IMG/VR virus record: IMGVR_UViG_3300008448_000001 | Location: 62,001 to 126,000 of that record | DNA: 64,000 bases | Direction: 5' to 3' (one strand) | Part shown: piece by piece, positions 1-64,000 of the stretch | How positions within the stretch are numbered: position 1 is the stretch's first letter | Layout: each line of letters opens with the position of its first letter | Position numbers and translations under genes: made by a program | The notes under the pieces: model-generated | Seen by the model: the letters and a program-made list of their open reading frames with translations, nothing else | Database searches by the model: none | Told to the model about the DNA's origin: nothing

Positions 1-1
1 G

Positions 2-1333
2 GGGGCAGCACAGCATCCAATTTCAGAAGCGTTTGAAACGGATAAATCACCCGAGAGCAGGCTTCAGCGGTTAAAGCAAAAATTAGTAAGCGGTTCCATT
101 GGCGGTGCAGGCGCCGGCTTAGGTGTACTACTCTCCAGGACAATTAATCGGTATTTAGACAAAGACGCAGCATCCCGTTGCTGGAAAGGTTACGAGCCTG
201 TACCGGGTAAAACTCCTTACAGCGAAGACAGTTGCAAGCCGGTTGGTTCCAAAGCAAAGAAAAAGGAAAAGAAAGCAGCAGGCTGCGGCTGTGGTGGTCA
301 AAAGTGCGACAACTGCGGCACGGCACCTTGCGAGTGCAACTCCGGCGCAGATCCTTCACGTGCGGTGAAAATTGCCGCAGCCAGGCTTATCATCAAAGTG
401 GCAGGGACGCGGGGTCTATGGGACAACGTCCACGCTAAACGGAAACGAGGCGAAAAGCCTGCTAAGCCAGGCGAGAAGGATTATCCGGACAGCAAGTCGT
501 GGAACGCCACAGTGAAGGCTGGTGCAGTCGATAAGCTCATTTCGATGCTTGCCACTGGCAGACTCAAGCGGGCAGGTATCTTTTATCGAGATCTAGAAAC
601 ACCTTCGGCGACTATCGTCAATGATGACGACCGCTACGGATTGGCCGCAATGCGGACTCAAGAACCTCGTATGTTAACGCGTTTATTTAGTAACCCGGAA
701 ACTGACGCTTTGACGGCTTTGAGTGAGCTGAAAGCGAACAAACCGGAAAGCTTAGAGCGAACTACCCTTCCTGGGCGACATCTTTCGAACGAGTTTGGAG
801 CTACGCTTCAAAAACTTTATCCTTCTCGATACCGTGACCCACAAGAAGGCGAATTATTTTCAACGTTAACAGATTTGATCGACGAGGAGCCCGAGCCTGC
901 ATCCCGTAAAGACGTACAGGCAACGCGTCGACGATATGCTCCCATGATGCATCAACGGTATGCGTCTCAAGCCGATAAAGAAATGATCAGTAAACTTTTT
1001 TCCGCTTTGGAAAAAAGCTATTCAGAGCGCAAAACGAAAGCAGCCAGCGACATTGTTGCTTTAGCTAAGATTGCAGCCGAAGGTGCTTGGACTCGCTCCG
1101 AAGGTAAAAGCGAGTCCGGAGGGCTGAACGCTAAAGGCCGAGCCAGCCTTAAAGCACAAGGGCACGACATCAAACCGCCCGTGACCGAGGATAACCCCAC
1201 CGGTGAGCGAGCTGACCGCAGGGCAAGCTTTTGCGCTAGAATGTCCGGAATGAAGCGAAAGCGAACAAGTGCTGAAACGGCAAGAGACCCGGATAGCCGC
1301 ATCAATAAATCCTTGCGAAAATGGAAATGTTAA
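2..1333 (+). CDS. 5'-truncated modular virion/internal head protein made of short phage modules (CWKGY motif, Cys-rich, GLWDNVHAKR, C-terminal AWTRSEGK...SFCARM...WKC)
   Basis: Frame of ORF 365..1333 stays open back to base 2 (…DKDAASRCWKGYEPVPGK…EKKAAGCGCGG…VKIAAA…). The modules resemble those I recall from T4-like/cyanophage head proteins and are separated by K-x-A motifs. Confidence 0.65.
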   Translation, partial: GAAQHPISEAFETDKSPESRLQRLKQKLVSGSIGGAGAGLGVLLSRTINRYLDKDAASRCWKGYEPVPGKTPYSEDSCKPVGSKAKKKEKKAAGCGCGGQKCDNCGTAPCECNSGADPSRAVKIAAARLIIKVAGTRGLWDNVHAKRKRGEKPAKPGEKDYPDSKSWNATVKAGAVDKLISMLATGRLKRAGIFYRDLETPSATIVNDDDRYGLAAMRTQEPRMLTRLFSNPETDALTALSELKANKPESLERTTLPGRHLSNEFGATLQKLYPSRYRDPQEGELFSTLTDLIDEEPEPASRKDVQATRRRYAPMMHQRYASQADKEMISKLFSALEKSYSERKTKAASDIVALAKIAAEGAWTRSEGKSESGGLNAKGRASLKAQGHDIKPPVTEDNPTGERADRRASFCARMSGMKRKRTSAETARDPDSRINKSLRKWKC

Positions 1334-2599
1334 ATGCAAAGCAAAACCCAGCCCCGGCATATCCTTGTAAGCGGTCACAGTGGTGCAGGTAAATCCACTG
1401 TGTCCGAGGCTTTGGCTAAGAAGCTCAAAATGCCTTTGCTATCGATAGACAATCACCCTGAGTTTCAAACGTTCCTGACGTCTAACCCGGCTGCAAGCCA
1501 CTTAGACCCTCGGCACGCGGAGGGTACGGCTTTTCACGATCTTATTAAGCGGTTAGCTGCTGAAACACTAGCTGAGGCCGACTCGCCTTCCGTTGTAGAG
1601 GGAACTCAGCTAACCCACTTAGAGCCAGAAGAACTGAGCAATTTTGCTGATCGCATTTATGTCCGGGGCAACGCAAGACAGGTTCAAGCTCAGCGGCTTG
1701 CAAGAGCTAAAGCAAGGTGGGATGAGAAAGGTAAAACTTGGACTAAAGATGTAACGGATCGCAAGAAAAAGCTAGGCAAAGCTGTTTATAGCTTTCACGA
1801 TCAACACGTAAAAAACTACAGTCGTATTCCTGGTACGATCAAGTACGATTGGCGTAATGCAAATAGCTTTGACGATTTGCTTACAAATCTGAAAGCTAGC
1901 CGCGAGAAAACTGCAGCAGTTCGCCAGCTGCTTTCTAAAGCGGAGCTTACGGGCTCACGTGGTAGAGCCCAGGTTCACATAGACCCGGCTGTCATTGACC
2001 CGCGTGTAAATCCGATGGCGACTTTAGCCAAGCAGGCTGCTACAATGACTTTGCGGAAAATAACCATCCGCATTGGTTTTTCCCGCAACCCAGTCGAGCA
2101 AAACAGAAAAATGTCCTGCACAGAAGTTCTCCAAGACCTGCTTTACAACTGCATCGATGCCTCCTCCATGCTTAAAAAATGCCACTGGAATGCCCAGGGT
2201 ACGATGTTTAAGCCTCTGCACGATTTCTTGGGAAGCGGCTACGAGCTTTTAGACTCGCTCACGGACGACGTTGCAGAACGTATGGCTACGCTTGACAGCC
2301 CTGCCGATAGCTCACCCGCGAAGGTGGCCGCAAAGTCAGCGTTGACCGCTTTGCCAACAAAGTTCATGCAAGCCGACAATATTTTAGTTGAAATGGACAG
2401 CCGACTTTCAACGCTTGTTGACAAATTCAAAGCGGCTATTTCTGATACGGAAGACGATCCTGTGACCAGCAACATGCTACAGGATATGACGCAGAGACTT
2501 GAGAAGTATCACTGGATGCTTCGGCGTCAGAATGAAAAGCGGGAAACGGCTTCAAAGGAAGCCGCCGCAAGGGTGTTGGCTTCTTTTATAAAGGTCTAG
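1334..2599 (+). CDS. P-loop nucleotide-kinase-like domain fused to a Dps (DNA-protecting ferritin-like) domain
   Basis: Walker A GHSGAGKST at the N-terminus. C-terminal half has the Dps signature HWNAQGTMFKPLHDFL…Y…DDVAERM and ends LEKYHWML. Confidence 0.85.
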   Translation: MQSKTQPRHILVSGHSGAGKSTVSEALAKKLKMPLLSIDNHPEFQTFLTSNPAASHLDPRHAEGTAFHDLIKRLAAETLAEADSPSVVEGTQLTHLEPEELSNFADRIYVRGNARQVQAQRLARAKARWDEKGKTWTKDVTDRKKKLGKAVYSFHDQHVKNYSRIPGTIKYDWRNANSFDDLLTNLKASREKTAAVRQLLSKAELTGSRGRAQVHIDPAVIDPRVNPMATLAKQAATMTLRKITIRIGFSRNPVEQNRKMSCTEVLQDLLYNCIDASSMLKKCHWNAQGTMFKPLHDFLGSGYELLDSLTDDVAERMATLDSPADSSPAKVAAKSALTALPTKFMQADNILVEMDSRLSTLVDKFKAAISDTEDDPVTSNMLQDMTQRLEKYHWMLRRQNEKRETASKEAAARVLASFIKV

Positions 2600-2636
2600 T
2601 AATTAGACGCTCTCGCTTAAAAACGGATTTAACGAT

Positions 2637-4370
2637 ATGTTGCAACCGGACGTTTGTCTCACAGTTGTCCTCGACGAAGCCGACAATTTCCTTGTCATTC
2701 GTCGAAGCGCAAGGAACACGCGTTCCGGTCAGTGGGAACCGCCGCTCGGCCACCGTGATCCCGGTGAGATCGCAACGTCTGCTGCTTTAAGGGAGGTAGA
2801 GGAAGAGACGGGACTTTCTGTTCGCTTGTTCAGCGGAACGCTTAACAAGCGAACGGGTGACGGTAAACGTATTCGCTTGTTCTTGGCAAGGGCAACGGGC
2901 AGTAAGCCATCGGTTAAAACTGAGCCAAGCGAGCACGATGCGCACAAGTGGTTGTCTTTAGATCAAATGAACTCGTTGCAAGACTGCCACGAAACATTGA
3001 AAACGGATATTTCAGCTTTACTCAAGGCCAACAAACAAACAAAAGAGGCTAGTATGTTTCCTGCCGCAGGACAACCGGGATTAGGATCACAATTCGCACC
3101 TCGCTTTTCCGGGACTTATCAGCCTCGGCTAGCAGGTAACCCGAATCCACTTGCGAGTGTTCAACCTCCGGACGTTACAAAGGCGGATACGGCAGGCGTT
3201 CAACAGGCTTTAGCCAAGGTTGGATCCATGTGTCGCACGGCGACCGGGGACGGGCCTAAGCGTTACAAAGTGAACCCGGAAGATACTGCCATCGGAGAAA
3301 AAGCGTTTGAAAGCCTGGATCGCTTTAAGCGAGCCGGGCTTAATAACTTTCAAGCTAGCTTTTTCAGCCGCATGGTTGAAGAAGGCCGGAGCTCGACGCA
3401 AATCAAGCAGGCGATCGAAATGACGGGCAAAAGATTTGGAAATGCCGTCGCTGGCGAACTGGCGGAAGGTTTTTCCAAGCTTGCAGGTATTGGTGCTGTG
3501 CCGGATTTTACTTCGCCTCCAAAGCCGATTTCGCCGGCAGGGATTGGCAAAGCGACGCAACCGCTTTCAAGTGGTTCGCCCGGGCCCGCTAATCCAAAAG
3601 GTACGATTGGCGGTGCTTTGATGTCGTATGCAAAAGAGCCGTACGATCACCGCAGCGAAAAACCACTTGGCGGTTATCTTCCTATGTTTCCCGGAATGCT
3701 CCGAGGAGCCTTGCCGGGGGTTATGCAGGGTGCTGGAACGGCTGCGACAGGGACTGGAGCCGCTGCGACGGGGGCTGGATCGACTGCGGGGTCCGGGGCT
3801 GGTGCGGCTGCGGGCTTAAGCGGTGGGTCGTGGCTACCTTGGGCGAGCAGCACAGCTGCAGCGGCTGCAGCTCCCGCCGCAGCTAGAACTTGGAAAGATC
3901 TCGGTAGAGAGGCTTTAGCCACCGCTGGCGGTATGTCCCTGGGTGGACTTGGTATGAGTTCAGTTATGCCGAATGTTGACGACATAACGGACAAGTTTCT
4001 CTCACACCCTAAGCTCGCCCCTTTGTTAGAACTCGCAGGAAATGTGAATTCCGGCCAGGCTTTCGACCTCAAAGGTATGTTTGAGCAAAACAAAGACTGG
4101 TTGATACCGCTACTTGCCACTATGGCGGCGGGTACGGCTGGCGGAGGCATGCTCGGGGGTTCGAGCGGAGCGCTGGGTGGTGCGATAGGCTTACCTTTGA
4201 TTTACTACCTCATGCAGAACCCGGAAGCACTGAGCCAGTTCACAGGCGGGGCCAAGGCACCGGCAGCACAAGCTCCAGCGGCACAAGCTCGACCGACAGC
4301 TGGTCCGATGCGACCAGGTGGTGCTATCGCGAATCCGGCGACCGAAACCTTTACACCGGCTTCGGAGTAA
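2637..4370 (+). CDS. NUDIX hydrolase domain fused to a long Gly/Ala/Pro-rich region with glycine-zipper helices (probable virion protein)
   Basis: Nudix box GHRDPGEIATSAALREVEEETGL. C-terminal hydrophobic GxxxG segments. Confidence 0.8.
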   Translation: MLQPDVCLTVVLDEADNFLVIRRSARNTRSGQWEPPLGHRDPGEIATSAALREVEEETGLSVRLFSGTLNKRTGDGKRIRLFLARATGSKPSVKTEPSEHDAHKWLSLDQMNSLQDCHETLKTDISALLKANKQTKEASMFPAAGQPGLGSQFAPRFSGTYQPRLAGNPNPLASVQPPDVTKADTAGVQQALAKVGSMCRTATGDGPKRYKVNPEDTAIGEKAFESLDRFKRAGLNNFQASFFSRMVEEGRSSTQIKQAIEMTGKRFGNAVAGELAEGFSKLAGIGAVPDFTSPPKPISPAGIGKATQPLSSGSPGPANPKGTIGGALMSYAKEPYDHRSEKPLGGYLPMFPGMLRGALPGVMQGAGTAATGTGAAATGAGSTAGSGAGAAAGLSGGSWLPWASSTAAAAAAPAAARTWKDLGREALATAGGMSLGGLGMSSVMPNVDDITDKFLSHPKLAPLLELAGNVNSGQAFDLKGMFEQNKDWLIPLLATMAAGTAGGGMLGGSSGALGGAIGLPLIYYLMQNPEALSQFTGGAKAPAAQAPAAQARPTAGPMRPGGAIANPATETFTPASE

Positions 4371-4405
4371 CGTATACTGCCGAGACTAAACCGCTGTGAG
4401 ATAGC

Positions 4406-4631
4406 GACTACAGGGTCGAAGGTTTGTTCAATTTGCCCTGTAGTCCTGCGCTCGAGCAGGGCGAAAGCACGACGTAGAAAAGTCCTTCGCATGCGTGCTT
4501 CGGTTAGTTGTTAGCAGTGTGTTCTGCTCCGGGTCAACCGTCTCCGTCGGTATCCTTCCCGGTCAGCCTGAAACCTCTGTTGAGGCGGTCAACAAGTTTC
4601 GACTAAGGGTTCAGCCCAGGCGCAACTAACC
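4406..4631 (-). ncRNA. Candidate structured non-coding RNA (multi-hairpin)
   Basis: Non-coding gap. Stems GACTACAGGG/CCCTGTAGTC (4406-4445) and GGTTAGTTG/CAACTAACC (4502-4631), the latter closing several inner hairpins. One helix (TTAGTC/GGCTGA) pairs only on the minus strand, via G.U pairs. Confidence 0.45.
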
Positions 4632-4801
4632 AACTCACTTTTACACTTTTTTCTGGCGACTCTCGCCGCTATAATCGGGAAGTCAGTGCTTTTGTTGCAC
4701 GTTTGACTTTTCTCGGAGGGGAAACAGTCTATGTACACTTACCTTTAAGGGGGTGATCCGTATCTCGGACAATCCCGTCTAGGTCTTGTACTTAGACGGG
4801 A

Positions 4802-5434
4802 TTGTTTCGTATAGGCTTGAACATGTGGCCTTTTAACGGCATCCGAAAGCAGCTGGAAGAGCTTAAAAAGCTTTGCTTTGTTCTACGCTGCGGGCAAGAG
4901 GTCGCTGAAAGAAGCAATCTTCTGTTCTACACGAACTTGTCTCTCCGGCTGGATCGCATCGAAAAACTCCAAAAACAACTGTTGTTTAGGCTTGGCCCAG
5001 GAAATGTTTCTATTCGAGTTACAGGGGAAACCAGTATGGCCGATGTGCTTTTGTTTGTTGTTTATCTTCCACCCAAATCTGCACCGGATGTCGTCGCTCG
5101 AGAGCTTACTGTCGAGATTGACGGCGAAACTCAGGTGTTGGAACTTGACGCGGATTCTACACAAGTTTCGGATCTTTTCGGGCTCGAAGGGTCGACCGTG
5201 TCGCTGTCGCTGGTCGACATTGACAACGCGGATAATCGATCTGGAGCCAGCGTTTTTAACACAACCCTCAAGGACACGATTGCTCCACCTAAGCCCGGTG
5301 TTCTGGGTCTGGAAGTCACCGCTGAGCGTCCGAAAGCTCCGGCGGCTGAAACTCCGAATGTCGAGGCGGACACTTCTTCCTCTTCGGATGTTGTTGACAG
5401 TGCTACTGACATTGATGCTTCTGCTAGTGAGTAG
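4802..5434 (+). CDS. Hypothetical protein, beta-rich Ig/Fn3-like domain (true start may be 4823 or 5036)
   Basis: ORF track. Beta-strand pattern ending DTIAPPKPG, followed by an acidic tail. Confidence 0.5.
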   Translation: MFRIGLNMWPFNGIRKQLEELKKLCFVLRCGQEVAERSNLLFYTNLSLRLDRIEKLQKQLLFRLGPGNVSIRVTGETSMADVLLFVVYLPPKSAPDVVARELTVEIDGETQVLELDADSTQVSDLFGLEGSTVSLSLVDIDNADNRSGASVFNTTLKDTIAPPKPGVLGLEVTAERPKAPAAETPNVEADTSSSSDVVDSATDIDASASE

Positions 5435-5451
5435 CTAACTCGGAGATTATC

Positions 5452-6732
5452 ATGTTGCAAAGTCGTATCAAAGCTGCTGCCAGCAAATGTGTTTTAAGGG
5501 CCCTTTGTAAAAAGGCAAACAGCCGCAAGCAAATGCGGGCCTTTATCGTGAAGCTGGCGGCAGATAGGCTGCAAGAAGCATACAGGTTTGCACCTCGTGG
5601 CAGCACGACGCAACGGATGTCGCCCTTTCCTGGGGCACCGGGTCGGGAATCGATTCTTCGACCATCGCTTGCAAAACAAGCTTTTGCAGGTGCGAAGGGC
5701 TCGACGGGAATGTCCGGGGCTCCTCCAGCACCTAAGGCACCAGCTATGCCATCGGCGCCAAAGCTGACAGCTGAAACCAAGTTCTTCAACCCGCAAAACT
5801 CAAATTACGCAGCAATGCGAGGCCCGGATCCTGCAAGGCTTGCACCCAAACCGCAAAGACGACCGGGCATGTCTAACCAGATCAATTACGGTACTGGGCC
5901 TAGCGGTAACCAGGTAACGGCGGACATTGTTCCTGGCGGCACGATGCCTGTTGCAAGGCCCGTGGGTGCAACAACAGCAACTAATCGCCCTTCTGACGCA
6001 GACCACAAAACCAGACAAAAACTTTTTAATGAAAACACCCGTGCAGCCAGAGAAGCGGCAGCTGCGGGTCAAGCAGCACCTGGCAGTCCGTCCCTAACCC
6101 AGTTGCTAGCTAGAATGACGCCAAGCCAAAGGCGAGCTTACAGCCGACAGTTGTACGATTCACCTGGGCAATACGCCAATCGAAATCAGATAGCCGCACA
6201 AGAGTTGGCCCGCCAAGACGCGGCAAATGCTCCACCTGCGCCAGAAGCTGCGGCTATCCCTATTCCAGAAGTTGAACCAGAACCGGCAACCCCTTTCGCT
6301 ACTCCGATCGAGACAGCACCGGAGCCGCAAAGCCTGCCTATACCGGAGCGGTCGATTTCGGCGGAAAGTGCTAGCAATTGGAGGCCACCGCCTAAACCCA
6401 ATCCTTTAGGGTTAGACGCGACTGCCGCGCCTAATTTGAACGTGGATCCAAGGGCCGCAGTCGCTTCAGCGGGACGCACTGCAGGCCAGCGACTGCAACC
6501 GACGGTAAACCCCAACTATTTGTTTGACCTGTTTTCAAGAATAAGGGAGGTCATGCCGGGTTTCGGTAACCAAGTCGAGAGCAAAGATGCTCCTTTTAGT
6601 CGCATGCTACCGCAGCAGCTTGAGCAGGCAGACAAGGACCGGTATCTTTGGCATGGCATTGATTGGTTGCAGCGCGGAACGCCTTTGGGCGACACTGCTC
6701 GAAGGCAGGAACAAGAGCAATTTCAGCTCTAG
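5452..6732 (+). CDS. Pro/Ala-rich low-complexity probable internal virion protein
   Basis: 426-aa ORF with N-terminal K-x-A cluster (IKAA, KKA, VKLA, AKQA), followed by a terminator. Confidence 0.6.
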   Translation: MLQSRIKAAASKCVLRALCKKANSRKQMRAFIVKLAADRLQEAYRFAPRGSTTQRMSPFPGAPGRESILRPSLAKQAFAGAKGSTGMSGAPPAPKAPAMPSAPKLTAETKFFNPQNSNYAAMRGPDPARLAPKPQRRPGMSNQINYGTGPSGNQVTADIVPGGTMPVARPVGATTATNRPSDADHKTRQKLFNENTRAAREAAAAGQAAPGSPSLTQLLARMTPSQRRAYSRQLYDSPGQYANRNQIAAQELARQDAANAPPAPEAAAIPIPEVEPEPATPFATPIETAPEPQSLPIPERSISAESASNWRPPPKPNPLGLDATAAPNLNVDPRAAVASAGRTAGQRLQPTVNPNYLFDLFSRIREVMPGFGNQVESKDAPFSRMLPQQLEQADKDRYLWHGIDWLQRGTPLGDTARRQEQEQFQL

Positions 6733-6755
6733 CTAAGCACGCTCCAGCCCACTTG

Positions 6756-6784
6756 AATACCCGGCACACGCCGGGTATTTTTTT
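6756..6784 (+). terminator. Rho-independent terminator
   Basis: AATACCCGGC-ACAC-GCCGGGTATT followed by a T-run. Confidence 0.85.
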
Positions 6785-6786
6785 GC

Positions 6787-6814
6787 TTGACACTTGCCAG
6801 CTTGTGGTTATCTT
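6787..6814 (+). promoter_or_regulatory. sigma70-like promoter heading the accessory/early region
   Basis: TTGACA (6787-6792), 16 bp spacer, TATCTT (6809-6814), immediately after the terminator. Confidence 0.6.
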
Positions 6815-6851
6815 GCTGGGTGTTTAGTTCGTCGTTGTGTAAAGGAAAGCT

Positions 6852-7673
6852 ATGCTTGAAGATTTATTTAAAGCGAATTGCAAGCTTGATCCGTTATCGG
6901 ATTTTGGCTTTCCCGAACGCGTTCAATGCTCTTATTCGCTTGCTCAGGTTGCAAAAGGGTGGTTTACCTTGTCTCCTTTGAAGTGTTACCCGGATAATCA
7001 ACTGGAAGACGCTCTCGACGCGATGTACCGGGAGGAGACTAAAGACGTATTCGAAGAGTTTAAGCAGCTGAAGGACATCTTTCATTTCACATTTGGTGAA
7101 CATGGTCCTTGCCTGACTGTACACGACGGTAAACTGCAGATGAAAGGTTCGGCCAGCTTGCCGATAGCAAAGCTGCTCGAGTTGCGACGAAGTGGCATGT
7201 CTGGTTTTCGTTTAATGCAAGAGTTATACCTATTACTTTTGGCGGGCGGGGTAGGCATCGCGTCGGGTCCGCAGGCCTTGCATGCAGGAGAAATTGAGTA
7301 CTCTGCTAGATTTTCAATGCCCGGTAAAACGTATACGTTAACCGTAGACGCGGCGACATTCGCATACCTCATGCGGCGGTTGTTTGGTTGGTGTGGTCAC
7401 GGTGAGTCGATGAATACAACGATAACGAGTTTTCTTCTTCGCGAAGCTGTTTCAGTGGCGAACTTGACGGTAGCAAATCAACAAGGTGTAATCGATACTT
7501 GGTGCAGAGCATACTCAGACATGAAGTTGGAAAAGGAACGGTTGCAAGATTTGCTTTCGCAGGCTAACGATGAGCTCGCTGTGCTGCGAGTAAAATTTGG
7601 CAGTAAAAAGTTAGCCACCCCGTTGACGACGATCAAAGCGAAGCGTAAAGTAACTCGCCTTCCAACTAAGTAA
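6852..7673 (+). CDS. Hypothetical protein with C-terminal coiled coil and basic tail
   Basis: 273-aa ORF with SD AAAGGA. Confidence 0.7.
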   Translation: MLEDLFKANCKLDPLSDFGFPERVQCSYSLAQVAKGWFTLSPLKCYPDNQLEDALDAMYREETKDVFEEFKQLKDIFHFTFGEHGPCLTVHDGKLQMKGSASLPIAKLLELRRSGMSGFRLMQELYLLLLAGGVGIASGPQALHAGEIEYSARFSMPGKTYTLTVDAATFAYLMRRLFGWCGHGESMNTTITSFLLREAVSVANLTVANQQGVIDTWCRAYSDMKLEKERLQDLLSQANDELAVLRVKFGSKKLATPLTTIKAKRKVTRLPTK

Positions 7674-7753
7674 CGGAAGCCCTCAAGCTTGGTAAAGTAC
7701 TAAGCGATTCAAAATCGCTTTCACGGACGAAAGCAAAGCAAGTGGGAGTGGTT

Positions 7754-8158
7754 ATGCGTAAGTTGATGTTGCTCTGTGCTTTGGTCTGCAGTTCAAATGC
7801 TTTTGCACAGTCTAGCCCGTCCGATCGCCATGTTGTTTCGAGCGGATTTGTTCTCGCTCCTGGCGAGAAGATCATCGCTGTTAACGGCGTTCCTGTAGCA
7901 CAAGAAACCGTTTGCCAAGGCAGACCTGTGGTGGCCGGAAGCGTTGCCCAGGCCAAAGCACAGCAGCAAGCTGCAGAGGGACGAATGCGGCACGTTGGAG
8001 GTGGCATGGGTGCCGGTAGCTACGAGGGCGTAGGTTTCTCGACCGTGTCAGCGGAACACGCTGTTTCTAAATGTTGCTACTGGGGGCAGCGAAAAGCTAT
8101 TGACATTGGTGTCGCTCGCGGTAGAAATGGTTGGTATGCAACAGTGATTTATCGCTAG
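7754..8158 (+). CDS. Secreted small protein, CAP/SCP-like C-terminal motif
   Basis: Signal peptide MRKLMLLCALVCSSNAFA. Motif MRHVGG…YEGVG…CCYWG…GVARGRNGWYATVIY. Confidence 0.6.
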   Translation: MRKLMLLCALVCSSNAFAQSSPSDRHVVSSGFVLAPGEKIIAVNGVPVAQETVCQGRPVVAGSVAQAKAQQQAAEGRMRHVGGGMGAGSYEGVGFSTVSAEHAVSKCCYWGQRKAIDIGVARGRNGWYATVIYR

Positions 8159-8166
8159 TTGAAACA

Positions 8167-8276
8167 AGAGCGGTCGCATGATTTGATGCAGCCAAGAGGA
8201 GGTTGAGATGTTTGCTGGTAAAACCGTTAAATCCCTAAAGCAAACTTTCACGAAGGTTTAAATCCTTCCCGCTCTT
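8167..8276 (+). ncRNA. tRNA-like element 1 (enlarged anticodon region)
   Basis: Acceptor AGAGCGG/CCGCTCT, D-stem GCAT/ATGC, T-arm GAAGG-TTTAAAT-CCTTC, 3' T-run, no CCA. Confidence 0.7.
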
Positions 8277-8280
8277 TTAT

Positions 8281-8452
8281 GGGTCGGTAGCATGTCAGGA
8301 GTCATGCACGTTTTAGCCGTTGACGCGAGGTCGGTTTGGTCGGATCCGACAGCTGAGGCGATTTAATGCGAGGCATCGCAAGCAATCACGTGGACAGTAC
8401 AACTCGCAAACGACTGGCGAGGTCCTTGGAGGTTCGAATCCTCCCCGATCCT
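8281..8452 (+). ncRNA. tRNA-like element 2 (about 120-nt insert, G3.U70 pair)
   Basis: Acceptor GGGTCGG/CCGATCC, D-stem GCATG/CATGC, canonical T-arm GGAGG-TTCGAAT-CCTCC. Confidence 0.8.
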
Positions 8453-8519
8453 TTCATGGCGAAGGCCATGGCGCGCGACACCTGCCTGATGAGTGGTGTG
8501 GATGCCAGAGCACTGGCGA

Positions 8520-8618
8520 GGATCGGCGAGCATAGCGGTAACTATGCAGACTGCTTACTTTTTTCCTTTTGGTTTCTAAGCAGTTTGTGATAAGCAGGTG
8601 AAAACCCTGCCCGATCCT
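8520..8618 (+). ncRNA. tRNA-like element 3 (long anticodon hairpin with pyrimidine-rich loop)
   Basis: GGATCGG/CCGATCC, D-stem GCATAG/CTATGC, stem GACTGCTTA/TAAGCAGTT with a 19-nt loop, T-arm GCAGG-TGAAAAC-CCTGC. Confidence 0.8.
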
Positions 8619-8736
8619 TTTTGGAAGCAAGACCCCGCGAACGACGGTGCGTGCAATTGGTCGCAGAAACCGAGAAAGCTGTAATGGCAAGTATCCGCAG
8701 AAATGCGAGTCGTGACAGCCGGAGAGACGGCAACAT

Positions 8737-8811
8737 GGATCGGTAGCTAATTTGGTCAAAGCTATGGCGCTTCAAGTGCCAAAGACGCAGGTTCGAATCC
8801 TGCCCGATCCT
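8737..8811 (+). tRNA. Normal-length tRNA-like gene with UCA anticodon (candidate opal suppressor), element 4
   Basis: 75-nt cloverleaf: GGATCGG/CCGATCC; GCT/AGC D-stem with GG in the loop; anticodon stem TGGCG/TGCCA, loop CT-TCA-AG (anticodon 8772-8774); variable AAGAC; GCAGG-TTCGAAT-CCTGC; discriminator U. Confidence 0.75.
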
Positions 8812-8908
8812 TTCCTCGATGCAGTAGCGATATACGGCGAAGCACAGGAGCGAGCAAACGATGTGAACTCACTGAAATCTCATCGGGAGGCAACAGCCTA
8901 AGTTGCGA

Positions 8909-9019
8909 GGATCGGCGGCGTGGTTACACGCTCGACGGAGGAGGAGGGAACCGGCCTTAGGCCGACCGACACGCGAAAGCTGGTAGTGCGTTCCGCAGGT
9001 GCGAACCCTGCCCGATCCT
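8909..9019 (+). ncRNA. tRNA-like element 5 (purine-rich insert)
   Basis: GGATCGG/CCGATCC, D-stem GCGTG/CACGC, T-arm GCAGG-TGCGAAC-CCTGC, 3' T-run. Confidence 0.8.
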
Positions 9020-9230
9020 TTTAAAAGCAAGTTCGGCAATCACGCCTTGAGTAAGCGTGATGTTAAGGCGGTATGCGACAACGCTCTTGGGAGTCTAACC
9101 GAACCAAAACAAGTAGTTCTTTTACGGAACGAACGGAAGCGGTGAGAAAAGACGCAACACCCTAATCAAGTGATGACGACCGACATTGGAAAGCGTGACT
9201 GCGAACCCGACAGCCGGAGTGACGGCAAAT

Positions 9231-9302
9231 GCGCTGGAAGTGACTGTGGTGGCACGCTCGGGGTTTAGCCGGGAAGCGTAGGTTCGAATCCTACCTAGAG
9301 CA
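9231..9302 (+). tRNA. Degenerate tRNA (nominal UUU anticodon, non-canonical loop), element 6
   Basis: Acceptor GCGCTGG/CTAGAGC with one mismatch, anticodon stem CTCGG/CCGGG, loop GG-TTT-AG (lacks U33), T-arm GTAGG-TTCGAAT-CCTAC. Confidence 0.55.
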
Positions 9303-9305
9303 TTA

Positions 9306-9406
9306 GAACAGGCCGCGACAAGGGGCAACTTGTCAGAAGAAACGAGCAAAACCTTTTGTGAGAGACTTCCCGGAAAACGAGTGGGTCGTAAAGCCCACCC
9401 TGTTCT
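9306..9406 (+). ncRNA. Divergent tRNA-like element 7
   Basis: Terminal stem GAACAGG/CCTGTTC stacked on hairpin GTGGG-TCGTAAAG-CCCAC. 5' hairpin GACAAG/CTTGTC. 3' T-run. Confidence 0.55.
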
Positions 9407-9457
9407 TTTAAATCACTTGGAACGTTCATTCGAACTTTCCGCTTTGAAAGGGTTATT

Positions 9458-9703
9458 ATGGCAGATGTATTGGGTCGAATAGGCGTCGGCATGGCCATGC
9501 TTGGGAAACCCGGCGAGTCAAATGAGCTCAAAGCGGTTTCATTGTTTTGGCCCAAGGCTGAACCCGTGACAGATGATCCGGAAGATCCGGTCAATTTCGA
9601 AGATCTGTTCCTAACGATTCCTTGCGCAAAAGAATTGATCTTGGATCTGCAAGGTGCGATCAACGCCTTGATCGAAGGAAAAGCTTTTAACGCTGAAGAC
9701 TAG
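9458..9703 (+). CDS. Small hypothetical protein
   Basis: 81-aa ORF with upstream GAAAGGG. Confidence 0.6.
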   Translation: MADVLGRIGVGMAMLGKPGESNELKAVSLFWPKAEPVTDDPEDPVNFEDLFLTIPCAKELILDLQGAINALIEGKAFNAED

Positions 9704-9825
9704 GCTTTTATCCCTTTTAGTTTTCTTGTTGTTCGTCTTGCAGCTTATCGTCGTTAGGCTTGCGATGTACCGTGTCGTGGAGCAACGGCTGGACATAAAA
9801 GCGGATTTAAAGACTACGGAGGTAC

Positions 9826-10524
9826 TTGATGCGGCTGCCCCTTTATGATGTTGTTGATCTTGGAACAAAGAAAGGCGGAGCCTTGGTCGAGTTCTTTAAA
9901 CGAGCTTGTCTGGTCACTTTCGGCGTTGACCCTTCGCCTTGGCAACGCAGTAGAAGCATTGGCTTTGAGCGAAAGGCGGGCGAAGGCTACTGTAACAACG
10001 TAGTTCGAGCAGGTTTCAGATTTGCCATTGCGGATTTGGCCACCGAAGAGGGGCTCGCAAATCTTCCAAAAGGGAAATACTACCTCGCTTGGCATTTCTT
10101 AGAACATCTTCCCAGCAAGCAGCACTCCGATGCGGCGGTTAAGCGTGCTTTAACGCAGGCAGAAAAGGCAGCGTGGTTTCGGTTGCCAAGCTTCGAACAG
10201 GATGAGCTACAAGGGGAAGGCGTGCTCCGGAAGCACGGCATGCGGTTCACTTGGACAAACTGGAACGGCCACACGTCCCCTTACTTGCTTAGCGACTGCT
10301 TAAAAGCGATTGAAGAGTGGGGTGCAGCTAACCCGAAGAAACGTTACCAGGTGCGGGTTAAACCCGCTCGGCGTATGCTCTCTATGCGAGACGACCGGAT
10401 TGTGCCAATCGACGCACCAGTGGACACTCGCGCGTACTCTCCGGCTTTTGGCCCCAAACCCGATTTGACTTTCAGCCAGCCCGTCGTTGCGGAGTGGGAA
10501 GTCATTGTGCAAATGATGGGCTAG
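9826..10524 (+). CDS. Class I SAM-dependent methyltransferase-like protein
   Basis: Motif I-like VVDLGTKKGG, then GVD and AWHFLEHLP (motif IV-like). Confidence 0.6.
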   Translation: MMRLPLYDVVDLGTKKGGALVEFFKRACLVTFGVDPSPWQRSRSIGFERKAGEGYCNNVVRAGFRFAIADLATEEGLANLPKGKYYLAWHFLEHLPSKQHSDAAVKRALTQAEKAAWFRLPSFEQDELQGEGVLRKHGMRFTWTNWNGHTSPYLLSDCLKAIEEWGAANPKKRYQVRVKPARRMLSMRDDRIVPIDAPVDTRAYSPAFGPKPDLTFSQPVVAEWEVIVQMMG

Positions 10525-10541
10525 GGTTAAAGTTTGTTCCC

Positions 10542-10685
10542 GGATCGGCGGCATGGCGTATCCATGACGCAGTACGGCAAAGCGTTATCTCGCAATCGGC
10601 GAAACCCTGTTAGGACACGGCGGCAGGGAGAGTCGGTGCCATCGTGAAGCGAGAATGCAGCAGGTAACCAAGCCTGCCCGATCCT
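10542..10685 (+). ncRNA. tRNA-like element 8 (isolated copy between genes)
   Basis: GGATCGG/CCGATCC, D-like hairpin CATGG/CCATG, T-arm GCAGG-TAACCAAG-CCTGC, 3' TTTT. Confidence 0.75.
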
Positions 10686-10733
10686 TTTAAGTTTGAATCC
10701 AGCAACAAGCGGCGAGGCCGAAAAGGGGTCGAA

Positions 10734-11006
10734 GTGACACACGAAGGACGCACAAGCGGTTGGGACATTCGTTTGCAATGCACAATATGCGGTTTCCGCT
10801 CGAGGTCAAATCGATACGAGGGCGATCCTCCAATGGGGCACGAGCCACCAGCAACTGTCGAGCGTGATTGCTCCAACTGCGACGCGGAAGCGAACTACCC
10901 CGAGGGCGGAGTCAAGACGGTGCATTTTGTCGATATCGCAAGCGACGCCGAGATTTCGGAAGAGCGATACAATGGATACAACCAACGGCCAAAGTGTGGT
11001 CTGTAA
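10734..11006 (+). CDS. Small zinc-ribbon protein
   Basis: CTIC…CSNC pairs. Flanked by an 18-nt direct repeat with one mismatch. Confidence 0.55.
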   Translation: MTHEGRTSGWDIRLQCTICGFRSRSNRYEGDPPMGHEPPATVERDCSNCDAEANYPEGGVKTVHFVDIASDAEISEERYNGYNQRPKCGL

Positions 11007-11032
11007 GTTTCACACAGCGGCGAGGCCGCAAA

Positions 11033-11057
11033 GCAGGTTTGAAGCCTGCCCGATACT
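11033..11057 (+). ncRNA. 3' half (T-arm plus acceptor strand) of a tRNA-like element
   Basis: GCAGG-TTTGAAG-CCTGC-CCGATAC-TTTT. No matching 5' strand found nearby. Confidence 0.5.
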
Positions 11058-11085
11058 TTTGTTTGTTTTACTTAGGAGATTGGTT

Positions 11086-11469
11086 ATGGCTATCAAAAAC
11101 ATTCCGGATGGTTGGGAGTTTGCGGGAGTTGGAAAGGTTAAGCGGGGCGAGTTTTATTTAAGCGAAGAAGGTCGTGCGCATGAGTGGACAGCAAGTGCCG
11201 AAAGCGGCTTCGTTAACTACGTCATTATCCACAAGGTCGAAAAGCCGAAGCGGTACCGCCCGTTCAAGGATACGGTAGAGTACATGCCACATCACGGCAG
11301 ACCTATTCGTAGAAGAGGCGGAAGAGGATTCGACGTCATTGTCAGTGCAGCGGATTTCACTTTGTTTGTTGCAAATGGCGACAAGATCATAGAGGTGGAC
11401 CTGCAACAGGCCTTTGATAACTGGGAATTCGTCGACGGAACCCCCTTCGGCGTTGAGGTGACGGAATGA
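11086..11469 (+). CDS. Hypothetical protein, paralog A
   Basis: SD AGGAG before ATG 11086. IPDGWE…YRPF…DGTPFGVEVTE shared with 11704..12069. Confidence 0.75.
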   Translation: MAIKNIPDGWEFAGVGKVKRGEFYLSEEGRAHEWTASAESGFVNYVIIHKVEKPKRYRPFKDTVEYMPHHGRPIRRRGGRGFDVIVSAADFTLFVANGDKIIEVDLQQAFDNWEFVDGTPFGVEVTE

Positions 11470-11703
11470 TCGACGCCAAGCAGTTGCACGAAATCCTGGC
11501 GGATTTTGATCCTACGCAAAAGCACAAAGTCTACTGAGCAAGTCAGCATTGTTCCCGATCCTTTTTGTCGCGACTCGCAAGAGGTCGACTATAGCGGCGG
11601 TAATTCAGAAGCGAACAAGGCGAAGCCTTTAAGGCAATATGGACACGGTTTCGAGTACCAGTTAACCTCGCGACTTTTTTGTTTGTTTTTACCTGGGAGA
11701 TTG

Positions 11704-12069
11704 ATGATGCAGATTGAAGGAATACCGGACGGGTGGGAGTTGGTGAGGTTTGATTACGCCACAGATGGTGAGCGGTACTTAGATGGAAGCGGGGACATTG
11801 TGCATCACCTCGGTGCAAAGCCAACGCAAGCAAAGCGGTTAATTATCCGCAAGATCGAAAAATACCGCCCGTTTGCGAATACTGCGGAAGCGGAAGTCAT
11901 GTGGGATGCAAAGCTGCAACTCAAGGAACATAGCGATGATAAGTTTAGGGTTACTGCGATTCGTGTGACTGGCGTTGTTATCGGTGCATCGTGGTATAAC
12001 TACGAGGAGGCTTTTGAAAGGTTCGAGTGCGTCGACGGAACCCCGTTTGGCGTTGAGGTGACAGAATGA
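11704..12069 (+). CDS. Hypothetical protein, paralog B
   Basis: SD GGGAG. Same N- and C-terminal motifs as paralog A. Confidence 0.75.
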   Translation: MMQIEGIPDGWELVRFDYATDGERYLDGSGDIVHHLGAKPTQAKRLIIRKIEKYRPFANTAEAEVMWDAKLQLKEHSDDKFRVTAIRVTGVVIGASWYNYEEAFERFECVDGTPFGVEVTE

Positions 12070-12317
12070 GCGATGACAAGTGTGACAGGGCGTTTGTTTA
12101 CAAATGCAGACTTTGCGGAGAACTAGAAGCAAGTGCGTTTATCTACGCTAATAAGTACGAGGTTATGCAAATAATCGCCGACGTGAACTTCAAGAGCGTC
12201 CACGTAGATAAAGTTCACCTGGGAATGAGAGTCAACTTAACCTGTATGCACTTCTGCGAAGATGGTGGAGTTGGCATTTCCGATTTTCAAGGCATTAAGG
12301 TAAAGGACTCAGAATGA
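12066..12317 (+). CDS. Small Cys/His-containing protein
   Basis: ATGA overlap with the upstream gene. CRLC and HFC motifs. Confidence 0.65.
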   Translation: MSDDKCDRAFVYKCRLCGELEASAFIYANKYEVMQIIADVNFKSVHVDKVHLGMRVNLTCMHFCEDGGVGISDFQGIKVKDSE

Positions 12318-12394
12318 GCGAGCAGCTTTTGCATTGTGCTGTGGTACTTCTTGCTTTGTGTTTCTTTTTTAGTTTTCTTCAAAAGGTGTAGTTA
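12314..12394 (+). CDS. 26-aa membrane peptide (MSEQLLHCAVVLLALCFFLVFFKRCS)
   Basis: ATGA overlap. Fills the gap exactly and forms one hydrophobic helix. Below the ORF-track cutoff. Confidence 0.45.
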
Positions 12395-12395
12395 A

Positions 12396-12695
12396 ATGTC
12401 GATTTACGAACAACTGATTTCAGCGGATGCCAACCGCCAAGGCGGGTACGATAGTTTTTCCGCCCCACTTTCGGCCAGCCCGGGAACACGGGAGATGCAT
12501 GATGTTTCCATTGTAGCGGAATGGCTGGACAGCTTGCCGCGAGCAGATATCTGTTCAGCGGGTGATGACGACGAGTTTAGCTTAAAGCCGGTTGCTGTGA
12601 TCGGTATTGACGAGGGGAAAGGTTCCGACCACACCGTCACTAGCGTTGTAGACGAGCAGTCGGGCGAAGCTTCTTCGCGTTCCGAGTCGCTTTAA
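12396..12695 (+). CDS. Acidic hypothetical protein
   Basis: ORF track, tightly packed with neighbours. Confidence 0.55.
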   Translation: MSIYEQLISADANRQGGYDSFSAPLSASPGTREMHDVSIVAEWLDSLPRADICSAGDDDEFSLKPVAVIGIDEGKGSDHTVTSVVDEQSGEASSRSESL

Positions 12696-12712
12696 CACCT
12701 TGGGGTGAGTAG

Positions 12713-13075
12713 ATGGATAAGAAGCTCGAGGATATGCTTAAGAGCCAGGTCAGCGAGCAATTCATGCGAGGCATGGTTGCCAGGATGGAAATGTCTTACT
12801 TCAAGTACGGGGACTTGAAGGACGCATATCCGGAAAAAATAGACGCCATGGAGTGCTTGCGACAAAGGCTCGAGCAATACGAAAAAACGAAGAACACGGA
12901 ATGCTTGATTGATGCAGCGAATTTCTGCATGATCGAGTTTATGTTCCCAGGGTTAGAGGGGGCTTCTTTTGTTCCGACAGATAGCGACCAATCCCCAGGG
13001 AGAGTGACGACGCTCGGAACGATTACGGATAGACCGAATGTGGTCAAGTATGTTTACGGTAGAGAAGGTGATTGA
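12713..13075 (+). CDS. Conserved-looking phage protein, possibly an all-alpha nucleotide pyrophosphohydrolase-like fold
   Basis: SYFKYG…NTECLIDAANF motif. The fold assignment is tentative. Confidence 0.5.
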   Translation: MDKKLEDMLKSQVSEQFMRGMVARMEMSYFKYGDLKDAYPEKIDAMECLRQRLEQYEKTKNTECLIDAANFCMIEFMFPGLEGASFVPTDSDQSPGRVTTLGTITDRPNVVKYVYGREGD

Positions 13076-13089
13076 AAGGAAGGTAAGTG

Positions 13090-13293
13090 ATGGAAAAGAT
13101 TGATGATGGTGGGCCAGCGTTTCCTGGCGACGCAATCGGAAGGCGAGGCATGAGCCTACGCGACTGGTTAGCGGGGAAAGCGATGGAGGGAATGCTCGCA
13201 TGTTCAAAAACAACCGGCAGCAAAAAAGACATCGCATACGACGCATATAGTCAAGCCGATGCTATGATTGCTGAAAGCAAGAAAGGTAAGTAG
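13090..13293 (+). CDS. Small widespread phage protein (GGPAFP…GMSLRDW family)
   Basis: DDGGPAFP, GMSLRDWLAGKAM and AYSQADAMI motifs. Confidence 0.8.
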   Translation: MEKIDDGGPAFPGDAIGRRGMSLRDWLAGKAMEGMLACSKTTGSKKDIAYDAYSQADAMIAESKKGK

Positions 13294-14109
13294 ATGACTG
13301 AAGACGCGAAGTACAATGAGTTGGTTTACTTGGATCTGCTCGCAAACGTTTTGAAGCGTGGGACAAGGAGAGAGGATAGGACGGGGACAGGTACGATAAG
13401 TATCTTTGGAGCACAGGCGGTTTACGACCTGTATGACTCTTTCCCGTTGCTTACGACCAAGCGTGTACCGTTTAGACACGTGGCGGAGGAGCTGTTCTGG
13501 TTTCTTAGGGGGGAGACGAATGTGAGGTCACTACAGGCCAAAGGTGTCTCAATTTGGGACGAATGGGCTGACGAGAATGGTGACCTTGGGCCGGTCTATG
13601 GCAAGCAGTGGCGAGACTTCAATGGCGTAGATCAAGTTTCTCTAATACAAAACCAGATTATTGACAATCCGAATTCCAGAAGAATTTTGCTAAGTTCTTG
13701 GAATCCGCCGGAAATTTCCGCCATGGCTTTACCGCCGTGCCACACGCTGGTGCAGTTCTACGTTTCGCCGCGGTTCAACAAACTGCATCTGGATTGCCAG
13801 TTGTATCAGCGGAGTGCCGACATGTTTTTGGGTGTGCCTTTCAACATTGCGTCCTATTCCTTGCTGACTGTTTTACTGGCGAAAACCGCTAAGCTGCTAC
13901 CGGGTCGTTTTATCCACACCCTGGGCGATGCGCACATTTACCTCAACCATGTCGAGCAAGTGGAAACGCAACTTGCTCGCGAGGTTGGCAGACCTCCGGT
14001 CCTTGGCGTCAGGACGTCACGGCCTAACGTTTGGGAGTACGTGTACAACGATCTTGTGTTGGAAAACTATCACCCACAACCGGCTATTGCCGCAAAGGTC
14101 GCGGTCTGA
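13294..14109 (+). CDS. thyA: Thymidylate synthase
   Basis: DRTGTGT, FPLLTTKRV, LGPVYGKQWR, catalytic MALPPCH, YQRSADMFLGVPFNIASY, GDAHIYLNH. Confidence 0.98.
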   Translation: MTEDAKYNELVYLDLLANVLKRGTRREDRTGTGTISIFGAQAVYDLYDSFPLLTTKRVPFRHVAEELFWFLRGETNVRSLQAKGVSIWDEWADENGDLGPVYGKQWRDFNGVDQVSLIQNQIIDNPNSRRILLSSWNPPEISAMALPPCHTLVQFYVSPRFNKLHLDCQLYQRSADMFLGVPFNIASYSLLTVLLAKTAKLLPGRFIHTLGDAHIYLNHVEQVETQLAREVGRPPVLGVRTSRPNVWEYVYNDLVLENYHPQPAIAAKVAV

Positions 14110-14117
14110 GGCTGAAT

Positions 14118-14789
14118 ATGCTTTTAAAGCACATTGTGGTTGGCTGGCACCGGGGCGGTTTGGGTTATGCCGGCCAGTTCCTTGAAGGTTGCGGTAAGTC
14201 CGTCGGCTACACTTTCGGACCGGACTTTACCCGCAGTCAGATGGAAGAGAAGCTCGAACAAGCCAGGGAGATAGAAGTATCCCCCTGGCTTGTTCCGTAT
14301 CTGGGGCATCCGCTGCTGAAAGATGTCCCGGTGACCTTTCTGCTGCGGGACCCGATGCGTGTGTTTAACAGCTTGAAGCACTTGGGGCATTTCCAACTGA
14401 ACCACAGGACGCAGGTCGAATGGTTTGCGTTCGGTCACATGCCCGATCTGGCTACGGCGTATCGTGGAAAGCCACTACAGGCGGTTGTTGCTTATCTAAC
14501 CGGCTGGCTCAAGCTTGCCAAACAGCTCGCACCGAGCTCAAGGCTACTGCAGGTAGAGGAGTTTCCTTATTCCGCTGCGTCGCATTTTGGGTGCAATGCT
14601 CGTTTTGTCCCTTACTTGGAGCCCACGGTGAACGCGTCGGAAACCTGCCAGGTGTTCACGCCAGGTCGTTTGCCGGAAAAAGTGCGAGAACCGATGCTGC
14701 AGCTTTTAAAGAAGACGGGTTACATGTACAGTATACCGGCTCCGTACGCTGGCCATCCGCATTTCATGAACACTGACTGGCACCTTTAA
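14118..14789 (+). CDS. Sulfotransferase-like protein
   Basis: N-terminal IVVGWHRGGLGY (degenerate 5'-PSB loop) and LLRDPMRVFNS (3'-PB motif). Confidence 0.5.
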   Translation: MLLKHIVVGWHRGGLGYAGQFLEGCGKSVGYTFGPDFTRSQMEEKLEQAREIEVSPWLVPYLGHPLLKDVPVTFLLRDPMRVFNSLKHLGHFQLNHRTQVEWFAFGHMPDLATAYRGKPLQAVVAYLTGWLKLAKQLAPSSRLLQVEEFPYSAASHFGCNARFVPYLEPTVNASETCQVFTPGRLPEKVREPMLQLLKKTGYMYSIPAPYAGHPHFMNTDWHL

Positions 14790-15976
14790 TGGAAACAATT
14801 CGTGTAAGCCGCTTCATGCCGCAACGTGCCCACCGCTGGGAGCGTTCGGCGTATCTTTGGTCCGAGCAAACCAACAAATACCTCTCGGATTACCGCATTG
14901 AGGTGAATCCGAACTCCAACGCTCCTTGCGACGTTCTGCTTTTCCCGCACCCGCATTACCCGGGCAAGGAGTTTGCGGCTTATTCCTTTACGGCGCCGTT
15001 GGGTGTCGACTACCGTGGCGAGCTCGATTTCCAAACCACGCCGATGATTCTTGACAGCTCTGCGGATTACCCTTACCTGACCCCGGAGCTGCTTTCGATC
15101 CTTGCAATGCCAAACGTACGGCACTATGTCCACGGCGTAGCTTACAGGGATCCGGCGGTACACCGGCGTCGCATGATTGGCAACGAGTACCATGCTCACG
15201 TTTACCAGCAGCGTTTAGTTTACAACACTGGGCCGGACATACGACCGAACAGGCCGGAAATAGCCCCGGAGATCTGGGCTAAGGTTGCACCGCTGATTCG
15301 ACCACCGACGAGACCCTTTACTGATGAGGTGTTCGAGTACATCCAAAAGCGAAGCCGGCCTTTGAAGGAAAGAAGCTTGGACATCTCGTTCAGTGGGCGA
15401 GTGACCTACGCCAAGAGTGGGACCTATTCCGTGCCGACGATGCACCGAAGACGGCTTAAACGCATGTGGGACAGCCTTCCGGGGAAAAACAAGTTCTTCT
15501 TGAGTTATGACGACGGGCGGGGGACAACCAGCGACGGGAAACCGATTCAAACGCTTAAGTACCCATACGAATACGTCGACAAGCTGCTTGACACCAAGGT
15601 TGTAATCAGTCCTTGGGGTTTTTCGGCTTGGTGTATCCGAGACCTCGAAGCACTGGCTTGTGGGTGCCTTGTCATAAAGCCGGAGTGCAGCAGCGTTCTT
15701 TTGCAGGCGGACATTTACAATCCGGCAGCAAACCTCATGATCTGGTGCGACGTGCAGTTCAACAACCTTGCTGAACAGCTCAACTACTGCTATTCGCACC
15801 TGCCACAATTGCAGGAAAGAGCAGAAAGAGGCAAAAAATTAATCTTTGATACGTACTACCCTAACGACAAGCTGTACCGAAGCTGGACGCAAAGCATGCG
15901 ATCTTTGCTGGAAAGCGCGGTGGAGAAGCCGGCTTATTCTACGTTTGCAGGAGAATTTGAAGCGGTTTACGTTTAG
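14789..15976 (+). CDS. GT-B glycosyltransferase-like protein
   Basis: DISFSG, YVDKLLDTKVVISPWG, RDLEALACGCLVI. Confidence 0.7.
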   Translation: METIRVSRFMPQRAHRWERSAYLWSEQTNKYLSDYRIEVNPNSNAPCDVLLFPHPHYPGKEFAAYSFTAPLGVDYRGELDFQTTPMILDSSADYPYLTPELLSILAMPNVRHYVHGVAYRDPAVHRRRMIGNEYHAHVYQQRLVYNTGPDIRPNRPEIAPEIWAKVAPLIRPPTRPFTDEVFEYIQKRSRPLKERSLDISFSGRVTYAKSGTYSVPTMHRRRLKRMWDSLPGKNKFFLSYDDGRGTTSDGKPIQTLKYPYEYVDKLLDTKVVISPWGFSAWCIRDLEALACGCLVIKPECSSVLLQADIYNPAANLMIWCDVQFNNLAEQLNYCYSHLPQLQERAERGKKLIFDTYYPNDKLYRSWTQSMRSLLESAVEKPAYSTFAGEFEAVYV

Positions 15977-16049
15977 TGTATAGTTCGTCGAGCCTTTTGA
16001 TTAAAATACAGGCATCAACCTTAGCTTCGCAAAACCGGAGAGCAATGGA

Positions 16050-17375
16050 ATGCCTGCTATCTACGATGTCGAAACGCTGTGCCTTCTCTATGACAAGTAC
16101 AAAGGCAATCTTGCCGAGATAGCCCGGCACATTAACCGAAGCCGTGGTTATGTGCAAAGAGTCCTCAACCGAGGTGGACGACTGAAGAAAATGCGGGAGG
16201 CCGAGCGTCCCGTGCAGCATGCAGGTAAGAAAGGCCAAGTCGTTGTCGATAAAGCATCGGAAACTGTCGGCATTTCTTACTACGGGGAGGAGGTCAAAAC
16301 CGAAGCGGATTTGATCGCGGCAGCCAAGATCGATATCAATCTTTACGAAATCGAACGCGTTGTCGTGAACAACTGGGAAGTGGCCGGCAAGCAAAAGACA
16401 AAAGATGGCATCTGGAAGACAGGTCTTTTCCAAATTAAAATCTCTCTTCGCCGCAAGTCCGACGAACGGCTCGCCCTTGAAAAGCTGCTTGAGCAAATCA
16501 AGTCAAACAGCAAGGCAAAGACCAAACCGTATCCGAAGTACTCGCGGCCAAAGAACAAGCCACGAAGGTCCCTTGAGATTTGCATCATGGATCCGCACCT
16601 TGGGATGCAGTCCTTCAAGGGCGAGAGCGATCATAACTGGTCGATGGACGAGTGCGAGAACATGTGTCTCTGGTCGGTAGATTACCTCTTATCGCAGGCG
16701 AAGGCTTATGGACCTTTCGAAGAAATTGTTTTTCCTTTCGGCAATGACTTTATGCATCATGACAACTTGTTGCATACGACTACGAAAGGAACTCCACAGC
16801 CGGAGGGCTTGGCATATACGGCGGTTTACGAACGAGCAGTAGATCTGTCTGTGCGTATCGTCGATGTTTTGCGAGAGATTGCGCCAGTTAAAGTTCTGCA
16901 GATACCTGGTAACCATGACCAGGTATCGTCGTTTACCCTAGGTCACGTGCTGAAGGCAAGGTACCACCACGACAAGGCAGTTAGTGTGGATGCCAGCCCT
17001 TCGACCTACAAGTTCTACCACTACGGCACGAACTTGCTTGGCTTTGACCACGGCCACCACATTAAGCCTGTGCGGCTTGCTGCATTGATGGCACACGAAT
17101 GCCGCGATATCTGGGGGCAGACGACCTACCGTGAGTGGCACTTAGGTGATCAGCACCGAAAGGGATCTAGCAACCCGGTAATGCTAGAAGAGCAAGGCGT
17201 GAGCGTGGAATACATGCGGGCATTGACGCCGCCGAATGCTTGGCACCGCTTGAAAGCCTTCAACTGGCAACAGCGAGGATCGACGGGTTTCATTTGGGAT
17301 TACCACACCGGTCCGCTAGCCAGAATCTACGCCAACCTTAACAGTTACACAGGGAGACCTACCGGTGCTAAATAG
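16050..17375 (+). CDS. HTH plus calcineurin-like metallophosphoesterase
   Basis: N-terminal HTH (NLAEIARHINRSRGYV). Motifs DPHLG, GNDFMH, PGNHD, DHGH, HLGDQH. Confidence 0.85.
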   Translation: MPAIYDVETLCLLYDKYKGNLAEIARHINRSRGYVQRVLNRGGRLKKMREAERPVQHAGKKGQVVVDKASETVGISYYGEEVKTEADLIAAAKIDINLYEIERVVVNNWEVAGKQKTKDGIWKTGLFQIKISLRRKSDERLALEKLLEQIKSNSKAKTKPYPKYSRPKNKPRRSLEICIMDPHLGMQSFKGESDHNWSMDECENMCLWSVDYLLSQAKAYGPFEEIVFPFGNDFMHHDNLLHTTTKGTPQPEGLAYTAVYERAVDLSVRIVDVLREIAPVKVLQIPGNHDQVSSFTLGHVLKARYHHDKAVSVDASPSTYKFYHYGTNLLGFDHGHHIKPVRLAALMAHECRDIWGQTTYREWHLGDQHRKGSSNPVMLEEQGVSVEYMRALTPPNAWHRLKAFNWQQRGSTGFIWDYHTGPLARIYANLNSYTGRPTGAK

Positions 17376-17790
17376 CTCCAGCTTAAAAACGCTTTTATGC
17401 CTTTTCGTCATGTACTTGATTGCTTTCGGGTGCTTGTTTTGGCAACCGGCAAAAATTACCCCCGAGCCGGACGATCAGATTGCAGAGAAGGTGCCGGCGG
17501 GTGTTGTCTACGAAGGCGAGCGTTCTAGCGGTTGGTCCAAGGTACGTTCAGCCTATGTTCGGAAGCACCCGACCTGCGAAGCGTGCGGTACGCTTAAGGA
17601 TTTGAACGTGCATCACGTCAAGCCGTTTCACCTGCGACCCGAGCTGGAGTTGGATCCTGGCAACTTGATTACGCTTTGCCGAGAGCATCACTTTTACATT
17701 GGGCACCGCGGGAACTGGTCGAAAGAGAATCCCAACTGCAGGCAAGATGCTGCGAATCTTCTAAAGAGTAAGGCTCTCTCCGGTCGATAG
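17365..17790 (+). CDS. HNH endonuclease with N-terminal hydrophobic helix
   Basis: CEAC…VHHVKP…NLITLCREHH. Residues 9-26 are hydrophobic. Confidence 0.85.
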   Translation: MLNSSSLKTLLCLFVMYLIAFGCLFWQPAKITPEPDDQIAEKVPAGVVYEGERSSGWSKVRSAYVRKHPTCEACGTLKDLNVHHVKPFHLRPELELDPGNLITLCREHHFYIGHRGNWSKENPNCRQDAANLLKSKALSGR

Positions 17791-17807
17791 CGTGATGCGA
17801 GGTTGCT

Positions 17808-18518
17808 GTGGAAAAAGTAAACCGGGCTTACAACAAGGTTCGAAACGAGCTTGCGGAGTTAGGCTTACTTTACGACGGCGTTTACCTTGACAACGTTCGG
17901 CTGGTAATCACGGATCAAAAAAGCGAAGGCGAACGTGGTTTTGTTTTCGAGTCGCTAGGTTGGTACAAAGAGCTTGGCTACGAAAAGGGCGTAATCTATC
18001 TGCCCAAGGATACGCCGCACAAGCCAAACAAGGTGGCTTTCACTCTCTGCGATACGATTCGGCACGAGTACGCACATGCGTGGTACTGTTTAGATCGCGA
18101 GTTCTTCGAGCAAGCTTGGTTCGCCGACTGCTTCGGCGCCGCGTATGCTGAATCCCGTGACGTTGTCTACAAGCGTTGGCTGAAAGAACTGGATGGGAAT
18201 CCGTTGTACGCCCAGGCCAAGGCCAAGTGTCGCACCAAGCGGCAAGTACAGAAGTTGTTTCACGGCTTTCTGCTCGATGAGTTCGTCACGGACTACGCTA
18301 CCACAAACCCCGGAGAAGATTTTGCGGAGACGTTCATGTTGTATTTGCGTTACCGCAACTCTTTGAGTAGATTCTTCAAAAGGCCAGGTGTTCAACGTAA
18401 AATGCTAGGTGTACACTACGCCATTCAATCCGCAGCCGGCAGGCTAAAAAAGTTGAGCGACATACAGAAAAATGCCAAAAGAAAAAGTCCGAAAGGAGGC
18501 GAACCTTGTTCTGGTTGA
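17808..18518 (+). CDS. Zinc metallopeptidase (HExxH)
   Basis: RHEYAH plus YATTNPGEDFAETF third-ligand motif. Confidence 0.8.
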   Translation: MEKVNRAYNKVRNELAELGLLYDGVYLDNVRLVITDQKSEGERGFVFESLGWYKELGYEKGVIYLPKDTPHKPNKVAFTLCDTIRHEYAHAWYCLDREFFEQAWFADCFGAAYAESRDVVYKRWLKELDGNPLYAQAKAKCRTKRQVQKLFHGFLLDEFVTDYATTNPGEDFAETFMLYLRYRNSLSRFFKRPGVQRKMLGVHYAIQSAAGRLKKLSDIQKNAKRKSPKGGEPCSG

Positions 18519-18900
18519 TAATTGCGATTACATCGTTTCCAACCTGAACAAGCTTGCGCGGCTTAAGTTCTCCGGTGTCCGCAAGTCGCCTGTGGTGGCA
18601 CTGGAGCGACTGCTGCGAAAGCAGTGCCCTGTTTCCAGGCCGGTCTCTGTCCGGTATCGCGACCTTTCAAAAGAAGATCTCTGTGGCAGATGCCTTGTTT
18701 TTGCAGATAAAGCCGGTAAGCTCAGTCGTTTTGAGATCGAGATTGATCCGAAACTTCCGGATTTAGTCGTGATTGATAGCTTTATGCACGAGTGGGCCCA
18801 CGTCATGGATTACGATCGCAATGGTTTATCTCGAAAGAGGCATCGGCAAAGCTGGGGTGTGTGTTACGCCCAGGCGTGGAGCTCTTATGCCGACGTCTAG
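18472..18900 (+). CDS. Small SprT-like HExxH metallopeptidase
   Basis: MHEWAH…RHRQSW. Confidence 0.65.
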   Translation: MPKEKVRKEANLVLVDNCDYIVSNLNKLARLKFSGVRKSPVVALERLLRKQCPVSRPVSVRYRDLSKEDLCGRCLVFADKAGKLSRFEIEIDPKLPDLVVIDSFMHEWAHVMDYDRNGLSRKRHRQSWGVCYAQAWSSYADV

Positions 18901-18922
18901 TGAATTCAACAGGTAGCAACCA

Positions 18923-19735
18923 ATGACATTAAGCAGTCCTCTCGTTTCTTGCGTTTTGCCTTTTACAAACCCTTCAAGACTGAGTCTAGTACGCAAGGCA
19001 GTTAACAACTTCATCTTTCAACGCTACACGCCTTACGAGTTGCTTATCGTTAACGGCACGGGTCAAAGCGTTCTGACAAACTCGGACATGGATTCAGAGC
19101 CGTATGTTGCGGCGGGATGCTCGGTCAAAGAGATTCAGGCCGCCTCCGGGTTGAACGCGGCACAGATGCGAAACATCGCACTGCTAGAGCACGCCAAGGG
19201 CGATTACGTTATCTGTATCGACGATGACGACTACTTCCACCCGGACCGGCTGCTGCACCAGATGGCCCATCGCCCGCCAACAGGTACTTGTTTGCTGAAG
19301 CACCAGTTGCGAGTTGATCTGACTGGCGTTCTTTTTGCAGATAGTCAAGCTGCAGACCTTGTGACAAACAGTGCGCCGAAACTGCATCTTTTGACCAAGA
19401 ACGAAGGTATCGCGTCTACCGCCTTATTTCCGCGATTGGACTTGCTTGGAAACCCTTGGACCTTTAACGAAGATTTGACTTCTGGCGAGCATATTGAGTT
19501 GGTCAATTCAATGCGACTTAATTCAGTTGTAAGCATTTTCGACAACAGACACACGCCGTTTAATGCTGGATCCAACTTGCCCTTATTGTCGGTTGCAATG
19601 TATCACGGCGGAAACGAACTGAGCTACGCGGATTTCTTTGAGCCGACAGACGCTGAACCGTCTTCCAGCTTGAACCCGGGCGACATTGAGTTTCTGAAAA
19701 CAATTCTTCGCTCTTACAACTTTCAAGTGAACTAG
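18923..19735 (+). CDS. GT2 (GT-A) glycosyltransferase
   Basis: PLVSCVLP, ELLIVN, RNIAL…AKGDYVICIDDDDYFHPDRL. Confidence 0.9.
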   Translation: MTLSSPLVSCVLPFTNPSRLSLVRKAVNNFIFQRYTPYELLIVNGTGQSVLTNSDMDSEPYVAAGCSVKEIQAASGLNAAQMRNIALLEHAKGDYVICIDDDDYFHPDRLLHQMAHRPPTGTCLLKHQLRVDLTGVLFADSQAADLVTNSAPKLHLLTKNEGIASTALFPRLDLLGNPWTFNEDLTSGEHIELVNSMRLNSVVSIFDNRHTPFNAGSNLPLLSVAMYHGGNELSYADFFEPTDAEPSSSLNPGDIEFLKTILRSYNFQVN

Positions 19736-19737
19736 CT

Positions 19738-20490
19738 ATGGCGTGGTTCGAGTCGGTCCAACGATCTATTTTAAACGTGGTAGTGATCGGCAATGATTGC
19801 TCCGGGTCGGGGTTAATACAGCATGCTTTAGCACGACACCCGAAAGCCGTTTGCCATAGCAGCCTGTTTCACCCAAACAGAGCGGTACGGAGGGAAAGTC
19901 ACGAGCGTTATTTCGGTAGACCGGAAAGCGAAAACGTGATTGACTGGTATGAGCCGGCCTCCATCAGTGTTGAGCACTATTTGAACAACAAGATCTTTGA
20001 CAATGCCTTGCGGGAAGAGTCGGTGATAGGCGTGCGGGTACCGTGCGAGACGCTGCTTAGAAACGAGCTCGACGCTTACTTCAAGCAACGCTGTGACGAT
20101 GGCAAGCTTTCCATGATCCACGTCTACCGTAACCCAATCGCTTGCTTCATTGCTCGAGAGCAGCGTCGGCTTAAAACGACAAACGCTGTGTATGTAGCCC
20201 CGCAGGAAATCACCGATTACGTCCGAAAGCACAATGTTGCAACGCTTCGACTGCGAGATATCTTTTCCGATTACTTGGAGTTTAATTTTCACGAGGTTTT
20301 GCTCGATTACACCCAGGCCGTGAAACATGTCTGCCAATTTCTTGAGCTTCCCTTTACCCCGGACCTGGTTAACCGTGAGCTTATGGCGTATCATCGAAGC
20401 AATCGCTACAGCGTCATCAACTGGAAAGAGCTACTGACAAAGTGTGACGCTGAGGTTAGGGAGCAACTGGAGAACGCTGACTTTTTTTGA
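19738..20490 (+). CDS. Sulfotransferase-like protein (Stf0-like)
   Basis: VVIGNDCSGSGLIQHALARHP, IHVYRNP, VCQFLEL. Confidence 0.65.
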   Translation: MAWFESVQRSILNVVVIGNDCSGSGLIQHALARHPKAVCHSSLFHPNRAVRRESHERYFGRPESENVIDWYEPASISVEHYLNNKIFDNALREESVIGVRVPCETLLRNELDAYFKQRCDDGKLSMIHVYRNPIACFIAREQRRLKTTNAVYVAPQEITDYVRKHNVATLRLRDIFSDYLEFNFHEVLLDYTQAVKHVCQFLELPFTPDLVNRELMAYHRSNRYSVINWKELLTKCDAEVREQLENADFF

Positions 20491-20499
20491 AAGGCAATC

Positions 20500-21129
20500 A
20501 TGCTAGTCAACAACACGTGTAGCAAACCTTGGATGTACATGGAGGTGCCAAGGACGGCAAGCACGACGATCGAGAAATGTTTGCGTGCCGTTTATCCTGC
20601 CTCTTTCGCGCTGTACCAAAAGCACTGGCCCATAAGCACTCCGGAGGTCCGATTCGCCAACTGGCGGATTACCTCTGTTCGCAATCCTTTTAGCCGTGCG
20701 GTGAGCTGCTGGCAGTTCTTCACTGTGCCTGGCACGATCAGCTTTGAAGATTGGCTTTTGCAGGTCAAGAAAGAAGGTTTTATCGAGCACAACATCGAGG
20801 CCAGGCCGCAAGCTTTCTGGCTAAGTTTAAACAGCTGGGATTTGTGGATTCGGTTTGAGTTCTTAAAAACGGATTTAGAAGCGGTTTTCAAGATACTGGG
20901 GGCTGTGAACCAGACCGTAACGCAGGCTATCCCGCACCACAACGCGATCGGCGGCCCTTGGTTTAACCGCAGGGGCAAGTCTACGGTCGGTTTGCGATCT
21001 AAGCCGTGGCACGCCTTTTACAGCGAAAACACGATTCAGCTGGTTCGAGACGTTTACGCAGTAGACTTCGAGAAGCTGCAGAATTTTTATTCTGACAAAA
21101 TTGAGGATGCAATCCGCGATGATAGTTAA
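20500..21129 (+). CDS. Sulfotransferase family 2 protein
   Basis: EVPRTASTTI (PAPS loop), SVRNPFSRAVS, RPQ, IRFE, C-terminal YAVDF. Confidence 0.85.
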   Translation: MLVNNTCSKPWMYMEVPRTASTTIEKCLRAVYPASFALYQKHWPISTPEVRFANWRITSVRNPFSRAVSCWQFFTVPGTISFEDWLLQVKKEGFIEHNIEARPQAFWLSLNSWDLWIRFEFLKTDLEAVFKILGAVNQTVTQAIPHHNAIGGPWFNRRGKSTVGLRSKPWHAFYSENTIQLVRDVYAVDFEKLQNFYSDKIEDAIRDDS

Positions 21130-21721
21130 CAAACACGACCTCACCAGAGCTCGCTACAACCACTTGGTGGATGAGCTACCGCCGCTTTCATGGGATTACG
21201 GTATTCCCGCTGAGGCTTTAAACAGCAAGCTGTCCGAAGAAGAGATTTTCGAGCTGCTTAAGGCCGCGTATCTGGCCAAGGGAAAAAGACTTGGAGGAAA
21301 GCCGTCGGAGGACGACTACCTGGCTAACGCGAGATATGAGCTTTTTCTGCAACTGCTGGCCGCTTCAGACGCCGAGCTAGTTTACTCGCACAATCAAGTC
21401 GAAAGCCGAAAGGCCGCTGTTTGCAGCGAAGAAACAAATTGGGTGGCGGAAGTTCCAACGCCGAGTGCTGCGAGGTTGCAACTGGAAGGCGTTTACCTGG
21501 TCCATGGAAACAACTGGAATGGTTTCTGCGAACGCAAGCTAGAGGTAGCAAACGGGCCAGCGACTTTCAGCCTGCCTGCAGACTATAAGCCACAGGCCGA
21601 GGCGTCCTCGATGGACGGCAACGTATTTTTCTTGGAGGCTAGATTTAAAAACTCGACAGGAACCCGGGCTGAGTCTCTTCCAGCGAGAGCAATTCCGGAG
21701 AAATTAAAAATTGATAACTAA
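21119..21721 (+). CDS. Hypothetical protein, N-terminal domain paralogous to the next gene
   Basis: LPPLSWDYGIP…IFELLKAAYL…YSHNQ. Confidence 0.65.
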   Translation: MIVNKHDLTRARYNHLVDELPPLSWDYGIPAEALNSKLSEEEIFELLKAAYLAKGKRLGGKPSEDDYLANARYELFLQLLAASDAELVYSHNQVESRKAAVCSEETNWVAEVPTPSAARLQLEGVYLVHGNNWNGFCERKLEVANGPATFSLPADYKPQAEASSMDGNVFFLEARFKNSTGTRAESLPARAIPEKLKIDN

Positions 21722-21998
21722 CGAGCATGGCGGTTCTGCTACTAGAAGCCTGCCACCAACTGGCGGAGACTACGGCATACCGGATACGGTATACGATAAA
21801 AGCCTCACCCGTGGACAAATCTTCGATATTTTGTTGGCTAGCTACCTCTCTGACGCCAACAAGCAATGGTTGAAGGTGGGTGACGACCCTTTAGAGCAAG
21901 TTAAGTTCGAGGTCGGCATGTGCGTAACGGCGGATGTCGATGCGGGTACTATTTATTGGCACAATCAACTTGACGGGCGGGAGAAAACAAAGGCATAG
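21711..21998 (+). CDS. Hypothetical protein, paralog of the upstream N-terminal domain
   Basis: LPPTGGDYGIP…IFDILLASYL…YWHNQ. Confidence 0.65.
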   Translation: MITNEHGGSATRSLPPTGGDYGIPDTVYDKSLTRGQIFDILLASYLSDANKQWLKVGDDPLEQVKFEVGMCVTADVDAGTIYWHNQLDGREKTKA

Positions 21999-22271
21999 AT
22001 TCAGACGGATACGAAACAGGTTCTATCGACTTTTTGTGTGTTTGAGGGATATAATTTTCCCTTAGTGACTTTGCCAGGGGTGCTGGCAGGTTAGAGGCCG
22101 GTTGTTGCAAGGATTTGCGACATAAAAGCCGGCTTGGCAGCTGCCAGTAGAGAATGCAGGCAGCGGGTGGTGTCTTGGTCGCACCTTATGACCGAGACAA
22201 ATGTACGTTGAATCGTACACGGTTCCGGGGAAGGGGATCCCGGAGGGTCACTTTAACACACGAGGTCAAAC

Positions 22272-22784
22272 ATGTCAGACGAAAGCCAGTCGGCGGTTGA
22301 ACCCATTTCAGCGATTCAAAAAAAGCTTCGAACGTACCGCGCCGAAAGTGCGGTGCAGTCCGAGACAATTGACTTGCCAATGTCTGAAGTTCTTCGATTG
22401 CTGACGGACATTACGGATCACTTCAGTCGTGCCGTTCAGATTGAAAGCGACGACTATCGTGAAATCACAAAACGGCTGGCAAAGATCGAGTCTGATGTTT
22501 CCCACATTCAAAGCAATGCGGCACACATTCAAAGTGACGTCAGAACGCTTTGCAAGCTTGTGCGAGACGGTAACGGACAACCGTCCTTGCTGGAGCGTAT
22601 CTCGCATGTCGAGACAACGGTGAAAACGCACAGCCACGAGCTTTCGCAGGTTGCCAACCATGCAAACGCGATCATCGCTTCGAAGTACATGACGAAAGCA
22701 CAGATTGTTGCCGGCCTGCTCGGCATGATCGTAACGGCGTTAATCTCTGCGCTTTCTTTGGCCGCTACGTTGATGAAACCTTAA
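22272..22784 (+). CDS. Coiled-coil protein with C-terminal transmembrane helix
   Basis: Heptad pattern, GNGQPSL turn, hydrophobic C-terminus. Confidence 0.7.
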   Translation: MSDESQSAVEPISAIQKKLRTYRAESAVQSETIDLPMSEVLRLLTDITDHFSRAVQIESDDYREITKRLAKIESDVSHIQSNAAHIQSDVRTLCKLVRDGNGQPSLLERISHVETTVKTHSHELSQVANHANAIIASKYMTKAQIVAGLLGMIVTALISALSLAATLMKP

Positions 22785-22785
22785 G

Positions 22786-23343
22786 ATGCTTTCAATTACA
22801 GGTCTACCCGATGAAAAGCACTTCTTCTTGTACGAGTGCGGCCATGACGCAGAAAAGCGAGCGGCGGTAGAGCTCAACGGTTTGTTGCAGGCTGCTGGTT
22901 CGGGATATCTGCTTCTAAGCGTCCCGACAGCTATGGTGCGAGGCGTGTTTGATGCCTTGCATGAGCCGGGCATTACCTTCCCGTCGGAAGTCGACGGTCT
23001 ACGGGCAGGCATTGTTGTCATGACGCCCGATGAGCTCGAGTCGGTAGGCGGTGCGAGCAAGATATCGGAACGAGGTAAGCCCTTTCGCTATCAGCTCGGG
23101 GACTTACAAGAAATGCCAGCTAAGGGGTGGGCTGGTATTTCGGCGTGTTGGCATTTGCGTGTAAAATCTCCGGAGCTTGCGAAGCTGCGTAAGTCGTACG
23201 GCTTGCCGGAAAAGATCGAAGGTCAATCCGACTTCTCGATCGTGGTTGCCTGCCGCAAGGTGGGAGTTCTGTCGGCAAATGCAGTCAGCAAGGTAGAGCA
23301 CATTAACCCAAGTATTCTCCCTGCCTGGACAAGGCCTAACTGA
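22786..23343 (+). CDS. 2H-phosphoesterase-like protein lacking both catalytic His
   Basis: Pattern YLLLSVP…AGIVVM…W.LRVKSPELAKLRKSYGL…FSIVVA resembles phage 2H proteins, but the HxS/T motifs are replaced. Confidence 0.5.
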   Translation: MLSITGLPDEKHFFLYECGHDAEKRAAVELNGLLQAAGSGYLLLSVPTAMVRGVFDALHEPGITFPSEVDGLRAGIVVMTPDELESVGGASKISERGKPFRYQLGDLQEMPAKGWAGISACWHLRVKSPELAKLRKSYGLPEKIEGQSDFSIVVACRKVGVLSANAVSKVEHINPSILPAWTRPN

Positions 23344-23351
23344 GGTAAAAG

Positions 23352-23705
23352 ATGAGCGAAGAAGTAAACGAAGAACGTGTGGATTTGTCGACCGACTTCG
23401 GTAAAAAATTGCCTGTTTTTATCGAACTTTACACCGATGCCGACGGCACGCCCATGGTTAAGCTTAAAGCTAAAGACATGGCCGATTTTACGAACGAGAG
23501 GATAATTGACTGCTTGGCGCGCTATGATAGTGATTGTCAGGGTGAGACGCCGAAGTACCTTTACCTGTCTAAAAGCGCCGCAGATATTCTATTTTTTCGT
23601 ATGCCGGATTTTGGACCGCCGTTAGAAACCGGCATGTCAAGGTACGGTTGTGAACTCATTGTCGACACCGAAAGGGCTGATTACGCGGTGGGTTATTGCG
23701 ACTAA
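23352..23705 (+). CDS. Acidic hypothetical protein
   Basis: ORF with SD GAGG. Confidence 0.6.
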   Translation: MSEEVNEERVDLSTDFGKKLPVFIELYTDADGTPMVKLKAKDMADFTNERIIDCLARYDSDCQGETPKYLYLSKSAADILFFRMPDFGPPLETGMSRYGCELIVDTERADYAVGYCD

Positions 23706-24158
23706 ATGAGCTTTCTATCCCAGCGTCTACCTGCCGAACCGGATCTAATTGCCGACGCACTTAAGTTGGCGATGGACAGCCTTGTAAAGACTGCAAGCCA
23801 AGGCTGGTACATTGCAACCTCTGACATTGCCGGGAAGGGCGTATTTGCCGCTAAGGATTACGCCAAAGGGGACAGCATTGGACTTGCTATGACGCAGGGG
23901 GACAAAGACGAGTTTGACTCCCAGTGTTGGAACATCACTGCACTTGCACGTTATTGCAATCACCAGCAGAACAGCAACGTGGAAGTGCGAAAGGAAGGCG
24001 ACCGTTTTGATTTGGTTGCTACTCGGCCTATCGAGGAAGACGAGGAGTTGGTGTCGGATTACCGACAAGTGACAAGGGCTGTTGGCCCGAGGTCAAGAAT
24101 GCAATGGGACGGCGAAGACGTGCCCAGTACTGATTTTGAAGACTACGTTGAACGATGA
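23706..24158 (+). CDS. SET-domain protein lysine methyltransferase
   Basis: GKGVFA, ARYCNHQQNSN (RFxNH-like) and ATRPIEEDEELVSDY (ELxxDY) motifs. Confidence 0.9.
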   Translation: MSFLSQRLPAEPDLIADALKLAMDSLVKTASQGWYIATSDIAGKGVFAAKDYAKGDSIGLAMTQGDKDEFDSQCWNITALARYCNHQQNSNVEVRKEGDRFDLVATRPIEEDEELVSDYRQVTRAVGPRSRMQWDGEDVPSTDFEDYVER

Positions 24159-24730
24159 AAATCTTAGAGATAGGCCCCGGTACCGTTGATGCAAAGTCCG
24201 TTGTGTTTCCGGGAGCGGATACCCTTGATGGTGTTGTCGGCAATCCGACTTACAAAGCATCGTGGGGGAAAACGGCGTTGCCGATTGAAAGTGAAACCTA
24301 CGACAGGGTATTCGCTTCACACGTTCTTGAGCATGTTCCATGGTATCGCGTTAAATTTGCGCTGACAGAAGCCCACCGCATTTTGAAACCTGGCGGTGAA
24401 TTGGAGATCTATGTGCCTGACTTCGAAGCAATTGTTCGAAGCTATCTTGCTAAGCAGTGTGGCGACAAATGGCGTGTTTTTAACCCCGACAACGATTACA
24501 TGACGTGGGTTAACGGTAGGATTTTCACGTACGGCGAAGACGCAACCGAACTCTTGTCGGCGGTGAGGCCCATACCGCAGACGCACCACAAGACTGTTTT
24601 CGACGCTAGGTACTTGACACAGCTTGTGCGGCAGTCAAACTTCAGCAGAGTAAAGACGCTTACCGCGAGAGTTCACGGCAAAGCGCACAGTGTCCCCGAG
24701 GTCGGAGTGATCGGATACAAAGCATGCTGA
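24155..24730 (+). CDS. Class I SAM methyltransferase
   Basis: ILEIGPG, YDRVFASHVLEH, RILKPGG, VPD. Confidence 0.9.
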   Translation: MKILEIGPGTVDAKSVVFPGADTLDGVVGNPTYKASWGKTALPIESETYDRVFASHVLEHVPWYRVKFALTEAHRILKPGGELEIYVPDFEAIVRSYLAKQCGDKWRVFNPDNDYMTWVNGRIFTYGEDATELLSAVRPIPQTHHKTVFDARYLTQLVRQSNFSRVKTLTARVHGKAHSVPEVGVIGYKAC

Positions 24731-25620
24731 ACTTTGTCACTTGGAATGCGTTCTTTCAAGACGTTGTCGCTTTCGAGCGAAGTCTTCCACAGTTCGATGC
24801 CGTTTGCGGTGTACCTCGCAGCGGTTTGTTTCCTGCCACGTACATTGCGACAACGCGAAACATAAGGCTTGTTGACTATAACACGTTGTTGGAACAGCCG
24901 AGCCGGGCCATGGCTGAAGCTACGGACTCCCTCAGGCAGACAAACCCACTCGTTCGAAGCGATAAACCTGTCGGCAACCGCCTGCTTGTCATTGACGACT
25001 CTTCTTCTGCCGCCAGCGTGACAATGCGGTATACCAGAGAATTGCTGGCAGCCCAGTCGCAAGATTTGAATCTAGAAGTCACTTACGCAGCGGTTTACCG
25101 AGAATCCGAAAAAAGCAAAGTAGATTTGTGGCACAAGGAGATCGCACAACCTCGAGTATTCGAGTGGAACTGGATTCGCAACTGGCGAATGACTTCGTCG
25201 CTGTTTGACATGGACGGGGTGCTGTGCGAGGACTGGGTCGGAAACGAAGTCGTAGATGGAGTTCGTTACAAGAAGCATCTGTTGGAAGCCAAGCCTCTTT
25301 ACATTCCGCAGGTTCCGATTCATGCGATAGTAACCGGACGGCTTGAGAAGTACCGTAGCGAAACCGCAGATTGGCTCATGCGACACGGGGTAGCTTACAG
25401 GTATTTGTTCATGCACCCGGCTGCAACACCGCAGGAGCGTCAGCGTGCAGGCGATCACGCGGCACGTAAAGCGGAAGTCTATACGAACCATCCTAAAGCT
25501 ATTGTCTTCGTGGAAAGCTGCTTGAAACAGTCGCAGCAGATTGCAGAAGCAACGCAACGGCCTGTTCTGTGCACAAATGGCGGTCTTTCCAGTTTCGCAT
25601 TCTTTCGCGGCCATGCTTGA
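24724..25620 (+). CDS. Phosphoribosyltransferase-like plus HAD phosphatase fusion
   Basis: GVPRSG and LLVIDDS (PRT). FDMDGVL and IVTGR (HAD). Confidence 0.8.
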   Translation: MLNFVTWNAFFQDVVAFERSLPQFDAVCGVPRSGLFPATYIATTRNIRLVDYNTLLEQPSRAMAEATDSLRQTNPLVRSDKPVGNRLLVIDDSSSAASVTMRYTRELLAAQSQDLNLEVTYAAVYRESEKSKVDLWHKEIAQPRVFEWNWIRNWRMTSSLFDMDGVLCEDWVGNEVVDGVRYKKHLLEAKPLYIPQVPIHAIVTGRLEKYRSETADWLMRHGVAYRYLFMHPAATPQERQRAGDHAARKAEVYTNHPKAIVFVESCLKQSQQIAEATQRPVLCTNGGLSSFAFFRGHA

Positions 25621-27202
25621 GATTGAAGATGCAAGGCTGGCAACCTCGCTGCAAATAGCCAACCGCGTGAACAAAGTTGCATTGTTAAACCCGCATTTAG
25701 AGGGTTTCACGCTCACGCAACTGCTGGACAAGGTTAACCAGTGGTGCTTGGCGGAAAGGCGTAAACCTTTGTGCGTGGGTTACCGAGGTACGTTCGGTAC
25801 GTTGCTTCTGCTCTCGAAGCACTTTGCGACGTTCTTCCCTGACGTTACGCTTGTCGCCTCGGTGGAGCAAGAGACGATTGAACCGGTTGCTTATCGGCGG
25901 CTGGCGAAGGATCATCCTAACGTTTGCTTCTGCACAACGTCTGCCGACGTACGGTCGGCGGAGATTGCCACCATCTTTCGTGAGATGGATGTTTTTGTGC
26001 TTGCTCCTTATGCGGATTTCAAGCACAAGCGGTTCCGGGCGTTCTTTGAAACTATTTCGGACAGTATGCTCCTGGACGACAAGCCTTGTGCGATCGTGGA
26101 CACGGTTAACGCACGGTGGAACGACCGCCGTGGAGAGTATTACATGGGGTCGAAGGTTTGGGTAACAGCTGAGCCAGACTCTCCCGACATGCGGTTTGAA
26201 AACGGGGCGTTGCTCAACCGCAGGCAGAAGCGGCGATACGACAAGCTTTGGCGGCAGGTGCACGGTTACAGTTGGAAGTCGGAAAAGGAGGCGATTGAGT
26301 GGTTGGCTTGCGAAGTTGAGCCGACGATCAGTCTCATCAACACGGCACTCTATTACTGTTACTTGCGGTTTAAGTCGGAGACAAGGCCGGACCTTTCCAC
26401 TTCGGAAAGCTGCTTTAAATGGTGCGTGGATTGGCACAATGCGTTAAATGCGTTTTTAGGGAAATCCGCATTTACGGTCCAGGAGGCTAAGGCAAGATGG
26501 TGGCCGCACAAACACTGGTGTCGGCAGCAACCTGCGATCAAAGACCTTGTTGTCGTGACATCGTTCTCGCCGTTAGAAGGACATGCGGTCGCGCAGCGTT
26601 TTGCTTTGCAGTCTTGGCTGCGGTTAGGCCTCAAGGTAATTAGCGGTAACTCGGAAGCAGAGTGCAAGTCACTGCGAAAGCGATACCCTGACGTTGAATT
26701 CCGGGAGGTAGAATCGTCCACGGCGTTTACACGCGGTACCCCGAAGATTCGAGCCCTGATGAACCTTGGAGGAAGCTCGCCGATCCTGTTAATCAATAGC
26801 GACATCTCCATCTACGGGGATCAGTCGCTCCTTGTTGACGCGGTAGCGAAGCGGCGGGCACTGGCAGGTATCCGGTACAATTGGGAAGTTCATCCTGGGC
26901 ATGGCGAGCTTGAAGCGTGCGGCATCGATGCCTTCTTACTGTTTCCGGAACAAATAGAAACGTTTCCAGATTTAGACTTGGCCATCGGGCAACCTTTTTG
27001 GGATTACTGGTTGCCGTATCACCTGGAACAAAAAGGCTTTGCTTTCGATTGGATATCGTCGCCTTACTTTTACCACCGGCAGCATTCTGTTTACTGGGAT
27101 GCCCCGGCGTATAAGAAGGGAAATGAAATCATTTGCTCGCATTACAACTGCCACGTAGATTTTGTGGCTTGGCGGCAATCTCTTCCGTTCGTTGCCACGT
27201 AA
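25613..27202 (+). CDS. Multidomain protein: methyltransferase-like N-terminus, Erv1/ALR-like middle, GT-A-like C-terminus
   Basis: LWRQVH…W…WHNALNAFLGK (Erv/ALR-like, no CxxC). ILLINSDI…GIDAF…GQPFWDYWLP (GT-like). Confidence 0.6.
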   Translation: MLEIEDARLATSLQIANRVNKVALLNPHLEGFTLTQLLDKVNQWCLAERRKPLCVGYRGTFGTLLLLSKHFATFFPDVTLVASVEQETIEPVAYRRLAKDHPNVCFCTTSADVRSAEIATIFREMDVFVLAPYADFKHKRFRAFFETISDSMLLDDKPCAIVDTVNARWNDRRGEYYMGSKVWVTAEPDSPDMRFENGALLNRRQKRRYDKLWRQVHGYSWKSEKEAIEWLACEVEPTISLINTALYYCYLRFKSETRPDLSTSESCFKWCVDWHNALNAFLGKSAFTVQEAKARWWPHKHWCRQQPAIKDLVVVTSFSPLEGHAVAQRFALQSWLRLGLKVISGNSEAECKSLRKRYPDVEFREVESSTAFTRGTPKIRALMNLGGSSPILLINSDISIYGDQSLLVDAVAKRRALAGIRYNWEVHPGHGELEACGIDAFLLFPEQIETFPDLDLAIGQPFWDYWLPYHLEQKGFAFDWISSPYFYHRQHSVYWDAPAYKKGNEIICSHYNCHVDFVAWRQSLPFVAT

Positions 27203-27317
27203 CAGTATTAGCTTTGCGTGTACTGCGTTATTTTCTCTTGCGTCAGCTGGCAGTCACTTTACGCTTTGACTATACTGCTTGACCGGGTTTTTGTTTGTCT
27301 CATGTACAGAGGTAGCT

Positions 27318-29600
27318 ATGAGTTCGTCGTCGTTGTTTGCTGGTGAAGTTGTGCGTCGTGATGGTAGTGTTGTTCCGCATAATAGGGAGAAGTTAATCTC
27401 GGCTTTTACGCGTTGTTTGGAGGCTTCCCGGGACGCAGGGGAGTCTACAACGAAGACGTGGCTTTCTGTCGGGAGCACAGTCGAGAAGTTGGCTGATGCC
27501 GCCGCTACTTTTGCGGAAGAGGCAATGGCGGAGCTTACCGATCCTGTGCCTATTGCGGAAATAAGCCGTGTTTGTTCGCGTGTTTTAATGGAGCTCAATT
27601 TGTACGAGGCAGCCGCCCGTTATTTGCGTTACAGCGACGAGAAAGATCGCAATCGCAAAAGAACATTGAGCCAGGATTTGATTGACGCTTTTGCGGTCAA
27701 CGCGAAGTACTTCAAGAACCCCATTCAATGCTTTCAGGTTCTTGACAAGTTTGCGAGGTACATTCCCGAAAAGGGTCGCCGCGAAAACTGGGAAGAAACC
27801 GTGGATCGGACTTTGAATTATTTTCTTGGACATTGCACCGAGAAAGGTTATTCGTTGTCGCAAGCAGTGTGGGACAGCCTTCGCGACGGTCTTTTGCATT
27901 TGAAAGCTTCCCCGTCGATGCGATGCGTCCAGATGGCGGGTCCTGCACTTCAACGCTGCCAGGTCGGTGTGTACAACTGTGCTTTCCAGTTTCTGCAGTC
28001 TACTGGAGATCTCGCTGAAGAGCTTTACATCTTGATGCAGGGCACGGGAGCAGGTTTTTCGGTCGAGCATGAGTACGCGGTCGAAAAGTTTCCCCGCGTT
28101 AAGCGGCAGAAGAAAAACAACGGACCTAGTGTGCACGTTGTCGAAGACACTACTGAGGGTTGGTGTGCGGCGTACAAGCTGGGGCTCGATACTTGGTTCA
28201 ACGGAGAAGACGTTGAATTTAACTTCAGCGAGGTCCGACCCGAGGGAACACCGTTGAAGACGAAGGGCGGAAGAGCGTCCGGGCCTGGGCCTTTGAAAGA
28301 CTTGCTGGATTTCTCCCGCAACAAAATACTTTCAAAGCAAGGGCGATACCTTACTTCGTTGGACTTGCACGACATCAACTGCTTTGCGCATCGTATTGTG
28401 AAGATGGGTGGTGTTCGGCGAGCCAGCGGTATCAGCATTTCCGACTTGAACGATAACGAAATGCGGGATTGCAAGCACGGAGAATTCTGGCACACGAACA
28501 GTCAGCGAAATCAAGCCAACAACTCTGCGGCGTACGAGGAGAAGCCAGACTCGGTTACTTTCCTGCAGGAATGGCTTGCCTTGGCAAAGTCGGGATCCGG
28601 CGAGCGAGGCATTTTCAATCGAGGTTCCTTCAAGCACACGTTCCCTAAGCGACGCAAGCTGCAAGGTCATGTCTTTGGCACCAATCCGTGCGGTGAGATC
28701 ATCCTGCGACACAAACAGTTTTGCAACTTGTCTATTGCGGTCGTTCGTCCCGAGGACACGCTTGCAGACATCAAGAAGAAAATCGAGCTCGCGACTATCT
28801 GGGGAACGCTCCAGTCCACGATGACAGACTTCAAGTATCTGGGCCCCGAGTGGAAGAAGAACTGCGAAGAGGAGCGACTGTTGGGTGTTGACTTGCTCGG
28901 TTTCTTGGACAATCCGCTTTTCCAGGACAACGCAGTTGCGGCTAAGGCTTTGGACGAGTTGCGAGAGTACACTATTGCAATCAACGCGGTGTGGGCAGCG
29001 CACTTCGGCATTAACCAATCTGCCGCATTGACTTGCATTAAACCTTCTGGCGACAGCAGTGTTCTGTTCGACACGGCGGCAGGCTTTAAGGGGCATCACG
29101 GCAAATTCTTTGTGCGTCGAACGCGTTCGGGCTTGTCAAATCCGTTGGCGCTTATGCTCAGAGAGGCGGGTGTTCCTTGCCACGAAGATTACGACGGAAG
29201 TGGCTATGTTCTCGAGTGGCCGATGAAGGCACCTGCGAACGGTGTATTGCTTTCCGCACAGACAGCCATGTCGCAGTTGGAACAGTGGAAGACCTTCAAG
29301 TTGCATTGGACAGAGCATAACCCGAGCGTGACAATTTACGTTCGACCTGACGAATGGTTGGCTGTCGGTAATTGGGTTTACGAGAACTGGAACATCGTTG
29401 GTGGTCTAAGCTTCATGCCTTACGACGGTGGTTGTTATTCTCTTGCTCCGTATGAAGAAATCTCCGAAGAGAACTACAACGCTCGCGTAGCGGCTTTCCC
29501 TAAGGACATTAACTGGGCAAAGCTTGTTCACTACGAGACCGAAGACATGACGGATCTTCAGCAGCAGTTTGCGTGCACGGGCGACAAGTGTACGATTTAA
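27318..29600 (+). CDS. nrdJ: Class II (B12-dependent) ribonucleotide reductase with N-terminal ATP cone
   Basis: VVRRDG ATP cone, YNCAF, GGVRRA, TNPCGEI, CNL, KPSG, EHNPS, C-terminal ACTGDKC. No intein-sized insertion. Confidence 0.93.
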   Translation: MSSSSLFAGEVVRRDGSVVPHNREKLISAFTRCLEASRDAGESTTKTWLSVGSTVEKLADAAATFAEEAMAELTDPVPIAEISRVCSRVLMELNLYEAAARYLRYSDEKDRNRKRTLSQDLIDAFAVNAKYFKNPIQCFQVLDKFARYIPEKGRRENWEETVDRTLNYFLGHCTEKGYSLSQAVWDSLRDGLLHLKASPSMRCVQMAGPALQRCQVGVYNCAFQFLQSTGDLAEELYILMQGTGAGFSVEHEYAVEKFPRVKRQKKNNGPSVHVVEDTTEGWCAAYKLGLDTWFNGEDVEFNFSEVRPEGTPLKTKGGRASGPGPLKDLLDFSRNKILSKQGRYLTSLDLHDINCFAHRIVKMGGVRRASGISISDLNDNEMRDCKHGEFWHTNSQRNQANNSAAYEEKPDSVTFLQEWLALAKSGSGERGIFNRGSFKHTFPKRRKLQGHVFGTNPCGEIILRHKQFCNLSIAVVRPEDTLADIKKKIELATIWGTLQSTMTDFKYLGPEWKKNCEEERLLGVDLLGFLDNPLFQDNAVAAKALDELREYTIAINAVWAAHFGINQSAALTCIKPSGDSSVLFDTAAGFKGHHGKFFVRRTRSGLSNPLALMLREAGVPCHEDYDGSGYVLEWPMKAPANGVLLSAQTAMSQLEQWKTFKLHWTEHNPSVTIYVRPDEWLAVGNWVYENWNIVGGLSFMPYDGGCYSLAPYEEISEENYNARVAAFPKDINWAKLVHYETEDMTDLQQQFACTGDKCTI

Positions 29601-29658
29601 AGCCTATCGCTGAAGCTGGCACGTGATACTGCCGGTGCTGTTACATCGCTGGTTACAC

Positions 29659-29696
29659 AAAACACCCTGTGCTAAAACACGGGGTGTTTTCGTTTT
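29659..29696 (+). terminator. Rho-independent terminator
   Basis: AAAACACCCTGTG-CTAAAA-CACGGGGTGTTTT then CGTTTT. Confidence 0.8.
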
Positions 29697-29707
29697 CTGG
29701 CGGCTAG

Positions 29708-29736
29708 TTGACTAACGTTTAGACGCCGATTATAGT
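29708..29736 (+). promoter_or_regulatory. sigma70-like promoter
   Basis: TTGACT, 17 bp spacer, TATAGT. Confidence 0.7.
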
Positions 29737-29772
29737 CCTTCGGGTTTGATTCTTTAACGAAAGGGTAGTGCT

Positions 29773-30810
29773 ATGCTTGATTGGAAATTTCTGACGGACG
29801 GTAGTGGGAAGCACGGTTGGACGGCTGACTCTGCGGTTCATTGTGACGATACACCTTTAAAATGGGACATTGTCGTAAACGACGCAGGCCTTTTTGTTGT
29901 TGGGGGCTCGGCGTCGGATTTCACCGATCGAAAAGAGATTTTTGAAACGCTCGTTGCCACTAAAGCTTGGTGTCAAAGGATTGAAGACACGGTCGTTGCG
30001 GAGTGCGCGAAACCGGAAGCCTTTTCCTTACCTGCCGAAGCGATTAACACGTTCTACGAGATTCAGCGGCTTAACCAGCAACGAATTGCGGCTGACGCTA
30101 AGGCCGAAGAGGACGCCAAATTTCTGAAGGCTGTTTTTGGAGTGGTCGATACCTCTACTGCAGAGGAAGCTAAGAACGCTATTGCTTCGACAGCTGTTGC
30201 TTTTGAGGAGCACGTTCAAACTACTAGTATCGATGCAAATGCCGCTTACACCGGTTGCAGTACCGAGCAATCTAAGCCTGCAACTGTAAAGTATGCCGAC
30301 AATTACGTTACTAGCACCGGAAGCTTAATGTGGTACAGGGAGGCAGACGGTAGCTTTGCAGCTTGTTCTACTGTCGTTAAAGAGAAAAAGCCGCGTTTGT
30401 GGCAAATTACAATGCGTAAAGACGGCAGATTTCAACTTGTACCTTGGCCTTCGTTTACGCTTGTTCCGCCCGAACCGTTTGATTCATTAGCTGCCGCGAT
30501 GGCGTACTGCCAGGAGCGAGAAAACCTGCTTAAAGCAGAAACCGAGAAAGCCATTACGTTTGACAAGTGCTCTCCGGGGGTTGAAGCCGCTGCAGCTAAA
30601 GCCATTAACGAGTTTGTCAAAGAGGCTACGAAAGATGCTTTGCCTAGGCCGTTTATCTTTGTGATACTGCGAACAGGGAACCCGTACTTTGACGGAAAAG
30701 CTGCGGCTTTGTTGCACACGGACTACGATAACCGCAAGCACCGTGTCCGAGTCGAGAATGGAAACATAACTTGGGTGGACCTTGGCTGCTTGGCGGCACG
30801 AAACATTTAG
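29773..30810 (+). CDS. Hypothetical protein with an internally duplicated domain
   Basis: Two copies of W.I…G.F…F.(T/S)L.A..A.CQ..E. Confidence 0.75.
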   Translation: MLDWKFLTDGSGKHGWTADSAVHCDDTPLKWDIVVNDAGLFVVGGSASDFTDRKEIFETLVATKAWCQRIEDTVVAECAKPEAFSLPAEAINTFYEIQRLNQQRIAADAKAEEDAKFLKAVFGVVDTSTAEEAKNAIASTAVAFEEHVQTTSIDANAAYTGCSTEQSKPATVKYADNYVTSTGSLMWYREADGSFAACSTVVKEKKPRLWQITMRKDGRFQLVPWPSFTLVPPEPFDSLAAAMAYCQERENLLKAETEKAITFDKCSPGVEAAAAKAINEFVKEATKDALPRPFIFVILRTGNPYFDGKAAALLHTDYDNRKHRVRVENGNITWVDLGCLAARNI

Positions 30811-30874
30811 ATTTTTCGTTTAATCTAGCTTTTTTCCAGCAGTATTGGCTAAGCTATACGCTGGAGGATGAGCC

Positions 30875-31999
30875 GTGTCAGATACCGTTGAGCCGTTTCC
30901 TGTCCTTAGTACGCAACAGGCGTTAGACCTGGGTTTGTACGAGGATTTTGCAGGAACTATCGACCACTTAGTTAAAGAGTGTTCCGCACCCGCCGAGCAG
31001 ATACGCCGAGCGGTCGGTAACCTTTTTACCGTGTCTGACCTGAGTTTTTACTGGAATCCTTGCATCAAGAAAGCCGGAATCTACGTCAGACCGGCTTTTG
31101 ACGGGCACGAGTTTGAGGCAGGAATGCGGTGTCTTCGCACGAAGATCGGTGAGTGCCACACTTTCGAAAGGCAGTTGACGCCTGTTGATCTGCAGGATTG
31201 GTGGGTGAAGGTTGCTTATTCTCCTGCTTTGCGGCGTGCCGGTGAGCTCTTGCAGTTCTTCCCCAGCAAAGACATTCCAGGGTTTGGCGGTCGACCAATC
31301 GCTTCAACGGTTGCCAGCGGTTTGCTCGGTGCGGGTTTGGGCTACGGTGCGGGTTGGCTTGGCGAACAGTTCTTGCCGGAATGGGCACAGGAAGAAGGAA
31401 CTTTGCGCAACCGTTTTGCGCTGCTGGGTGGGCTTGGTGGAGCGGGTATAGGTGCGATCCCGGGTATGATGAACTGGGCAGCTAACCGTCCTTTCAACGA
31501 CCCGATGCTCTTCAAGGGGCACGTGAACGATCGAGGCTTTGAACCTGACAGCACGCCCAGAAGCCCGCAGTTTAAAGCTGCCGTGGATTCATACGTCAAG
31601 AAATTAGCTTTTGTTCCGCATCCTACACCTGCCGGTTCGATTGGCGGTCCGTCGTTCGACGAGATGCCGCTAGTGAAGATGGACGAGCTGGGCAGAGTTG
31701 TTTGGGGAGCTAACTTAAGTCCGCAACTTACGGCGATGACCATGGGAGCCGCTTATGGTGCGTCACAGATGCCGGATCCGAATGCTGTACCTGGAAACGT
31801 CACGCCGCATCAGACGGGTTTGTTTGGCATGATGATGGGTGCGGCGGGTGGCGGAATTAAAGGTTATTTTGCGGGAAGGACGGTAGGCAGAGGGCTTGGC
31901 CTGTTGACAGGCATGCCCGAAGAGACACAAAATAGATTGGGTCAAACCGGTGCAGCTGCCGGTGTTCTTGGGACTTTAGTTCCGAAGCTTTTTAACTAG
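30875..31999 (+). CDS. Glycine-zipper virion protein
   Basis: Several GxxxG hydrophobic segments. VKVA and KKLA motifs. Confidence 0.65.
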   Translation: MSDTVEPFPVLSTQQALDLGLYEDFAGTIDHLVKECSAPAEQIRRAVGNLFTVSDLSFYWNPCIKKAGIYVRPAFDGHEFEAGMRCLRTKIGECHTFERQLTPVDLQDWWVKVAYSPALRRAGELLQFFPSKDIPGFGGRPIASTVASGLLGAGLGYGAGWLGEQFLPEWAQEEGTLRNRFALLGGLGGAGIGAIPGMMNWAANRPFNDPMLFKGHVNDRGFEPDSTPRSPQFKAAVDSYVKKLAFVPHPTPAGSIGGPSFDEMPLVKMDELGRVVWGANLSPQLTAMTMGAAYGASQMPDPNAVPGNVTPHQTGLFGMMMGAAGGGIKGYFAGRTVGRGLGLLTGMPEETQNRLGQTGAAAGVLGTLVPKLFN

Positions 32000-32009
32000 G
32001 GGTGTTGCG

Positions 32010-32549
32010 ATGGCTCTTTACGACGAAACAAAGTCGGCGATTGATGCAGTTATTGGCGAGTACAAGAAAGTCGTGGCGGACGGGAAGATCAGTATTTCCG
32101 AGGTGTTCACGCTTGTCGGGCGAGCGACGGCCACGTTTGTCAACTTGTTCCGTTCCTTGGGTCTTGGTACCGAGAGCGAGCAAAAGGAAACCGTTGTTCT
32201 GGCGATCGGTCGCTTTTACGACGAAATTGTAGCTCCGATTGACATCACCGGGATTCCGAACTTCCTGGAACCTGTCGTTGACCGCGCGATGAAAGAGTTG
32301 CTCCTTTTGTTGACTCGATCGTGGGCTGACTCGCTCGTAGCTGTTTTCAGCAAAAGCGAAATCATTGTGCGACAACAGGCTGCGATGGTTCTTCGAGATT
32401 CAGCGTTGCTGCAAAACCCGCAGGTTTCGGAACAAGTCGAAGCCGGTCCACAGGGAACATCTGGTCCGCAAGCAAGCGATGCGAACTTTGAGGCACAAGT
32501 TGTTCAGCGCATTGTCGAAGACGTGCGTTCTGCGGTTGTCATTTACTAA
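32010..32549 (+). CDS. Hypothetical alpha-helical protein
   Basis: 179-aa ORF in the operon. Confidence 0.65.
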   Translation: MALYDETKSAIDAVIGEYKKVVADGKISISEVFTLVGRATATFVNLFRSLGLGTESEQKETVVLAIGRFYDEIVAPIDITGIPNFLEPVVDRAMKELLLLLTRSWADSLVAVFSKSEIIVRQQAAMVLRDSALLQNPQVSEQVEAGPQGTSGPQASDANFEAQVVQRIVEDVRSAVVIY

Positions 32550-32560
32550 GAGGTTTATCC

Positions 32561-32968
32561 GTGAATTTGCCTACGATAATTGGAAAGTCGGACGGGGTCC
32601 TGTTCTTTGGACCCCGTTCGCACCCTAAAGCAGTTCGTTGGTGGGCTGAGCGGGGTTTAATTCATTTCGAAGACTCCCGGACGGGGCAGTATTCTGCCAT
32701 GACGGTTAAAACGTTCCTTGAGCGTTTGTCCGCAATTAACGATTTGCTTTCCAAAGGACGGCGGGTAGAGAACAAGGATTTCTTACACCCGGACGAGGTT
32801 GAAAGGCAAATGCGTTTTGTCGAGCAGGGGCTTGATCTGGCCCGCAAGGCGAAAGAACAAGGTATGCCGGACGACCCAGAAGTCCGCCGTCAAAAGGTCG
32901 CCGATCTCCCGGTTTCGGTTTTGGTTGAAAAAGCTGTTCCGCCTACTTTACACCTCGGCAACGAGTAA
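32561..32968 (+). CDS. Hypothetical protein
   Basis: SD GAGG, GTG start. Confidence 0.65.
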   Translation: MNLPTIIGKSDGVLFFGPRSHPKAVRWWAERGLIHFEDSRTGQYSAMTVKTFLERLSAINDLLSKGRRVENKDFLHPDEVERQMRFVEQGLDLARKAKEQGMPDDPEVRRQKVADLPVSVLVEKAVPPTLHLGNE

Positions 32969-32980
32969 ACGGAGTTACGT

Positions 32981-33448
32981 ATGTCACCTGAAGAGTCCTT
33001 TAAGCTGGGTTTTTACAGCCGTTGTGTCGAAGAGGGAATGTCTGCTTCGCAGATCGCCACGTTGGCAAAGCAGGCTGGAGATCTTTTCGACAAGCAGGCC
33101 GCTGGGCCAGCTGCTGCGTCGGGCTTTTTGCTTCCGGCATTGTCAAACGCTGTGGGTGGCCTCGCAAGTGCGACTAAGTCTAGCTTGGGCATGGCCCGGG
33201 ATGCCACAGGCTTGGCTAAGGAGCTATCGCCGCTTGCCTTTCTGGCGGCGGCTGTTCCTCCGACGGTTGGAGGTTTGGCGGCGGTTTTGAAGAACACTGC
33301 CACAGACATTAACGAAGAAGACGTTGGCGAGGCAAAGCAGCAAGAACTCTCGGACACTTATCGCCGCATGGCGGAGCAGCTTCGAAGGCAGCAGTCGGCA
33401 AGGCGTTTCAAGCAGAATCGTAAAGCATCAGGTCGTGTTTTCATGTAA
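32981..33448 (+). CDS. Probable virion protein (K-Q-A motifs, hydrophobic helix)
   Basis: AKQAG, DKQAA. Confidence 0.65.
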   Translation: MSPEESFKLGFYSRCVEEGMSASQIATLAKQAGDLFDKQAAGPAAASGFLLPALSNAVGGLASATKSSLGMARDATGLAKELSPLAFLAAAVPPTVGGLAAVLKNTATDINEEDVGEAKQQELSDTYRRMAEQLRRQQSARRFKQNRKASGRVFM

Positions 33449-33457
33449 AGGAAGGCT

Positions 33458-33820
33458 ATGAGCAGTTTGGTAAAGTTTTCAAACCGCAAAGATGGTAATG
33501 GACGCGGTAACGTTTACTGGAACCGGTCGGAAATCGACGGGCTTCCGTTTCGAGGTGCATCCGCGCCTTTGCTCAAAGAGGAGGAATACGCGGACCGCGT
33601 GGTACGCGTTAACGACTTCAAGAACGCAACTTTTGACACGAGCAATCCAGAGCAGAACGCGGAGTACTGCCGCGTGATGGACAGCGTTGCAAATTCTTGG
33701 TTCAATCTTATTCATATTGATCGCCACCGTAAGCCCGATGATAATGGGTATCTAATTTACATGGAATGGGTTGAGCCGTTCTTGGAAGACGGTAAGCCTA
33801 ATCTCAGCTTCGGGGTTTGA
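33458..33820 (+). CDS. Hypothetical protein
   Basis: SD AAGGA, tightly packed. Confidence 0.7.
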   Translation: MSSLVKFSNRKDGNGRGNVYWNRSEIDGLPFRGASAPLLKEEEYADRVVRVNDFKNATFDTSNPEQNAEYCRVMDSVANSWFNLIHIDRHRKPDDNGYLIYMEWVEPFLEDGKPNLSFGV

Positions 33821-33833
33821 CACAAGGTGCACG

Positions 33834-34718
33834 ATGACGGAACAAGACGCTAAGCAGCTCCTATCTCGCATAAAGCAAGCTGGAATGGACACGACCTTCT
33901 CAAATGTGGATCTCAGTAAGCCGGTTCCGCAGGCGTCTTTAAGTACGCGATTTTTGAGTGCGTTAAATCCGCTTGGCGGAAAAGCCGCACCGGTTCAAAG
34001 TTTCGAACGCGACTACGCCTCACAGCTAAACAAAGACACGGTCAGTAAGCTGCTTCAAGGCATGGTTGTGCTCGCTGGTGGCGGAGCGGCGTTGCGAGGG
34101 CTTAGCGGCCTGGGAGAAGCGTCGACCGCTCGAAAGCGAAAACAAACCGGACGGGTAGTTGAGATGCCTGTGCCGTACGCGGAAAAAGGAGCGTTTGACA
34201 GTGCGAACAAGTCTTGGTTTTCTGGTGCTACATCGCCTGTCGGTTTGCCTTACACGGCACCTGCGGCTCTTTTAGGTTTTCCGCTAGCCTTCTACGGCGG
34301 GTGGAAAGGTGTCGACGCCTTGATGGACAAGCAGCGACGGTCGCAAACGGATTCGGAGCTTGATGACGCGAAGCGAGACTACGAAGCGGCTCTTTTGGAC
34401 AGCTACAAGACAGCCAGCGACAACAGCGACAGTGTGTCGGCAAACTTGGACAGGGCCTTTGCGGGTTTACGGGAACAGTCCGAGAAGGCTGCTCTCTTCG
34501 AGAACGCTCCGGGTGCTGTTGCCGGGCTAGCCGCAGCGTACACTCTCGGATCGCTGCCGTTGGGTTATTACGTCGTGGACAAGCAGATGCGAAAGAACAG
34601 TCGAAAAGCAATTCTTGAAAAAGCTTTGCGTGAGCGGGCGAGACGTGCGGCCATGTCGCAACCTCCCGAGCTGTATGCTATTCCGGCACCTGTTTCCTCG
34701 TCGCCTGCAAGTGTTTAA
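33834..34718 (+). CDS. Probable virion protein with repeated K-x-A plus hydrophobic-helix units
   Basis: IKQA, EKGA, YKTA, EKAA. Three Gly/Ala-rich hydrophobic segments. Confidence 0.65.
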   Translation: MTEQDAKQLLSRIKQAGMDTTFSNVDLSKPVPQASLSTRFLSALNPLGGKAAPVQSFERDYASQLNKDTVSKLLQGMVVLAGGGAALRGLSGLGEASTARKRKQTGRVVEMPVPYAEKGAFDSANKSWFSGATSPVGLPYTAPAALLGFPLAFYGGWKGVDALMDKQRRSQTDSELDDAKRDYEAALLDSYKTASDNSDSVSANLDRAFAGLREQSEKAALFENAPGAVAGLAAAYTLGSLPLGYYVVDKQMRKNSRKAILEKALRERARRAAMSQPPELYAIPAPVSSSPASV

Positions 34719-34724
34719 TCGCCT

Positions 34725-37700
34725 ATGTCCAGAATAGACTCGAGCATTCTAGGTTCAAAGCCTTTCAGTTTACTGACGCCAACTCCTCAGCCTTTAAACC
34801 AGCCTGAGGAGTTGGACTTTCGTGAGTTCGGTGACACGGACGCAACGCGAAAAAGCATTTACGACAATGTCTTGTCGGCGGCTAGTTCGATCGAGCCCAT
34901 ATCGAATGCAAGGCACACGCTTCGGTTAACTGGCGTGGAATACGCTGATCCGGACACGGTTAGCAAGAAGCAGCAGAAAGAAGCTATTCTAAACGGCATC
35001 AGTGTTGGCCGAAGGCTTCGCGGGACTTGGGAGCTTCTCGACAACGAGACACAGCAGGTTCTCGACCGTAAACGTGCCGTTCTCGCTACAATTCCATACT
35101 TGACGGAACGTGGTACGTTTATCAACAACGGGACGGAGTACACGCTAAAAAATCAGCAACGGTTGCTTCCAGGCATCTACACACGTATACGGGACAACGG
35201 TGAGATCGAGTCCCACGCGAACGTTATGCCGGGCAAGGGGGTTTCGCACCGTTATTTTTTGGATCCGGAGAAAGGCGTATTTAAGATCAAGGTCGGCCAA
35301 GGCACAGTCGGGCTGACCCCCCTCTTAAAGCTCATGGGTGCCACACCGGAGCAGCTGAAGGAAGCGTGGGGCAAGGATCTTTTCGCGACTAACTACAACA
35401 ATGACGCCGCTTCGGAGTACATCAAACTCAAACAAAAGTTTTTGAATAACTCCGAAATGCAGGGAACCGAAGCGGAGCAGCGTCAAGCTTTAATCGACAA
35501 GTTTGCACGCATGGAGCTGGACCCGCAGGTGACAGCCAGAACACTAGGTCGCCCACATAAAAACATTACGCTCGATACGCTGTTAGACGTGACCCGCAAG
35601 CTTGTAAGCGTGAGCAAGAACGAGGCCGACCCGGACGACCGGGACGCGTTGACCTATCAGCAGTTTCTAGGGCCCGAGGATTTGCTTGCGGAGCGATTGC
35701 AACGCGACAAAGACGGCATTCGCCGACAGCTGCTATGGAAGGCGTCCTGGAAGGGTAACTTACAGAGCATGCCTTCTTCGTCGCTTGGAAAACAAGTTCT
35801 TTCGGCTTTGCTGACAAGCGGATTAGGTCAAGCGATCGAGGAAATTAACCCAGCAGAGCTTTACGATAAAACGACATCGGTTAGCCGACTCGGCGAGGGT
35901 GGTATTCCATCGACGGACGCTATTCCGAAGGAAGCTCGCAGCGTACAGCCAAGCATGTTTGGTTACGTCGATCCGTTGCGTACCCCGGAGTCCGGTAAAG
36001 TCGGCGTGGATACTTATCTGGCGAGAGGTGTCCGAAAGGGTAAGAACGGAAAGCTGTACGCTCAGTTTCGAGAGCTGAAGACAGGAAAACTTGTTTACCG
36101 GACACCGCAAGAAGTTGCGGATCTCACGCTTGGATTTCCCGGCAGCCAGCAGGAGGACGCCCCTCGGGTTCCCGCCATGCGAGGGGGAAAGATGCTTTAT
36201 GTGCCCAAGTCGCAGATCGACTTAGAGCTGCCCGCCATGGAGGAAGCCTTCAACCAGCTGTCAAACATGATTCCCATGAAGAGTCAGGTCAAAGGGCAGC
36301 GACTTGTGATGGCGTCCAGAATGACAACGCAGGCTTTGCCGCTAGTTGACGCGGAATCGCCTTTGGTGCAGTCTGCTGTTCCGGGTACTAACGGCAACCA
36401 AAGCTATGAGGAACTGTATTCGAAGGGGATGGGTGCGCTGCGTGCACCTCAAGCTGGCGTAGTACTCGGTGTCGACAAAGAGGGTATTCACGTTCGATAC
36501 GAAGACGGCACAAACGCAACGCACGAGCTGTATCACAATTTTCCGTTCAACCGTAAAACTTTTGTGCACCAGACATCCGCAGTGCAGCCGGGCGATCGGT
36601 TTAATCCCGACCAGCTTTTAGCCTATTCCAATTACACGGACAAGCAGGGTGCTGCGGCGTTGGGGAAAAACGCAAGAACAGCCTACATTGCCTGGCAAGG
36701 GAAGAACTTTGAGGATGCCGCGGTTATCTCTGAAAGCTACGCGAAAAAGATGAGTTCCGAGCACATGTACCAACATGACCTGGAGCTTGACGCCAAGACG
36801 GTAGCTGGCAAAGGGAAGTATGTTTCTGCGTACCCTGGAAAATACGACAAACGCATCTTAGAGAACATTGACTCGAGTGGTGTGATTAAACCGGGTACGA
36901 TCGTGCACCGGGGTGATCCGCTTATCCTTGGTTTGCGGCAAAACGAAACGGCCCACAACAAAGTGCACAAAAAGGGTAAAACCGCTTTTAGCGATGCTGC
37001 GGTGACTTGGGAGCACAATGACAGCGGCGAAGTCACTGATGTTGTCATGGGCAAGCGAGGGCCGACTGTTGTGGTTAAAATGTCGGCGCCGATGCAGGTG
37101 GGCGATAAACTTTCGGGAAGGTACGGTGACAAGGGAGTCATCGCGGACGTGATACCTGATTCGCAGATGCCACACGATTCTCAAGGTCGACCTTTCGAGG
37201 TTTTAGTGAACCCACTGGGTGTTATCACTCGGACTAACCCAAGTCAGTTGTCCGAGCTTTTTCTTGGTAAGATCGCCGAGAAGCGTGGCAAGCCGATCAA
37301 GGTCGAGGACTTTGATTCTTCGAAGGATATGAACGAATGGGTGTTGCAGGAGCTCGCCCGCGAGGGTTTAAGCGACCTAGAGGACGTTGTTGACCCTACA
37401 CGCGATCGCAAGGTCAAAGGTATTGCCACGGGCAGTCGCTTCTTCATGAAGCTGCACCACACAGCGGAAGGCAAAGGGCAAAGCCGTGGCGGTGGCTCTT
37501 ACACGATGGAAGACACCCCGGCGAAAGGCGGGGCAGAGGGTTCTAAGCGGATAGGTATGCTCGATACCAACGCGTTGCTATCGCACGGAGCTACTGCAAC
37601 GCTGCAGGACATCAGCACGGTGCGGGGGCAAAAGAACGACGACTATTGGATGCAGTTCATGTCGGGTTACAACCCGCAAGTAACCAAGGTACCGCACGTC

Positions 37701-39164
37701 TACCAGAAGTTCGTCAATCAGTTGCGAGCTGCCGGGGTTAATGTTGTCAAGCAAGGAACGCAGCTCAACATTATGGCCCTCACGGATAAAGACATCGACG
37801 AGCTCGCCGGTGACCGGGAGTTGAGCAACTCGGAGGGTGTCGACTGGGGCAGTGATCTAAAGGAGCTGCCTGGCGGTTTGTTCGACAAAGCTAAGACAGG
37901 CGGACACGGCGGAAATCGTTGGACATACATCAAGCTGCACGAGCCTATGCCTAACCCGGTCATGGAAGAACCCATTCGGAAAATACTGGGGATGACACAG
38001 AAGAAGTTCGATGCTGTGATTGCTGGCGACGACACGATCGACGGTCACGGGTCGGGTCCGACTGCGATTCAAAAAGCACTTAAAGCGATAAACCTGGACA
38101 GCGAAATCGAGAAGACGCGTGCAGTGATCTCGGCGGGCAGAGCTTCCGAGCGAGATAACGCTATCCGCAAGTTGGGGTATTTGAAGAGTGCACGAAAACT
38201 TAAGCTGCATCCTTCGGACTACATGCTTACGAAAGCTCCTGTTATGCCGCCAATGTTTCGTCCGATCAGCATGATGAGCAACGACATGCCGCTCATCAAC
38301 GACGCGAACTACCTTTACAAGGAGCTGTTCGAAGCCAACAAAAACCTTCAAGAGATTCAGAAGGCGGTGGGGGCAGATGGTTCCGGACCCGAGCGGTTGG
38401 CTACGTATCAGGCGTTCAAGGCTGTGACCGGCCTCGGTGACCCGATTAGTCAAAAGAGTCGGGACAAGAATGTACAAGGCGTGCTTAGGTCCGTGTTCGG
38501 CAGCAGCCCCAAGTTCGGTACGTTGCAACGAAAGCTTATTTCGACCACCGTGGATAATGTGGGCCGTGCGGTCATTACGCCGAACCCTGACTTGGACATG
38601 GATTCTGTGGGTTTACCGGAGGACAAAGCATTCAAGGCATACGAGAAGTTTGTCACGCGAAGGCTGGTGCGTAAAGGCATGTCCTTCAGGGAAGCAAGAC
38701 AGCAGATTGTAGATCGCACGGACTTGGCGAGAAACTCGCTGCTTGAAGAGATGGACGCGAGACCCGTTTACATAAGCCGTGCCCCGGTGTTGCACAAGTT
38801 TGGCATATTGGCGATGCGACCGAGGCTTACGAAAGGTGATACACTTCAGGTAAGCCCTTTGATTGTAAAAGGCTTCGGTGCGGATTTCGACGGTGACGCG
38901 ATGAATTATCACGTACCTAGCCTGGAGAAATCCGTCGAAGAAGCGTATGCTAAGCTGCTTCCAAGTCGTAATTTGTTTAGCATGTCTGACTTCAAGTCCG
39001 TAATGCACGCTCCGGCGAACGAATACGTCAGCGGGCTTTACCATGCGACGAAAAGCAAAAGCGAAAGGCCGGTAAGAATTTTCCGAACTATCGCCGAAGC
39101 GAAACAAGCGTACAGCCGAAAAGAAATTTCCGTTGATGACAGAATCAAAATCCTTGAAGCCTAG
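34725..39164 (+). CDS. rpoBC: Multisubunit-type RNA polymerase, beta fused to the catalytic N-half of beta'
   Basis: beta motifs GTFINNGTE, RLGEGG, PLRTPESGKVG, NFEDA, GDKLSGRYGDKGVI, NPLGV, MKLHH. beta' motifs PVMPPMFRP, GRAVI, RAPVLH and catalytic GADFDGD. Confidence 0.95.
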   Translation: MSRIDSSILGSKPFSLLTPTPQPLNQPEELDFREFGDTDATRKSIYDNVLSAASSIEPISNARHTLRLTGVEYADPDTVSKKQQKEAILNGISVGRRLRGTWELLDNETQQVLDRKRAVLATIPYLTERGTFINNGTEYTLKNQQRLLPGIYTRIRDNGEIESHANVMPGKGVSHRYFLDPEKGVFKIKVGQGTVGLTPLLKLMGATPEQLKEAWGKDLFATNYNNDAASEYIKLKQKFLNNSEMQGTEAEQRQALIDKFARMELDPQVTARTLGRPHKNITLDTLLDVTRKLVSVSKNEADPDDRDALTYQQFLGPEDLLAERLQRDKDGIRRQLLWKASWKGNLQSMPSSSLGKQVLSALLTSGLGQAIEEINPAELYDKTTSVSRLGEGGIPSTDAIPKEARSVQPSMFGYVDPLRTPESGKVGVDTYLARGVRKGKNGKLYAQFRELKTGKLVYRTPQEVADLTLGFPGSQQEDAPRVPAMRGGKMLYVPKSQIDLELPAMEEAFNQLSNMIPMKSQVKGQRLVMASRMTTQALPLVDAESPLVQSAVPGTNGNQSYEELYSKGMGALRAPQAGVVLGVDKEGIHVRYEDGTNATHELYHNFPFNRKTFVHQTSAVQPGDRFNPDQLLAYSNYTDKQGAAALGKNARTAYIAWQGKNFEDAAVISESYAKKMSSEHMYQHDLELDAKTVAGKGKYVSAYPGKYDKRILENIDSSGVIKPGTIVHRGDPLILGLRQNETAHNKVHKKGKTAFSDAAVTWEHNDSGEVTDVVMGKRGPTVVVKMSAPMQVGDKLSGRYGDKGVIADVIPDSQMPHDSQGRPFEVLVNPLGVITRTNPSQLSELFLGKIAEKRGKPIKVEDFDSSKDMNEWVLQELAREGLSDLEDVVDPTRDRKVKGIATGSRFFMKLHHTAEGKGQSRGGGSYTMEDTPAKGGAEGSKRIGMLDTNALLSHGATATLQDISTVRGQKNDDYWMQFMSGYNPQVTKVPHVYQKFVNQLRAAGVNVVKQGTQLNIMALTDKDIDELAGDRELSNSEGVDWGSDLKELPGGLFDKAKTGGHGGNRWTYIKLHEPMPNPVMEEPIRKILGMTQKKFDAVIAGDDTIDGHGSGPTAIQKALKAINLDSEIEKTRAVISAGRASERDNAIRKLGYLKSARKLKLHPSDYMLTKAPVMPPMFRPISMMSNDMPLINDANYLYKELFEANKNLQEIQKAVGADGSGPERLATYQAFKAVTGLGDPISQKSRDKNVQGVLRSVFGSSPKFGTLQRKLISTTVDNVGRAVITPNPDLDMDSVGLPEDKAFKAYEKFVTRRLVRKGMSFREARQQIVDRTDLARNSLLEEMDARPVYISRAPVLHKFGILAMRPRLTKGDTLQVSPLIVKGFGADFDGDAMNYHVPSLEKSVEEAYAKLLPSRNLFSMSDFKSVMHAPANEYVSGLYHATKSKSERPVRIFRTIAEAKQAYSRKEISVDDRIKILEA

Positions 39165-39178
39165 GGCTGGAGAAGATC

Positions 39179-39829
39179 GTGACTATTAACAAGCAATTGC
39201 TGCGCGATGCGCTTTCTAATTTACAGAAGCAGGGTTTTGTGGCTGCGGGAGACCCCGCGATGGGTGGGGCACCTCCGGCGGACCCGGCTGCAATGGGCGG
39301 AGGAGCACCTCCGATGGACCCGGCTGCGATGGGCGGTGGAGCTCCTCCTGCCGATCCGGCTGCAATGGGTGGCGGTGATCCGCTCGCGGCACTTGCGCCC
39401 ATGATTCAGCAAATGGTGCAACAAGCTGTTTCCGCTGGCGGGGGTGGGGGCGGCGGCGGTATGGCAGGCGGCGGCATCAAGCCGAAGATCGACGTTAACG
39501 TTGAACTTTTGCAAATCAAGAAGCTGCTGGCACGCATCGTTGATGCCTTAGGGATTCAAGTTCCTGCGGCAGAGATGGTTGCAACTTCCGACGACCTGAA
39601 CCAGATGGCAAGCCAACAGGGTGGGGGTGCCGCAGGCGGTGGTGCTGCTGCTGGCGGCGGTGCCTTAGGCTCCATTCAACCGATGCAACCAATGAAAGCC
39701 GCTTATGCCCGCGAAGAATGGGACTTTGGCGAAGTTTACGGCGGTCAGCTTTCTGCTGTGCAGCAGTCCCAGCAGAGCACGGCTCTAAAGGCTATCGCAG
39801 CTTTACGTCAAAGGCAAGACAGTGTTTAA
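39179..39829 (+). CDS. Gly/Ala/Pro/Met-rich low-complexity protein
   Basis: Tandem DPAAMGGGAPP repeats, GTG start. Confidence 0.7.
   Translation: MTINKQLLRDALSNLQKQGFVAAGDPAMGGAPPADPAAMGGGAPPMDPAAMGGGAPPADPAAMGGGDPLAALAPMIQQMVQQAVSAGGGGGGGGMAGGGIKPKIDVNVELLQIKKLLARIVDALGIQVPAAEMVATSDDLNQMASQQGGGAAGGGAAAGGGALGSIQPMQPMKAAYAREEWDFGEVYGGQLSAVQQSQQSTALKAIAALRQRQDSV
39250..39380 (+). repeat. About 33-bp coding tandem repeat (DPAAMGGGAPP, about 4 copies)
   Basis: Visible degenerate repeats of GACCCGGCTGCAATGGGCGG…. Confidence 0.8.
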
Positions 39830-40046
39830 CGTAGAGATTTTAGAGCGAATAGGTCAAAAGCCTATCGTTGTTCCGGCATCGCAAGTGGTTGTTCGAATGC
39901 CGGACGGTACACCGATCAGCGTCGCAGCGTTGTACGGCAGTAGTAGTTCCGTCATGGTTTCGCACTGTACGGACAAGGATTTCCAAGAAACATTGGGTAA
40001 GCTTGGAATAAAAGAGAAAGTTATAGTCACTCAGATAAAGGTGTGA
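39822..40046 (+). CDS. Small beta-rich hypothetical protein
   Basis: 74-aa ORF overlapping the upstream stop. Confidence 0.6.
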   Translation: MFNVEILERIGQKPIVVPASQVVVRMPDGTPISVAALYGSSSSVMVSHCTDKDFQETLGKLGIKEKVIVTQIKV

Positions 40047-40047
40047 A

Positions 40048-40737
40048 ATGGACGACGCAACAAATCGCTCAACCGACAAGTACTACCGAGAAAAACCGAA
40101 ACCGTTATTTCGGCAGACAAGAGAAGGGCGTGTTCGCCGCGAGAGTTCTTTTGTCTACCAGCAAGTGCAAAACGATGTTAACGCGTCGAACGACAAGTAT
40201 TACAAGTCTCCGTCGCCGACTGCGGTTCCTGTTGAAGCTTTGGCGAAACTTGCGAGGTCAAAGCTCGTTGACATTGACGACGCGTCGCAGGCGGTTACCG
40301 AAATAGCGTCTGCGTTTTCCGACAGCTATGACGCTGTTGTGCTCAACGTGTACGCGGAACAATTGGCAGGCGTTAAAGTCGCCGTCGACTTGGCAGTAGG
40401 TCGTAGCATTATCACCCGCGAACAAGCTGACAGCGTGTCATTCGCGACACGGCCTGCACCTGTCGCCGCTGCTTTGCCACAAGCCGAAGTAGGAAATGCT
40501 CCGCGAGTCGAGGTCGTCCCTGACGCGTTCGCAAAGGGTGGAAAGCGTCGACGCGGACGCAAGGCCAGCGAAGCAGTTGTCGAAGACAACGCCGGGGAAG
40601 CAGCGGGGCTTGAGGCATCGCTGGACGCTACACCGGAGACCTCGCAAGATGAACCTCAGGTAGATGAACCTCAGGTAGATGAACCTCAAACGGAAACGAC
40701 ACAGGCCGAAGTTAACGCTGACGATAGCGACGAGTAA
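40048..40737 (+). CDS. Hypothetical protein with acidic tail
   Basis: 229 aa, DEPQV repeats. Confidence 0.7.
   Translation: MDDATNRSTDKYYREKPKPLFRQTREGRVRRESSFVYQQVQNDVNASNDKYYKSPSPTAVPVEALAKLARSKLVDIDDASQAVTEIASAFSDSYDAVVLNVYAEQLAGVKVAVDLAVGRSIITREQADSVSFATRPAPVAAALPQAEVGNAPRVEVVPDAFAKGGKRRRGRKASEAVVEDNAGEAAGLEASLDATPETSQDEPQVDEPQVDEPQTETTQAEVNADDSDE
40648..40688 (+). repeat. 15-bp tandem repeat GATGAACCTCAGGTA (about 2.7 copies)
   Basis: Direct reading. Confidence 0.9.
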
Positions 40738-40785
40738 GCGGAGCAAATTTGCTTATAGTCGCAGACATGCAAGTGCGAAACAGGG

Positions 40786-40812
40786 ATGCGGCGGGGTCCA
40801 ACTCCGCCGCAT
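40786..40812 (+). promoter_or_regulatory. Strong leader hairpin before the second RNAP chain
   Basis: ATGCGGCGGGG-TCCAA-CTCCGCCGCAT, no U-tract. Confidence 0.4.
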
Positions 40813-40842
40813 TAACAAGAAGCTAGACATGGAGCTTTTTGG

Positions 40843-42807
40843 ATGGCATTAGAAACAACTGTAGGCCAGATTCTAGTAAACGACGTGTTACCGGAGGAAC
40901 TACGCGACTACAGCCGTACTTTGGACAAGTCGGCACTTAGCTCGTTGCTCAAGGATGTCGCGAGAAAGCATCCCGAGAAGTACAGGGACATCTCCTTTCA
41001 GCTCAATCAGATAGGCCGACATTCGGCACAGGAGCAGGGCGGTTTGTCTTTCGGGGCCAGGCACCTTCGAAAGAGTAAGGCAGCTGCCGCCATTCAGGAC
41101 AGGATAAAGGGTGAGTTGTTTGGCATTCTTGCCGACGACAATTTAACCGACCAGCAACGCACAGACAAAATTGTACGCGTGGTAGGTCGTGAAAGTTCTG
41201 CGCAACAGCGTGCAGTACTGGACGAGGCCGTGAAAGAAGGCAATCCTTTAGGCCTACAAGTTCTCTCGGGGTCTCGGGGTAAGCCGATGAACCTTGCCAG
41301 CTTGCTAGCCGCCGACATGCTTTACTCGGATCACCGCGACGAAGTCATACCGGTACCTGTGCTTAGAAGTTACAGCCAAGGGTTGACGCCAGCGGAGTAT
41401 TGGGCAGGCACATACGGGGCCCGCCGAGGTATTATTGCCACGAAGTTTGCTACGCAGGAAGCAGGATTTTTGTCGAAACAGCTCAATCAAGCCGGGCACA
41501 GGCTTGTTGTCGTCGACGAAGAAAGCGAGGATGAGAATCCTGGTTTGCGGGGTTTGATCGTCGATACCGATGATATGGATAACGAAGGAGCTTTGCTTGC
41601 CCAGGACACCGGTCCGTTTCACCGCAACACTCCCCTCACCCCGAAAATACTCAAGCAGCTTAAGCGACTCGGCAAGGATCGGATTCTGGTTCGCTCTCCG
41701 CTTATTGGAGGTTCACCCGAGGGTGGCGTTTATGCGAGAGATGTCGGCGTACGTGAGAAGGGCCTCCTTCCAGGCCGGGGCGAGCAAGTAGGTTTACAGG
41801 CCGCCCAGGCGCTCAGCGAACCGATTAGTCAGGGCCAGCTTTCTGCCAAGCACTCCGGGGGTGTGGCAGGGCAAGAAAAAGCTGTTGGTGGTTTTCAATA
41901 CATCAACCAACTAATTCAAACACCTAAAAAAATGCAAGGCGGTGCGGCACATTCTACTGTCGACGGCGTTGTTCAGCGGATTGAACCAGCACCTGCCGGA
42001 GGTAACTACGTCACGGTCGGTGGCGAGCGGCATTATGTGAACGCGGGCTATGAACTCAAGGTCAAGCGAGGCGACGACGTAGAAGCCGGTGACATGCTAA
42101 GCGAAGGCATCCCAAATCCGGCGATTATCACGAAGTACAAGGGTGTAGGCGAGGGTCGTCGCTATTTCGTGCAGGAGTTCAAAAAGGCGATGTCTTCCAG
42201 TGGCATGCTCGGGCATCGGCGGAACATTGAGCTGCTTGCAAGAGGTTTGATAAATCACGTGCGTCTTACCGAGGAAGTCGGTGACCATGTCGAAGACGAT
42301 ATCGTACCGTACACGACACTTGAACACACTTACAAGCCACGCGACGGTTTTCAAGCGTTGGCTCCCAAAAAGGCGGTGGGTAAATACCTGGAAAGGCCTG
42401 TTTTGCATTACACGATAGGCACTAAAGTTCGCCCGTCCATGTTAAAAGATTTTGACGATTTCGGCGTGAGCTCGCTGGAAGTCCATGACGCTCCTCCGCC
42501 TTTCGAGTCGCACATGGTTCGTGGGATGTACCAGCTGCAGCACGATCCGGACTGGCTAACGCAGATGTACGGGTCGGGTCTAAAAGAAAGCCTGCTGGAA
42601 TCTACGGCACGCGGGGCGACTAGCGAAGAACGCGGGTCTAGCTTTGTTCCAAGCTTGGCGACAGGGACGGATTTCGGCGACGTCCCGAATCGAGTTGTCA
42701 TACAACCCAAGGCACCGTACGCTTTGCCGGACGTACCGATACCTGATATACCAGAAGTTAAGGATAGTCTCATATCGTCAAAAAGTCTCACACCGAGACT
42801 CCTGTAA
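40843..42807 (+). CDS. rpoC: RNA polymerase beta' C-terminal chain (bridge helix, trigger loop)
   Basis: TTVGQ, SGSRG, GLTPAEYW…GARRGIIATKFATQEAGFLSKQL (bridge helix), GEQVGLQAAQALSEPISQ…KHSGG (trigger loop), RRNIELL. Confidence 0.92.
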   Translation: MALETTVGQILVNDVLPEELRDYSRTLDKSALSSLLKDVARKHPEKYRDISFQLNQIGRHSAQEQGGLSFGARHLRKSKAAAAIQDRIKGELFGILADDNLTDQQRTDKIVRVVGRESSAQQRAVLDEAVKEGNPLGLQVLSGSRGKPMNLASLLAADMLYSDHRDEVIPVPVLRSYSQGLTPAEYWAGTYGARRGIIATKFATQEAGFLSKQLNQAGHRLVVVDEESEDENPGLRGLIVDTDDMDNEGALLAQDTGPFHRNTPLTPKILKQLKRLGKDRILVRSPLIGGSPEGGVYARDVGVREKGLLPGRGEQVGLQAAQALSEPISQGQLSAKHSGGVAGQEKAVGGFQYINQLIQTPKKMQGGAAHSTVDGVVQRIEPAPAGGNYVTVGGERHYVNAGYELKVKRGDDVEAGDMLSEGIPNPAIITKYKGVGEGRRYFVQEFKKAMSSSGMLGHRRNIELLARGLINHVRLTEEVGDHVEDDIVPYTTLEHTYKPRDGFQALAPKKAVGKYLERPVLHYTIGTKVRPSMLKDFDDFGVSSLEVHDAPPPFESHMVRGMYQLQHDPDWLTQMYGSGLKESLLESTARGATSEERGSSFVPSLATGTDFGDVPNRVVIQPKAPYALPDVPIPDIPEVKDSLISSKSLTPRLL

Positions 42808-42890
42808 ACAGGTTTCACTTGCCAAGGGCCGGCTAAAACAGCTAAACTGTAGAACCCGTCGGCTATGTTTTCATGTTTTAAGGTCACACA

Positions 42891-43109
42891 ATGTCAGCTT
42901 TACCTCCACTGGGCGGCTTCGATCCTAAGATTGCTGGAGCCTATTTGCTTCCCCCAGCGACAGGGATGAAGAAGAAAACCAAGAAGAAACCTGTTGAAGC
43001 AGACAAAGAGAAAATGGCGAGTTTTTTCGAGGCAATCGTGACAAAAGAAACAGAGAACATGCAAGCGCATTTTTCCGGTTTTGACTTCACAGCCGGTTGG
43101 AACAAGTAG
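42891..43109 (+). CDS. Small basic protein
   Basis: 72 aa with KIA and EKMA motifs. Confidence 0.5.
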   Translation: MSALPPLGGFDPKIAGAYLLPPATGMKKKTKKKPVEADKEKMASFFEAIVTKETENMQAHFSGFDFTAGWNK

Positions 43110-43132
43110 TATTCACCTAACGGAAACGCAAG

Positions 43133-45646
43133 ATGACGACGATCAAAAAGGCGAGTATTGGCGGCAGTGGCGGAGAGACTGAGTTTGAGCAGGCTTTCTC
43201 CAGTTTGGCCTATGCTTATTTGCGAGACAAGGCACCGCGACTGCTGGATCACATGATCGGCTTTCAGCTCGTTGACCGAAATGATGACAACACGAAGGCG
43301 ATGGGTGTTTTCGGCTTTCAGTTGGGGTCGCAATGGCTTTATGCTCCCGTGTTCTTCTTGAACGGTGACCTTAAAGGCCACGAGCTCCTTTACATCAAGA
43401 ACAACGATTCGTTTGTTCCGATGAAGGAGAACTGGATCAATTACATCATGAGCCGTAAGCCGCACATTCTTGGCGAGTCGTCGGCTTCCAAGCTGCGAGA
43501 TCTCGGGGGTGTATATCCCGACGTCCGCACGCTGTCTATTCCGCCTTCCATCGGTGGCGGCAAGCGAGCTAGCGACAGCTACAGGGTGAAGCAACTGCCC
43601 AAGGCTGCCTTTGATTCGGTCTTACCGTTACTTGCTGCTTTCAAGACGCAGGCCGCCAGCTCCTTGTTCAAGATCGCCGGAGGCTCACTTAAAGGTCGCA
43701 AGCTCGATCAGTCCGCCGTCGTTGCTGAGCCGTTTAAGGTGGCTTTCGCTAAAACGGCTGCTGCGTTTGACATGAACACGGTTCTGCCGCAAAGTTCGGA
43801 GCTGCTGTTCAAAGCTTATGCTGTCGCTGAAAAGTATCCCTTGGTTAAATCCGCTTTTAACCGTTTTTACGGTGACGACTGCTTTATGCGTTGGGGTTTG
43901 GCGTGCAAGCAAAACGCCAAGCAAGCTTCGCAAAGCATCGTCAAATCGTCGGCAGCTAAGCCGTCTTCTCTTAGCGGTATGCGACTGATCCCTGACTCCC
44001 AGGGCGAAACCGTGGATCACGTCAAGGCTGGTAACCTTCGGCTTTACACCGCCGAGTCGGGTATGGCGAACCGTGTACCGGAGCTTGACGACGCTGAGCG
44101 TGAACGTTTATTGAATGACACCATGCTTATCGTCGACCATCGAAAGGGTATTCAGGTCAGCCGAACGTACAACACGCAAATCGAGCAGAAGCTTACGAAT
44201 CCTTCCGAGACGTCGCTTTACCGCGTCTTGGAGAAGCCTGGCAAGTTCAGCAAAATGCTCGTTTTGACTCACGGCAGCAGCAATCGTGGCCGCGAGCCTT
44301 TTGTGGTTGTTATCCGGTTGGGCGAAGGGGGCGAGTCGCGCAATTGGATTAGCACGCACGCGACGAATGTTTTTGCGGATCAGATAAGCGAAAGGGACGA
44401 GTGGGATTCCTGGTTTGAGTCCTTGGCAGACGCCAGTTCGCTTTCCGAAAACGGTGTTTACGTTGGTTTGGATGCAACAGGCTCGGCCACTGTTCCGTTT
44501 ACTGTGCAGGAGTCGCTGGGTGACGGTAACTATCGCGTGAACTTTCACACGCATGTTCGTTACGACAACGATCGAGGCTCGACTATGCCTCGCCTTCTCA
44601 AGGTGACCGATCCGTACACGATGGATGGCTACAACCAGCCTAGCACTTACAATGCGTTGCTTTGCGTGGACAAAGAAAACAAACGCGGTACAAAACTCAG
44701 GGCAATCGCGGGTGAGTTGCGTGTCCCAGCCGGCTTTAAATTTATGAAGCTGCCAAGTTCTGACGATAGCGGCTGCGGCTGTGGCTCGTGCGAACCGGCG
44801 GATAAAGACAGTCCGATACAGTTGGGTAGCATCGATGACATTCAGTTGCTGATTCACGAAAAGACGGCCCGGCTCAAGGTTTTCAATAACGGGACGGATG
44901 TCTTTATTGACTCGGTCCTTGGCAAGCACAGCTTTTCAAAACGTGCAGCTTTGTGGGATCTTGTCAGCGTCCACGGTATGCGGGAAGACGTTTCGCGGGA
45001 GATTCTCAAGCAAGCGGAATCACGCGGCAGTGCTGTTTACCGCATAGAGTATGCTCCCGGCTACGGTACGCAAAAAAAGGCGTATCCTAACCACAGCGTA
45101 TTGGCGGGTGGTCCCGATGCACCTGTGTATGACGACTTGGCAGACGAGAGAAGCACGGAGCAATACGGTCCGAGAACCTCGGCAAACACGCAATACGCAG
45201 GTAACGCGGTTTATCGTTTGAACCACATGAGTGCGGACCAGACTGATCCGGGAGTCTGGGATCCTTGGCAAAACTACGAGGCCCAGGACTTCGGTACTTC
45301 CATGCAGGTGGCCCAACAAGCCGGAGCGCAAGGGCAAAAGGAAGTCTTTGATACGACGATGATTTCCGGCATGCTGAAATCTGTTCGGCAAGACTCGCTT
45401 GTCGAACGGCACTTGTCGCCGCTTGTCGAATCGCTTGATTCGCTTGGGCGTTTGCTGATGAACTTTTACTGGCACGGTGAAGAGTTTGAAGACCGTTACG
45501 GCAAGGCGGATATGCCCGAGCTGGAAGATAGTCTTCGTAACGCGTTTGAGGCTATCGGTGACATCACTTTGTTCCTCAAAGAGAAGTCGGTAGAATCACC
45601 GTTTGACGAAGGAGATGTGAACTTGGACGAGCTTTCTAGGAACTAG
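43133..45646 (+). CDS. Large head-module protein
   Basis: 837 aa with many K-x-A motifs, located in the head operon. Confidence 0.7.
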   Translation: MTTIKKASIGGSGGETEFEQAFSSLAYAYLRDKAPRLLDHMIGFQLVDRNDDNTKAMGVFGFQLGSQWLYAPVFFLNGDLKGHELLYIKNNDSFVPMKENWINYIMSRKPHILGESSASKLRDLGGVYPDVRTLSIPPSIGGGKRASDSYRVKQLPKAAFDSVLPLLAAFKTQAASSLFKIAGGSLKGRKLDQSAVVAEPFKVAFAKTAAAFDMNTVLPQSSELLFKAYAVAEKYPLVKSAFNRFYGDDCFMRWGLACKQNAKQASQSIVKSSAAKPSSLSGMRLIPDSQGETVDHVKAGNLRLYTAESGMANRVPELDDAERERLLNDTMLIVDHRKGIQVSRTYNTQIEQKLTNPSETSLYRVLEKPGKFSKMLVLTHGSSNRGREPFVVVIRLGEGGESRNWISTHATNVFADQISERDEWDSWFESLADASSLSENGVYVGLDATGSATVPFTVQESLGDGNYRVNFHTHVRYDNDRGSTMPRLLKVTDPYTMDGYNQPSTYNALLCVDKENKRGTKLRAIAGELRVPAGFKFMKLPSSDDSGCGCGSCEPADKDSPIQLGSIDDIQLLIHEKTARLKVFNNGTDVFIDSVLGKHSFSKRAALWDLVSVHGMREDVSREILKQAESRGSAVYRIEYAPGYGTQKKAYPNHSVLAGGPDAPVYDDLADERSTEQYGPRTSANTQYAGNAVYRLNHMSADQTDPGVWDPWQNYEAQDFGTSMQVAQQAGAQGQKEVFDTTMISGMLKSVRQDSLVERHLSPLVESLDSLGRLLMNFYWHGEEFEDRYGKADMPELEDSLRNAFEAIGDITLFLKEKSVESPFDEGDVNLDELSRN

Positions 45647-45653
45647 GTGAAAC

Positions 45654-46322
45654 ATGGCTTCTGGCTATTCGAGAACGGTTCAGTGCGTACTCACACGCGG
45701 TGTAGCAGGCTTTGTTTCTTTGCCGGCGCCTCCGCGAGGCGAGATCGAGCGGTTGATCATTACGCAAACAGCTGGCGCTGCTACGGCGGCGACAATCAAC
45801 TTGTACGACCGCAAAGGTGCTTGCATCGCGGCAACTGATTTAGAAGTTACTGCGGCTGGATCTGTGACAGGCTCAGCCAACGTCGGAGGCTTCCTGCAGA
45901 TAACGACATCCGCAGACCACGGACGAATTGTAGGCGACCGCGTCGAACTGAAGAACTGTACGATTGCGACTTACAACGCTGTTCACACGGTTACGTCGGT
46001 TACGGCAACGAATCAAATTGTTCTAAGCGTAAGTAACACAGGAGCGGTGGCTACTGCTAATACGGCACCTGTGCTTTGGCAAACGGCTCCGCTCATACCG
46101 ACGAAGCCGCCTGTTTTAAGCTTGCTTCTCACTGATTCCGTTACGGCAGGTACGAACAAAGTGATGTTTGACATTAACCGAGCCTATGAGAACCGGGATA
46201 ATCAAAGTGTCAGCCTACGTTGCCGCCATTCGGGTCTGTGGCTCGAGTTCATCACGGCAGGCACGGCCACGTCGCTGACTTTCGAAGTCGCGGCAACCTT
46301 CCGCGCAGACACGATCGTCTAA
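45654..46322 (+). CDS. Beta-rich structural protein
   Basis: Thr/Ala/Val-rich. ITTSADHG..VGDRV module typical of phage structural proteins. Confidence 0.65.
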   Translation: MASGYSRTVQCVLTRGVAGFVSLPAPPRGEIERLIITQTAGAATAATINLYDRKGACIAATDLEVTAAGSVTGSANVGGFLQITTSADHGRIVGDRVELKNCTIATYNAVHTVTSVTATNQIVLSVSNTGAVATANTAPVLWQTAPLIPTKPPVLSLLLTDSVTAGTNKVMFDINRAYENRDNQSVSLRCRHSGLWLEFITAGTATSLTFEVAATFRADTIV

Positions 46323-46331
46323 GGTGCCAAG

Positions 46332-47339
46332 TTGAGTAGAACTTACAACGATATCCGGTTGGCCGACCCTTTCTTGCAACCATTTTGGCGGCACGAGCGG
46401 GTTCTTTCCATGTTGGCGGCGTGGCCACCGGAGCGATGCAAACGCTTTGACGACCAGTGGATTCAAGGTTACCGTTCGTATCTTTTCACCTGGAACAAGG
46501 GCGGCTCCAGGCGTACTTCGCTTTTGTATGACAATCCCGGGTTGTACTACGCTCACAACATGTTTGTAAACCGACTTAATGATCCGGAGATGTCGTTGAT
46601 CATTGAAGCCAGGCTACTTTCGGGTATGTCTTACGAGGCGATTGCCGAAGAAAACAAGACCATACCCGAGACGATTCAATGGTACGAAAAGCTTTTCTTT
46701 AACGTCAAAGAGTTTCTTCGACATCACGATTGGATTTTACGCAACGTGTTGGTACCCGCGTCGGATCGTTTCGTAGACGTTGAAAATGAGCAGGACAGCG
46801 ACAAACGACCCAGGTTCGAGATAAAGCCTCATTTCGATATGACGCTTAAATTTTTCGCTTATTACGGTGGTCCTGTTCTTTGCGACTTTATGCTCAGCGG
46901 ATTCAAGCGCGGAGTTAAGGTTGAGCGACTCGATGACGTTGAGCCTTGGCTGGACAGTCAGTGGTCCAACCAGATACGCCGCAAGAGCGCACAGGCCGCA
47001 GGGCAGTTCCGGGTAAACAACTTTAACGTGATGGAACTGTTCGTCGTACACGCTAAGCTCATCGAGATTCAGCAACGCGTCGACGACAAGCAGACTCGCC
47101 ACAACGAATTCGAGAAGCACATTAACGCCATGTTGTCCGAAATGCCGTGGGTTGTCGGCGATGAGGGCGAAAAGCTATATGCTGAAACACCTTTGGGCCT
47201 GTATGATAGACGGGCAGCTGAGCTGGATGGCTCTGAGGTTATGACAGTAGGTGCTGGCGGAAAAATCGGTACTGACCTGAAAGACGTAGACGAAAACATA
47301 TTCCGTCGCACGGAGACAAAAGATGGAAAACCTAAATAG
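46332..47339 (+). CDS. Hypothetical protein
   Basis: 335-aa ORF, TTG start. Confidence 0.7.
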   Translation: MSRTYNDIRLADPFLQPFWRHERVLSMLAAWPPERCKRFDDQWIQGYRSYLFTWNKGGSRRTSLLYDNPGLYYAHNMFVNRLNDPEMSLIIEARLLSGMSYEAIAEENKTIPETIQWYEKLFFNVKEFLRHHDWILRNVLVPASDRFVDVENEQDSDKRPRFEIKPHFDMTLKFFAYYGGPVLCDFMLSGFKRGVKVERLDDVEPWLDSQWSNQIRRKSAQAAGQFRVNNFNVMELFVVHAKLIEIQQRVDDKQTRHNEFEKHINAMLSEMPWVVGDEGEKLYAETPLGLYDRRAAELDGSEVMTVGAGGKIGTDLKDVDENIFRRTETKDGKPK

Positions 47340-48630
47340 GCAGGACGAAGAGCTGCTGATGGCAGGCGTCAAGCAAGCGGTAGCCCTGGTGGACGATCGG
47401 GGTCTTACGCCGAATGATGCCTTGCACAAGGTTGCTCAAGACCTGGGTTTTACGCCGGGTTTTCTTAAAGCAGCGTGCAACGCTTTCAACACTGGGCGAC
47501 AGCTTGCACAGTGGGAGGCCAACTCCAGTGTCCTGGACAAGCTTGCGGATTTCCCTTTGGCGGACTACTCGGAAGTGCATGACCGGATTTGGGGAAGCAC
47601 CAAGGAGAAGGTGGCACACGTGTCGACAACGTCTCCCAAGTTTCGAAGCTATGCAGACAAGCACAGTTTGCTAAAAGCGGATTTAAAGTTCACTGAGAAA
47701 GTCGCTGCCGAGTTGCCAGCCACTGCACCAGACGCCGGGATCAAGAAGGCCTTCGACGCTAAAGACTACCAACAACGGCTTATGCGCGAAGCTAACCGTG
47801 AGAAGGTTGCAGCGGAAGACCAAATGAATCTTAAGCTGCATTTACTGGTTTCTTACTTTAAAAAATCGGCTTACGACCGTTTGCCACTTGCGCAAGTGGA
47901 ACATGCTGCCGGAATCTATTACGGTGCAGCTGGTAACTCGCTTATGCAGCATGTCGCCTCACACTTCCCGAACGAGAAGAAAGCGTCAGACCATAAACCC
48001 ACGTGGTCCGGCTTCCGGGCTGTAGCGGAGCGGGGTGCGGCACCGTACACTTTGATCGACGCATGCATCAAGCAAGCGGAAGAGCTTATTTTGGCTGAAG
48101 AAAAGCTTGCCAAGCATGTCGCTGCGGCAGCTAAAGCCACGCGTTTTGCGGACGATCTGTACGCCAAACTGCGGCCCGAGGTCACGAAGCAAGCCAACCT
48201 GTCTTCGATTATCGGCGGCGTTGCCGGAGGTTTCGGCATGGGGGCTGCGAAAAACCTGGGGGAGTCGGTTGCAGAGGGTGGTAATTCCGCTCTCGAAAGC
48301 GAGATTCAAAATTTAGACAGCCCTGATCATTTGAACGAACTACGCAAAATTCGGGCGCAAACCGCTCTCACCCAGATGATGAGCGACCCGGAAAACCCTG
48401 TAAGCGAATACGAGCCTGATCAGGTTCTCAACGCGTACAATGAGCTAGTACAGCTTTCTCCTCGTTTAGCGGACCAACCTTCTGCCCTTGGCCCTTTGTT
48501 GCGTAAGCGGCTTATGGGCAACACTGAACCTTTTGAGATTGGCGAGGCGATCAAGCTCGAGGAAGGTTTACGCCGCACACAAAGTACTCCAACCCAAATG
48601 ATGCGAAATGAAGCCAGTATCCTTAGCTAA
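47323..48630 (+). CDS. Head-module protein (K-x-A rich)
   Basis: EKVA (3 times), KKSA, EKKA, TKQA. Glycine-zipper segment. Confidence 0.7.
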   Translation: MENLNRQDEELLMAGVKQAVALVDDRGLTPNDALHKVAQDLGFTPGFLKAACNAFNTGRQLAQWEANSSVLDKLADFPLADYSEVHDRIWGSTKEKVAHVSTTSPKFRSYADKHSLLKADLKFTEKVAAELPATAPDAGIKKAFDAKDYQQRLMREANREKVAAEDQMNLKLHLLVSYFKKSAYDRLPLAQVEHAAGIYYGAAGNSLMQHVASHFPNEKKASDHKPTWSGFRAVAERGAAPYTLIDACIKQAEELILAEEKLAKHVAAAAKATRFADDLYAKLRPEVTKQANLSSIIGGVAGGFGMGAAKNLGESVAEGGNSALESEIQNLDSPDHLNELRKIRAQTALTQMMSDPENPVSEYEPDQVLNAYNELVQLSPRLADQPSALGPLLRKRLMGNTEPFEIGEAIKLEEGLRRTQSTPTQMMRNEASILS

Positions 48631-49771
48631 TATTTCTTACGAACAAGGTTTAAAGCTGCTTTTGCTTCGCAAGCAAGCCTTGGACGCAGGCACAGTTCGG
48701 AGGCTTCCGCCTGCTGCCCTCGCGAACTCCTTTTTGATGGACTCAACCGGGAAGCAAGTCATCAAACAAGCTGCAGGGTTTTGGGATCAGCTGAAGGACA
48801 CTTATCAGTCTGGCATGAACAAGATCACCACGGATCCAGGGCTGCAAGCTACGCTGGGATACGGTTTGGCGGGTGCGGGATTGGGTGCCGCTGGTGCTGG
48901 CGGCCTGGCAGCAGCTCGCGGAGAGAAAAACTGGAAGCGTCGTTTGTTGCAGGGAGCCACTGCGGGCGGCTTGCTCGGAGGCGGGCTCGGACTTGCGATG
49001 AACCCTGGCAGCGTCACCAAGCCGCTGGAAGACCGTGCCGCAAGATTGACGGAACAAGGCATGCAAACTGGCGAGCTTTCGGAAGAGGACAAGAAACAGA
49101 ACTACGTCGAACAGCTTAAAGCCACAGCGAACGCAAATCCTGCGATGGGCGCTGCCGGAACCGCTGCGGCGGGTGTTGGGCTCGGTGTCGGGGCTTCTCG
49201 CGTCGCCCGTACGTTTCCGGGGATGAAACCGATTGATCACCGGTACATCGCGGAGAATTTGGTCGAAAGCTATTTGAAAGATTCGAATTCGGTTAACAAA
49301 GACTTGATAGAAAAGCTTGTAGATCCGAAAAAAATAACTGACTCGGCCTGGCTCGACCCTGCACGACAACAAAAGCAACAACAAGTTATCGAGTTTCTAA
49401 ACCAGGGGGGTCAGCAGGTGCTTGATTCGGCGACCGATCCTGCGTTTAAAACCAATTTCATCGACGCGCTTCAGGATAAATTGCCTGGAAATTTTACGGC
49501 GACCGAAGCCGGAGTGAGTTCGTTGTTTAACGATAAGGAAACGCGGGATCGAGTCGCAAAGAACTTTATCAACCGCGGTCTTCACAGTAACGCCACTGGC
49601 ACAAAGAGCCAGAGAGCGATGTTACCGACGCTACGTCGCGGAGCTCTTGGTGGAACGATCGGTGCCTTGGGCGGCATTTGGAGCCTTGTGCAGTACATGC
49701 GAGACAGGCAAGCGCAGCAGGACGCTACTGCGCAGCTCGAAGCCTTACGCGATGGAAGTGGCACCCCTTAA
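48608..49771 (+). CDS. Glycine-zipper virion protein
   Basis: RKQA, IKQA, several GxxxG helices. Confidence 0.7.
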   Translation: MKPVSLANISYEQGLKLLLLRKQALDAGTVRRLPPAALANSFLMDSTGKQVIKQAAGFWDQLKDTYQSGMNKITTDPGLQATLGYGLAGAGLGAAGAGGLAAARGEKNWKRRLLQGATAGGLLGGGLGLAMNPGSVTKPLEDRAARLTEQGMQTGELSEEDKKQNYVEQLKATANANPAMGAAGTAAAGVGLGVGASRVARTFPGMKPIDHRYIAENLVESYLKDSNSVNKDLIEKLVDPKKITDSAWLDPARQQKQQQVIEFLNQGGQQVLDSATDPAFKTNFIDALQDKLPGNFTATEAGVSSLFNDKETRDRVAKNFINRGLHSNATGTKSQRAMLPTLRRGALGGTIGALGGIWSLVQYMRDRQAQQDATAQLEALRDGSGTP

Positions 49772-49788
49772 TACTCGCAGGAGCAGGT

Positions 49789-51267
49789 ATGATTAAATTT
49801 GTATCGCCGTCAGGCTGGGAATTCGACAGGCAAATTGTTGTGCCCGTTAAAGTCAGTAGCCGAGGGCTTATCGGCAACGACAGGCGTGACTTCTTAAAGA
49901 CTGCGAGTCACGCCTTTTTGCCGCACGTCGACAATTACAAGTTTGCAAGCGACGAGATACCTGTGCATTTGATTGCACTCGGGGCGAGCGAAGCCTACGG
50001 TCCGAATCGCAACGGTGACGGTTTCAAGGAAGCGACTTGCAAAAAGTATCATGACACCTTTGTCAAGCTTGCTAAGTTTTTTCGAAACCACAAGAACAAG
50101 CCGGAACGCGGTGATCCTTTTTATGGGTATGTTAAAGCTTCTGCCTACAACGACGACATGCGACGGGTTGAGTTGCTTTGTGCGTTGAACGCCAACAAGG
50201 CGGCAGCGGATCGTAACGGTGGCCTGGTCGCCGACACCGAAGTGGAGAAGATTGCAAGGGGCGAAGACTTTCCGGTGAGCATGGCTTGTCGCGTACCGAA
50301 TGACATTTGTTCGTTCTGCAAGCACGCCGCAAAAACCCGGGACGAGTATTGCACCAGTGAGAAATGCGCCGCAGGCGGTTGCAGACACAACCTTTCGCGG
50401 TTGGTGAAAGTTGGCGGTGACTTACATCACCTGCACGTTGACAACCCTGACCCGGCTTGGTTCGACATTTCGCGTGTCTTTAGGCCAGCCGACCGTATCG
50501 CTTATGGTGCCAAGGCGGACTACTTTACAAAAGCGGCCTCTGACGATGGGATTTTTGATCTCCAAGATTGCATCAAAATGTCTTGTAACTCCACGGCACC
50601 GCTTGACGTGATCTTGTACCAGTCCGGGCAGCACGGTTTCTGGTCCGAAAAGACAGCATCTCAAATTCGACTCGGTTACGCCCTGGCTACCGCCGAGAAG
50701 ACTTCGGCGTTGCCTGACACCTTGTTGGCTGGTATAGCCACGCAAGCTTTTCCGATCGAGAAGCTTGCGGCTTTCGGTACCCCTACCTGTGACCGCCAGC
50801 TGGCGGCCTTGGCAGACCGTTGCATATTTTTAAGCCTTGCAGATTACGGCAGGCTTTCTGCTCGGTCGACGCATGTTAAAGCTGCGCAGAATGTGTTGCC
50901 GTCGATTTACGGTACGATGGCCACTGACGAGTCGTTGCCACTACGGATAGAGCAGTCGCCTTCGGTGCTGATTGATAAGGTTGCTACTTTTAAGGACGAT
51001 CTCCTGGCGACTTCTCTCGTCAAAGATTTTTCTTTTTACAAGGAATCTGTTTATCTCCGAAGCATGTTGGGCTGTTGTCGCGAGTCTCGAATACCTAAAA
51101 TCGGAAAACATGAGAAGCTTGCGGCGTGTAATTTTGAGAGTAAGGCGTTAGCTGAAGACTACGCTATGTATAAGCTGGCAGCACTTTGGCGGTCAGCCGC
51201 TCACAATCCAAACTTCCCGTTGACAGTGCGGTTCGCCGTCTGTCAGAATCAACTTTTTAGCGTGTAA
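49789..51267 (+). CDS. Prohead maturation protease (HK97/assemblin-like fold) with Cys-rich insertion
   Basis: NRNGDGF, candidate catalytic His in FRNHKN, Ser in PVSMAC, and DISRVFRPAD (E/D-x-S-x-V-x-x-PA-like). Lies directly upstream of scaffold-like and capsid genes. Confidence 0.7.
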   Translation: MIKFVSPSGWEFDRQIVVPVKVSSRGLIGNDRRDFLKTASHAFLPHVDNYKFASDEIPVHLIALGASEAYGPNRNGDGFKEATCKKYHDTFVKLAKFFRNHKNKPERGDPFYGYVKASAYNDDMRRVELLCALNANKAAADRNGGLVADTEVEKIARGEDFPVSMACRVPNDICSFCKHAAKTRDEYCTSEKCAAGGCRHNLSRLVKVGGDLHHLHVDNPDPAWFDISRVFRPADRIAYGAKADYFTKAASDDGIFDLQDCIKMSCNSTAPLDVILYQSGQHGFWSEKTASQIRLGYALATAEKTSALPDTLLAGIATQAFPIEKLAAFGTPTCDRQLAALADRCIFLSLADYGRLSARSTHVKAAQNVLPSIYGTMATDESLPLRIEQSPSVLIDKVATFKDDLLATSLVKDFSFYKESVYLRSMLGCCRESRIPKIGKHEKLAACNFESKALAEDYAMYKLAALWRSAAHNPNFPLTVRFAVCQNQLFSV

Positions 51268-51296
51268 ACGGTTAACCGTAGATCAAGGAGTATTCG

Positions 51297-52571
51297 ATGT
51301 CCAAATCTGCAAATTCGATCAATACAATCGACAAATTCTTGCAGGCTGTGAAGAGTAACGTCAAGTTTGCTGCGGAGGCTCACACCGAGCCCGGCAGCAT
51401 TGGTGGTGCTACGACTCACCCTGTCAAAGACGTTGACGATTCCACCGAGGAAGCTTCCGAAGGTTCTCGCTCTGCCGAGAACACCGCTGACGTCAAATCC
51501 GACCAAGGCAAGCCTTCTGTCGACAGCACTTCCGAAAACGTAGCGGCCAAGAAGGCTGCCGCCAAGCGAGCTGTCGACGGCAAATCCGAGGACGGTTCGG
51601 TCAACCCGCCTGGAACTGCTGCGGGCGATCAGCTTCAAATCGGCACGAAGAAGCAACCTACCGGCGAAGACCCTGCGGTTGAAACTGGCTCAGCGAAGGC
51701 TGAAAAAGAAGACGCTGCAGGTGGCCGGCTGGGCAACACGAGTCACCCTGCTCGCACAAACAACGGTGAACTCGACGGCTACAAGTATGCTTCGATGTCC
51801 GTTGAAAAGCTTGCCAGCTTGACGTCTCAACTTGGCAACAGTTTGCTGGCCGAGCTTGCTACAGTGCAAAAGCAAGCAGAGTTGACCGGGGCACAGTCAA
51901 AGCTTGACGTGAACGGTAACGGCAAAATCGAAGGATCGGACCTGGCTTCTTTGCGAAACGACGAAGGTTCCGATGACGACGAGAAGTCTGCCGTAGACGC
52001 CGCCTCTCAAGCAGGCTGGGAACTTGCCGGTTTGCTTAGCGGAAAATTTGACAAGCAAGCCGCAGACGCACTCGTGGCGCAGTCGCTTGAATCGATCATC
52101 AAGGTGGCTGCCGACGATGCGGACAAGGTTGCCGCATTCTTGCGACAGTACGGGGCAGAGCTTGACAAGCAAGCCATGGGTGAGATGCCTGCCGGCATTG
52201 ACCCTGCCGCCTTGGCTGGCGGTGGAGCCCCAGACATGGGCGCAGCAATGGGCGCCGGTGGCCCTCCGCCTGAGGGTGCCGGTGGTGGCTCGCCCGACAT
52301 GGAACAGCTTTTAGCCATCCTCGAACAACTCGGAATTACTCCGGAAGACCTTGAAGCGGCCATGGCTGCTGAAGGCGGTGCCGGTGGTGGTGGCGGCGGT
52401 GGTATGCCTCCCGGCGCACCAGCAGGTGCCCCGCCAGAGGAACCCAAAGCTGAAGAAGCACCGGGAATGGAAGTCGAAGCACGGGCCAAAGCCGCTGCCG
52501 CCAAAAAGGGCGCATCTGACAGTCGCGTCCGCGACTACATCCAAGAGGTCTTGAGCCGTTCGCGGTCCTAA
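51297..52571 (+). CDS. Scaffold/prohead core-like protein
   Basis: Acidic, low complexity, about 10 K-x-A motifs, EF-hand-like DVNGNGKIEGSD. Sits after the protease. Confidence 0.65.
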   Translation: MSKSANSINTIDKFLQAVKSNVKFAAEAHTEPGSIGGATTHPVKDVDDSTEEASEGSRSAENTADVKSDQGKPSVDSTSENVAAKKAAAKRAVDGKSEDGSVNPPGTAAGDQLQIGTKKQPTGEDPAVETGSAKAEKEDAAGGRLGNTSHPARTNNGELDGYKYASMSVEKLASLTSQLGNSLLAELATVQKQAELTGAQSKLDVNGNGKIEGSDLASLRNDEGSDDDEKSAVDAASQAGWELAGLLSGKFDKQAADALVAQSLESIIKVAADDADKVAAFLRQYGAELDKQAMGEMPAGIDPAALAGGGAPDMGAAMGAGGPPPEGAGGGSPDMEQLLAILEQLGITPEDLEAAMAAEGGAGGGGGGGMPPGAPAGAPPEEPKAEEAPGMEVEARAKAAAAKKGASDSRVRDYIQEVLSRSRS

Positions 52572-52583
52572 TTTCAATTTCAA
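52567..52583 (+). promoter_or_regulatory. Intergenic motif CCTAATTTCAATTTCAA, copy 1
   Basis: Identical 17-mer at 53611-53627. Confidence 0.6.
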
Positions 52584-52601
52584 AACTGGAGAAAATCCCT
52601 T

Positions 52602-53030
52602 ATGAACACCAAAATTGCATCCATGATGATCGAGTATATCGCCGCAAGTTCGGCGCTTACCGATCGTCTGCTTGGCGATACTCAACGTTATCGTGCTCAA
52701 GAGAAGGCGGCAGCTGCCAAGCAGTCGTCCACGCTTGAGACGATGTTGCGAAACGACTGTGTTGGGCCAAACGAGAAGCAGGCTGCTGCTTCGATGTTGG
52801 CCGACCACGGTCAAACTCTTGACCTGCTCGTCAACGCTGTTAACAAGATGGCCGAATACCGTGGGCGATCCGAGAAGATCGCAAGCGACCTTGGCCGTCC
52901 TGTGGCAGACCCTGCAGTGAAAACTGCAAGTTACGACAGCCTCAACGACCCGTTTGTTGGGCGTCATTCTTCGCAGAAGAAGGCTTCCGACCTTGCTCTC
53001 CTGCGTGTATTACGTGCACCAGGTTCCTAA
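52602..53030 (+). CDS. Small scaffold-like protein
   Basis: Helical. 7 of 9 Lys are in K-x-A. Confidence 0.7.
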   Translation: MNTKIASMMIEYIAASSALTDRLLGDTQRYRAQEKAAAAKQSSTLETMLRNDCVGPNEKQAAASMLADHGQTLDLLVNAVNKMAEYRGRSEKIASDLGRPVADPAVKTASYDSLNDPFVGRHSSQKKASDLALLRVLRAPGS

Positions 53031-53072
53031 TTCCGCATTTAGACGTCAAATCCAAATCAGGAGGATTTACAA

Positions 53073-53615
53073 ATGGCTGCTCCACGGCAAATGACCGCTA
53101 ACACTCTCAACGCGTTGAAAGGCTGGCCGCAGATGAACGCGGTTGACTACACCGCGAAGTTTTCTTCGACCATCCCTGCGGGCGACTTGCCCGTCTTGGC
53201 GGGTTCCGTTGTTTCGCTCAATTCCAGCGGCGAATTCATTCTCGGTGTGGGTAACACCAGGGTGATGCCGATGTTTTTGTTCAACAACTCGGACGATCCC
53301 GACGTCACCAACGACGGCGGCGACGCGTCTACCACTCGGGGTGTTTTCATTCCGATGTCGCCAACGGGCCAAGCAATGGCTCTCGTTGCTATTGGCGCGT
53401 ATGAGCTTGTCAGCACGGCTTATGTCGACGCTGCGTATTCAATCAACCAACCTTTGACCGCCAACCTTTCCGGCGGTGCAAACCCAGGCAAGTTGCGGGC
53501 TGGCACCATGTACACCAACATGATTGTTGGCCTTGTGTCTCGTGGCGTTGTTGACAATGGCTACGGTCAGAATGCTTTGGCTTTCTGGCCTTGCACAGTC
53601 TTCCCAACGGCCTAA
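53073..53615 (+). CDS. Probable head decoration/cement protein
   Basis: Beta-rich 180 aa directly before the MCP. Strong SD AGGAGG. Confidence 0.6.
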   Translation: MAAPRQMTANTLNALKGWPQMNAVDYTAKFSSTIPAGDLPVLAGSVVSLNSSGEFILGVGNTRVMPMFLFNNSDDPDVTNDGGDASTTRGVFIPMSPTGQAMALVAIGAYELVSTAYVDAAYSINQPLTANLSGGANPGKLRAGTMYTNMIVGLVSRGVVDNGYGQNALAFWPCTVFPTA

Positions 53616-53627
53616 TTTCAATTTCAA
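53611..53627 (+). promoter_or_regulatory. Intergenic motif CCTAATTTCAATTTCAA, copy 2
   Basis: Identical to 52567-52583. Confidence 0.6.
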
Positions 53628-53664
53628 CGAGTCTTAGACTCGATTAACCATGGAGGTTACGTTA

Positions 53665-54612
53665 ATGACTGCTACTACTGAAATGACTCGCGAAGAAAGC
53701 TTGTTGGCGAGCCAGGCGATTTTTGAAAAACTTTCTTCTGCGGATCCGTCGATGGCGAAGCAAGCCGTTGACGCCGTCAACGACTTCACCCGTACCAAAA
53801 TGCGGGAAGACGGCTTCTTCCGGCGAATCATGCCACCTATTCCGATCAGCAACGACGATCTCGATCGTCAAGTTGACACGGATAAGCCGGTTAAGATCGT
53901 CGACAAAGAACCGAACAGCCCGGCTGCGGTTTCGATTCCTTTTGCCACGCTGCCTACCAGCTTGTACATCAAGGGTGACCGTTACAAGGTTACCTTTGAC
54001 CGCATCACAACTCCGAAGTTCACCAAGGACGTCGACGAGTTGCGAACCTGGTACATGGACATTCGTCAAGTCCTCAGCGACAACGCGATTAAGGACATGT
54101 TGGCAGAAGAAGACGGCAAGTTCCTAAGCGCGGTCAACACCGCACTTGTCGGGCCGGATCTCATTGTGCCGACTTCCGGCGTTGCCCAGTACCAGACAAT
54201 CTCGGGCGGTATCACGCGGGACACCCTTTGGGACAGTCTCAAGATTTTGCCCGGAACCCCTTCGAACCTCGAAGTGCACTGCGTTCTTCTCAACAACATC
54301 ACCATCAAAGACGTTGCGAAATTCACTCGTAACGAAATGGGTGGTGACTTGTCGGAAGAAATCATGCGTAACGGCTGGACGCTCAGCGAATGCATGGGCG
54401 TTAAGTGGGTTATCACGATCAAGAAGGGGCTGGTTCCAACGAACACCATGTATCACTTTGCCGATCCGAAGTTCATCGGCAAGAGCTACATGTTGGAAGA
54501 CACCACGATGTACATTCGTCGTGAAGCTTACTTCATCGAGTTTTTCGCTTACGAATCGCTCGGTGGAACCATCGGTCACACTTCCGGTCTTGCCCGAGTT
54601 GACTTCGAGTAA
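53665..54612 (+). CDS. Probable major capsid protein
   Basis: About 315 aa, SD GGAGG. Follows protease-scaffold-decoration genes and is followed by a terminator. HK97-like order of elements (long helix …IKDMLAEEDGKFL, terminal beta strands). Confidence 0.75.
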   Translation: MTATTEMTREESLLASQAIFEKLSSADPSMAKQAVDAVNDFTRTKMREDGFFRRIMPPIPISNDDLDRQVDTDKPVKIVDKEPNSPAAVSIPFATLPTSLYIKGDRYKVTFDRITTPKFTKDVDELRTWYMDIRQVLSDNAIKDMLAEEDGKFLSAVNTALVGPDLIVPTSGVAQYQTISGGITRDTLWDSLKILPGTPSNLEVHCVLLNNITIKDVAKFTRNEMGGDLSEEIMRNGWTLSECMGVKWVITIKKGLVPTNTMYHFADPKFIGKSYMLEDTTMYIRREAYFIEFFAYESLGGTIGHTSGLARVDFE

Positions 54613-54627
54613 CAGTTGATCTACTAT

Positions 54628-54657
54628 AAGGCCCCTGGGTTTTCCCGGGGGCCTTTG
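54628..54657 (+). terminator. Hairpin/terminator after the MCP
   Basis: AAGGCCCCTGGG-TTTT-CCCGGGGGCCTT then TGT. Confidence 0.7.
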
Positions 54658-54676
54658 TGGGTCAAGGAGTATTTCA

Positions 54677-54952
54677 ATGCCTGCAGCTTTTTCTGATCCG
54701 TACACCGACGTTGGGACTACCCAGCGTCCGCCTTTTTCGCAAGTTTCTCAAGCCGTAAACGTCACCAATCCTCGCGATTTGGGCGGCGATCGAAGCTACC
54801 AGGGAACTTTGTCGCAGACGCTACGATCGGCGAGCTACTCAGCTCAACAACGTGCGGCTAAACCTTTTCCGCGAAGCCAAAACATGACACCGGGTTATGA
54901 TCCTTACGCTGTTGGCGGCGGGGTCGAGACCTACCTGGACAACGCAAACTAA
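54677..54952 (+). CDS. Small hypothetical protein
   Basis: SD AAGGAG. Confidence 0.65.
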   Translation: MPAAFSDPYTDVGTTQRPPFSQVSQAVNVTNPRDLGGDRSYQGTLSQTLRSASYSAQQRAAKPFPRSQNMTPGYDPYAVGGGVETYLDNAN

Positions 54953-54976
54953 CCTCAATTCCGTTCGGAGTATAGA

Positions 54977-55375
54977 ATGTCGAGAGAAAATCAAGCAACG
55001 CTGCCGGATCCGTCAGCAGCTTACAACACTTTGTTCGACAACGTGCATGCTCAAGTGTTCTTTGGCAAACTCGCAAGCTACGGTATTCAGCCGACTACCG
55101 AAAAAGAAGCTGGCGATTTGCTCGAGATCGCAGCTCAGCTTCGCAATGTTGACAACCCCGTCAAGCAAGCTTCCACTCGCAGCCGTTTCGGTGACGCCGC
55201 ATCGGCTTTGAACTCGGTAGTAAGTTCGACGCCTTACGGGCAAAAGCAAGCTGCAGTTGCCGAGGATCACGCAATCAAACAAGCAGCGGCCACCTTGGCC
55301 CAGGACCCAGCCGTGTACAACGCGGTTTTGGCTCTTCGGGTCCAGGAAGCTGCCGCTCTCGCGGGTAACACCTAA
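54977..55375 (+). CDS. Small internal head protein candidate
   Basis: All 5 Lys are in K-x-A (KLA, KEA, KQA three times). Confidence 0.7.
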   Translation: MSRENQATLPDPSAAYNTLFDNVHAQVFFGKLASYGIQPTTEKEAGDLLEIAAQLRNVDNPVKQASTRSRFGDAASALNSVVSSTPYGQKQAAVAEDHAIKQAAATLAQDPAVYNAVLALRVQEAAALAGNT

Positions 55376-55386
55376 GGAGAACCACG

Positions 55387-55968
55387 ATGTCCAATTCATT
55401 GTACTCGACAGTGCGAAACACTTCGGGTGTTGCTAAGACTTTTGGCTTTTTGCCGCCACACGGGCGTAGGTTGGCCGCCAACGAGGACTTCGTTGTCTTC
55501 GGTGACGTTCGAAGTATGCTCGGTCGCAACCAAGGTGCTGGCGGAGGCGTGCTCGCGAGGGCTCAAGCTTCTTTCGAGGCAGCGGTGGACAGCGGAGACC
55601 TGACGATTATTCAGACTCCGACGGTCACGCCACAAATCGTTCCAGTCACGGCTAACCGCGTGTTGACTGCGGACGATAGCGGAAAGATGTTCGTCGCCTC
55701 GGGCACTGGTGCTGTTAGCTTTACGCTTCCAGCCGCTCCAGCACTGAACGTTGAGTTCACGTTCTACAACGCTGTCAACCAGGACATGACCCTTACTTGT
55801 ACCACACCGGACATTTTGGTCGTCTTGAATGATATCGCTGCGGACACGGTCGCAATCAGCACGCTCAACCTGAAAGTCGGCGGAAGCTTCCGCGTTATCG
55901 GCAACGGTACGAAGTGGCTGGTGATTCCTACCGTGTGGGGCGGCCAGACTGTGACAACTACTTCCTAG
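55387..55968 (+). CDS. Structural protein, C-terminal beta-sandwich (decoration/fibre-like)
   Basis: VLTADDSGK…FTLPAA…GNGTKW pattern. Confidence 0.65.
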   Translation: MSNSLYSTVRNTSGVAKTFGFLPPHGRRLAANEDFVVFGDVRSMLGRNQGAGGGVLARAQASFEAAVDSGDLTIIQTPTVTPQIVPVTANRVLTADDSGKMFVASGTGAVSFTLPAAPALNVEFTFYNAVNQDMTLTCTTPDILVVLNDIAADTVAISTLNLKVGGSFRVIGNGTKWLVIPTVWGGQTVTTTS

Positions 55969-55994
55969 TAGCGGTTACGCCTGATGACAAATTG

Positions 55995-56029
55995 AAACGA
56001 CCGGCTATAATCGCCGGTCGTTTTCGTTT
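55995..56029 (+). terminator. Terminator hairpin with TATAAT in its loop
   Basis: AAACGACCGGC-TATAATC-GCCGGTCGTTT then TCGTTT. Confidence 0.7.
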
Positions 56030-56041
56030 AAAGGGGTTACA

Positions 56042-57271
56042 ATGAAGCTGAGCATTTTTACACCAACGCACGCACCCACCTATCTTCCAGAGGTGTACAA
56101 CTCTTTGAAGCTGCAGACGCTGCAGCAATGGGAGTGGTTGATACTTCCAAACGGTAAAGGTACCGCGATACCGGCGGCGATACGTGCAGATAGTCGCGTG
56201 AAAGTTGTGGAGAGCGCGGGCGATGTCTATAACGTAGGTGCGATGAAAAGGAAGCTTTGCATGGCGGCAAGTGGTGACGCCTTCGTGGAGCTGGATCACG
56301 ACGATCTGCTGGTGCCGGGTGATACTCTGGCAGCGATTCAGCGCAAGTTTGAAGCGGGAGCTGGTTTCGTTTACTCGGACAACGCGGTATTCAGATTCTC
56401 TCCGAAAGCTTCGCAAGATAGATTCCGCCCTTTCACCTGGTCTCCGCAACACGGCTGGGAAAGCTACGACATTAAGATCTACGGCAGACACCTGCAAGCC
56501 AGTCGTTGTTTCGAGGTCACGCCCAGATCATTGTCGGAGATTTACTACTGCCCGGACCACATTCGCTGCTGGGAACGCTCGGTTTATATGCAGGCCGGAG
56601 GGCACAACGCGGACTTACCGGTTTGTGACGACCACGAGTTGATGATAAAAACGTATTTAACGGGCTCACCTTTCGTGCACACGGAAGGTTGTCATTACCT
56701 TTACCGCTTGTTCGATAGCAACACGATTCACGCCAGAGCCGATCAGATCCGGAAGATTAGTCGAAATTTTCGGACAATCTATTTGCAACGTCTGATAAAG
56801 GAATGGCTTCGTCGGCACAACCTGGAGGAGCTTGATTTCTCGGTCCTTTTGAAGCAAGGCTGGGACGCAGAAAAGCACCTTTTACAGGGTTTTGGCGAGA
56901 ACACTTTCGGTCACATCGTAGCCGATACCGAGCTGCAAAAGCTGTCCGGTTTTCAAGTTCGCGAGTTTATGAACGCCGCATATTGGGCTTTGGTTCCGGG
57001 TGGGTATTTGACTATCATAGTGCCTGAGGTTCACTCTGGCATGGGCTACGCGGATGTCGAATGGAAATCGCATTTCAGTGCCACCAGTATGTACCCGTAT
57101 ACCCGTAAAGATTTCGCCCGGTCGAACGGAAATATACGCTGCCGCTTTCAGGAGATAAACTGCACTGAGCTTTATCCCTCGGAGTGGCACAAGAACAATG
57201 GTTTCAAGTTTTTGCGGTTTGAGCTTGTGGCTTTGAAAGGACAGCGGCATCCGGGTCTTCAACACATTTAA
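56042..57271 (+). CDS. GT2 glycosyltransferase with C-terminal truncated methyltransferase-like domain
   Basis: LSIFTPT, ELDHDD, CDDHEL. C-terminal WALVPGG.L.I.VP. Confidence 0.85.
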
Positions 57272-57285
57272 GGTCCTACGTACAG

Positions 57286-58824
57286 ATGGCAAACTATCTA
57301 CCGCAACCTTATTCGGACCAGCTGACTGAGATCGACCTGCTGACCACGGATGACTTTGGTCGCTTTCTTTTGACGTTCGAAGACGGTGATTCCGTTTGCG
57401 ATTACATCGGCGCAGCTAAAGGGACGACCATCGGCGCTACGGGTGCCACGGGCGTCGCTGGACCACAAGGTGCCACGGGCTTAACGGGTGCTCCAGGTTC
57501 TACGGGCTTAACCGGTGTTCAGGGGGCGACAGGTGTCGCCGGACCCCAAGGTGCTACCGGTTCTACAGGCGCCCAAGGTACGCAAGGTTCTACGGGCGCA
57601 ACCGGTGTCGGCGGACCGCCGGGTGATACCGGGGCTACTGGCATTACGGGCCCGCAAGGTGCCACAGGTTTAACTGGTTCGCAGGGATCCACCGGGGCAA
57701 CAGGTGCTGGTGGAGCTCAAGGGGCTACAGGTTTAACGGGTTCGCAGGGTTCTACTGGGGCAACAGGTGCTGGTGGAGCTCAAGGGGCTACAGGCTTAAC
57801 GGGTTCGCAGGGTTCTACTGGGGCGACAGGCGTCGCAGGTCCGCAGGGTGCCACCGGTATAGTCGGTGCCCAAGGGTCAACCGGTGCAACGGGCGCGGCG
57901 GGTGACCGCTATACGACTACGTCGGCAACGTCAAACACCATTGGTCTTGGGTCGAAAACGTTTACGGTTGCCAGCGGTTTGGCACTGAGCACGGGGCAGT
58001 CTGTCGTCGCTGCCTTTGATGGTGCGAATCGGATGGAAGGCACAGTCACGAGTTACATCGGTACAACGTTGATCGTCAACGTCACTTCCACTTTAGGTTC
58101 TGGAACGTATGCCTCTTGGAGCATAAGCTTGTCGGGTGCACCTGGGCCGCAAGGTTCGACCGGTGCAACGGGTGTCACAGGCCTAACAGGTGCTCAAGGG
58201 GCCACAGGCTTGCCCGGCGATCAGGGCGCGACAGGTGCAACAGGCGTTGCCGGTCCGCAAGGTGCTACAGGGTTAACTGGGGGCCAGGGCGCGACCGGAC
58301 CCGCCGGACCAAACAACGTATCGGGCACCACTACCACCACGTTGGTGGGCCTACTGGCTGGCAACGGCACCAACGTGTTAGTGGTCGGGATCGGTACAGG
58401 TTTGCAGTACTCAGACGACACGTTAGCCGTTTCGGGTGTTGTGCTGACCACCACGAATCAAAGCGTGGCTGGTGTTAAGACGTTTGCGGATACCTTGGAT
58501 TTGAGCGTACGAACGCTTACCGATTCCGCCACCATTGCCGTTGACGCCGCAACGTCCAACAAATTCCACATAACGTTGGGCGGTAACCGAACCCTAGCAA
58601 ACCCTACCAACGCGGTAGACGGGCGTTTGGTGATCTTCCGACTCCAACAGGACGCCACAGGCAACCGCGTGGTGGCATGGGGCAGCGACTACCGATTCGG
58701 CGGTGACCTAGCCGCCGCCAACGTGGTGTTGTCCACCGCCGCGAACATTACCGACCGAATCGCGTTCGAGTACCACGCCGCCGATGGAAAATGGGATTGC
58801 GTTAGCTACGTGAAGGGCAGTTAA
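57286..58824 (+). CDS. Collagen-like fibre protein
   Basis: Two long Gly-X-Y blocks rich in GAT/GST, with a globular C-terminal domain. Confidence 0.9.
57430..58310 (+). repeat. Collagen Gly-X-Y coding repeats, including a near-perfect 63-bp tandem unit around 57655-57830
   Basis: Direct reading. Confidence 0.85.
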
Positions 58825-58829
58825 ACAAC

Positions 58830-59291
58830 ATGAACATTACCGAGTCCGAATTACAACGTTTGATCGCGGGGGATCCGGTGGCCGCCGATTTGTTCCGCCG
58901 TGGTCAGTACGCCGATTGCGCGCACCGTTGCCGACAAATTGCCCCGAAGGTATACGCACCCGCGAAACTATCGAGAATCGGAATTCTCGGGTTGTACGCC
59001 AATGCGCCGACCGTGGCGATTGCAATTTTGGAAGCAATCGAAAACGTTGCAGCCAACAACCGTTTGTTCCGCGAGGTGTACAGTTTTATGTCGCCAGGCA
59101 CCGCGCCGGAACAGTTGCCGGACTTTGGTTTGGCACCGATCCGCGCAGCATTGACCGCACCGCAGGAACAAGGCGGGATCGGTTTGAGCCACGAACAGGC
59201 GTTGCCATTGTTGGCCGCCGGAGAGCAACCCGACGATATTACCGCGTTAGACGTTGAACGACTACCCAGGGGAACACAATGGCCACAGTAA
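58830..59291 (+). CDS. Hypothetical protein (foreign-composition cassette)
   Basis: 153-aa ORF. Confidence 0.65.
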   Translation: MNITESELQRLIAGDPVAADLFRRGQYADCAHRCRQIAPKVYAPAKLSRIGILGLYANAPTVAIAILEAIENVAANNRLFREVYSFMSPGTAPEQLPDFGLAPIRAALTAPQEQGGIGLSHEQALPLLAAGEQPDDITALDVERLPRGTQWPQ

Positions 59292-59884
59292 CAAAAACCG
59301 CACCCGCATTCGTGACCGTGGAAGCGGTTACACAGATCGCCAACGGAAACATGGGGACGTTGCGCACGTTGGATTTGACGACAAAGTTCGGCGCTACGTT
59401 GTTGGTGTGGCTCGGACGCCGAGCCGCAACCACGCCGATTCGCGCCGCATACGTGGCAATCCGAAATTCGGACAACAACACACGCGTGTTTCCCGGTCCA
59501 GCAGCGTTCGACGTTGCAAACCAGGCACCGACGACCGCCGCACCCGCCACCACGTTGTCCGCAGCCGCAGCCGCGAACCAAAACCAATTAACGGTGGCAA
59601 GCGTGGTTGGGTTTTCGGTGGGGGACGTGGTGTTGATTTCCGGTGCCAGTGGAGCGCGTGCCCAATGGGGACGAATTGCGCAAATATCCGGTTCGGTGAT
59701 TACGTTGGAACGTGACCTACGCGACGGAAACGACAACGGGGACAACGTTGTTGGGTTGGCCGACGCCCGCCGCGTTCTGTTGCCCGGTGGCGACGTGTAC
59801 GAAATCCGTTGCGTTAACTTTTCGGGTCTGGATTGCGTGTTTGCCGTGGAAGCAATAACCGACGAAGGGGAAACCATCGCGTGA
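59279..59884 (+). CDS. Beta-rich structural protein
   Basis: TTLSAAAAA…LTVASVVGFSVGDVVLI module. Confidence 0.7.
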   Translation: MATVTKTAPAFVTVEAVTQIANGNMGTLRTLDLTTKFGATLLVWLGRRAATTPIRAAYVAIRNSDNNTRVFPGPAAFDVANQAPTTAAPATTLSAAAAANQNQLTVASVVGFSVGDVVLISGASGARAQWGRIAQISGSVITLERDLRDGNDNGDNVVGLADARRVLLPGGDVYEIRCVNFSGLDCVFAVEAITDEGETIA

Positions 59885-60675
59885 AAGCGTTCGCAAGGCC
59901 GGGTTTTGATTGGTTGTTGGACGGTTGCCGGGGCATTTGGTCACCCGTGGTATCGGGAAACACCGGCGCCACCGTCCTCGATATTAACCCGACAACAGAC
60001 AACCACGGCGCGTTGTCCGGTATGACCGCCGCCCAAGCATGGCAGCAATCGACAATTGGCAACGTGTTGGCGTTTGATGGCGCTAATGATTCGGTGACAA
60101 TTGCAACCGCCGAAACACTCACAACCTACCCGTTCACCCTAGCAAACTGGGTTTATCATCCGAGTACAATACCCGACACTACCGCCGCGTTAACGTTATC
60201 GGTGGGTGTTGGGCAAACACAGTATTTTGCTATTGGTTACAGGCAGGCAACGCCGCGACCCGGTATTTTCGCGCGGAACACCACGTTTACCAATAACGCC
60301 AACTACACCACGACGTTCAACCCCGGTTGGGTATCTTTGGTTGGCGTGTTCGTATCCGCTACACGCCGTGAATTGTGGGTCGATGGCCGGTTGTTAGCCG
60401 TATCAACAACGAGCGTTCCGCAGTTGGCCAGCGTTTCATCGGTCCGATTAGGTTCCGGATTCACTCAATTGTACTACCCGCAACGGATTGCCGAAGCAAT
60501 CGTACACGCACAGCGTTGGACCCCCGAGCAAATTGCACAGTACGTCGAAGCGGGGCCGGGTGGCGCGTTAACGTTGCAGCCTCCGACCCGCCGCCGATCC
60601 AGGTATTTACCAAGCACGCCACCACCAACAAACAACCGACGACGAACATCTCGGTTGGTTTGCTACCCGGGATAG
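59881..60675 (+). CDS. LamG/concanavalin-A-like lectin domain protein
   Basis: LAFDGANDSV, FTLANWV, WVSLVGVF, LWVDG. Confidence 0.8.
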   Translation: MKAFARPGFDWLLDGCRGIWSPVVSGNTGATVLDINPTTDNHGALSGMTAAQAWQQSTIGNVLAFDGANDSVTIATAETLTTYPFTLANWVYHPSTIPDTTAALTLSVGVGQTQYFAIGYRQATPRPGIFARNTTFTNNANYTTTFNPGWVSLVGVFVSATRRELWVDGRLLAVSTTSVPQLASVSSVRLGSGFTQLYYPQRIAEAIVHAQRWTPEQIAQYVEAGPGGALTLQPPTRRRSRYLPSTPPPTNNRRRTSRLVCYPG

Positions 60676-60809
60676 ACGCCACGGATTTGACAAATGTTAA
60701 ATTTCGAAGCTTTTCAATCGAGAATCGCACAGTTACACCTGTTAAAGTGCTTGTCACGGCGATAAAAAAGCTTTGCGACTTGATTCCGGCTTTAACGTAA
60801 AGGAAAAAC

Positions 60810-61898
60810 ATGCCGTTCAGATTTCACGTTCTAGGATTGCCGCATACCGTTTCTAACCGCGATTACGTTGCTTGCGCATACACGCAAAAAGTTGTAAAGT
60901 TCGCTGAAATGATGCGACCGCACGGGCACCACATTATTCATTACGGCCACGCGGATTCTAATCTTGCGTGCGACGAGCATGTAACGGTTACGACAAACGA
61001 AGACCTGGAAATTGCGTACGGAAGCTACGATTGGCGTAAAAACTTTTTCAAGTTCAACACGGAAGATCACGCTTACCAAACGTTCTATCGCAACGCGATC
61101 ACAGAAATAGCTAAACGTAAAAAGCCGCTGGACTTCATCCTGCCGTTCTGGGGAGCTGGCGTACGCCCGGTCTGCGACGCACACTCCGACCTTATCTGCG
61201 TGGAACCTGGTATAGGTTACGCGGATGGACACTGGGCGCGTTGGAAAATTTTCGAGTCTTATGCCATTTACCATGCTTACTGCGGCATGGCGGGCGTTCG
61301 CAATTGCAAGCAAGATTGGTACGAGGTAGTGATCCCGAACTATTTCGACTTAAATGATTTCGAATACAGCGACAAAAAGCAGGATTACTTTTTGTACCTC
61401 GGTCGCGTTTACGAGGGCAAAGGCGTACACATTGCAATTCAAGTTGCCCAGAAGCTCGGCATTAAACTTGTGATTGCAGGGCAAAAGGATCCGTCTTTCG
61501 AGCTTCCAGCTTCGGTCGAATACGTTGGATACGCTGATTCCGAGACCCGCAAAAAGCTAATGCGAGACGCGAAAGCCAGCTTTGTGGCAAGTCAGTACAT
61601 CGAGCCCTTTGGCGGGGTTCAGATCGAAAATTTGCTATCCGGTACTCCTACGATTACCACGGACTGGGGTGCGTTTACGGAGAACAATCTGCACGGCGTA
61701 ACGGGCTATCGCTGCAGAACTTTTGCCGACTTTGTCGACGCTGTTCGCAACATCGATCGGATCAAACCTGAAAATTGCAGGAAGTTCGGTGAACAGTTCT
61801 CTTTGGAAAAGATTGCGCCAAGGTACAACAAGTATTTTAAAGACGTGATGAACGTCTACACGGGCAAGGAAGGCTGGTACAAGCTCGACGACGCGTAG
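60810..61898 (+). CDS. GT4-type (GT-B) glycosyltransferase
   Basis: [20 protein letters not shown]…SGTP.ITTDWG. Confidence 0.9.
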
Positions 61899-61967
61899 TT
61901 CCTGTCGCTTGCAAACAGTTGTTTGGTTTATAATTGGTGGTCAGTTAACTTTACAGGTGAGTCACGC

Positions 61968-62561
61968 ATGCTGCTCGAACTAACATTACCGCCGAACAAA
62001 ACACCTACGCTTCAGCCGTATACACGAGATACAGCTACGGCTGTTGGTTTGCCTATAACGGGAGCAGCCGTGGCCGGCAGGCCTACGCTGTATCGTTTTG
62101 ACGTAAGTTCCTTAGACGATGACGACTACGTAATGGACGTAGCGAACCCTGTCGGGCGTTTCGTGGTACGTCTCAGTGACCCGGATTACTTCATTGCAAA
62201 CGAGTGGTGGGAAATCGACATCCTGACTGATCCGGCCAGCGATCCACACAAGGTGCTTGTCGATGTCAATTACGGCGGCACAAACAACCTGCGGTACGAC
62301 TTGGACGGTGTTCCGATCGAAGACGCGACCATTGAAGTTTTCCTTTACTCGATGTACATCGCAGGCAATAAAGACGGAACGTATCGCCTTCGAGATACCC
62401 GGCAGCGTGCTAACGGTACTTGGGTTTTGCCCTTTTACTTAGATCCAGGCGTCTACGTTTTCCGTTACTACCGGTCAGGCGTTGCAGGGCCCGATGCGTT
62501 CCGGGTCGTTGTCAGCTTTGATCCGTCCGAAATTTCTGTCACTAAACTGCCTAGCGCGTAG
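61968..62561 (+). CDS. Beta-rich structural protein
   Basis: C-terminal prealbumin/Ig-like pattern (…LDPGVY.F). Confidence 0.6.
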   Translation: MLLELTLPPNKTPTLQPYTRDTATAVGLPITGAAVAGRPTLYRFDVSSLDDDDYVMDVANPVGRFVVRLSDPDYFIANEWWEIDILTDPASDPHKVLVDVNYGGTNNLRYDLDGVPIEDATIEVFLYSMYIAGNKDGTYRLRDTRQRANGTWVLPFYLDPGVYVFRYYRSGVAGPDAFRVVVSFDPSEISVTKLPSA

Positions 62562-62569
62562 GAGTACCG

Positions 62570-63556
62570 ATGCCACTTGAGGGAACACCTGTAGAGTTGC
62601 CTGTGCCCTTACCGGGAGCTGACTGCGAGCAACAGAACGTCATAAAACCTAAGCAGACCGTCGTAGATGGCTGTCCGGTTTTGCCTAAGTTGCAATGCCA
62701 CGAAGTGCAGATGGGTCAGGCCGCAAGGCTGATATGGACTTTCAAAAATCCTGAAGGCCAACCGATCAACTTGCAAGACTGTGTCAACAACTGTGCAAGC
62801 ATGTCGAGCCAAACTGCGGGAGACTTCGATGCCGTGGGAAACCCTGGTTGCGGCGTGGTCTTGCGTATGCGAGAGTTGTCCGGTTACGACCCGGTGAACG
62901 ACCCGATTGTTCAGATCGAGGCGGAAATCTTGGACATGTCCGAGGGTGTTGTTCGCGCGAACGTTTTGCCAGATTCAATCGTAAGGGCTGCCGGAATATA
63001 TTTGGAAGAGTGGTCCTTTTTCGCTCCTGACGGCAGCATGCTTTTTAGCAACCAGTGTTGCACTTTCGTTCGGCGTGGTCTTTTCGGCGTTAGCAGCGAT
63101 TTGAACATGCGTAACGTCGGGCCTCCCACGTTGGAAGAAATACGTTTGTCGATCCGCGACAATAGCGGCGCTGATAACGTACTGTTGGATGATGTCGAAT
63201 TTGACTCCGCCGAAATCATCCAGTCCGTCATGCGACCACTGCAGTACTGGAACGAGATCCCGCCTCCGCTAAATCCGCTTTTAACGACAAAGAATTTCCC
63301 GTTCAGAGAACTTTGGTTGCAAGGCATTCAAGCTTATCTTTTCGACATTGCTGCGAACCACTACCGCAGAAATCAACTGGCTTACAGCGCGGGAGGCATG
63401 GCGATCGACGACAAGAACAAGGAACAGCAATACGTTGCAGCTAGCAACCGCATGCTGCAAATGTTCCAGGACAACGTCAAGGCGAAGAAGATCGAGATAA
63501 ACATAGCAGCTTTCAGCGGTGCTATCGGATCGCCATATTCCGGCCTTTTTTACTAG
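62570..63556 (+). CDS. Probable neck/head-tail adaptor protein
   Basis: C-terminal helical domain EEIRLSIRD…RNQLAYSAGG…DDK. Located after the head genes. Confidence 0.55.
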   Translation: MPLEGTPVELPVPLPGADCEQQNVIKPKQTVVDGCPVLPKLQCHEVQMGQAARLIWTFKNPEGQPINLQDCVNNCASMSSQTAGDFDAVGNPGCGVVLRMRELSGYDPVNDPIVQIEAEILDMSEGVVRANVLPDSIVRAAGIYLEEWSFFAPDGSMLFSNQCCTFVRRGLFGVSSDLNMRNVGPPTLEEIRLSIRDNSGADNVLLDDVEFDSAEIIQSVMRPLQYWNEIPPPLNPLLTTKNFPFRELWLQGIQAYLFDIAANHYRRNQLAYSAGGMAIDDKNKEQQYVAASNRMLQMFQDNVKAKKIEINIAAFSGAIGSPYSGLFY

Positions 63557-63563
63557 GTGAAAA

Positions 63564-64000
63564 ATGACGTTAAACGGCAGCACATCTCCCGGTGTCGACA
63601 ATTCCAGCGAGGTCAAGCAAAACCGCTACATTTCGTGCGAACCACGAGCGTGCCCGTCAACATGCGAAAGCGTGTTTGACATGGTGCACGTTTCTTACTT
63701 GATACGTGGTGGCACGCGTGTAATGTGGCAGCTCTTAGACAGCTTCAACGATTTGCAGCCTTGGGTTTTTCAGCTGCAAGCCGGTCAGACGGGTAACCCG
63801 GACGCCGACGATTGGACGGACATCGGTCTTGCCGTTGAGAACACGTGCTATGCGATAGACCCGCAGCAAAGATCTTTCACGCGGTCTCTGGCCACCTACT
63901 ATCGAGTAAAGGTTACGACACCGAACCAGACGTACTTTTCTAGTCCGGTCGCGCAGACCGGGATTTTGAACGTGCGGGATTGGCGAATAGCACGTGAAAT
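63564..64000 (+). CDS. 3'-truncated structural (neck-like) protein
   Basis: ATG at 63564, open to the window end (MTLNGSTSPG…YYRVKVTT…WRIARE). Confidence 0.6.
   Translation, partial: MTLNGSTSPGVDNSSEVKQNRYISCEPRACPSTCESVFDMVHVSYLIRGGTRVMWQLLDSFNDLQPWVFQLQAGQTGNPDADDWTDIGLAVENTCYAIDPQQRSFTRSLATYYRVKVTTPNQTYFSSPVAQTGILNVRDWRIARE

What the first reader, a model, noticed from the sequence alone, without database searches (positions are those of the whole stretch)
2..4370. Polyprotein-like cargo genes: kinase, Dps and NUDIX domains separated by K-x-A linkers
Seen: domain borders coincide with the motif: kinase-(EKTA…AKQA)-Dps-(SKEA); NUDIX-(TKEA)-low-complexity region; and in the first ORF DKDA, EKKA, IKVA and AKIA each precede a small module. 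Established: Dps protects DNA from iron/peroxide damage and must oligomerise, and NUDIX enzymes degrade nucleotide signals. Inference: these are packaged polyproteins processed into free enzymes that are injected with the DNA for protection or counter-defence.
Basis: partly seen in the sequence, partly recalled or inferred. Interest (0 to 1): 0.7.

Follow-up and report, generated by a model that had tools for sequence, protein, structure and literature searches.

The report
Jumbo-phage enzyme modules joined by K-x-A linkers
Three neighbouring genes of an uncultured 205-kb phage string enzymes (a small kinase, a Dps iron/DNA-protection protein, a NUDIX hydrolase) and tiny modules together through a short Lys-x-Ala motif that is also packed into the phage's head-assembly proteins, so the strings are probably cut into separate proteins by the head-maturation protease, a known strategy with a new cutting signal and new cargo.

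Summary
The window lies in a complete 204,794-bp IMG/VR jumbo-phage genome. ORF g078 (window ..1333) ends in DUF6321. g079 (1334-2599) is a P-loop kinase plus Dps. g080 (2637-4370) is NUDIX plus a conserved core and a Gly-rich tail.

K-x-A alone is barely above chance in these ORFs, but it is a real clade-wide motif:
- In the head-module proteins 42-100% of all lysines sit in K-x-A, against a genome median of 8%.
- This persists in 73 related phages, with K and A conserved and x free.
- The capsid protein carries an invariant K-Q-A at residues 37-39.
- The head module encodes a protease with the T4 gp21 / herpesvirus assemblin fold (Z 8.4).

In cargo proteins, K-x-A marks module borders in 19 of 25 contexts, against 7.5% background. 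Relatives swap NUDIX, metallopeptidase, SNF2 helicase, kinase and Dps exactly at these sites. T4-like cyanophages carry the same small modules without K-x-A.

Best reading: polyvalent cargo polyproteins cut at K-x-A by the prohead protease. Cleavage, packaging and injection are inferred, not shown. This is a new variant of a known kind.

The parts
2..1333 (+). g078, 486 aa, starting at genome 61873 (127 nt before the window). Order of parts: leader MESTMCAVKILAKQA, then a Gly-rich hydrophobic hairpin, KDA, a CWxGY module, KKA, a Cys-rich module, KIA/KVA, a GLWDN module, KRA, a 164-aa module of unknown function, KIA, and DUF6321.
   Evidence: Eight of eight K-x-A sites are kept in relative G001.
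161..169 (+). K-D-A just before the CWxGY module (179-268).
   Evidence: All 4 distinct CWxGY contexts have K-x-A within 10 aa upstream.
395..403 (+). K-V-A just before the GLWDN module (404-565).
   Evidence: All 4 contexts have K-x-A upstream.
566..1075 (+). A 164-aa module bracketed by K-R-A (566-574) and K-I-A (1067-1075). Relative G001 lacks it and has a single K-Q-A at the junction.
   Evidence: RLKRA|GIFY...LAKIA|AEGAW here versus RLKQAEGAW in L011.
1076..1330 (+). DUF6321 module (PF19846).
   Evidence: K-x-A lies upstream in 11 of 17 clade contexts, and the other 6 have K-x-G/S. Among 120 database homologs the split is 79 K-x-A, 14 K-x-[GS] and 5 none.
1334..1906 (+). g079 aa 1-191: P-loop kinase of the NMP / shikimate / gluconate kinase fold, with Walker A GHSGAGKST.
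   Evidence: (pLDDT of 90 or more up to about aa 190).
1907..1915 (+). K-T-A at the end of the kinase module.
   Evidence: 26 of 35 kinase-module homologs (29-44% identity) have K-x-A at this position.
1916..2038 (+). A roughly 40-aa low-confidence spacer that ends in K-Q-A (2030-2038).
   Evidence: pLDDT falls to about 50. KQA is conserved in G001, P0121 and P0122.
2066..2539 (+). Dps (ferritin-like) module, aa 245-402, with the ferroxidase His, His, Asp and Glu positions present.
2555..2563 (+). K-E-A after the Dps core, followed by an 11-aa tail.
   Evidence: the phage-type Dps modules inspected nearly all carry K-[ESMT]-A-A at this position, while cellular-type Dps do not.
2637..3041 (+). 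g080 aa 1-135: NUDIX hydrolase with an intact Nudix box.
3042..3050 (+). K-E-A swap junction. Upstream of it relatives carry NUDIX, a DUF6782 metallopeptidase or a Gly-rich region. Downstream all are homologous.
   Evidence: KEA / KTA / KFA aligned.
3051..4370 (+). g080 conserved core (about aa 180-285, with three further conserved K-x-A sites) and a Gly/Ala-rich C-terminal part with hydrophobic Gly-zipper-like segments.
49789..51267 (+). g133, prohead maturation protease. The N-terminal domain has the T4 gp21 / assemblin fold, with invariant His101 and Ser164 (numbering from the Met at 49789).
51297..53030 (+). g134 (scaffold-like, 15 K-x-A sites) and g135 (7 K-x-A sites in 142 aa).
53650..54612 (+). 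Major capsid protein g137, with an invariant K-Q-A at aa 37-39 (53758-53766).
47323..48630 (+). g130, a head-module protein with 13 K-x-A sites.
54977..55375 (+). g139, in which all 5 lysines lie in K-x-A.

Best explanation
g078, g079 and g080 belong to an operon-like block (g075-g082) of phage 'polyvalent' cargo proteins. In these proteins, independent modules are joined by short linkers carrying K-x-A followed by a small residue (A/S/G). The modules are a P-loop kinase, Dps, NUDIX, DUF6321, small Cys-rich, CWxGY and GLWDN modules and, in relatives, an SNF2 helicase and zincin peptidases.

I propose that the motif is the recognition site of the phage's own prohead maturation protease, g133, which has the gp21/assemblin fold. 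By analogy with assemblin, which cuts Ala|Ser, g133 would cut after the Ala. The polyproteins would be incorporated into the prohead together with the scaffold-like proteins g130, g134, g135 and g139, which are dense in the same motif. They would then be cut into free modules during head maturation and leave with the DNA at infection.

Shown here:
- the domain identities;
- the reality of the motif, its clade-wide conservation and its position at module junctions;
- domain swapping at those junctions;
- the fold of the protease.

Inferred:
- cleavage at K-x-A;
- which protease does it;
- packaging;
- ejection;
- the roles of the enzymes.
For: 1. The motif is real. The fraction of Lys in K-x-A is 0.42-1.0 in g130, g133, g134, g135 and g139, against a genome median of 0.08. 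The consensus is [LF]-E-K-x-A-[AS]-D.
2. It is conserved in head proteins. 47 of 49 head-protein sites are kept in G001 at about 80% identity, with x varying. The enrichment persists in the 29-53 distinct orthologues per protein recovered from 73 related IMG/VR loci. Many sites have K and A at 0.9-1.0 and x at 0.2 or less, and the capsid protein's KQA is invariant in 54 sequences. The motif also appears in the cultured distant relative Salmonella phage Arash: 8 of 16 Lys in scaffold gp223, and VKEA at aa 26-29 of the capsid protein.
3. A matching protease exists. The g133 N-terminal domain matches T4 gp21 at Z 8.4 (rank 1) and VZV protease at Z 5.1 (rank 2). Foldseek's top three hits are also gp21.
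4. The cargo proteins share the motif. K-x-A-[AGS] gives p 6.5e-5 for g078 and 0.011 for g079.
5. The motif sits at module borders. Module starts have K-x-A upstream in 19 of 25 contexts against 7.5% background, and the rest have K-x-G/S. Among DUF6321 homologs, 79 of 98 have it upstream and 40 of 44 downstream. 26 of 35 kinase modules end in K-x-A. Dps modules are flanked by it.
6. Relatives swap cargo at the motif. NUDIX, DUF6782 peptidase or a Gly-rich region sit before an aligned KEA/KTA/KFA. The 164-aa module of g078 is bracketed by KRA and KIA and is absent from G001. Dps occurs solo (starting MKQA), after a helicase, after NUDIX or after a kinase.
7. The motif is not intrinsic to the modules. 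T4-like cyanophages and podoviruses have DUF6321 and CWxGY modules in structural gene clusters without K-x-A. In Syn19_101, 4 of 4 modules are instead preceded by x-N-E, which fits a Glu-specific gp21.
8. A family member is virion-associated. S-SCSM1 gp029 is annotated 'virion protein', from a virion proteome determined by mass spectrometry (PMC9602691).
9. The kinase-Dps linker is predicted to be flexible.
Against: - There is no proteomic or biochemical evidence for cleavage or packaging in this clade.
- The locus is about 40 kb upstream of the head module and has no recognisable late promoter.
- N-terminal K-x-A leaders are not enriched genome-wide: 17 observed against 25 expected.
- Several strongly conserved K-x-A sites lie inside the folded protease domain of g133, so a conserved K-x-A is not necessarily a cut site.
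- Some K-x-A sites in g079 lie inside the Dps fold.
- Dps in other phages sits in replication or nucleotide-metabolism clusters.
- A 12-mer Dps shell could not pass through a tail, so it would have to travel unassembled.
- The counts across homologs are not phylogenetically independent.
Confidence: 0.55

Rival explanations
1. K-x-A is only a favoured Ala/Lys-rich linker or helix-capping sequence. The proteins act as uncut multidomain enzymes in the infected cytoplasm (nucleotide metabolism, iron or ROS control) and are never packaged.
For: The bare K-x-A excess in the three ORFs is small. The locus is far from the head genes. Dps in other phages lies among replication genes. The helix predicted through K192-A194 continues past the site. 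No proteomics exist.
Against: This does not explain why the same tripeptide takes up 42-100% of the lysines in scaffold-like head proteins, or why it is invariant in the capsid protein's N-terminal region. It does not explain why the same modules in T4-like phages use x-x-E instead, or why three unrelated module families share it at their borders.
Confidence: 0.2
2. The linkers are cut, but by a cargo-encoded zincin metallopeptidase rather than the prohead protease. Candidates are g077 (HExxH at aa 202) and the DUF6782 domain in relatives. This follows the autoprocessing model for polyvalent proteins proposed by Iyer et al. 2017.
For: g077 carries HELTH. G003's g080 homolog has DUF6782. L128 and L130 have HELGH modules. 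The model itself is in PMC5512222.
Against: G001 lacks g077 yet keeps the cargo K-x-A sites. The motif is densest in head-assembly proteins next to the gp21-like protease. The zincin modules are themselves swappable cargo.
Confidence: 0.12
3. K-x-A is a binding or targeting motif, for example for docking to the capsid interior, the portal or DNA, and not a scissile site.
For: It recurs in scaffold-like proteins, which must bind the shell. Some conserved sites lie in folded regions.
Against: A tripeptide with a free middle residue and a small following residue is typical of protease subsites. A capsid-protein site near the N-terminus is the classic position for propeptide removal. The spacing of 10-40 aa in g135 and g139 resembles scaffold cores that are degraded.
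Confidence: 0.08

Closest known systems
Phage polyvalent proteins (Iyer, Burroughs, Anand, de Souza and Aravind 2017, PMC5512222)
   Same: Several unrelated enzymatic or effector domains sit in one polypeptide. Domains are shuffled rampantly between relatives. SNF2 helicase and zincin peptidase modules are present. The proteins are predicted to be packaged in the capsid and processed into units.
   Different: Here the units are delimited by a specific tripeptide that is shared with the head-assembly proteins, which points to the prohead protease rather than an in-cis metallopeptidase. A text search of that paper found no mention of ferritin and a single mention of NUDIX, so Dps at least does not appear among the domains it discusses. 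The locus is several mid-sized genes rather than one giant protein.
T4 internal proteins and Alt, and the phiKZ / SPN3US ejection proteins, which are processed by the gp21-type prohead protease at L/I-x-E or A/S/G-x-E (own knowledge; PMC5694885, PMC10052503, listed)
   Same: A gp21/assemblin-fold protease. A short consensus site shared by the capsid protein, the scaffold core and the packaged proteins. The scaffold core is dense in sites.
   Different: The predicted specificity is K-x-A followed by A/S/G (small P1, Lys at P3) instead of Glu at P1. Cleavage would separate enzyme domains from one another rather than only removing propeptides. Nothing has been verified experimentally.
Herpesvirus assemblin maturation and release sites, (V/L/I)-x-A|S (own knowledge)
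   Same: Ala at P1, Ser/Ala at P1', and the same protease fold (VZV protease Z 5.1, HCMV protease Z 3.5).
   Different: Lys rather than an aliphatic residue at P3. The host is a phage and there are many more substrates. The similarity in specificity is an inference.
DUF6321-containing modular virion proteins of T4-like cyanophages and pelagiphages (S-SCSM1 gp029, Syn19_101, HTVC115P gp68)
   Same: The same small modules (DUF6321, CWxGY). The genes sit in structural clusters. One is annotated as a virion protein.
   Different: These have no K-x-A linkers and carry no kinase, Dps or NUDIX cargo. In Syn19_101 the junctions carry x-N-E.

Membership tests
Phage polyvalent proteins (Iyer 2017) | Two or more unrelated enzymatic or effector domains in one polypeptide | tested here: met
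   Kinase plus Dps in g079, NUDIX plus a conserved core in g080, and several small modules plus DUF6321 in g078.
Phage polyvalent proteins (Iyer 2017) | Extensive domain shuffling among homologs | tested here: met
   DUF6321 proteins range from 107 to 1295 aa in 17 relatives. Kinase modules occur in 300-2000-aa proteins. Helicase-Dps, NUDIX-Dps and solo Dps all occur.
Phage polyvalent proteins (Iyer 2017) | Signature modules (SNF2 helicase, zincin metallopeptidase) | tested here: met
   SNF2 and Helicase_C in G003's DUF6321 protein, DUF6782 in G003's g080 homolog, and HExxH in g077.
Phage polyvalent proteins (Iyer 2017) | Packaged in the virion and delivered with the DNA | not testable with these tools
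   Only indirect evidence: the annotation of the relative S-SCSM1 gp029 as a virion protein.
Prohead-protease-processed head and ejection proteins (T4 / phiKZ type) | A gp21/assemblin-fold maturation protease encoded in the head module | tested here: met
   g133 model has mean pLDDT 81. It matches T4 gp21 at Z 8.4 with 140 of 165 residues aligned, and VZV protease at Z 5.1. His101 and Ser164 are invariant.
Prohead-protease-processed head and ejection proteins (T4 / phiKZ type) | One short consensus site shared by the capsid protein, the scaffold core and the cargo | tested here: met
   Met at the sequence level only.
Prohead-protease-processed head and ejection proteins (T4 / phiKZ type) | Short N-terminal targeting or propeptide that ends at a site | tested here: inconclusive
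   g077, g078, g082, g127, g130, g134 and g135 have K-x-A within the first 20 aa, and g077's leader is duplicated internally. The genome-wide count is not enriched, at 17 against 25 expected.
Prohead-protease-processed head and ejection proteins (T4 / phiKZ type) | Cleavage demonstrated by protein chemistry | not testable with these tools
   The published Arash virion table gives only coverage values and is uninformative.
Dps (ferritin-like DNA-protection proteins) | Full four-helix Dps core with the ferroxidase His, His, Asp and Glu | tested here: met
   aa 245-402 align to whole Dps chains (E 3e-17). The HWN, LHD and DDVAER positions are conserved in the alignment. Residue roles are from own knowledge of E. 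coli Dps.
Dps (ferritin-like DNA-protection proteins) | Dodecamer assembly | not tested
   No complex prediction was run.
NUDIX hydrolases | Nudix box GX5EX7REUXEEXGU | tested here: met
   GHRDPGEIATSAALREVEEETGL in g080. PF00293 E 2.6e-17.
Zeta-toxin / UNAG kinases | Full-length match to the zeta-toxin kinase domain | tested here: not met
   The Pfam Zeta_toxin hit covers only aa 3-80 and scores 22.6 against a cut-off of 22.3. The best fold matches are NMP, shikimate and gluconate kinases.

The most novel reading that the evidence does not exclude
A large, mostly uncultured clade of 150-225-kb phages has a gp21/assemblin-type prohead protease with a new K-x-A|(A/S/G) specificity. Its cultured outliers include Salmonella phage Arash. 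The clade would use this site as a universal 'cut here' connector, so that almost any enzyme can be packaged as a bead on a polyprotein, released inside the capsid and injected. The candidates include Dps, a nucleotide-type kinase, NUDIX, SNF2 helicase and zincin peptidases. The same bead families in T4-like cyanophages carry linkers that end in Glu, which would mean that linkers co-evolve with the resident protease.
Probability: 0.4. Interest if true: 0.75.

Novelty: new variant of a known kind. Interest (0 to 1): 0.6.

Why it matters
If the motif is a protease site, three things follow.
- It gives a sequence-only rule for reading the packaged proteome, and the mature protein boundaries, of a widespread clade of uncultured jumbo phages.
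- It adds Dps and a small-molecule kinase to the list of candidate injected proteins.
- It suggests that cargo linkers track the specificity of the resident head protease: K-x-A here, x-x-E in T4-like cyanophages.

The rule can be tested now in a cultured relative, Salmonella phage Arash. Even if the cargo is not packaged, the motif is a new predicted specificity for the gp21/assemblin protease family.

Tried and rejected
- **Nucleotide and protein searches against cultured phages.** Megablast of the locus found nothing. tblastn with g079 found only Dps genes in unrelated phages.
- **Family searches on the head and upstream genes.** PHROGs and Pfam were almost empty for the head proteins and for g073-g077. 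A Peptidase_S77 family search of the genome gave no hit, so the protease had to be identified by fold.
- **Cargo homologs in Arash.** There are no useful homologs of g078 or g080, and the published virion table cannot show termini.
- **Ferritin search across 30 relatives.** It mostly found a different ferritin-like gene that is unrelated to this locus and lacks K-x-A. I set it aside.
- **N-terminal leaders.** An enrichment test for K-x-A leaders was negative.
- **Shared promoter.** A k-mer search for a common promoter gave only terminator T-runs.
- **Joint kinase and Dps alignment.** Alignment A2 misaligned the kinase fragments onto Dps and was discarded. Only aa 1-262 of g079 were folded.
- **The 164-aa module of g078.** The Atlas search gave nothing.
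- **Zeta-toxin identity of the kinase.** Rejected.
- **Genetic code.** I saw no sign of an alternative code: all three stop codons are used.

Full report
**Context**

The window is bases 62001-126000 of a single 204,794-bp IMG/VR virus record with direct terminal repeats, estimated to be complete. Nearly all genes are on the + strand. The window holds a DNA-repair exonuclease-like gene, ribonucleotide reductase, split RNA-polymerase beta-like genes, a head module and collagen-like tail fibres. No cultured phage is similar at the DNA level.

The capsid protein (window 53650-54612) recovers 73 related IMG/VR loci. Most come from contigs of 150-225 kb, with 96% down to 28% identity. Among cultured phages it finds only distant relatives: Salmonella phage Arash, three Vibrio phages and Bacillus phage G. 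The genome therefore belongs to a large, essentially uncultured jumbo-phage clade.

**The observation**

The three ORFs are as described.
- **g078** runs from genome 61873, 127 nt before the window, to window 1333. It is 486 aa long and ends in DUF6321 (E 3e-19).
- **g079** (window 1334-2599) has an N-terminal P-loop kinase. Its model is confident up to about aa 190, and the best fold matches are NMP, shikimate and gluconate kinases, not zeta toxin. Its C-terminal part is a complete Dps core at aa 245-402, with the ferroxidase positions kept.
- **g080** (window 2637-4370) has a NUDIX domain with an intact Nudix box. This is followed by a region conserved across the clade and a Gly/Ala-rich tail with hydrophobic segments.

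**Is it more than chance?**

K-x-A is a weak pattern, expected about once per 200 aa. In these three ORFs it is only mildly over-represented, and half of the sites in g079 lie inside the Dps fold. Three further lines of evidence make the case.

First, the motif is real in this genome. The extended K-x-A-[AGS] occurs 128 times against 76 expected. Controls with R, E, S, T, D or N in place of K show no excess; Q and L show a smaller one. The excess is concentrated in a few proteins: g130, g133, g134, g135 and g139 of the head module, g210, and then g078 and g079. In those head proteins 42-100% of all lysines are in K-x-A, against a genome median of 8%, and the consensus is [LF]-E-K-x-A-[AS]-D.

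Second, the motif is under selection.
- In the close relative G001, 47 of 49 head-protein sites are kept at about 80% identity while the middle residue changes.
- In alignments of 29-53 distinct orthologues per protein from those loci the enrichment persists. Many sites have K and A conserved at 0.9-1.0 with x at 0.2 or less.
- The capsid protein has an invariant K-Q-A at residues 37-39.
- Phage Arash shows the same pattern: 8 of 16 lysines in its scaffold-like gp223, and VKEA at aa 26-29 of its capsid protein.

Third, in the cargo proteins the motif sits at module borders far more often than chance.
- 19 of 25 distinct starts of CWxGY, GLWDN and DUF6321 modules have K-x-A within 10 residues upstream, against 7.5% background. 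The other six have K-x-G or K-x-S.
- Among the 120 best of 3,254 DUF6321 homologs, 79 have K-x-A upstream, 14 have K-x-[GS] and 5 have neither. Downstream, 40 of 44 have K-x-A.
- Kinase-module homologs of 29-44% identity sit inside proteins of 300-2000 aa, and 26 of 35 carry K-x-A right after the last kinase helix. That is exactly where g079 has K192-T-A.
- Phage-type Dps modules are preceded by K-x-A and followed by a K-[ESMT]-A-A tail, whereas cellular-type Dps are not.
- One representative, P0133, reads N-terminal module / KxA / Dps / KEA / spacer / KAA / CWxGY / KSA..KLA / Cys-rich / KAA / DUF6321. Another, P0122, is NUDIX / KxA / Dps.

**Domain swapping at the linkers**

- G001 has Dps without the kinase. 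Its g078 homolog lacks the 164-aa central module. The junction there reads RLKQA-EGAW, where this genome has RLKRA|...module...|LAKIA-AEGAW.
- G003 (91% capsid identity) has an SNF2 helicase fused to the Cys-rich module and DUF6321. It has a solo Dps that begins MKQA-A. In place of NUDIX it has a DUF6782 metallopeptidase.
- Aligning g080 with its homologs puts KEA, KTA and KFA in the same column. Upstream of that column the sequences are unrelated: NUDIX, a peptidase or a Gly-rich region. Downstream they are homologous.
- g077, just upstream of the window, has HExxH at aa 202. It repeats its own leader SCMQTTEIQKLA at aa 2-13 and 387-398, as if two leader-bearing genes had fused.

**What reads the motif?**

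g133 (window 49789-51267) lies between g130 and the scaffold-like g134. Folded with 36 homologs, its model has a mean pLDDT of 81. The N-terminal domain matches the T4 prohead protease gp21 at Z 8.4 (rank 1 of 48,161 chains) and varicella-zoster protease at Z 5.1 (rank 2). Foldseek also ranks gp21 first. His101 and Ser164 are invariant.

From established knowledge, herpesvirus assemblins cut (V/L/I)-x-A|S. A site with Ala at P1 and a small P1' residue is therefore within the family's known range. The Lys at P3 would be new.

**Is the motif a property of the modules themselves?**

It is not. DUF6321 occurs in 503 cultured-phage records, mostly T4-like cyanophages, pelagiphages and T7-like cyanopodoviruses, and it lies in structural gene clusters. 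Those copies lack K-x-A linkers. In Syn19_101 all four modules are instead preceded by x-N-E, which fits a Glu-specific gp21-type protease. That example is anecdotal, but it points the same way.

S-SCSM1 gp029, a family member, is annotated as a virion protein. That phage's virion proteome was determined by mass spectrometry (PMC9602691).

**Mechanism proposed**

g075-g082 lie between two strong intrinsic terminators and probably form one transcription unit of polyvalent cargo proteins. I propose that these proteins enter the prohead, are cut at K-x-A by g133 together with the scaffold-like proteins and the capsid propeptide, and are released as free kinase, Dps, NUDIX and small modules that accompany the DNA.

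In g079 the cuts would fall after A194, A235 and A410. This would excise a spacer of about 40 aa that is predicted to be flexible and an 11-aa tail.

The sequence facts are shown. The cleavage, the packaging and the ejection are inferred. The physiological roles are speculation: iron or peroxide protection by Dps, nucleotide turnover by the kinase and NUDIX. The general concept is known from polyvalent proteins (PMC5512222), from T4 internal proteins and from the phiKZ/SPN3US ejection proteins (papers listed).

**Caveats**
- The locus is about 40 kb from the head genes.
- N-terminal K-x-A leaders are not enriched genome-wide.
- Some conserved K-x-A sites lie inside the folded protease domain.
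- Dps in other phages sits among replication genes.
- The homolog counts are not phylogenetically independent.

The rival explanations are an uncut linker, cleavage by the cargo-encoded zincin, and a docking motif.

**Verdict**

This is a new variant of a known kind, with a new predicted protease specificity and new cargo types, and it can be tested directly in phage Arash and with recombinant g133.

Noticed in passing
window 8737-8811: A tRNA with anticodon UCA, which ARAGORN labels tRNA-SeC. The genome uses all three stop codons (TAA 106, TGA 69, TAG 66), so recoding is not evident. It may be an opal suppressor.
   Followed up: partly
L016 (G001:C1:170474-173140), the homolog of window 49789-51267: In relative G001 the prohead-protease gene is interrupted by an in-frame insertion of about 1.1 kb near residue 200, giving an 878-aa open frame. 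It could be an intein or a mobile insertion.
   Followed up: no
L004:13669-15870 (genome 59669-61870, just upstream of the window): g077 is a 733-aa protein with a zincin HExxH at aa 202. It has a duplicated leader SCMQTTEIQKLA at aa 2-13 and 387-398. The gene is absent from relative G001 apart from its last 27 codons.
   Followed up: partly
L004:8737-10800 (genome 54737-56800): g073 has four tandem repeats of about 150 aa (GDGYRF...YRRRNxF..GE.VRIVKP) separated by AEEAKKAEE-type charged repeats. Its function is unknown.
   Followed up: no
window 43133-45646: The portal-like g127 carries an insertion at aa 144-263 with eight K-x-A sites. The insertion is missing from most relatives.
   Followed up: no
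L008:4513-5694 (genome 182513-183697, minus strand): g210, far from the head module and on the opposite strand, has the strongest K-x-A-[AGS] enrichment in the genome (12 vs 1.4). Its only family hit is a weak DUF6582 match.
   Followed up: no
L004 11056-11082 and window 6755-6790: Two strong intrinsic terminator-like hairpins bracket g075-g082, which suggests a single cargo transcription unit of about 11.6 kb.
   Followed up: partly
L145 (Syn19_101) and L144 (S-SCSM1 gp029): In T4-like cyanophages the same small modules (CWxGY, DUF6321, CYxKVK) are preceded by x-N-E or x-S-E rather than K-x-A. In Syn19_101 this holds for 4 of 4 modules.
   Followed up: partly
window 7742-8158: g084 is a small protein with a signal-peptide-like N-terminus. 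It is conserved next to the cargo block in several relatives.
   Followed up: no
L092 (Salmonella phage Arash 138723-163580): The published Arash virion proteome is dominated by RNA-polymerase beta and beta' subunits (PMC10585845). This suggests that the wider group packages its RNA polymerase. This genome's split RNAP genes lie directly upstream of its head module.
   Followed up: no

Follow-up and report, generated by a model that had tools for sequence, protein, structure and literature searches.

Small RNAs that share part of the architecture of tRNAs without serving in decoding have been described in several systems. Phage T4 encodes two small stable RNAs, rnaC (species 1 RNA) and rnaD (species 2 RNA), inside its tRNA gene cluster directly after tRNA-Arg, and their roles are still unknown (PMC3014915). 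The t-elements of plant mitochondria are acceptor/T-arm mimics without decoding function which sit at the ends of messenger RNAs and contribute to the formation of 5' and 3' ends (PMC1920247). Cutting of t-elements is performed by RNase P and RNase Z. The C4 antisense RNAs of phages P1 and P7 and the CI RNA of P4 are regulatory RNAs whose 5' end is made by RNase P, because part of the RNA mimics a tRNA acceptor helix, while their loops carry the functional sequence. In tmRNA the 5' and 3' ends form an acceptor stem with a T arm and no anticodon. Bacterial Y RNAs (YrlA) are non-coding RNAs with a tRNA-like module and are also found in phages (PMC4201824). In murine gammaherpesvirus 68, tRNA-like units recruit host tRNA-processing enzymes to release small RNAs, and engineered tRNA scaffolds and tRNA-guide arrays exploit the same enzymes, the scaffolds with a cargo RNA exactly where the anticodon arm was.

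The locus analysed here lies in a window of 64 kb from a 205-kb genome, in the nucleotide-metabolism region of a jumbo phage that most likely infects Planctomycetota. Its plus strand carries between 8167 and 11056 one good tRNA gene with anticodon UCA, hence a UGA suppressor (E4), one degenerate tRNA-Lys-like gene (E6), six full-length tRNA-framed elements and one degenerate copy (E9) (Table 1). All keep an acceptor stem and a T stem. The six full-length elements also keep a D hairpin and hold an unrelated structured insert of 40-125 nt in place of the anticodon arm and variable region. The eight elements listed in the initial annotation were found where it had placed them, and its observation is confirmed. 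Some details required correction, since the T loops of E7 and E8 have 8 nt, E4 is a normal tRNA and E6 is a near-threshold tRNA. The degenerate copy E9 and a 3' remnant downstream of it had been missed. None of the eight elements is followed by CCA and all are followed by T; E6 has a discriminator A and then TT.

Table 1. Features of the tRNA-framed RNA array (window coordinates). R1, score of a covariance model of the frame; z, folding energy relative to shuffled sequence.
Feature	Position	Strand	Length (nt)	Acceptor pair	T stem	T loop	Other features	R1 (bits)	z
E1	8167-8275	+	109	AGAGCGG/CCGCTCT	GAAGG/CCTTC	TTTAAAT	tRNA-framed RNA; starts just after the stop codon of ORF 7742-8158; insert holds AGGAGG, an ATG and a 17-codon ORF	17.3 (filters off)	-2.49
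E2	8281-8451	+	171	GGGTCGG/CCGATCC	GGAGG/CCTCC	7 nt	tRNA-framed RNA; G3.U70 pair; branched insert of about 120 nt		
Leader of E3	8504-8519	+					hairpin GCCAG-AGCA-CTGGC followed by GA, ending directly before E3		
E3	8520-8617	+	98	GGATCGG/CCGATCC	GCAGG/CCTGC	TGAAAAC	tRNA-framed RNA; 10-bp stem capped by a U-rich loop in the anticodon-arm position	28.1	-4.50
Leader type A	8718-8736	+					hairpin GCCG-GAGAGA-CGGC followed by AACAT, directly before E4		
E4	8737-8811 (frame read as 8737-8810)	+		GGATCGG/CCGATCC	GCAGG/CCTGC	7 nt	canonical tRNA, anticodon UCA (reads UGA)		
Leader type B	8890-8908	+					hairpin GCAAC-AGCCTAA-GTTGC followed by GA, directly before E5		
E5	8909-9018	+	110	GGATCGG/CCGATCC	GCAGG/CCTGC	TGCGAAC	tRNA-framed RNA; D hairpin GCGTG-GTTA-CACGC; insert with a GGAGGAGGAGGG run	38.7	-0.57
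Leader type A variant	9213-9230	+					hairpin GCCG-GAGTGA-CGGC followed by AAAT, directly before E6		
E6	9231-9302	+		GCGCTGG/CTAGAGC (one G.A mismatch)	GTAGG/CCTAC	7 nt	degenerate tRNA-Lys(UUU)-like gene; non-standard anticodon loop	23.7	
E7	9306-9405	+	100	GAACAGG/CCTGTTC	GTGGG/CCCAC	8 nt	tRNA-framed RNA; directly before ORF 9458-9703		-2.45
E8	10542-10684	+	143	GGATCGG/CCGATCC	GCAGG/CCTGC	TAACCAAG (8 nt)	tRNA-framed RNA; starts 18 nt after the stop of ORF 9826-10524		
E9	10953-11056	+					degenerate copy; intact T arm and 3' acceptor strand (11031-11056, CCGATAC followed by a T run); 5' strand pairs only in part and lies inside the end of ORF 10734-11006; two non-standard acceptor pairs	17.3	
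3' remnant	11554-11566	+					CCCGATCC plus TTTTT, between the paralogous ORFs 11086-11469 and 11705-12069		

A set of searches was conducted to test whether these elements belong to a described RNA class. With the Rfam tRNA model (RF00005) only E4 passed the threshold, with 55.7 bits, whereas E6 scored 27.7 bits against a cut-off of 29 and the six tRNA-framed elements gave no match even at E <= 10. ARAGORN called only E4, and at a relaxed score threshold also E6 as tRNA-Lys(UUU); E3 received no tRNA call at either setting. No Rfam family covers the tRNA-framed elements. The unconstrained minimum-energy fold of each of the eight forms the acceptor stem and the T hairpin, and all but E6 also form a D hairpin in both the minimum-energy and the centroid fold. 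However, E5, E6, E8 and E2 do not fold better than shuffled sequence (z = -0.57 to +0.54 and -1.2 to -1.6).

The recurrence of the frame exceeds chance. The 15-mer CCTGCCCGATCCTTT occurs 6 times with up to 2 mismatches, against 0.18 expected. The covariance model R1, built from other phages, found E4, E5, E3, E6, E8, E9 and E2 in the 64 kb with default filters, and E1 in a filters-off search of 7900-10950. The only hit outside the array was a weak one at 60553-60600 on the minus strand. E7 is the weakest member, as it was detected by its predicted fold and a structural detector but not by R1, and no homologue was found. A purely structural scan without sequence constraints has a high background of about 6 per strand per 64 kb, and the argument is carried by the sequence family and the clustering.

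The same frame, often letter for letter, occurs in dozens of uncultured phage contigs, and the family is widespread in uncultured phages linked to Planctomycetota. The exact 21-mer of the 3' module was found in 30 IMG/VR contigs and the 5' module in 19, and the 3' module also occurs in Phycisphaerales, Planctomycetaceae and Pirellula metagenome bins. In 600 kb of fetched loci (cited by L numbers in what follows), R1 gave 87 hits at E <= 0.05, of which 76 were distinct. In the resulting alignment, which was fitted to the model and includes true tRNAs, 98.2% of pair cells are standard pairs and 11 of 12 pairs show changes on both sides. There are 70 such cells against 8.7 in shuffles, with 0 of 500 shuffles as high, and sliding the partner columns dropped pairing to 27-53%. 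The structural detector, run on 3.5 kb downstream of one shared gene in 12 loci, gave 51 hits on the gene strand and 3 on the other strand. The units are modular: only 15 small similarity groups form among 82 distinct elements, so most inserts are unrelated. The acceptor pair of E1 carries a different insert in L056:7175-7246, and E8 sits at different map positions in different phages. At the position of E1, a related phage has L056:6426-6509 with a different but fully paired acceptor stem.

Where orthologues exist (E2 and E8), the insert is better conserved than the neighbouring protein gene and shows compensating base changes. The orthologue of E2, L056:6923-7094, has 86% identity in the insert and 82% over the whole element, in comparison to 78% for the DNA of the adjacent gene, while the spacers cannot be aligned. 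Eight pairs changed on both sides and stayed paired, 1 in the acceptor stem, 2 in the T stem and 5 in the insert helices, and none of the 53 predicted pairs is broken. Orthologues of E8 lie in L066, L074, L082/L084 and L083, with 89-91% identity for L066 and L074, although the upstream signal-peptide gene used as synteny marker (7742-8158) is only about 70% identical at DNA level in L074. The five distinct E8 orthologues share a 90-95% identical core with compensating changes in the D stem; three pairs changed on both sides, and the changes cluster in the D loop and the T loop. Over 13 orthologue groups 46 pairs vary, of which 13 compensate, 29 keep pairing after a one-sided change and 4 break. 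For E1, E3, E5 and E7 no orthologue was found in the fetched loci, and selection on their inserts is thus not indicated by any result.

The context of the elements fits RNA processing. Across the loci, small GC-rich hairpins end 2-5 nt before the first acceptor base, and their stems show compensating variants. Leader type A recurs before tRNAs and tRNA-framed elements in at least 12 loci, and type B stands before elements in L003, L028, L051 and L056. T-rich trailers follow the elements, and the tandem units E1/E2 and E6/E7 are separated by only 3-5 nt. The frames, or pieces of them, also sit at the borders of gene cassettes, where they come with conserved leader hairpins and a conserved trailer. 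This point was missed in the initial annotation and suggests an additional or rival role in cutting up messenger RNA. Simple consensus scans, however, found no more promoter-like or terminator-like sites than in shuffled sequence.

Among the described systems, T4 rnaC is the closest cultured analogue. When folded here, rnaC (139 nt) showed a canonical T arm, CCGGG-UUCGAAU-CCCGG, next to its 3' end, an imperfect closing stem and two long hairpins where the rest of a tRNA would be, the layout also seen in the array around E4. No sequence similarity was seen, rnaD showed no T arm, and T4 has two such RNAs rather than an array with one shared frame, interchangeable frames and inserts, and conserved leaders and trailers. 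Location at the ends of coding units, as in t-elements, holds for E7, E8, E9 and the remnant and for elements alternating with small ORFs in L021 and L056, but not for the ORF-free run E1 to E6; t-elements are minimal organellar mimics without large structured inserts and do not form tandem arrays. The Rfam library, which includes the C4 family, gave no match, and C4 and CI are single genes, not a family with one shared frame. The longest antisense matches of the inserts within the window, which excludes the rest of the phage genome and the host, were 10-13 nt and within the range given by shuffled inserts. E2 alone has the G3.U70 pair that marks alanine acceptors, and this pair is lost in its orthologue; there is no tag reading frame and no pseudoknot architecture, and neither ARAGORN nor Rfam calls the elements tmRNA. 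Rfam gave no match to Y RNAs either, and no Ro60/TROVE match appeared among 30 window ORFs scanned, a part of the total. The topology of YrlA is reported to be inverted, with the RNA ends forming the Ro-binding stem and the tRNA-like part internal, whereas here the RNA ends form the acceptor stem. In the herpesvirus the cargo lies downstream of the tRNA-like unit and the host is eukaryotic, and the engineered scaffolds are man-made. We know of no natural bacterial or phage family with the cargo inside the frame, and our literature searches found none.

The interpretation in the initial annotation, that the phage uses a tRNA frame as a repeat and processing unit to cut one early transcript into small RNAs with variable cargo, is partly supported. 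The repeated frame with unrelated inserts, its absence from Rfam and the retention of stems by compensating changes while the loops drift were borne out, and two of the conditions named beforehand as refuting, a known Rfam family and stem decay in homologues, turned out in its favour. The single early transcript, cleavage by RNase P or RNase Z and the cargo roles remain inferences; the proposed antisense guides found no support inside the window, and protein sponges or decoys for tRNA-targeting defences stand as hypotheses only. What our data establish are the fold, the family, selection on the stems and on the inserts of E2 and E8, and modular exchange of frames and inserts, whereas transcription, processing, stability and any function of the inserts are inferred.

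The reading as processed, cargo-bearing RNAs is given a probability of roughly 0.6. A possible but less favoured alternative is that the frames act only as punctuation, giving neighbouring messenger RNAs defined ends by processing, insulation or termination, with the inserts mostly as passengers. Besides the elements at ORF borders, this view is favoured by a conserved trailer in nine loci, which reads TTTTGCCAAACCACTTCGGGGCGGCG, then GGAGG and an ATG, and precedes unrelated ORFs, by leader hairpins which could protect upstream 3' ends, and by very short members with almost no insert (62 nt in L036 and a 48-nt hairpin in L051), which fit a pure processing or boundary role better than cargo delivery. 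On the other hand, E1 to E7 stand in a row with no ORF between them, the inserts of E2 and E8 are more conserved than the adjacent genes and spacers and show compensating changes, and a passenger would not be kept at 90-95% identity while the T loop beside it is saturated with changes. It is unlikely that the frames are merely DNA-level repeats, either recombination linkers that shuffle cassettes or copies of integration sites derived from the 3' end of a host tRNA, with RNA structure incidental in either case. Frame modules are indeed identical in phages whose shared proteins are only 45-82% identical, solitary 3' halves lie at cassette borders, frames and inserts occur in different combinations and E8 has moved on the map. 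A Phycisphaerales tRNA-Tyr ends in the same 24-mer, which does not pair with its own 5' end, as an integration junction would look. The strand-specific detection and the compensating changes in acceptor, T, D and insert helices argue against it, and an integration site needs neither a D hairpin nor a 5' acceptor strand and would not come in rows of seven. This role may nevertheless exist in addition to the RNA role.

Decay of a tRNA cluster duplicated from one scaffold, with insertions in the anticodon region, is already disfavoured. E6 is a decayed tRNA, fragments exist (E9, the remnant and a tRNA 5' half without a T arm in L056), and the L056 unit with the E4-type leader and frame (6737-6808) has a short, odd anticodon arm and is called tRNA-Gln by ARAGORN, where E4 is a UGA suppressor. 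The stems are however kept rather than decaying, inserts are conserved across phages, and a distinct D arm, GCGTG-GTGGGAA-CACGC, is conserved in the non-tRNA members but absent from the true tRNAs that share the frame. Least likely are tRNA genes interrupted by introns. With introns allowed, ARAGORN parsed some members as tRNAs with introns of 15-141 nt, for example E5 as tRNA-Leu(GAG) with a 20-nt intron, but 46 of 83 family sequences received no call. The same RNA was called Leu(CAG) in L002 and L052 and Ser(GGA) in L047, with scattered intron positions, and the call for E5 is therefore not credible. Rfam returned no group I intron or ribozyme match, the inserts are far shorter than self-splicing introns, and bacteria are not known to possess the protein enzyme that splices tRNA.

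In the most likely mechanism, which is inferred, the units are transcribed together with the neighbouring genes. RNase P (5' end), RNase Z (3' end of genes without CCA, here followed by U) and the CCA-adding enzyme accept acceptor/T-arm helices without an anticodon arm, and the host tRNA-maturation enzymes would therefore cut each unit out of a polycistronic transcript. T loops and D loops drift freely among orthologues, however, and some T loops lack the usual TTC and their D loops lack GG, so that the tRNA elbow which helps RNase P to dock may not form in many members. Each insert would be released as a stable small RNA held in a nuclease-resistant tRNA-like frame, the flanking spacers and gene cassettes would receive defined ends, and a small hairpin just upstream of each cut would protect the new 3' end of the upstream RNA. 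The diversity of the inserts and the sequence conservation of loops in E8 favour binding of specific partners, be they proteins or host nucleic acids, over pairing with the phage's own messages.

The stretch under study belongs to IMGVR_UViG_3300008448_000001, a viral contig of 204,794 bp whose genes run on the + strand in this region. Nearby are a NUDIX hydrolase, an ATPase fused to a ferritin-like domain, thymidylate synthase, glycosyl- and sulfotransferases, a ribonucleotide reductase with an ATP cone and a fragment of a multisubunit RNA polymerase beta' subunit, a gene content typical of a jumbo phage. The exact 3' module of the tRNA frame was also present in metagenome bins labelled Phycisphaerales, Planctomycetaceae and Pirellula, from which we infer that the host phylum is probably Planctomycetota.

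ARAGORN found a single gene in the whole window, the tRNA of element E4 with the anticodon TCA, and Rfam at curated thresholds found the same tRNA and nothing else. When the threshold was relaxed to E <= 10 over positions 7900-10900, Rfam added only element E6 as a sub-threshold tRNA (27.7 bits against 29), together with sub-threshold mascRNA and plastid-leader matches which lie on E4 and E6 and are tRNA look-alikes. Reading of the sequence confirmed the eight elements (E1 to E8) proposed in the initial annotation with their acceptor and T stems; the observation thus holds. Each unconstrained minimum-energy fold formed the acceptor stem and the T hairpin, and all but that of E6 also formed a stable D hairpin. 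The description required corrections: E6 has one G.A mismatch in its acceptor stem, E7 and E8 have T loops of 8 nt, and two further partial copies are present, E9 and a remnant of the 3' end of the frame. None of the elements is followed by CCA, and all are followed by T (in E6, discriminator A and then TT). A purely geometric scan for an acceptor stem plus a T stem has a chance background too high to serve as evidence on its own. The argument is carried by the repeated 15-mer (6 copies against 0.18 expected), by the clustering on one strand and by a covariance model of the frame built only from other phages (model R1). This model retrieved E4, E5, E3, E6, E8, E9 and E2 in the 64 kb, and E1 in a filters-off search of 7900-10950. 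It gave only one weak hit outside the array (14.5 bits, E 0.74), which begins GGATCGGCGGCGGG, lies opposite a + strand ORF and is probably due to chance. E7 is supported by its fold only.

Features discussed in the text. Window denotes the analysed stretch; loci with the prefix L are retrieved stretches of viral contigs and metagenome bins.
Locus	Position	Strand	Feature
Window	7742-8158		Gene upstream of the array, begins with a typical signal peptide
Window	8199-8262		AGGAGG, 4-nt spacer, ATG and 17-codon ORF inside E1
Window	8452-8519		Spacer containing the string CTGATGAG
Window	8504-8519, 8718-8736, 8890-8908, 9213-9230		Small GC-rich leader hairpins
Window	8548-8566		Pyrimidine-rich loop exposed by E3, CUUUUUUCCUUUUGGUUUC
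Window	8936-8949		Purine run in E5, GGAGGAGGAGGGAA
Window	8737-8811		E4, tRNA with anticodon UCA
Window	9231-9302		E6, sub-threshold tRNA
Window	9826-10524		ORF inside the array
Window	10542-10684		E8
Window	10953-11056		E9, partial copy
Window	11554-11566		Remnant of the 3' end of the frame
Window	11086-11469 and 11705-12069		Paralogous ORFs with near-identical 3' ends
Window	40843-42807, 27279-29600, 13294-14109		RNA polymerase beta' fragment, ribonucleotide reductase with ATP cone, and thymidylate synthase
Window	59833-60675	+	ORF opposite the weak R1 match
Window	60553-60600	-	Weak match to model R1
L056	6923-7094		Orthologue of E2
L066	6537-6678		Orthologue of E8
L074	2531-2673		Orthologue of E8
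L082	5767-5907		Orthologue of E8
L083	4793-4930		Orthologue of E8
L021	2633-2772		Member of the 140-nt family
L041	11045-11184		Member of the 140-nt family
L006	9396-9537		Member of the 140-nt family
L028	804-883		80-nt element read by ARAGORN as having anticodon CUA
L056	10633-10705 and 6737-6808		Suppressor tRNA with CUA, and unit with the E4-type leader and frame called tRNA-Gln(UUG)
L056	7605-7640		Weaker form of the conserved trailer
L033	6289-6377		tRNA-Tyr call ending in the 24-mer of the phage frame (Phycisphaerales bin)
L034	6300-6484		T arm and 3' acceptor strand followed by a tRNA 5' half (Planctomycetaceae bin)
L051	11566-11613		48-nt near-perfect hairpin made of the 5' module of the frame and its reverse complement

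The 21-mer GGTTCGAATCCTGCCCGATCC occurs in 30 IMG/VR contigs, and in most of them ARAGORN detected no tRNA at that place. In most, the 5' module GGATCGG-CG-GCGTG-GTGGGAA-CACGC lies 60-185 nt upstream with unrelated sequence in between, and this 5' module alone is present in 19 contigs. The same acceptor and T arm also carry true tRNAs, namely Thr(UGU) in the loci L009, L011, L014 and L017 and the UGA suppressor of the window. Stop-codon suppressor tRNAs recur in these phages, with UCA in the window and CUA in L056, a related phage, and ARAGORN also read the amber-suppressor anticodon CUA into an element of L028, whereas in L056 the unit with the E4-type leader and frame was called tRNA-Gln(UUG). 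The long ORFs of the window read normally in the standard code, so wholesale recoding is not evident. Cellular tRNAs (Arg, Ser) in unrelated bacteria end in the same 24-mer, which shows that the 3' module is an ordinary tRNA end. Model R1 gave 87 hits, 76 of them distinct, in 600 kb of retrieved loci. Neither the 2.6-kb region nor a 79-nt member matched the cultured phages of the INPHARED collection, apart from trivial T-arm similarity to a Salmonella phage tRNA-Arg, and our literature searches revealed no description of the family.

To assess whether the frame is under selection, pairing was first evaluated at family level on the model-fitted alignment, an initial MAFFT alignment with mixed acceptors having misaligned the ends. 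In total 98.2% of pair cells were standard pairs and 11 of 12 pairs showed changes on both sides, with 70 double-change cells against 8.7 in shuffles (0 of 500 shuffles as high). Sliding the partners by one to three columns dropped pairing to 27-53%. Since this alignment is fitted to the model and includes true tRNAs, it shows that a tRNA-type frame is maintained, but not more. Less circular evidence came from orthologues defined by insert or flank similarity. Between E2 and its orthologue in L056 the acceptor changes C5-G68 to A-U, two pairs of the T stem change on both sides, five insert pairs compensate and none of 53 pairs is broken. Over all 13 orthologue groups 46 pairs vary, of which 13 compensate, 29 keep pairing after a one-sided change and 4 break, although the structures in this comparison derive from RNAalifold, which rewards covariation. 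A structural detector applied to 3.5 kb downstream of the shared upstream gene in 12 loci found 51 elements on the gene strand and 3 on the opposite strand; their acceptor stems are many and different, and all are paired.

As far as sequence comparison can tell, the inserts of E2 and E8 are functional. E2 is 82% identical overall to its L056 orthologue and 86% identical in the insert, whereas the adjacent protein gene is 78% identical at the DNA level and the spacers between elements cannot be aligned apart from the short leaders. E8 has five distinct orthologues in seven contigs with a core of 90-95% identity that includes predicted loops, while the gene upstream of the array is about 70% identical at the DNA level in L074. 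In the E8 family and in an unrelated 140-nt family the changes pile up in the T loop and the D loop: within orthologous elements whose inserts are 90-95% identical these loops differ almost completely, the T loops being TAACCAAG, TATACAAA, TGTGAAT and TGCAAAT in one family and TGAAAAT, TAGCCAAT and TTCGAAT in the other. We read this as a high neutral rate that the stems and the cargo resist, which also means that the classical tRNA elbow is probably dispensable in those lineages. Across the family, certain D-loop types tend to go with certain T-loop types, for example GTGGGAA with TTCGAAT and CGGYAA with TGAAAAY, which could reflect a loop-loop contact or merely sub-lineages of the frame. No homologue of E1, E3, E5 or E7 was found in the retrieved loci, so that the evidence for insert function does not extend to them. 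Only 15 small similarity groups formed among 82 distinct elements, hence most inserts are unique.

Most elements are preceded by a small GC-rich hairpin ending 2-5 nt before the first acceptor base. Two leader types recur widely, GACAGCCGGAGAGACGGCA and GGCAAC-N-GCCTAAGTTGCGA, and stem variants such as GCCG/CGGC, GCCT/AGGC, GGTCG/CGGCC and GCCGG/CCGGC keep the pairing, some of them by compensating changes. A phage polymerase could mean that the conserved leaders are promoter-related, but we think that the compensating changes argue for an RNA hairpin. E. coli-type scans for promoters and terminators gave nothing above the shuffled background. Many elements are followed by a T run. In nine loci a conserved 26-nt trailer follows, TTTTGCCAAACCACTTCGGGGCGGCG, and then GGAGG and the ATG of unrelated ORFs in different phages (downstream of elements in L028, L029, L024, L016, L006, L039, L056 and L044, with a weaker form in L056); it resembles a shared cassette junction or 5' untranslated region. 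In the window, E7, E8, E9 and the 3' remnant sit at ORF borders, and in L021 and L056 elements alternate with small ORFs. The two paralogous ORFs near the end of the array each have the same upstream TTTTGTTTGTTTT...GGAGATTG stretch, and upstream of each lies a copy or remnant of the 3' end of the frame, directly before the first and about 100 nt further up for the second, which looks like a cassette duplicated together with its boundary. Frames and inserts occur in different combinations, and E8 lies at different map positions in different phages.

Parts of the frame were also observed in other loci. In L033 a tRNA-Tyr call ends in the exact 24-mer of the phage frame, but this 3' strand does not pair properly with the gene's own 5' end, as would be seen at a phage integration junction in a tRNA gene. 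In L034 a T arm plus 3' acceptor strand (TCGTCTCC) is followed 12 nt later by a tRNA 5' half beginning GGAGACGG, resembling a permuted or split tRNA, and the unit then ends in the phage-type 3' module. The hairpin of L051 consists of the 5' module of the frame (acceptor plus D arm) and its reverse complement, ends in CCCGATCC followed by a T run and appears to be a palindromic derivative of the frame.

A set of searches was directed at the possible role of the inserts. Insert matches to the window did not exceed those of shuffled inserts, thus no antisense target above chance lies in the window. The 40 unrelated representative inserts share no enriched 5- or 6-mer beyond the start of the T stem, with AGGAG only mildly raised, and only E1 has a Shine-Dalgarno sequence, an ATG and a short ORF, which ends in the T loop and is probably a chance occurrence. 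The pyrimidine-rich loop of E3, the purine run of E5 and the AGGAGG of E1 resemble anti-Shine-Dalgarno and Shine-Dalgarno sequences and hint at ribosome-related or mutual pairing, but this is pure speculation with no statistical support beyond the mild AGGAG enrichment. The string in the spacer before E3 suggested a hammerhead ribozyme, yet Rfam gave no match. No linked RNA-handling protein was found: the ORFs near arrays in 50 loci clustered into no universal neighbour, the commonest being a PDDEXK nuclease, RecT and unknowns. The gene upstream of the array is syntenic with tRNA-framed arrays in 12 distinct viral contigs besides the window's own and recurs in metagenome contigs, where a partial scan with its protein added few new arrays. 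It has no family match, and given its signal peptide it is probably not an RNA partner. The ORF inside the array has only a sub-threshold methyltransferase match and no PDB or NCBIfam match, and its 50% relative in L032 is not next to an array. Protein binding or host targets are the remaining options for the inserts.

The acceptor/T-stem helix is the common recognition element of RNase P, RNase Z and the CCA-adding enzyme, none of which needs an anticodon arm, and genes without CCA and with U after the discriminator are typical substrates of RNase Z. We therefore think that the units are cut out of longer transcripts by the host tRNA-maturation enzymes, which would release frame-held small RNAs and would also trim the neighbouring RNAs, the leader hairpin protecting the new upstream 3' end. 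The fold, the family and the selection are demonstrated by the sequence comparisons, whereas transcription, processing and any role of the cargo are inferred in the absence of expression data. The proposal of the initial annotation, a tRNA frame serving as a processing unit for small RNAs with variable cargo, is consequently supported only in part.

Among the alternatives, a pure punctuation role is the strongest and may be part of the truth, but it does not explain the ORF-free run E1-E7 or the conserved inserts. A DNA-level role as recombination linkers fits the letter-perfect frames and the shuffling of modules and may hold in addition, although it does not explain the strand bias or the compensating changes. 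The same compensating changes, together with the distinct conserved D arm, disfavour pseudogenes, and tRNAs bearing introns are disfavoured because the intron calls disagree between orthologues and Rfam gives no ribozyme match.

The closest cultured analogue is T4 rnaC. When the T4 tRNA cluster was retrieved and rnaC folded, it showed a canonical T arm next to its 3' end, an imperfect closing stem and two long hairpins; its role is still unknown (PMC3014915). Plant mitochondrial t-elements, the P1 C4 and P4 CI RNAs, tmRNA, YrlA and herpesviral tRNA-linked small RNAs each share one aspect with the elements and fail on others. The family is large, modular and absent from Rfam.

A more far-reaching and unlikely, though not excluded, possibility is that the tRNA frame is a universal socket into which planctomycete phages plug structured RNA modules and trade them by recombination at the conserved frame, leader and trailer sequences. 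Each phage would thereby assemble its own library of RNA decoys or inhibitors aimed at host RNA-binding defence or translation factors, an RNA counterpart of the protein anti-defence gene islands, with the frame supplying expression, processing, stability and perhaps CCA addition.

The conserved frame makes the family simple to search for, and each insert then becomes a candidate functional RNA that can be tested one at a time. If these RNAs are processed and stable, phages have arrived naturally at the design that RNA engineers use, a cargo RNA held in a tRNA scaffold and released by the tRNA-maturation enzymes, and would also have diversified it into dozens of unrelated cargos. That would give a new and easily recognised class of phage non-coding RNAs in a poorly studied host phylum, and a handle on the long-standing question of what the non-tRNA stable RNAs of phage tRNA clusters, T4 rnaC and rnaD, do.

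What the first reader, a model, noticed from the sequence alone, without database searches (positions are those of the whole stretch)
8737..8811. UCA-anticodon tRNA (candidate opal suppressor) in a genome that still uses UGA as stop
Seen: the one normal-sized GGATCGG element has loop CT-TCA-AG, a 7/5 fold and a short variable loop, so it is not tRNA-Sec. It has G1-C72, G2-C71 and U73. Established: U73 is a main CysRS (and bacterial GlyRS) determinant, and UCA is one base from the Cys anticodon GCA. Genes here such as thyA end in TGA at their expected C-termini. Inference: either a regulated read-through tRNA or the ancestral scaffold of the array. One in-frame target exists: the two sulfotransferase genes are separated only by TGA (20488-20490) plus three codons, though this could be chance.
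Basis: partly seen in the sequence, partly recalled or inferred. Interest (0 to 1): 0.7.

Follow-up and report, generated by a model that had tools for sequence, protein, structure and literature searches.

The report
Phage tRNA with UCA anticodon
A complete 205-kb freshwater phage that reads its genes with the standard genetic code carries a well-formed tRNA gene whose anticodon matches the stop codon UGA, but the evidence suggests this anticodon is a lineage-specific variant in a family of tRNA-shaped phage RNAs, not a device for reading through stops.

Summary
Window 8737-8811 (+) is a tRNA gene (Rfam tRNA 55.7 bits, cut-off 29) with anticodon UCA, a 7/5 fold, a 5-nt variable loop and U73. 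It is not tRNA-Sec.

The genome is a complete virus record with terminal repeats, 204,794 bp. The host is probably Planctomycetota. It uses the standard code: 76 of 273 crude gene calls end in TGA, thyA among them.

I found no sign of recoding or programmed read-through:
- In-frame neighbours split by one stop are not enriched for TGA.
- The sulfotransferase pair is two complete, different domains.
- No TGA junction is conserved in a 175-kb relative.
- No RF-1, TrpRS/TyrRS or CCA-adding-enzyme domain was found.

The tRNA shares its acceptor stem, T stem, 5' leader hairpin and 3' T-run with about 12 tRNA-shaped elements in this genome. It shares them with 49 distinct elements in other phage contigs, whose middle part ranges from nothing to about 120 nt.

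Homologues with the same leader and scaffold carry UGU, a UUU-triloop hairpin or a tetraloop. The anticodon is therefore not conserved. C32-G38 can also close the loop.

Best reading (0.55): opal suppression is not the selected function, and any read-through is weak and untargeted. A selected general suppressor remains possible (0.22).

The parts
8737..8811 (+). tRNA gene with anticodon UCA (8772-8774). Acceptor 8737-8743/8804-8810, D arm 8746-8762, anticodon arm 8765-8781, variable loop 8782-8786, T arm 8787-8803, discriminator T at 8811. No CCA is encoded.
   Evidence: ARAGORN; Rfam tRNA 55.7 bits; cloverleaf is the minimum-energy fold, z = -4.1.
8712..8732 (+). 5' leader hairpin motif GTGACA-GCCG-GAGAGA-CGGC-A, ending a few nt before the tRNA 5' end.
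   Evidence: Sequence. The same motif lies 3-6 nt before two other tRNA-shaped elements of this genome and before the homologous element of relative G001. The exact 17-mer occurs in at least 119 viral contigs.
8168..8274 (+). tRNA-shaped element A. Acceptor GAGCGG/CCGCTC and T stem GAAGG/CCTTC, which are compensatory variants of the scaffold. Followed by TTTT.
   Evidence: Sequence; flagged as terminator-like at 8252-8268.
8281..8451 (+). tRNA-shaped element B (GGGTCGG...CCGATCC, T loop TTCGAAT) with a long insert.
   Evidence: 82% identical over 175 nt to a G001 element.
8520..8617 (+). tRNA-shaped element C. Same acceptor and T stem, 6-bp D-like hairpin, 10-bp arm with a large loop, T loop TGAAAAC.
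   Evidence: four-way fold, z = -4.5. Not matched by the Rfam tRNA model at E<=5.
8909..9018 (+). tRNA-shaped element D. Same acceptor and T stem, with a ~60-nt insert.
9231..9302 (+). Weak tRNA-like element (27.7 bits, below the cut-off of 29). It has no U33 and an imperfect acceptor stem. It is preceded by a leader-motif variant at 9210-9226.
10542..10684 (+). tRNA-shaped element E with a 143-nt body. Its insert is conserved, with compensatory changes, in a distant phage contig (L272:4537-4678).
11027..11056 (+). T-arm plus 3' acceptor half (CCGATAC) followed by TTTT. No clear 5' partner was assigned.
11540..11561 (+). 3' acceptor motif CCCGATCC followed by TTTTT, with no clear T arm or 5' partner.
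6787..6814 (+). Sigma-70-like promoter match (TTGACA-16-TATCTT) upstream of genes 6852-7673 and 7742-8158 and the RNA array.
   Evidence: Consensus scan only; the number of sites is not above the shuffles.
9381..9398 (+). Terminator-like hairpin plus T-run after the first RNA array.
   Evidence: Consensus scan only.
19738..21129 (+). Two sulfotransferase genes (19738-20490 and 20500-21129) proposed as a read-through target. Rejected.
   Evidence: Sulfotransfer_3 matches to the end of its profile; Sulfotransfer_2 matches from profile position 12 at residue 12 of the second gene, which has its own ATG.
13294..14109 (+). thyA, a conserved gene that ends in TGA at its normal C-terminus.
   Evidence: Pfam PF00303, 350 bits, profile 3-266/266; stop is TGA.

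Best explanation
The gene is real and tRNA-shaped, but opal suppression is probably not what selection maintains.

It is the tRNA-sized member of a family of tRNA-shaped RNAs found in phages, probably of Planctomycetota. Family members keep an almost invariant acceptor stem (GGATCGG/CCGATCC) and T stem (GCAGG/CCTGC), a small 5' leader hairpin and a 3' T-run. The part at the anticodon-arm position is exchanged freely.

Inferred mechanism: the array is transcribed together with, or just after, two upstream genes. Each unit is then released by the host's tRNA-processing enzymes (RNase P at the 5' end, trimming and CCA addition at the 3' end). The acceptor/T-arm 'minihelix' and elbow are the parts under selection.

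In this genome one unit has a 5-bp stem and a 7-nt loop reading UCA. If it is charged, CysRS is the best guess from U73, C35 and A36. It would then cause weak, untargeted read-through of UGA. It does not change the genetic code and has no dedicated target gene.

Shown: the structure, the family, the standard code, the lack of targets and the non-conservation of the anticodon. Inferred: processing, charging and the level of suppression.
For: - Scaffold sharing. The exact 21-nt T-arm/acceptor end occurs in 29 viral contigs, most of them not called tRNA. I found 49 distinct elements of 62-193 nt with the same ends and variable middles. In the alignment of the tRNA-sized members, acceptor and T arm are invariant and the middle is unalignable.
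- Homologues that have the same leader motif and scaffold carry other loops. The L008/L010/L013/L016 type has UGU (58.6 bits as tRNA). The closest relative G001/G002 has a CGCGCC-UUU-GGUGCG hairpin.
- Homologues with the same scaffold but a different or no leader motif: L003/L164 have a 4-nt loop, and L034 has no arm at all.
- The exact anticodon arm was found nowhere else: 0 viral contigs, and one chance match inside a coding region in metagenomes.
- The code is standard. Code 11 ORFs cover 91.5% of the + strand. Stops are TAA 121, TGA 76, TAG 76. There is no TGA excess among in-frame pairs.
- No conserved TGA junction or extension versus G001.
- No RF-1, CCA-adding-enzyme or Trp/TyrRS domain in the complete genome.
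- C32-G38 and U33-A37 let the arm zip up to a triloop in the minimum-energy fold. A G:C pair at 32-38 occurs in only 5 of 86 ARAGORN tRNAs from the fetched loci, and two of those five are scaffold members.
- A conserved tRNA-Met(CAU) is shared by G000 and G001, but the UCA tRNA is not.
Against: - This element and the UGU type, unlike the rest of the array, keep every canonical tRNA feature: U8, A14, G18G19, U33, A37, T loop TTCGAAT and a 5-nt variable loop. A random hairpin insert would rarely do so.
- U33-A37 complementarity is normal in real tRNAs, and thermodynamic folding often over-zips anticodon loops.
- TGA stops are depleted in the structural module: 6/55 against 55/170, Fisher p = 0.0015, while TAG is not. 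That is what an active late suppressor would favour. However, relative G001, in which ARAGORN finds no UCA tRNA, shows the same dip (8/47 against 33/107).
- Back-up stops within 5 codons are slightly commoner after TGA: 25/76 against 45/197, p = 0.09.
- No close relative (>90% identity) could be examined across the tRNA, so recent positive selection for UCA cannot be excluded.
Confidence: 0.55

Rival explanations
1. It is a selected, working opal suppressor tRNA with a general role. It is charged by a host synthetase and reads UGA across host and phage messages, for example to disturb host protein synthesis or to modulate late expression, without any recoding of the phage genome.
For: - Complete canonical tRNA anatomy and a high model score.
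- TGA-specific depletion of stops in the structural region, and a slight excess of nearby back-up stops after TGA.
- Suppressor-type tRNAs without identifiable targets are known in standard-code jumbo phages: XacN1, PMC5852040. One standard-code relative of recoded phages carries a TGA suppressor: bioRxiv 10.1101/2021.08.26.457843.
Against: - 28% of the phage's own genes, including thyA, end in TGA.
- The TGA dip is shared by G001, in which no UCA tRNA was found.
- The anticodon is not conserved in homologues.
- There are no accessory factors.
- A C32-G38 pair and a 2-nt linker at position 26 are unfavourable for decoding.
Confidence: 0.22
2. This is the first reader's main reading: a regulated read-through tRNA with specific in-frame UGA targets, such as a sulfotransferase fusion, or an early step towards TGA recoding.
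For: Ten + strand gene pairs are in frame and separated only by TGA, among them 19738-20490 / 20500-21129.
Against: - The rate is the same for TAG and TAA pairs.
- The sulfotransferase genes are two complete domains of different families, and the second has its own start.
- The only TGA pair with both orthologues in G001 has TAG there.
- Extensions after TGA are not preferentially conserved, and they contain stops in G001.
- TGA is not depleted genome-wide and GC is 51.7%, unlike the precursors of recoding described in 10.1101/2021.08.26.457843.
Confidence: 0.05
3. It is a decaying or neutral copy. A former sense tRNA of the array, for example of the Arg-UCU or Thr-UGU type, has mutated in its anticodon and body and is no longer used.
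For: - A13-A22 mismatch, an extra nucleotide at position 26, and C32-G38.
- It is unique to this genome.
- Its loop CUUCAAG is two changes from the CUUCUAA loop of the cellular tRNA-Arg(UCU) that has the same acceptor and T arm.
- The neighbouring element at 9231-9302 is a clearly degraded tRNA-like sequence.
Against: All four stems are intact with only one mismatch. The T loop and D loop are canonical, and the score of 55.7 bits is within the range of working tRNAs. The acceptor and T arm are identical to those of a family conserved across distant phages.
Confidence: 0.12
4. It is a selenocysteine tRNA (ARAGORN's label).
For: Only the UCA anticodon.
Against: It has a 7/5 acceptor/T architecture, a 4-bp D stem and a 5-nt variable loop, not the 8/5 fold, long extra arm and 6-bp D stem of bacterial tRNA-Sec (sequence). 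The best Rfam family is the general tRNA model.
Confidence: 0.01

Closest known systems
Orphan suppressor-type tRNAs of standard-code jumbo phages (e.g. Xanthomonas phage XacN1, two CUA tRNAs; PMC5852040)
   Same: A tRNA gene whose anticodon matches a stop codon, in a large phage that uses that stop normally. In-silico read-through finds no target (here).
   Different: XacN1 carries a full set of 26 canonical tRNA genes covering all 20 amino acids. This phage has only tRNA-Met plus this gene. Here the tRNA shares its acceptor and T arm with a set of non-tRNA elements.
Suppressor tRNAs of alternatively coded phages (TGA to Trp, TAG to Gln; bioRxiv 10.1101/2021.08.26.457843)
   Same: A phage-encoded tRNA with anticodon UCA, and a host that uses the standard code.
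   Different: Those phages have in-frame TGA in late genes, low coding density under code 11, low GC with TGA stops depleted, and sometimes RF1 or TrpRS. None of these is seen here.
tRNA-Trp(UCA) of Mycoplasma and tRNA-Gly(UCA) of code-25 bacteria (from my own knowledge)
   Same: UCA anticodon on an ordinary 7/5 tRNA body. tRNA-Gly(UCA) also has U73.
   Different: Those organisms have no UGA stops. This tRNA lacks G73 (Trp identity) and lacks C2-G71, G3-C70 and C36 (Gly identity).
Phage T4 opal suppressor derived from tRNA-Arg(UCU) (from my own knowledge; not checked in a paper here)
   Same: A phage tRNA that reads UGA, one base away from the Arg anticodon UCU. The scaffold here equals that of a cellular tRNA-Arg(UCU).
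   Different: The T4 suppressors are laboratory mutants of a working tRNA. This is a natural allele, and it lacks A20, the main ArgRS determinant.
Bacterial tRNA-Sec (selC)
   Same: UCA anticodon.
   Different: Fold, D stem and variable arm all differ.
tRNA scaffolds that carry other RNAs: engineered tRNA scaffolds and gammaherpesvirus tRNA-miRNA chimeras (from my own knowledge)
   Same: A tRNA-like acceptor/T-arm body used as a handle for processing and stability, with unrelated RNA attached or inserted. This is how the rest of the array looks.
   Different: No such natural system is described for phages in the papers I could search. A catalogue of viral candidate RNAs notes tRNA-like candidates that only sometimes overlap tRNA calls (PMC10690425). 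Function is untested here.

Membership tests
Canonical elongator tRNA (Rfam RF00005) | Covariance-model score above the curated cut-off over the whole model | tested here: met
   55.7 bits against 29, model positions 1-71 of 71.
Canonical elongator tRNA (Rfam RF00005) | Cloverleaf with 7-bp acceptor, 5-bp T stem, T loop TTCGAAT, G18G19, U8 and A14 | tested here: met
   Read from the sequence. The minimum-energy fold is a cloverleaf, z = -4.1.
Canonical elongator tRNA (Rfam RF00005) | Open 7-nt anticodon loop: U33, purine 37, and 32-38 not a Watson-Crick pair | tested here: inconclusive
   U33 and A37 are present. C32-G38 is Watson-Crick, and the predicted fold closes the loop to a UCA triloop. 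G:C at 32-38 occurs in 5 of 86 reference tRNAs.
Canonical elongator tRNA (Rfam RF00005) | One nucleotide (position 26) between the D and anticodon stems | tested here: not met
   Two nucleotides (T, A), shown as an insertion in the model alignment.
Canonical elongator tRNA (Rfam RF00005) | Mature 3' CCA end and aminoacylation | not testable with these tools
   CCA is not encoded. The phage has no CCA-adding enzyme. RNA-library contigs do not cover the tRNA.
tRNA-Sec | 13-bp acceptor plus T helix (8/5), 6-bp D stem, long variable arm | tested here: not met
   7/5 fold, 4-bp D stem, 5-nt variable loop.
Code-change suppressor tRNA of recoded phages | In-frame TGA codons in phage genes, or low coding density under code 11 | tested here: not met
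   ORFs of 100 aa or more cover 91.5% of the + strand under code 11. The longest ORF is unchanged when TGA is read as sense. No conserved TGA junctions.
Code-change suppressor tRNA of recoded phages | TGA rare as a stop, in a low-GC genome | tested here: not met
   TGA accounts for 76 of 273 stops; GC is 51.7%. There is only a regional dip in the structural module, and relative G001 shares it.
Code-change suppressor tRNA of recoded phages | Accessory release factor or matching synthetase (present in some members) | tested here: not met
   No RF-1 domain and no Trp/TyrRS domain in the complete genome.
Orphan suppressor-type tRNA in a standard-code phage | Stop-complementary anticodon, standard code, no identifiable read-through target | tested here: met
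   Precedent.
tRNA-shaped scaffold RNAs of this phage group (unnamed) | Acceptor GGATCGG/CCGATCC and T stem GCAGG/CCTGC | tested here: met
   Identical in this tRNA and in 49 distinct elements from other contigs.
tRNA-shaped scaffold RNAs of this phage group (unnamed) | Small leader hairpin a few nt upstream and a T-run after the acceptor; placement in an array | tested here: met
   Leader at 8712-8732. TTT follows 8811. 37 of 49 family members are followed by a T-run. The array spans 8168-9302.
tmRNA tRNA-like domain | G3-U70 alanine identity pair and an internal tag reading frame | tested here: not met
   The pair is A3-U70, and the 75-nt body has no room for a tag. No tmRNA was called in the genome.

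The most novel reading that the evidence does not exclude
These phages use one invariant tRNA acceptor/T-arm body as a universal handle. Different RNA 'cassettes' are swapped into the anticodon-arm position: structured cargo RNAs, plain hairpins, and now and then a true anticodon arm. The UCA unit would be the decoding-competent cassette. It would be charged through the shared acceptor (U73) and would give the phage a switchable opal suppressor. The other units would use the same handle for processing, stability, or as mimics against tRNA-directed host defences.
Probability: 0.15. Interest if true: 0.8.

Novelty: new member of a known kind. Interest (0 to 1): 0.45.

Why it matters
Taken alone, the gene adds one more case to a known puzzle: tRNAs that match stop codons in phages that do not recode. 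It is a fairly clean case, because the genome is complete, uses the standard code, has only two tRNAs and lacks helper genes. It also shows that the stop-matching anticodon can be a short-lived variant and not a conserved function.

The more useful lead is the context. The tRNA is one unit of a widespread family of tRNA-shaped phage RNAs, uncharacterised as far as I could find, with an invariant acceptor/T arm and a freely exchanged middle. If those units are processed and stable, they would be a natural counterpart of engineered tRNA scaffolds. They would also be a possible source of new phage tRNAs, suppressors included.

Tried and rejected
- tRNA-Sec: rejected on anatomy.
- Whole-genome recoding (TGA, TAG or TAA read as sense): code 11 already covers 91.5% of the + strand.
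- Sulfotransferase fusion: rejected; these are two complete, different domains.
- Other TGA in-frame pairs and TGA extensions: no TGA excess and no conservation in G001.
- Link between TGA depletion in the structural module and the tRNA: the dip is real (p = 0.0015) but is shared by relative G001, in which ARAGORN finds no UCA tRNA. I do not count it as support.
- 'Recurrent suppressors in the clade': ARAGORN calls a CTA ('Pyl') tRNA in G001. The Rfam alignment places the better-paired register at UCU with C33, so the call is ambiguous and I dropped the argument.
- Helper genes (RF-1, CCA-adding enzyme, Trp/TyrRS): none found.
- Search for the same tRNA elsewhere:
  - GenBank phages: no match.
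  - Viral contigs: no match to the exact anticodon arm.
  - Metagenome contigs: one chance hit inside a coding region.
- Population variation at the anticodon: the assembled contigs of eight public runs break around 8745-8796, so nothing can be said.
- Expression: two RNA-library contigs match the spacers 8831-8983 and 9041-9216 exactly but do not cover the tRNA, and DNA carry-over cannot be excluded.
- A host tRNA as the source of the scaffold: a Planctomycetaceae MAG has a related tRNA-Arg core but a different acceptor.
- A conserved neighbouring protein that might act on the RNAs: none found among 48 loci.
- Rfam families for the other array elements and for the leader motif: none at E<=5.
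- Literature: I found no description of this scaffold family or of the leader motif.

Full report
**What is at the coordinates.** ARAGORN finds exactly one tRNA in the 64-kb window, at 8737-8811 on the + strand, with anticodon tca. Rfam's general tRNA model matches it end to end at 55.7 bits against a cut-off of 29, E 2.6e-9. The sequence shows:
- a 7-bp acceptor stem GGATCGG/CCGATCC;
- U8 and a D arm with G18G19;
- a 5-bp anticodon stem and the loop C-U-UCA-A-G;
- a 5-nt variable loop and a 5-bp T stem with the canonical loop TTCGAAT;
- T as the discriminator, with no encoded CCA.

The 'SeC' label rests on the anticodon alone. The 7/5 fold, 4-bp D stem and short variable loop exclude tRNA-Sec. 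Three departures from a textbook tRNA are an A13-A22 mismatch, two nucleotides where position 26 normally stands, and a Watson-Crick C32-G38 combination.

**The genome.** The window is bases 62,001-126,000 of a single 204,794-bp contig. The tools identify this contig as a virus record with direct terminal repeats, estimated 100% complete. GC is 51.7% and nearly all genes lie on the + strand. Phage and nucleotide-metabolism genes are present: ribonucleotide reductase, thymidylate synthase, an SbcD-like exonuclease, a NUDIX hydrolase, an RNA-polymerase-beta-like protein and a collagen-like tail fibre. The whole genome holds only two ARAGORN tRNAs, this one and a tRNA-Met(CAU). The scaffold motif of the tRNA turns up in contigs binned with Pirellula, Planctomycetaceae and Phycisphaerales genomes. 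The phage itself is found in lake and freshwater metagenomes. The host is therefore probably a freshwater member of the Planctomycetota; this is an inference.

**Is UGA still a stop, and is anything read through?**
- Under the standard code, stop-to-stop ORFs of at least 100 codons cover 91.5% of the + strand. Reading TGA as sense does not lengthen the longest ORF.
- In a crude set of 273 + strand genes the stops are TAA 121, TGA 76 and TAG 76.
- thyA ends in TGA exactly at the end of the Pfam profile.
- Neighbouring genes in the same frame and separated by a single stop number 10 for TGA, 9 for TAG and 18 for TAA. These are 13%, 12% and 15% of the respective stops, so there is no TGA excess.
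The first matches to the last profile position. The second starts at profile position 12 with its own ATG.

I fetched a 175-kb relative, G001: 84% complete, 154 shared genes, median 68% protein identity. The one TGA junction with both orthologues present is TAG in G001. In-frame extensions beyond TGA stops are conserved no more often than those beyond TAA or TAG (4/13 against 11/44). The two best TGA cases have stops in the G001 counterpart. The genome has no RF-1 domain, no Trp/Tyr synthetase domain and no CCA-adding enzyme.

Two weak signals point the other way. TGA stops are rarer in the structural region at 100-160 kb (6/55 against 55/170, p = 0.0015) while TAG is not. A further stop within five codons is slightly commoner after TGA (25/76 against 45/197, p = 0.09). 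G001, in which ARAGORN finds no UCA tRNA, shows the same regional dip (8/47 against 33/107), so I do not attribute the dip to this tRNA.

**The tRNA belongs to a scaffold family.** GGATCGG occurs 23 times in the window against 5.9 expected, and CCCGATCC 6 times against 1.5. Around the tRNA lie elements that begin with GGATCGG or a compensated variant and end with a T arm plus CCGATCC and a T-run. They are at 8168-8274, 8281-8451, 8520-8617, 8909-9018 and 10542-10684. There are 3' halves near 11056 and 11561. A second cluster lies at genome 172,128-172,676, next to the tRNA-Met. Only the UCA unit passes the tRNA model. The unit at 9231-9302 reaches 27.7 bits, and the others are not matched at E<=5.

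The exact 21-nt T-arm/acceptor end occurs in 29 viral contigs, most of which have no tRNA call there. In all fetched loci I counted 49 distinct elements of 62-193 nt with the same ends. Of these, 37 are followed by a T-run. The base after the acceptor is T in 34 and A in 13. Some inserts are themselves conserved between distant phages with compensatory changes, for example window 10542-10684 against L272:4537-4678.

The same acceptor and T arm also occur in a cellular tRNA-Arg(UCU) from two uncultured bacteria. They do not occur in the related tRNA of a Planctomycetaceae genome.

**The anticodon is not conserved in homologues.**
- The motif GTGACA-GCCG-GAGAGA-CGGC-A ends a few nt before this tRNA. 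It also precedes two other units of this genome and one unit of G001.
- In G001/G002 the unit behind that leader is a 69-nt element. Its middle folds as a 6-bp stem with a UUU triloop; ARAGORN calls it 'Gln', and it scores 41 bits.
- In four other contigs the unit behind the leader is a 68-nt tRNA-like gene with loop G-U-UGU-A-C, scoring 58.6 bits.
- Further members with the same scaffold but not this leader have a 4-nt loop (L003, L164) or no arm at all (L034).
- In the alignment of the tRNA-sized members, acceptor and T arm are invariant and the middle cannot be aligned.
- The exact anticodon arm of the UCA tRNA was found in no other viral contig. In metagenome contigs it occurred only once, by chance, inside a coding region.
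- In a lake metagenome, a highly abundant contig matches the T arm and the spacer downstream of this tRNA, with eight differences, but has an unrelated sequence upstream of 8787.

ARAGORN also calls a 'CTA' tRNA in G001. The Rfam alignment puts the better-paired register at UCU with C33, so I do not count it as a second suppressor.

**The loop.** RNAfold's minimum-energy and centroid structures are a cloverleaf in which the anticodon arm zips through C32-G38 and U33-A37 to a UCA triloop. Such over-zipping is common in silico. However, a G:C pair at 32-38 is rare in real tRNAs: 5 of 86 ARAGORN tRNAs from the fetched loci, and two of the five are the UGU scaffold members. All three tRNA-sized homologue types can close in this way. 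That fits a hairpin under selection for pairing at least as well as an open decoding loop. It is not decisive.

**Charging (inference from established identity rules, not tested).**
- The anticodon-independent synthetases do not fit: there is no G3-U70, no long extra arm and no G-1.
- CysRS: U73, C35 and A36 match its determinants, with only G34 missing.
- TrpRS: G73 is missing.
- GlyRS: C36, C2-G71 and G3-C70 are missing.
- ArgRS: A20 is missing.

Cysteine is thus the best guess if the RNA is charged at all. Scaffold members have either T or A after the acceptor, so a single amino-acid identity is not a family-wide feature.

**Expression.** A sigma-70-like promoter match at 6787-6814 and a terminator-like site at 9381-9398 bracket two genes and the first array. 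The number of consensus matches is not above chance. Two RNA-library contigs match the spacers 8831-8983 and 9041-9216 exactly. This hints at transcription, but DNA carry-over is possible and the tRNA itself is not covered.

**Verdict.** I put 0.55 on the reading that the gene is a real tRNA-shaped unit of a modular scaffold family. Under this reading the UCA anticodon is lineage-specific and is not the selected function, and any UGA read-through is weak and untargeted. A selected general opal suppressor gets 0.22, a decaying copy 0.12, programmed read-through or incipient recoding 0.05, and tRNA-Sec 0.01.

The nearest described case is the pair of CUA tRNAs of the standard-code jumbo phage XacN1, for which no targets were found either. 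The phage differs from recoded phages and their precursors in every tested respect except the anticodon. As a suppressor-type phage tRNA it is a new member of a known kind. The scaffold family around it was not described in the papers I could search. A catalogue of viral candidate RNAs does mention tRNA-like candidates that only sometimes overlap tRNA calls.

**Limits.**
- Gene calls are a simple longest-ORF set.
- The host is inferred.
- No relative closer than about 68% median protein identity could be compared.
- No reads cover the tRNA.
- Processing, charging and decoding were not, and could not be, measured here.

Noticed in passing
window 8712-8732 and 9210-9226; genome 172,395-172,411 (L030:6396-6412); loci L037-L154: The leader motif (A)GKCGTGACA-GCCG-GAGAGA-CGGC-AC is far more widespread than this phage group. 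The exact 17-mer ACAGCCGGAGAGACGGC hits at least 119 viral contigs in a capped scan, against my own rough estimate of about 7 by chance. In the loci inspected it lies a few to a few tens of nt upstream of a ribosome-binding site and start codon, or a few nt upstream of a tRNA. Stem variants (GCCGG-GAGAGA-CCGGC, GCCG-GAAAGA-CGGC) keep the pairing. No Rfam family matches it. It could be a processing site, a boxB-like hairpin or a promoter element.
   Followed up: partly
window 8168-9302, 10542-11561; L030:6129-6677; 49 elements in other loci (e.g. L034:893-954, L003:7935-8001, L272:4537-4678): A family of tRNA-shaped RNAs has an invariant acceptor and T stem and a freely variable middle of 0 to about 120 nt. 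Some inserts are conserved across distant phages with compensatory changes. Two elbow classes seem to co-vary: D loop GGGAA with T loop TTCGAAT, against D loop G(G)TAA with T loops TGAAAAT, TAGCCAAT or TGCGATT. Units often lie 1-3 nt after a tRNA-Met-like gene. Function is unknown.
   Followed up: partly
genome 100,000-160,000 (window 38,000-98,000): TGA stops are depleted in the structural-gene region (6/55 against 55/170, p = 0.0015), TAG is unchanged and TAA is enriched. The same pattern holds in the orthologues of relative G001 (8/47 against 33/107).
   Followed up: yes
L281:1207-1278 (-), relative phage G001: A 63-bit tRNA is called 'Pyl, CTA' by ARAGORN. The Rfam alignment gives a better-paired register with loop C-C-UCU-A-A: an Arg-type anticodon with C instead of U at position 33. 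Its discriminator is also T and its acceptor starts GGA.
   Followed up: partly
window 11086-11469 and 11707-12069: Two small paralogous genes both start near ...IPDGWE... and both end ...DGTPFGVEVTE. Each lies just downstream of a CCGAT(A/C)C-TTTT scaffold 3' half. Relatives of this small protein occur near scaffold elements in six other loci.
   Followed up: no
window 7742-8158: A 138-aa protein with a signal-peptide-like N-terminus and no Pfam match sits immediately upstream of the RNA array. Its homologues (45-82% identity) also sit just upstream of tRNA or scaffold arrays in 12 other viral contigs.
   Followed up: partly
window 8787-8920, public run X4: A highly abundant lake-metagenome contig (word depth about 600) matches the T arm, acceptor and downstream spacer of this tRNA with eight differences. 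It continues upstream with an unrelated sequence. A common relative therefore carries a different cassette at this place.
   Followed up: no
L052, about 100 nt downstream of its leader motif: A stretch (GGCTGGTTAGGGCCAGC...AAGCCCTAAGCG) looks like a pistol self-cleaving ribozyme, judged from memory. It was not checked with a model.
   Followed up: no
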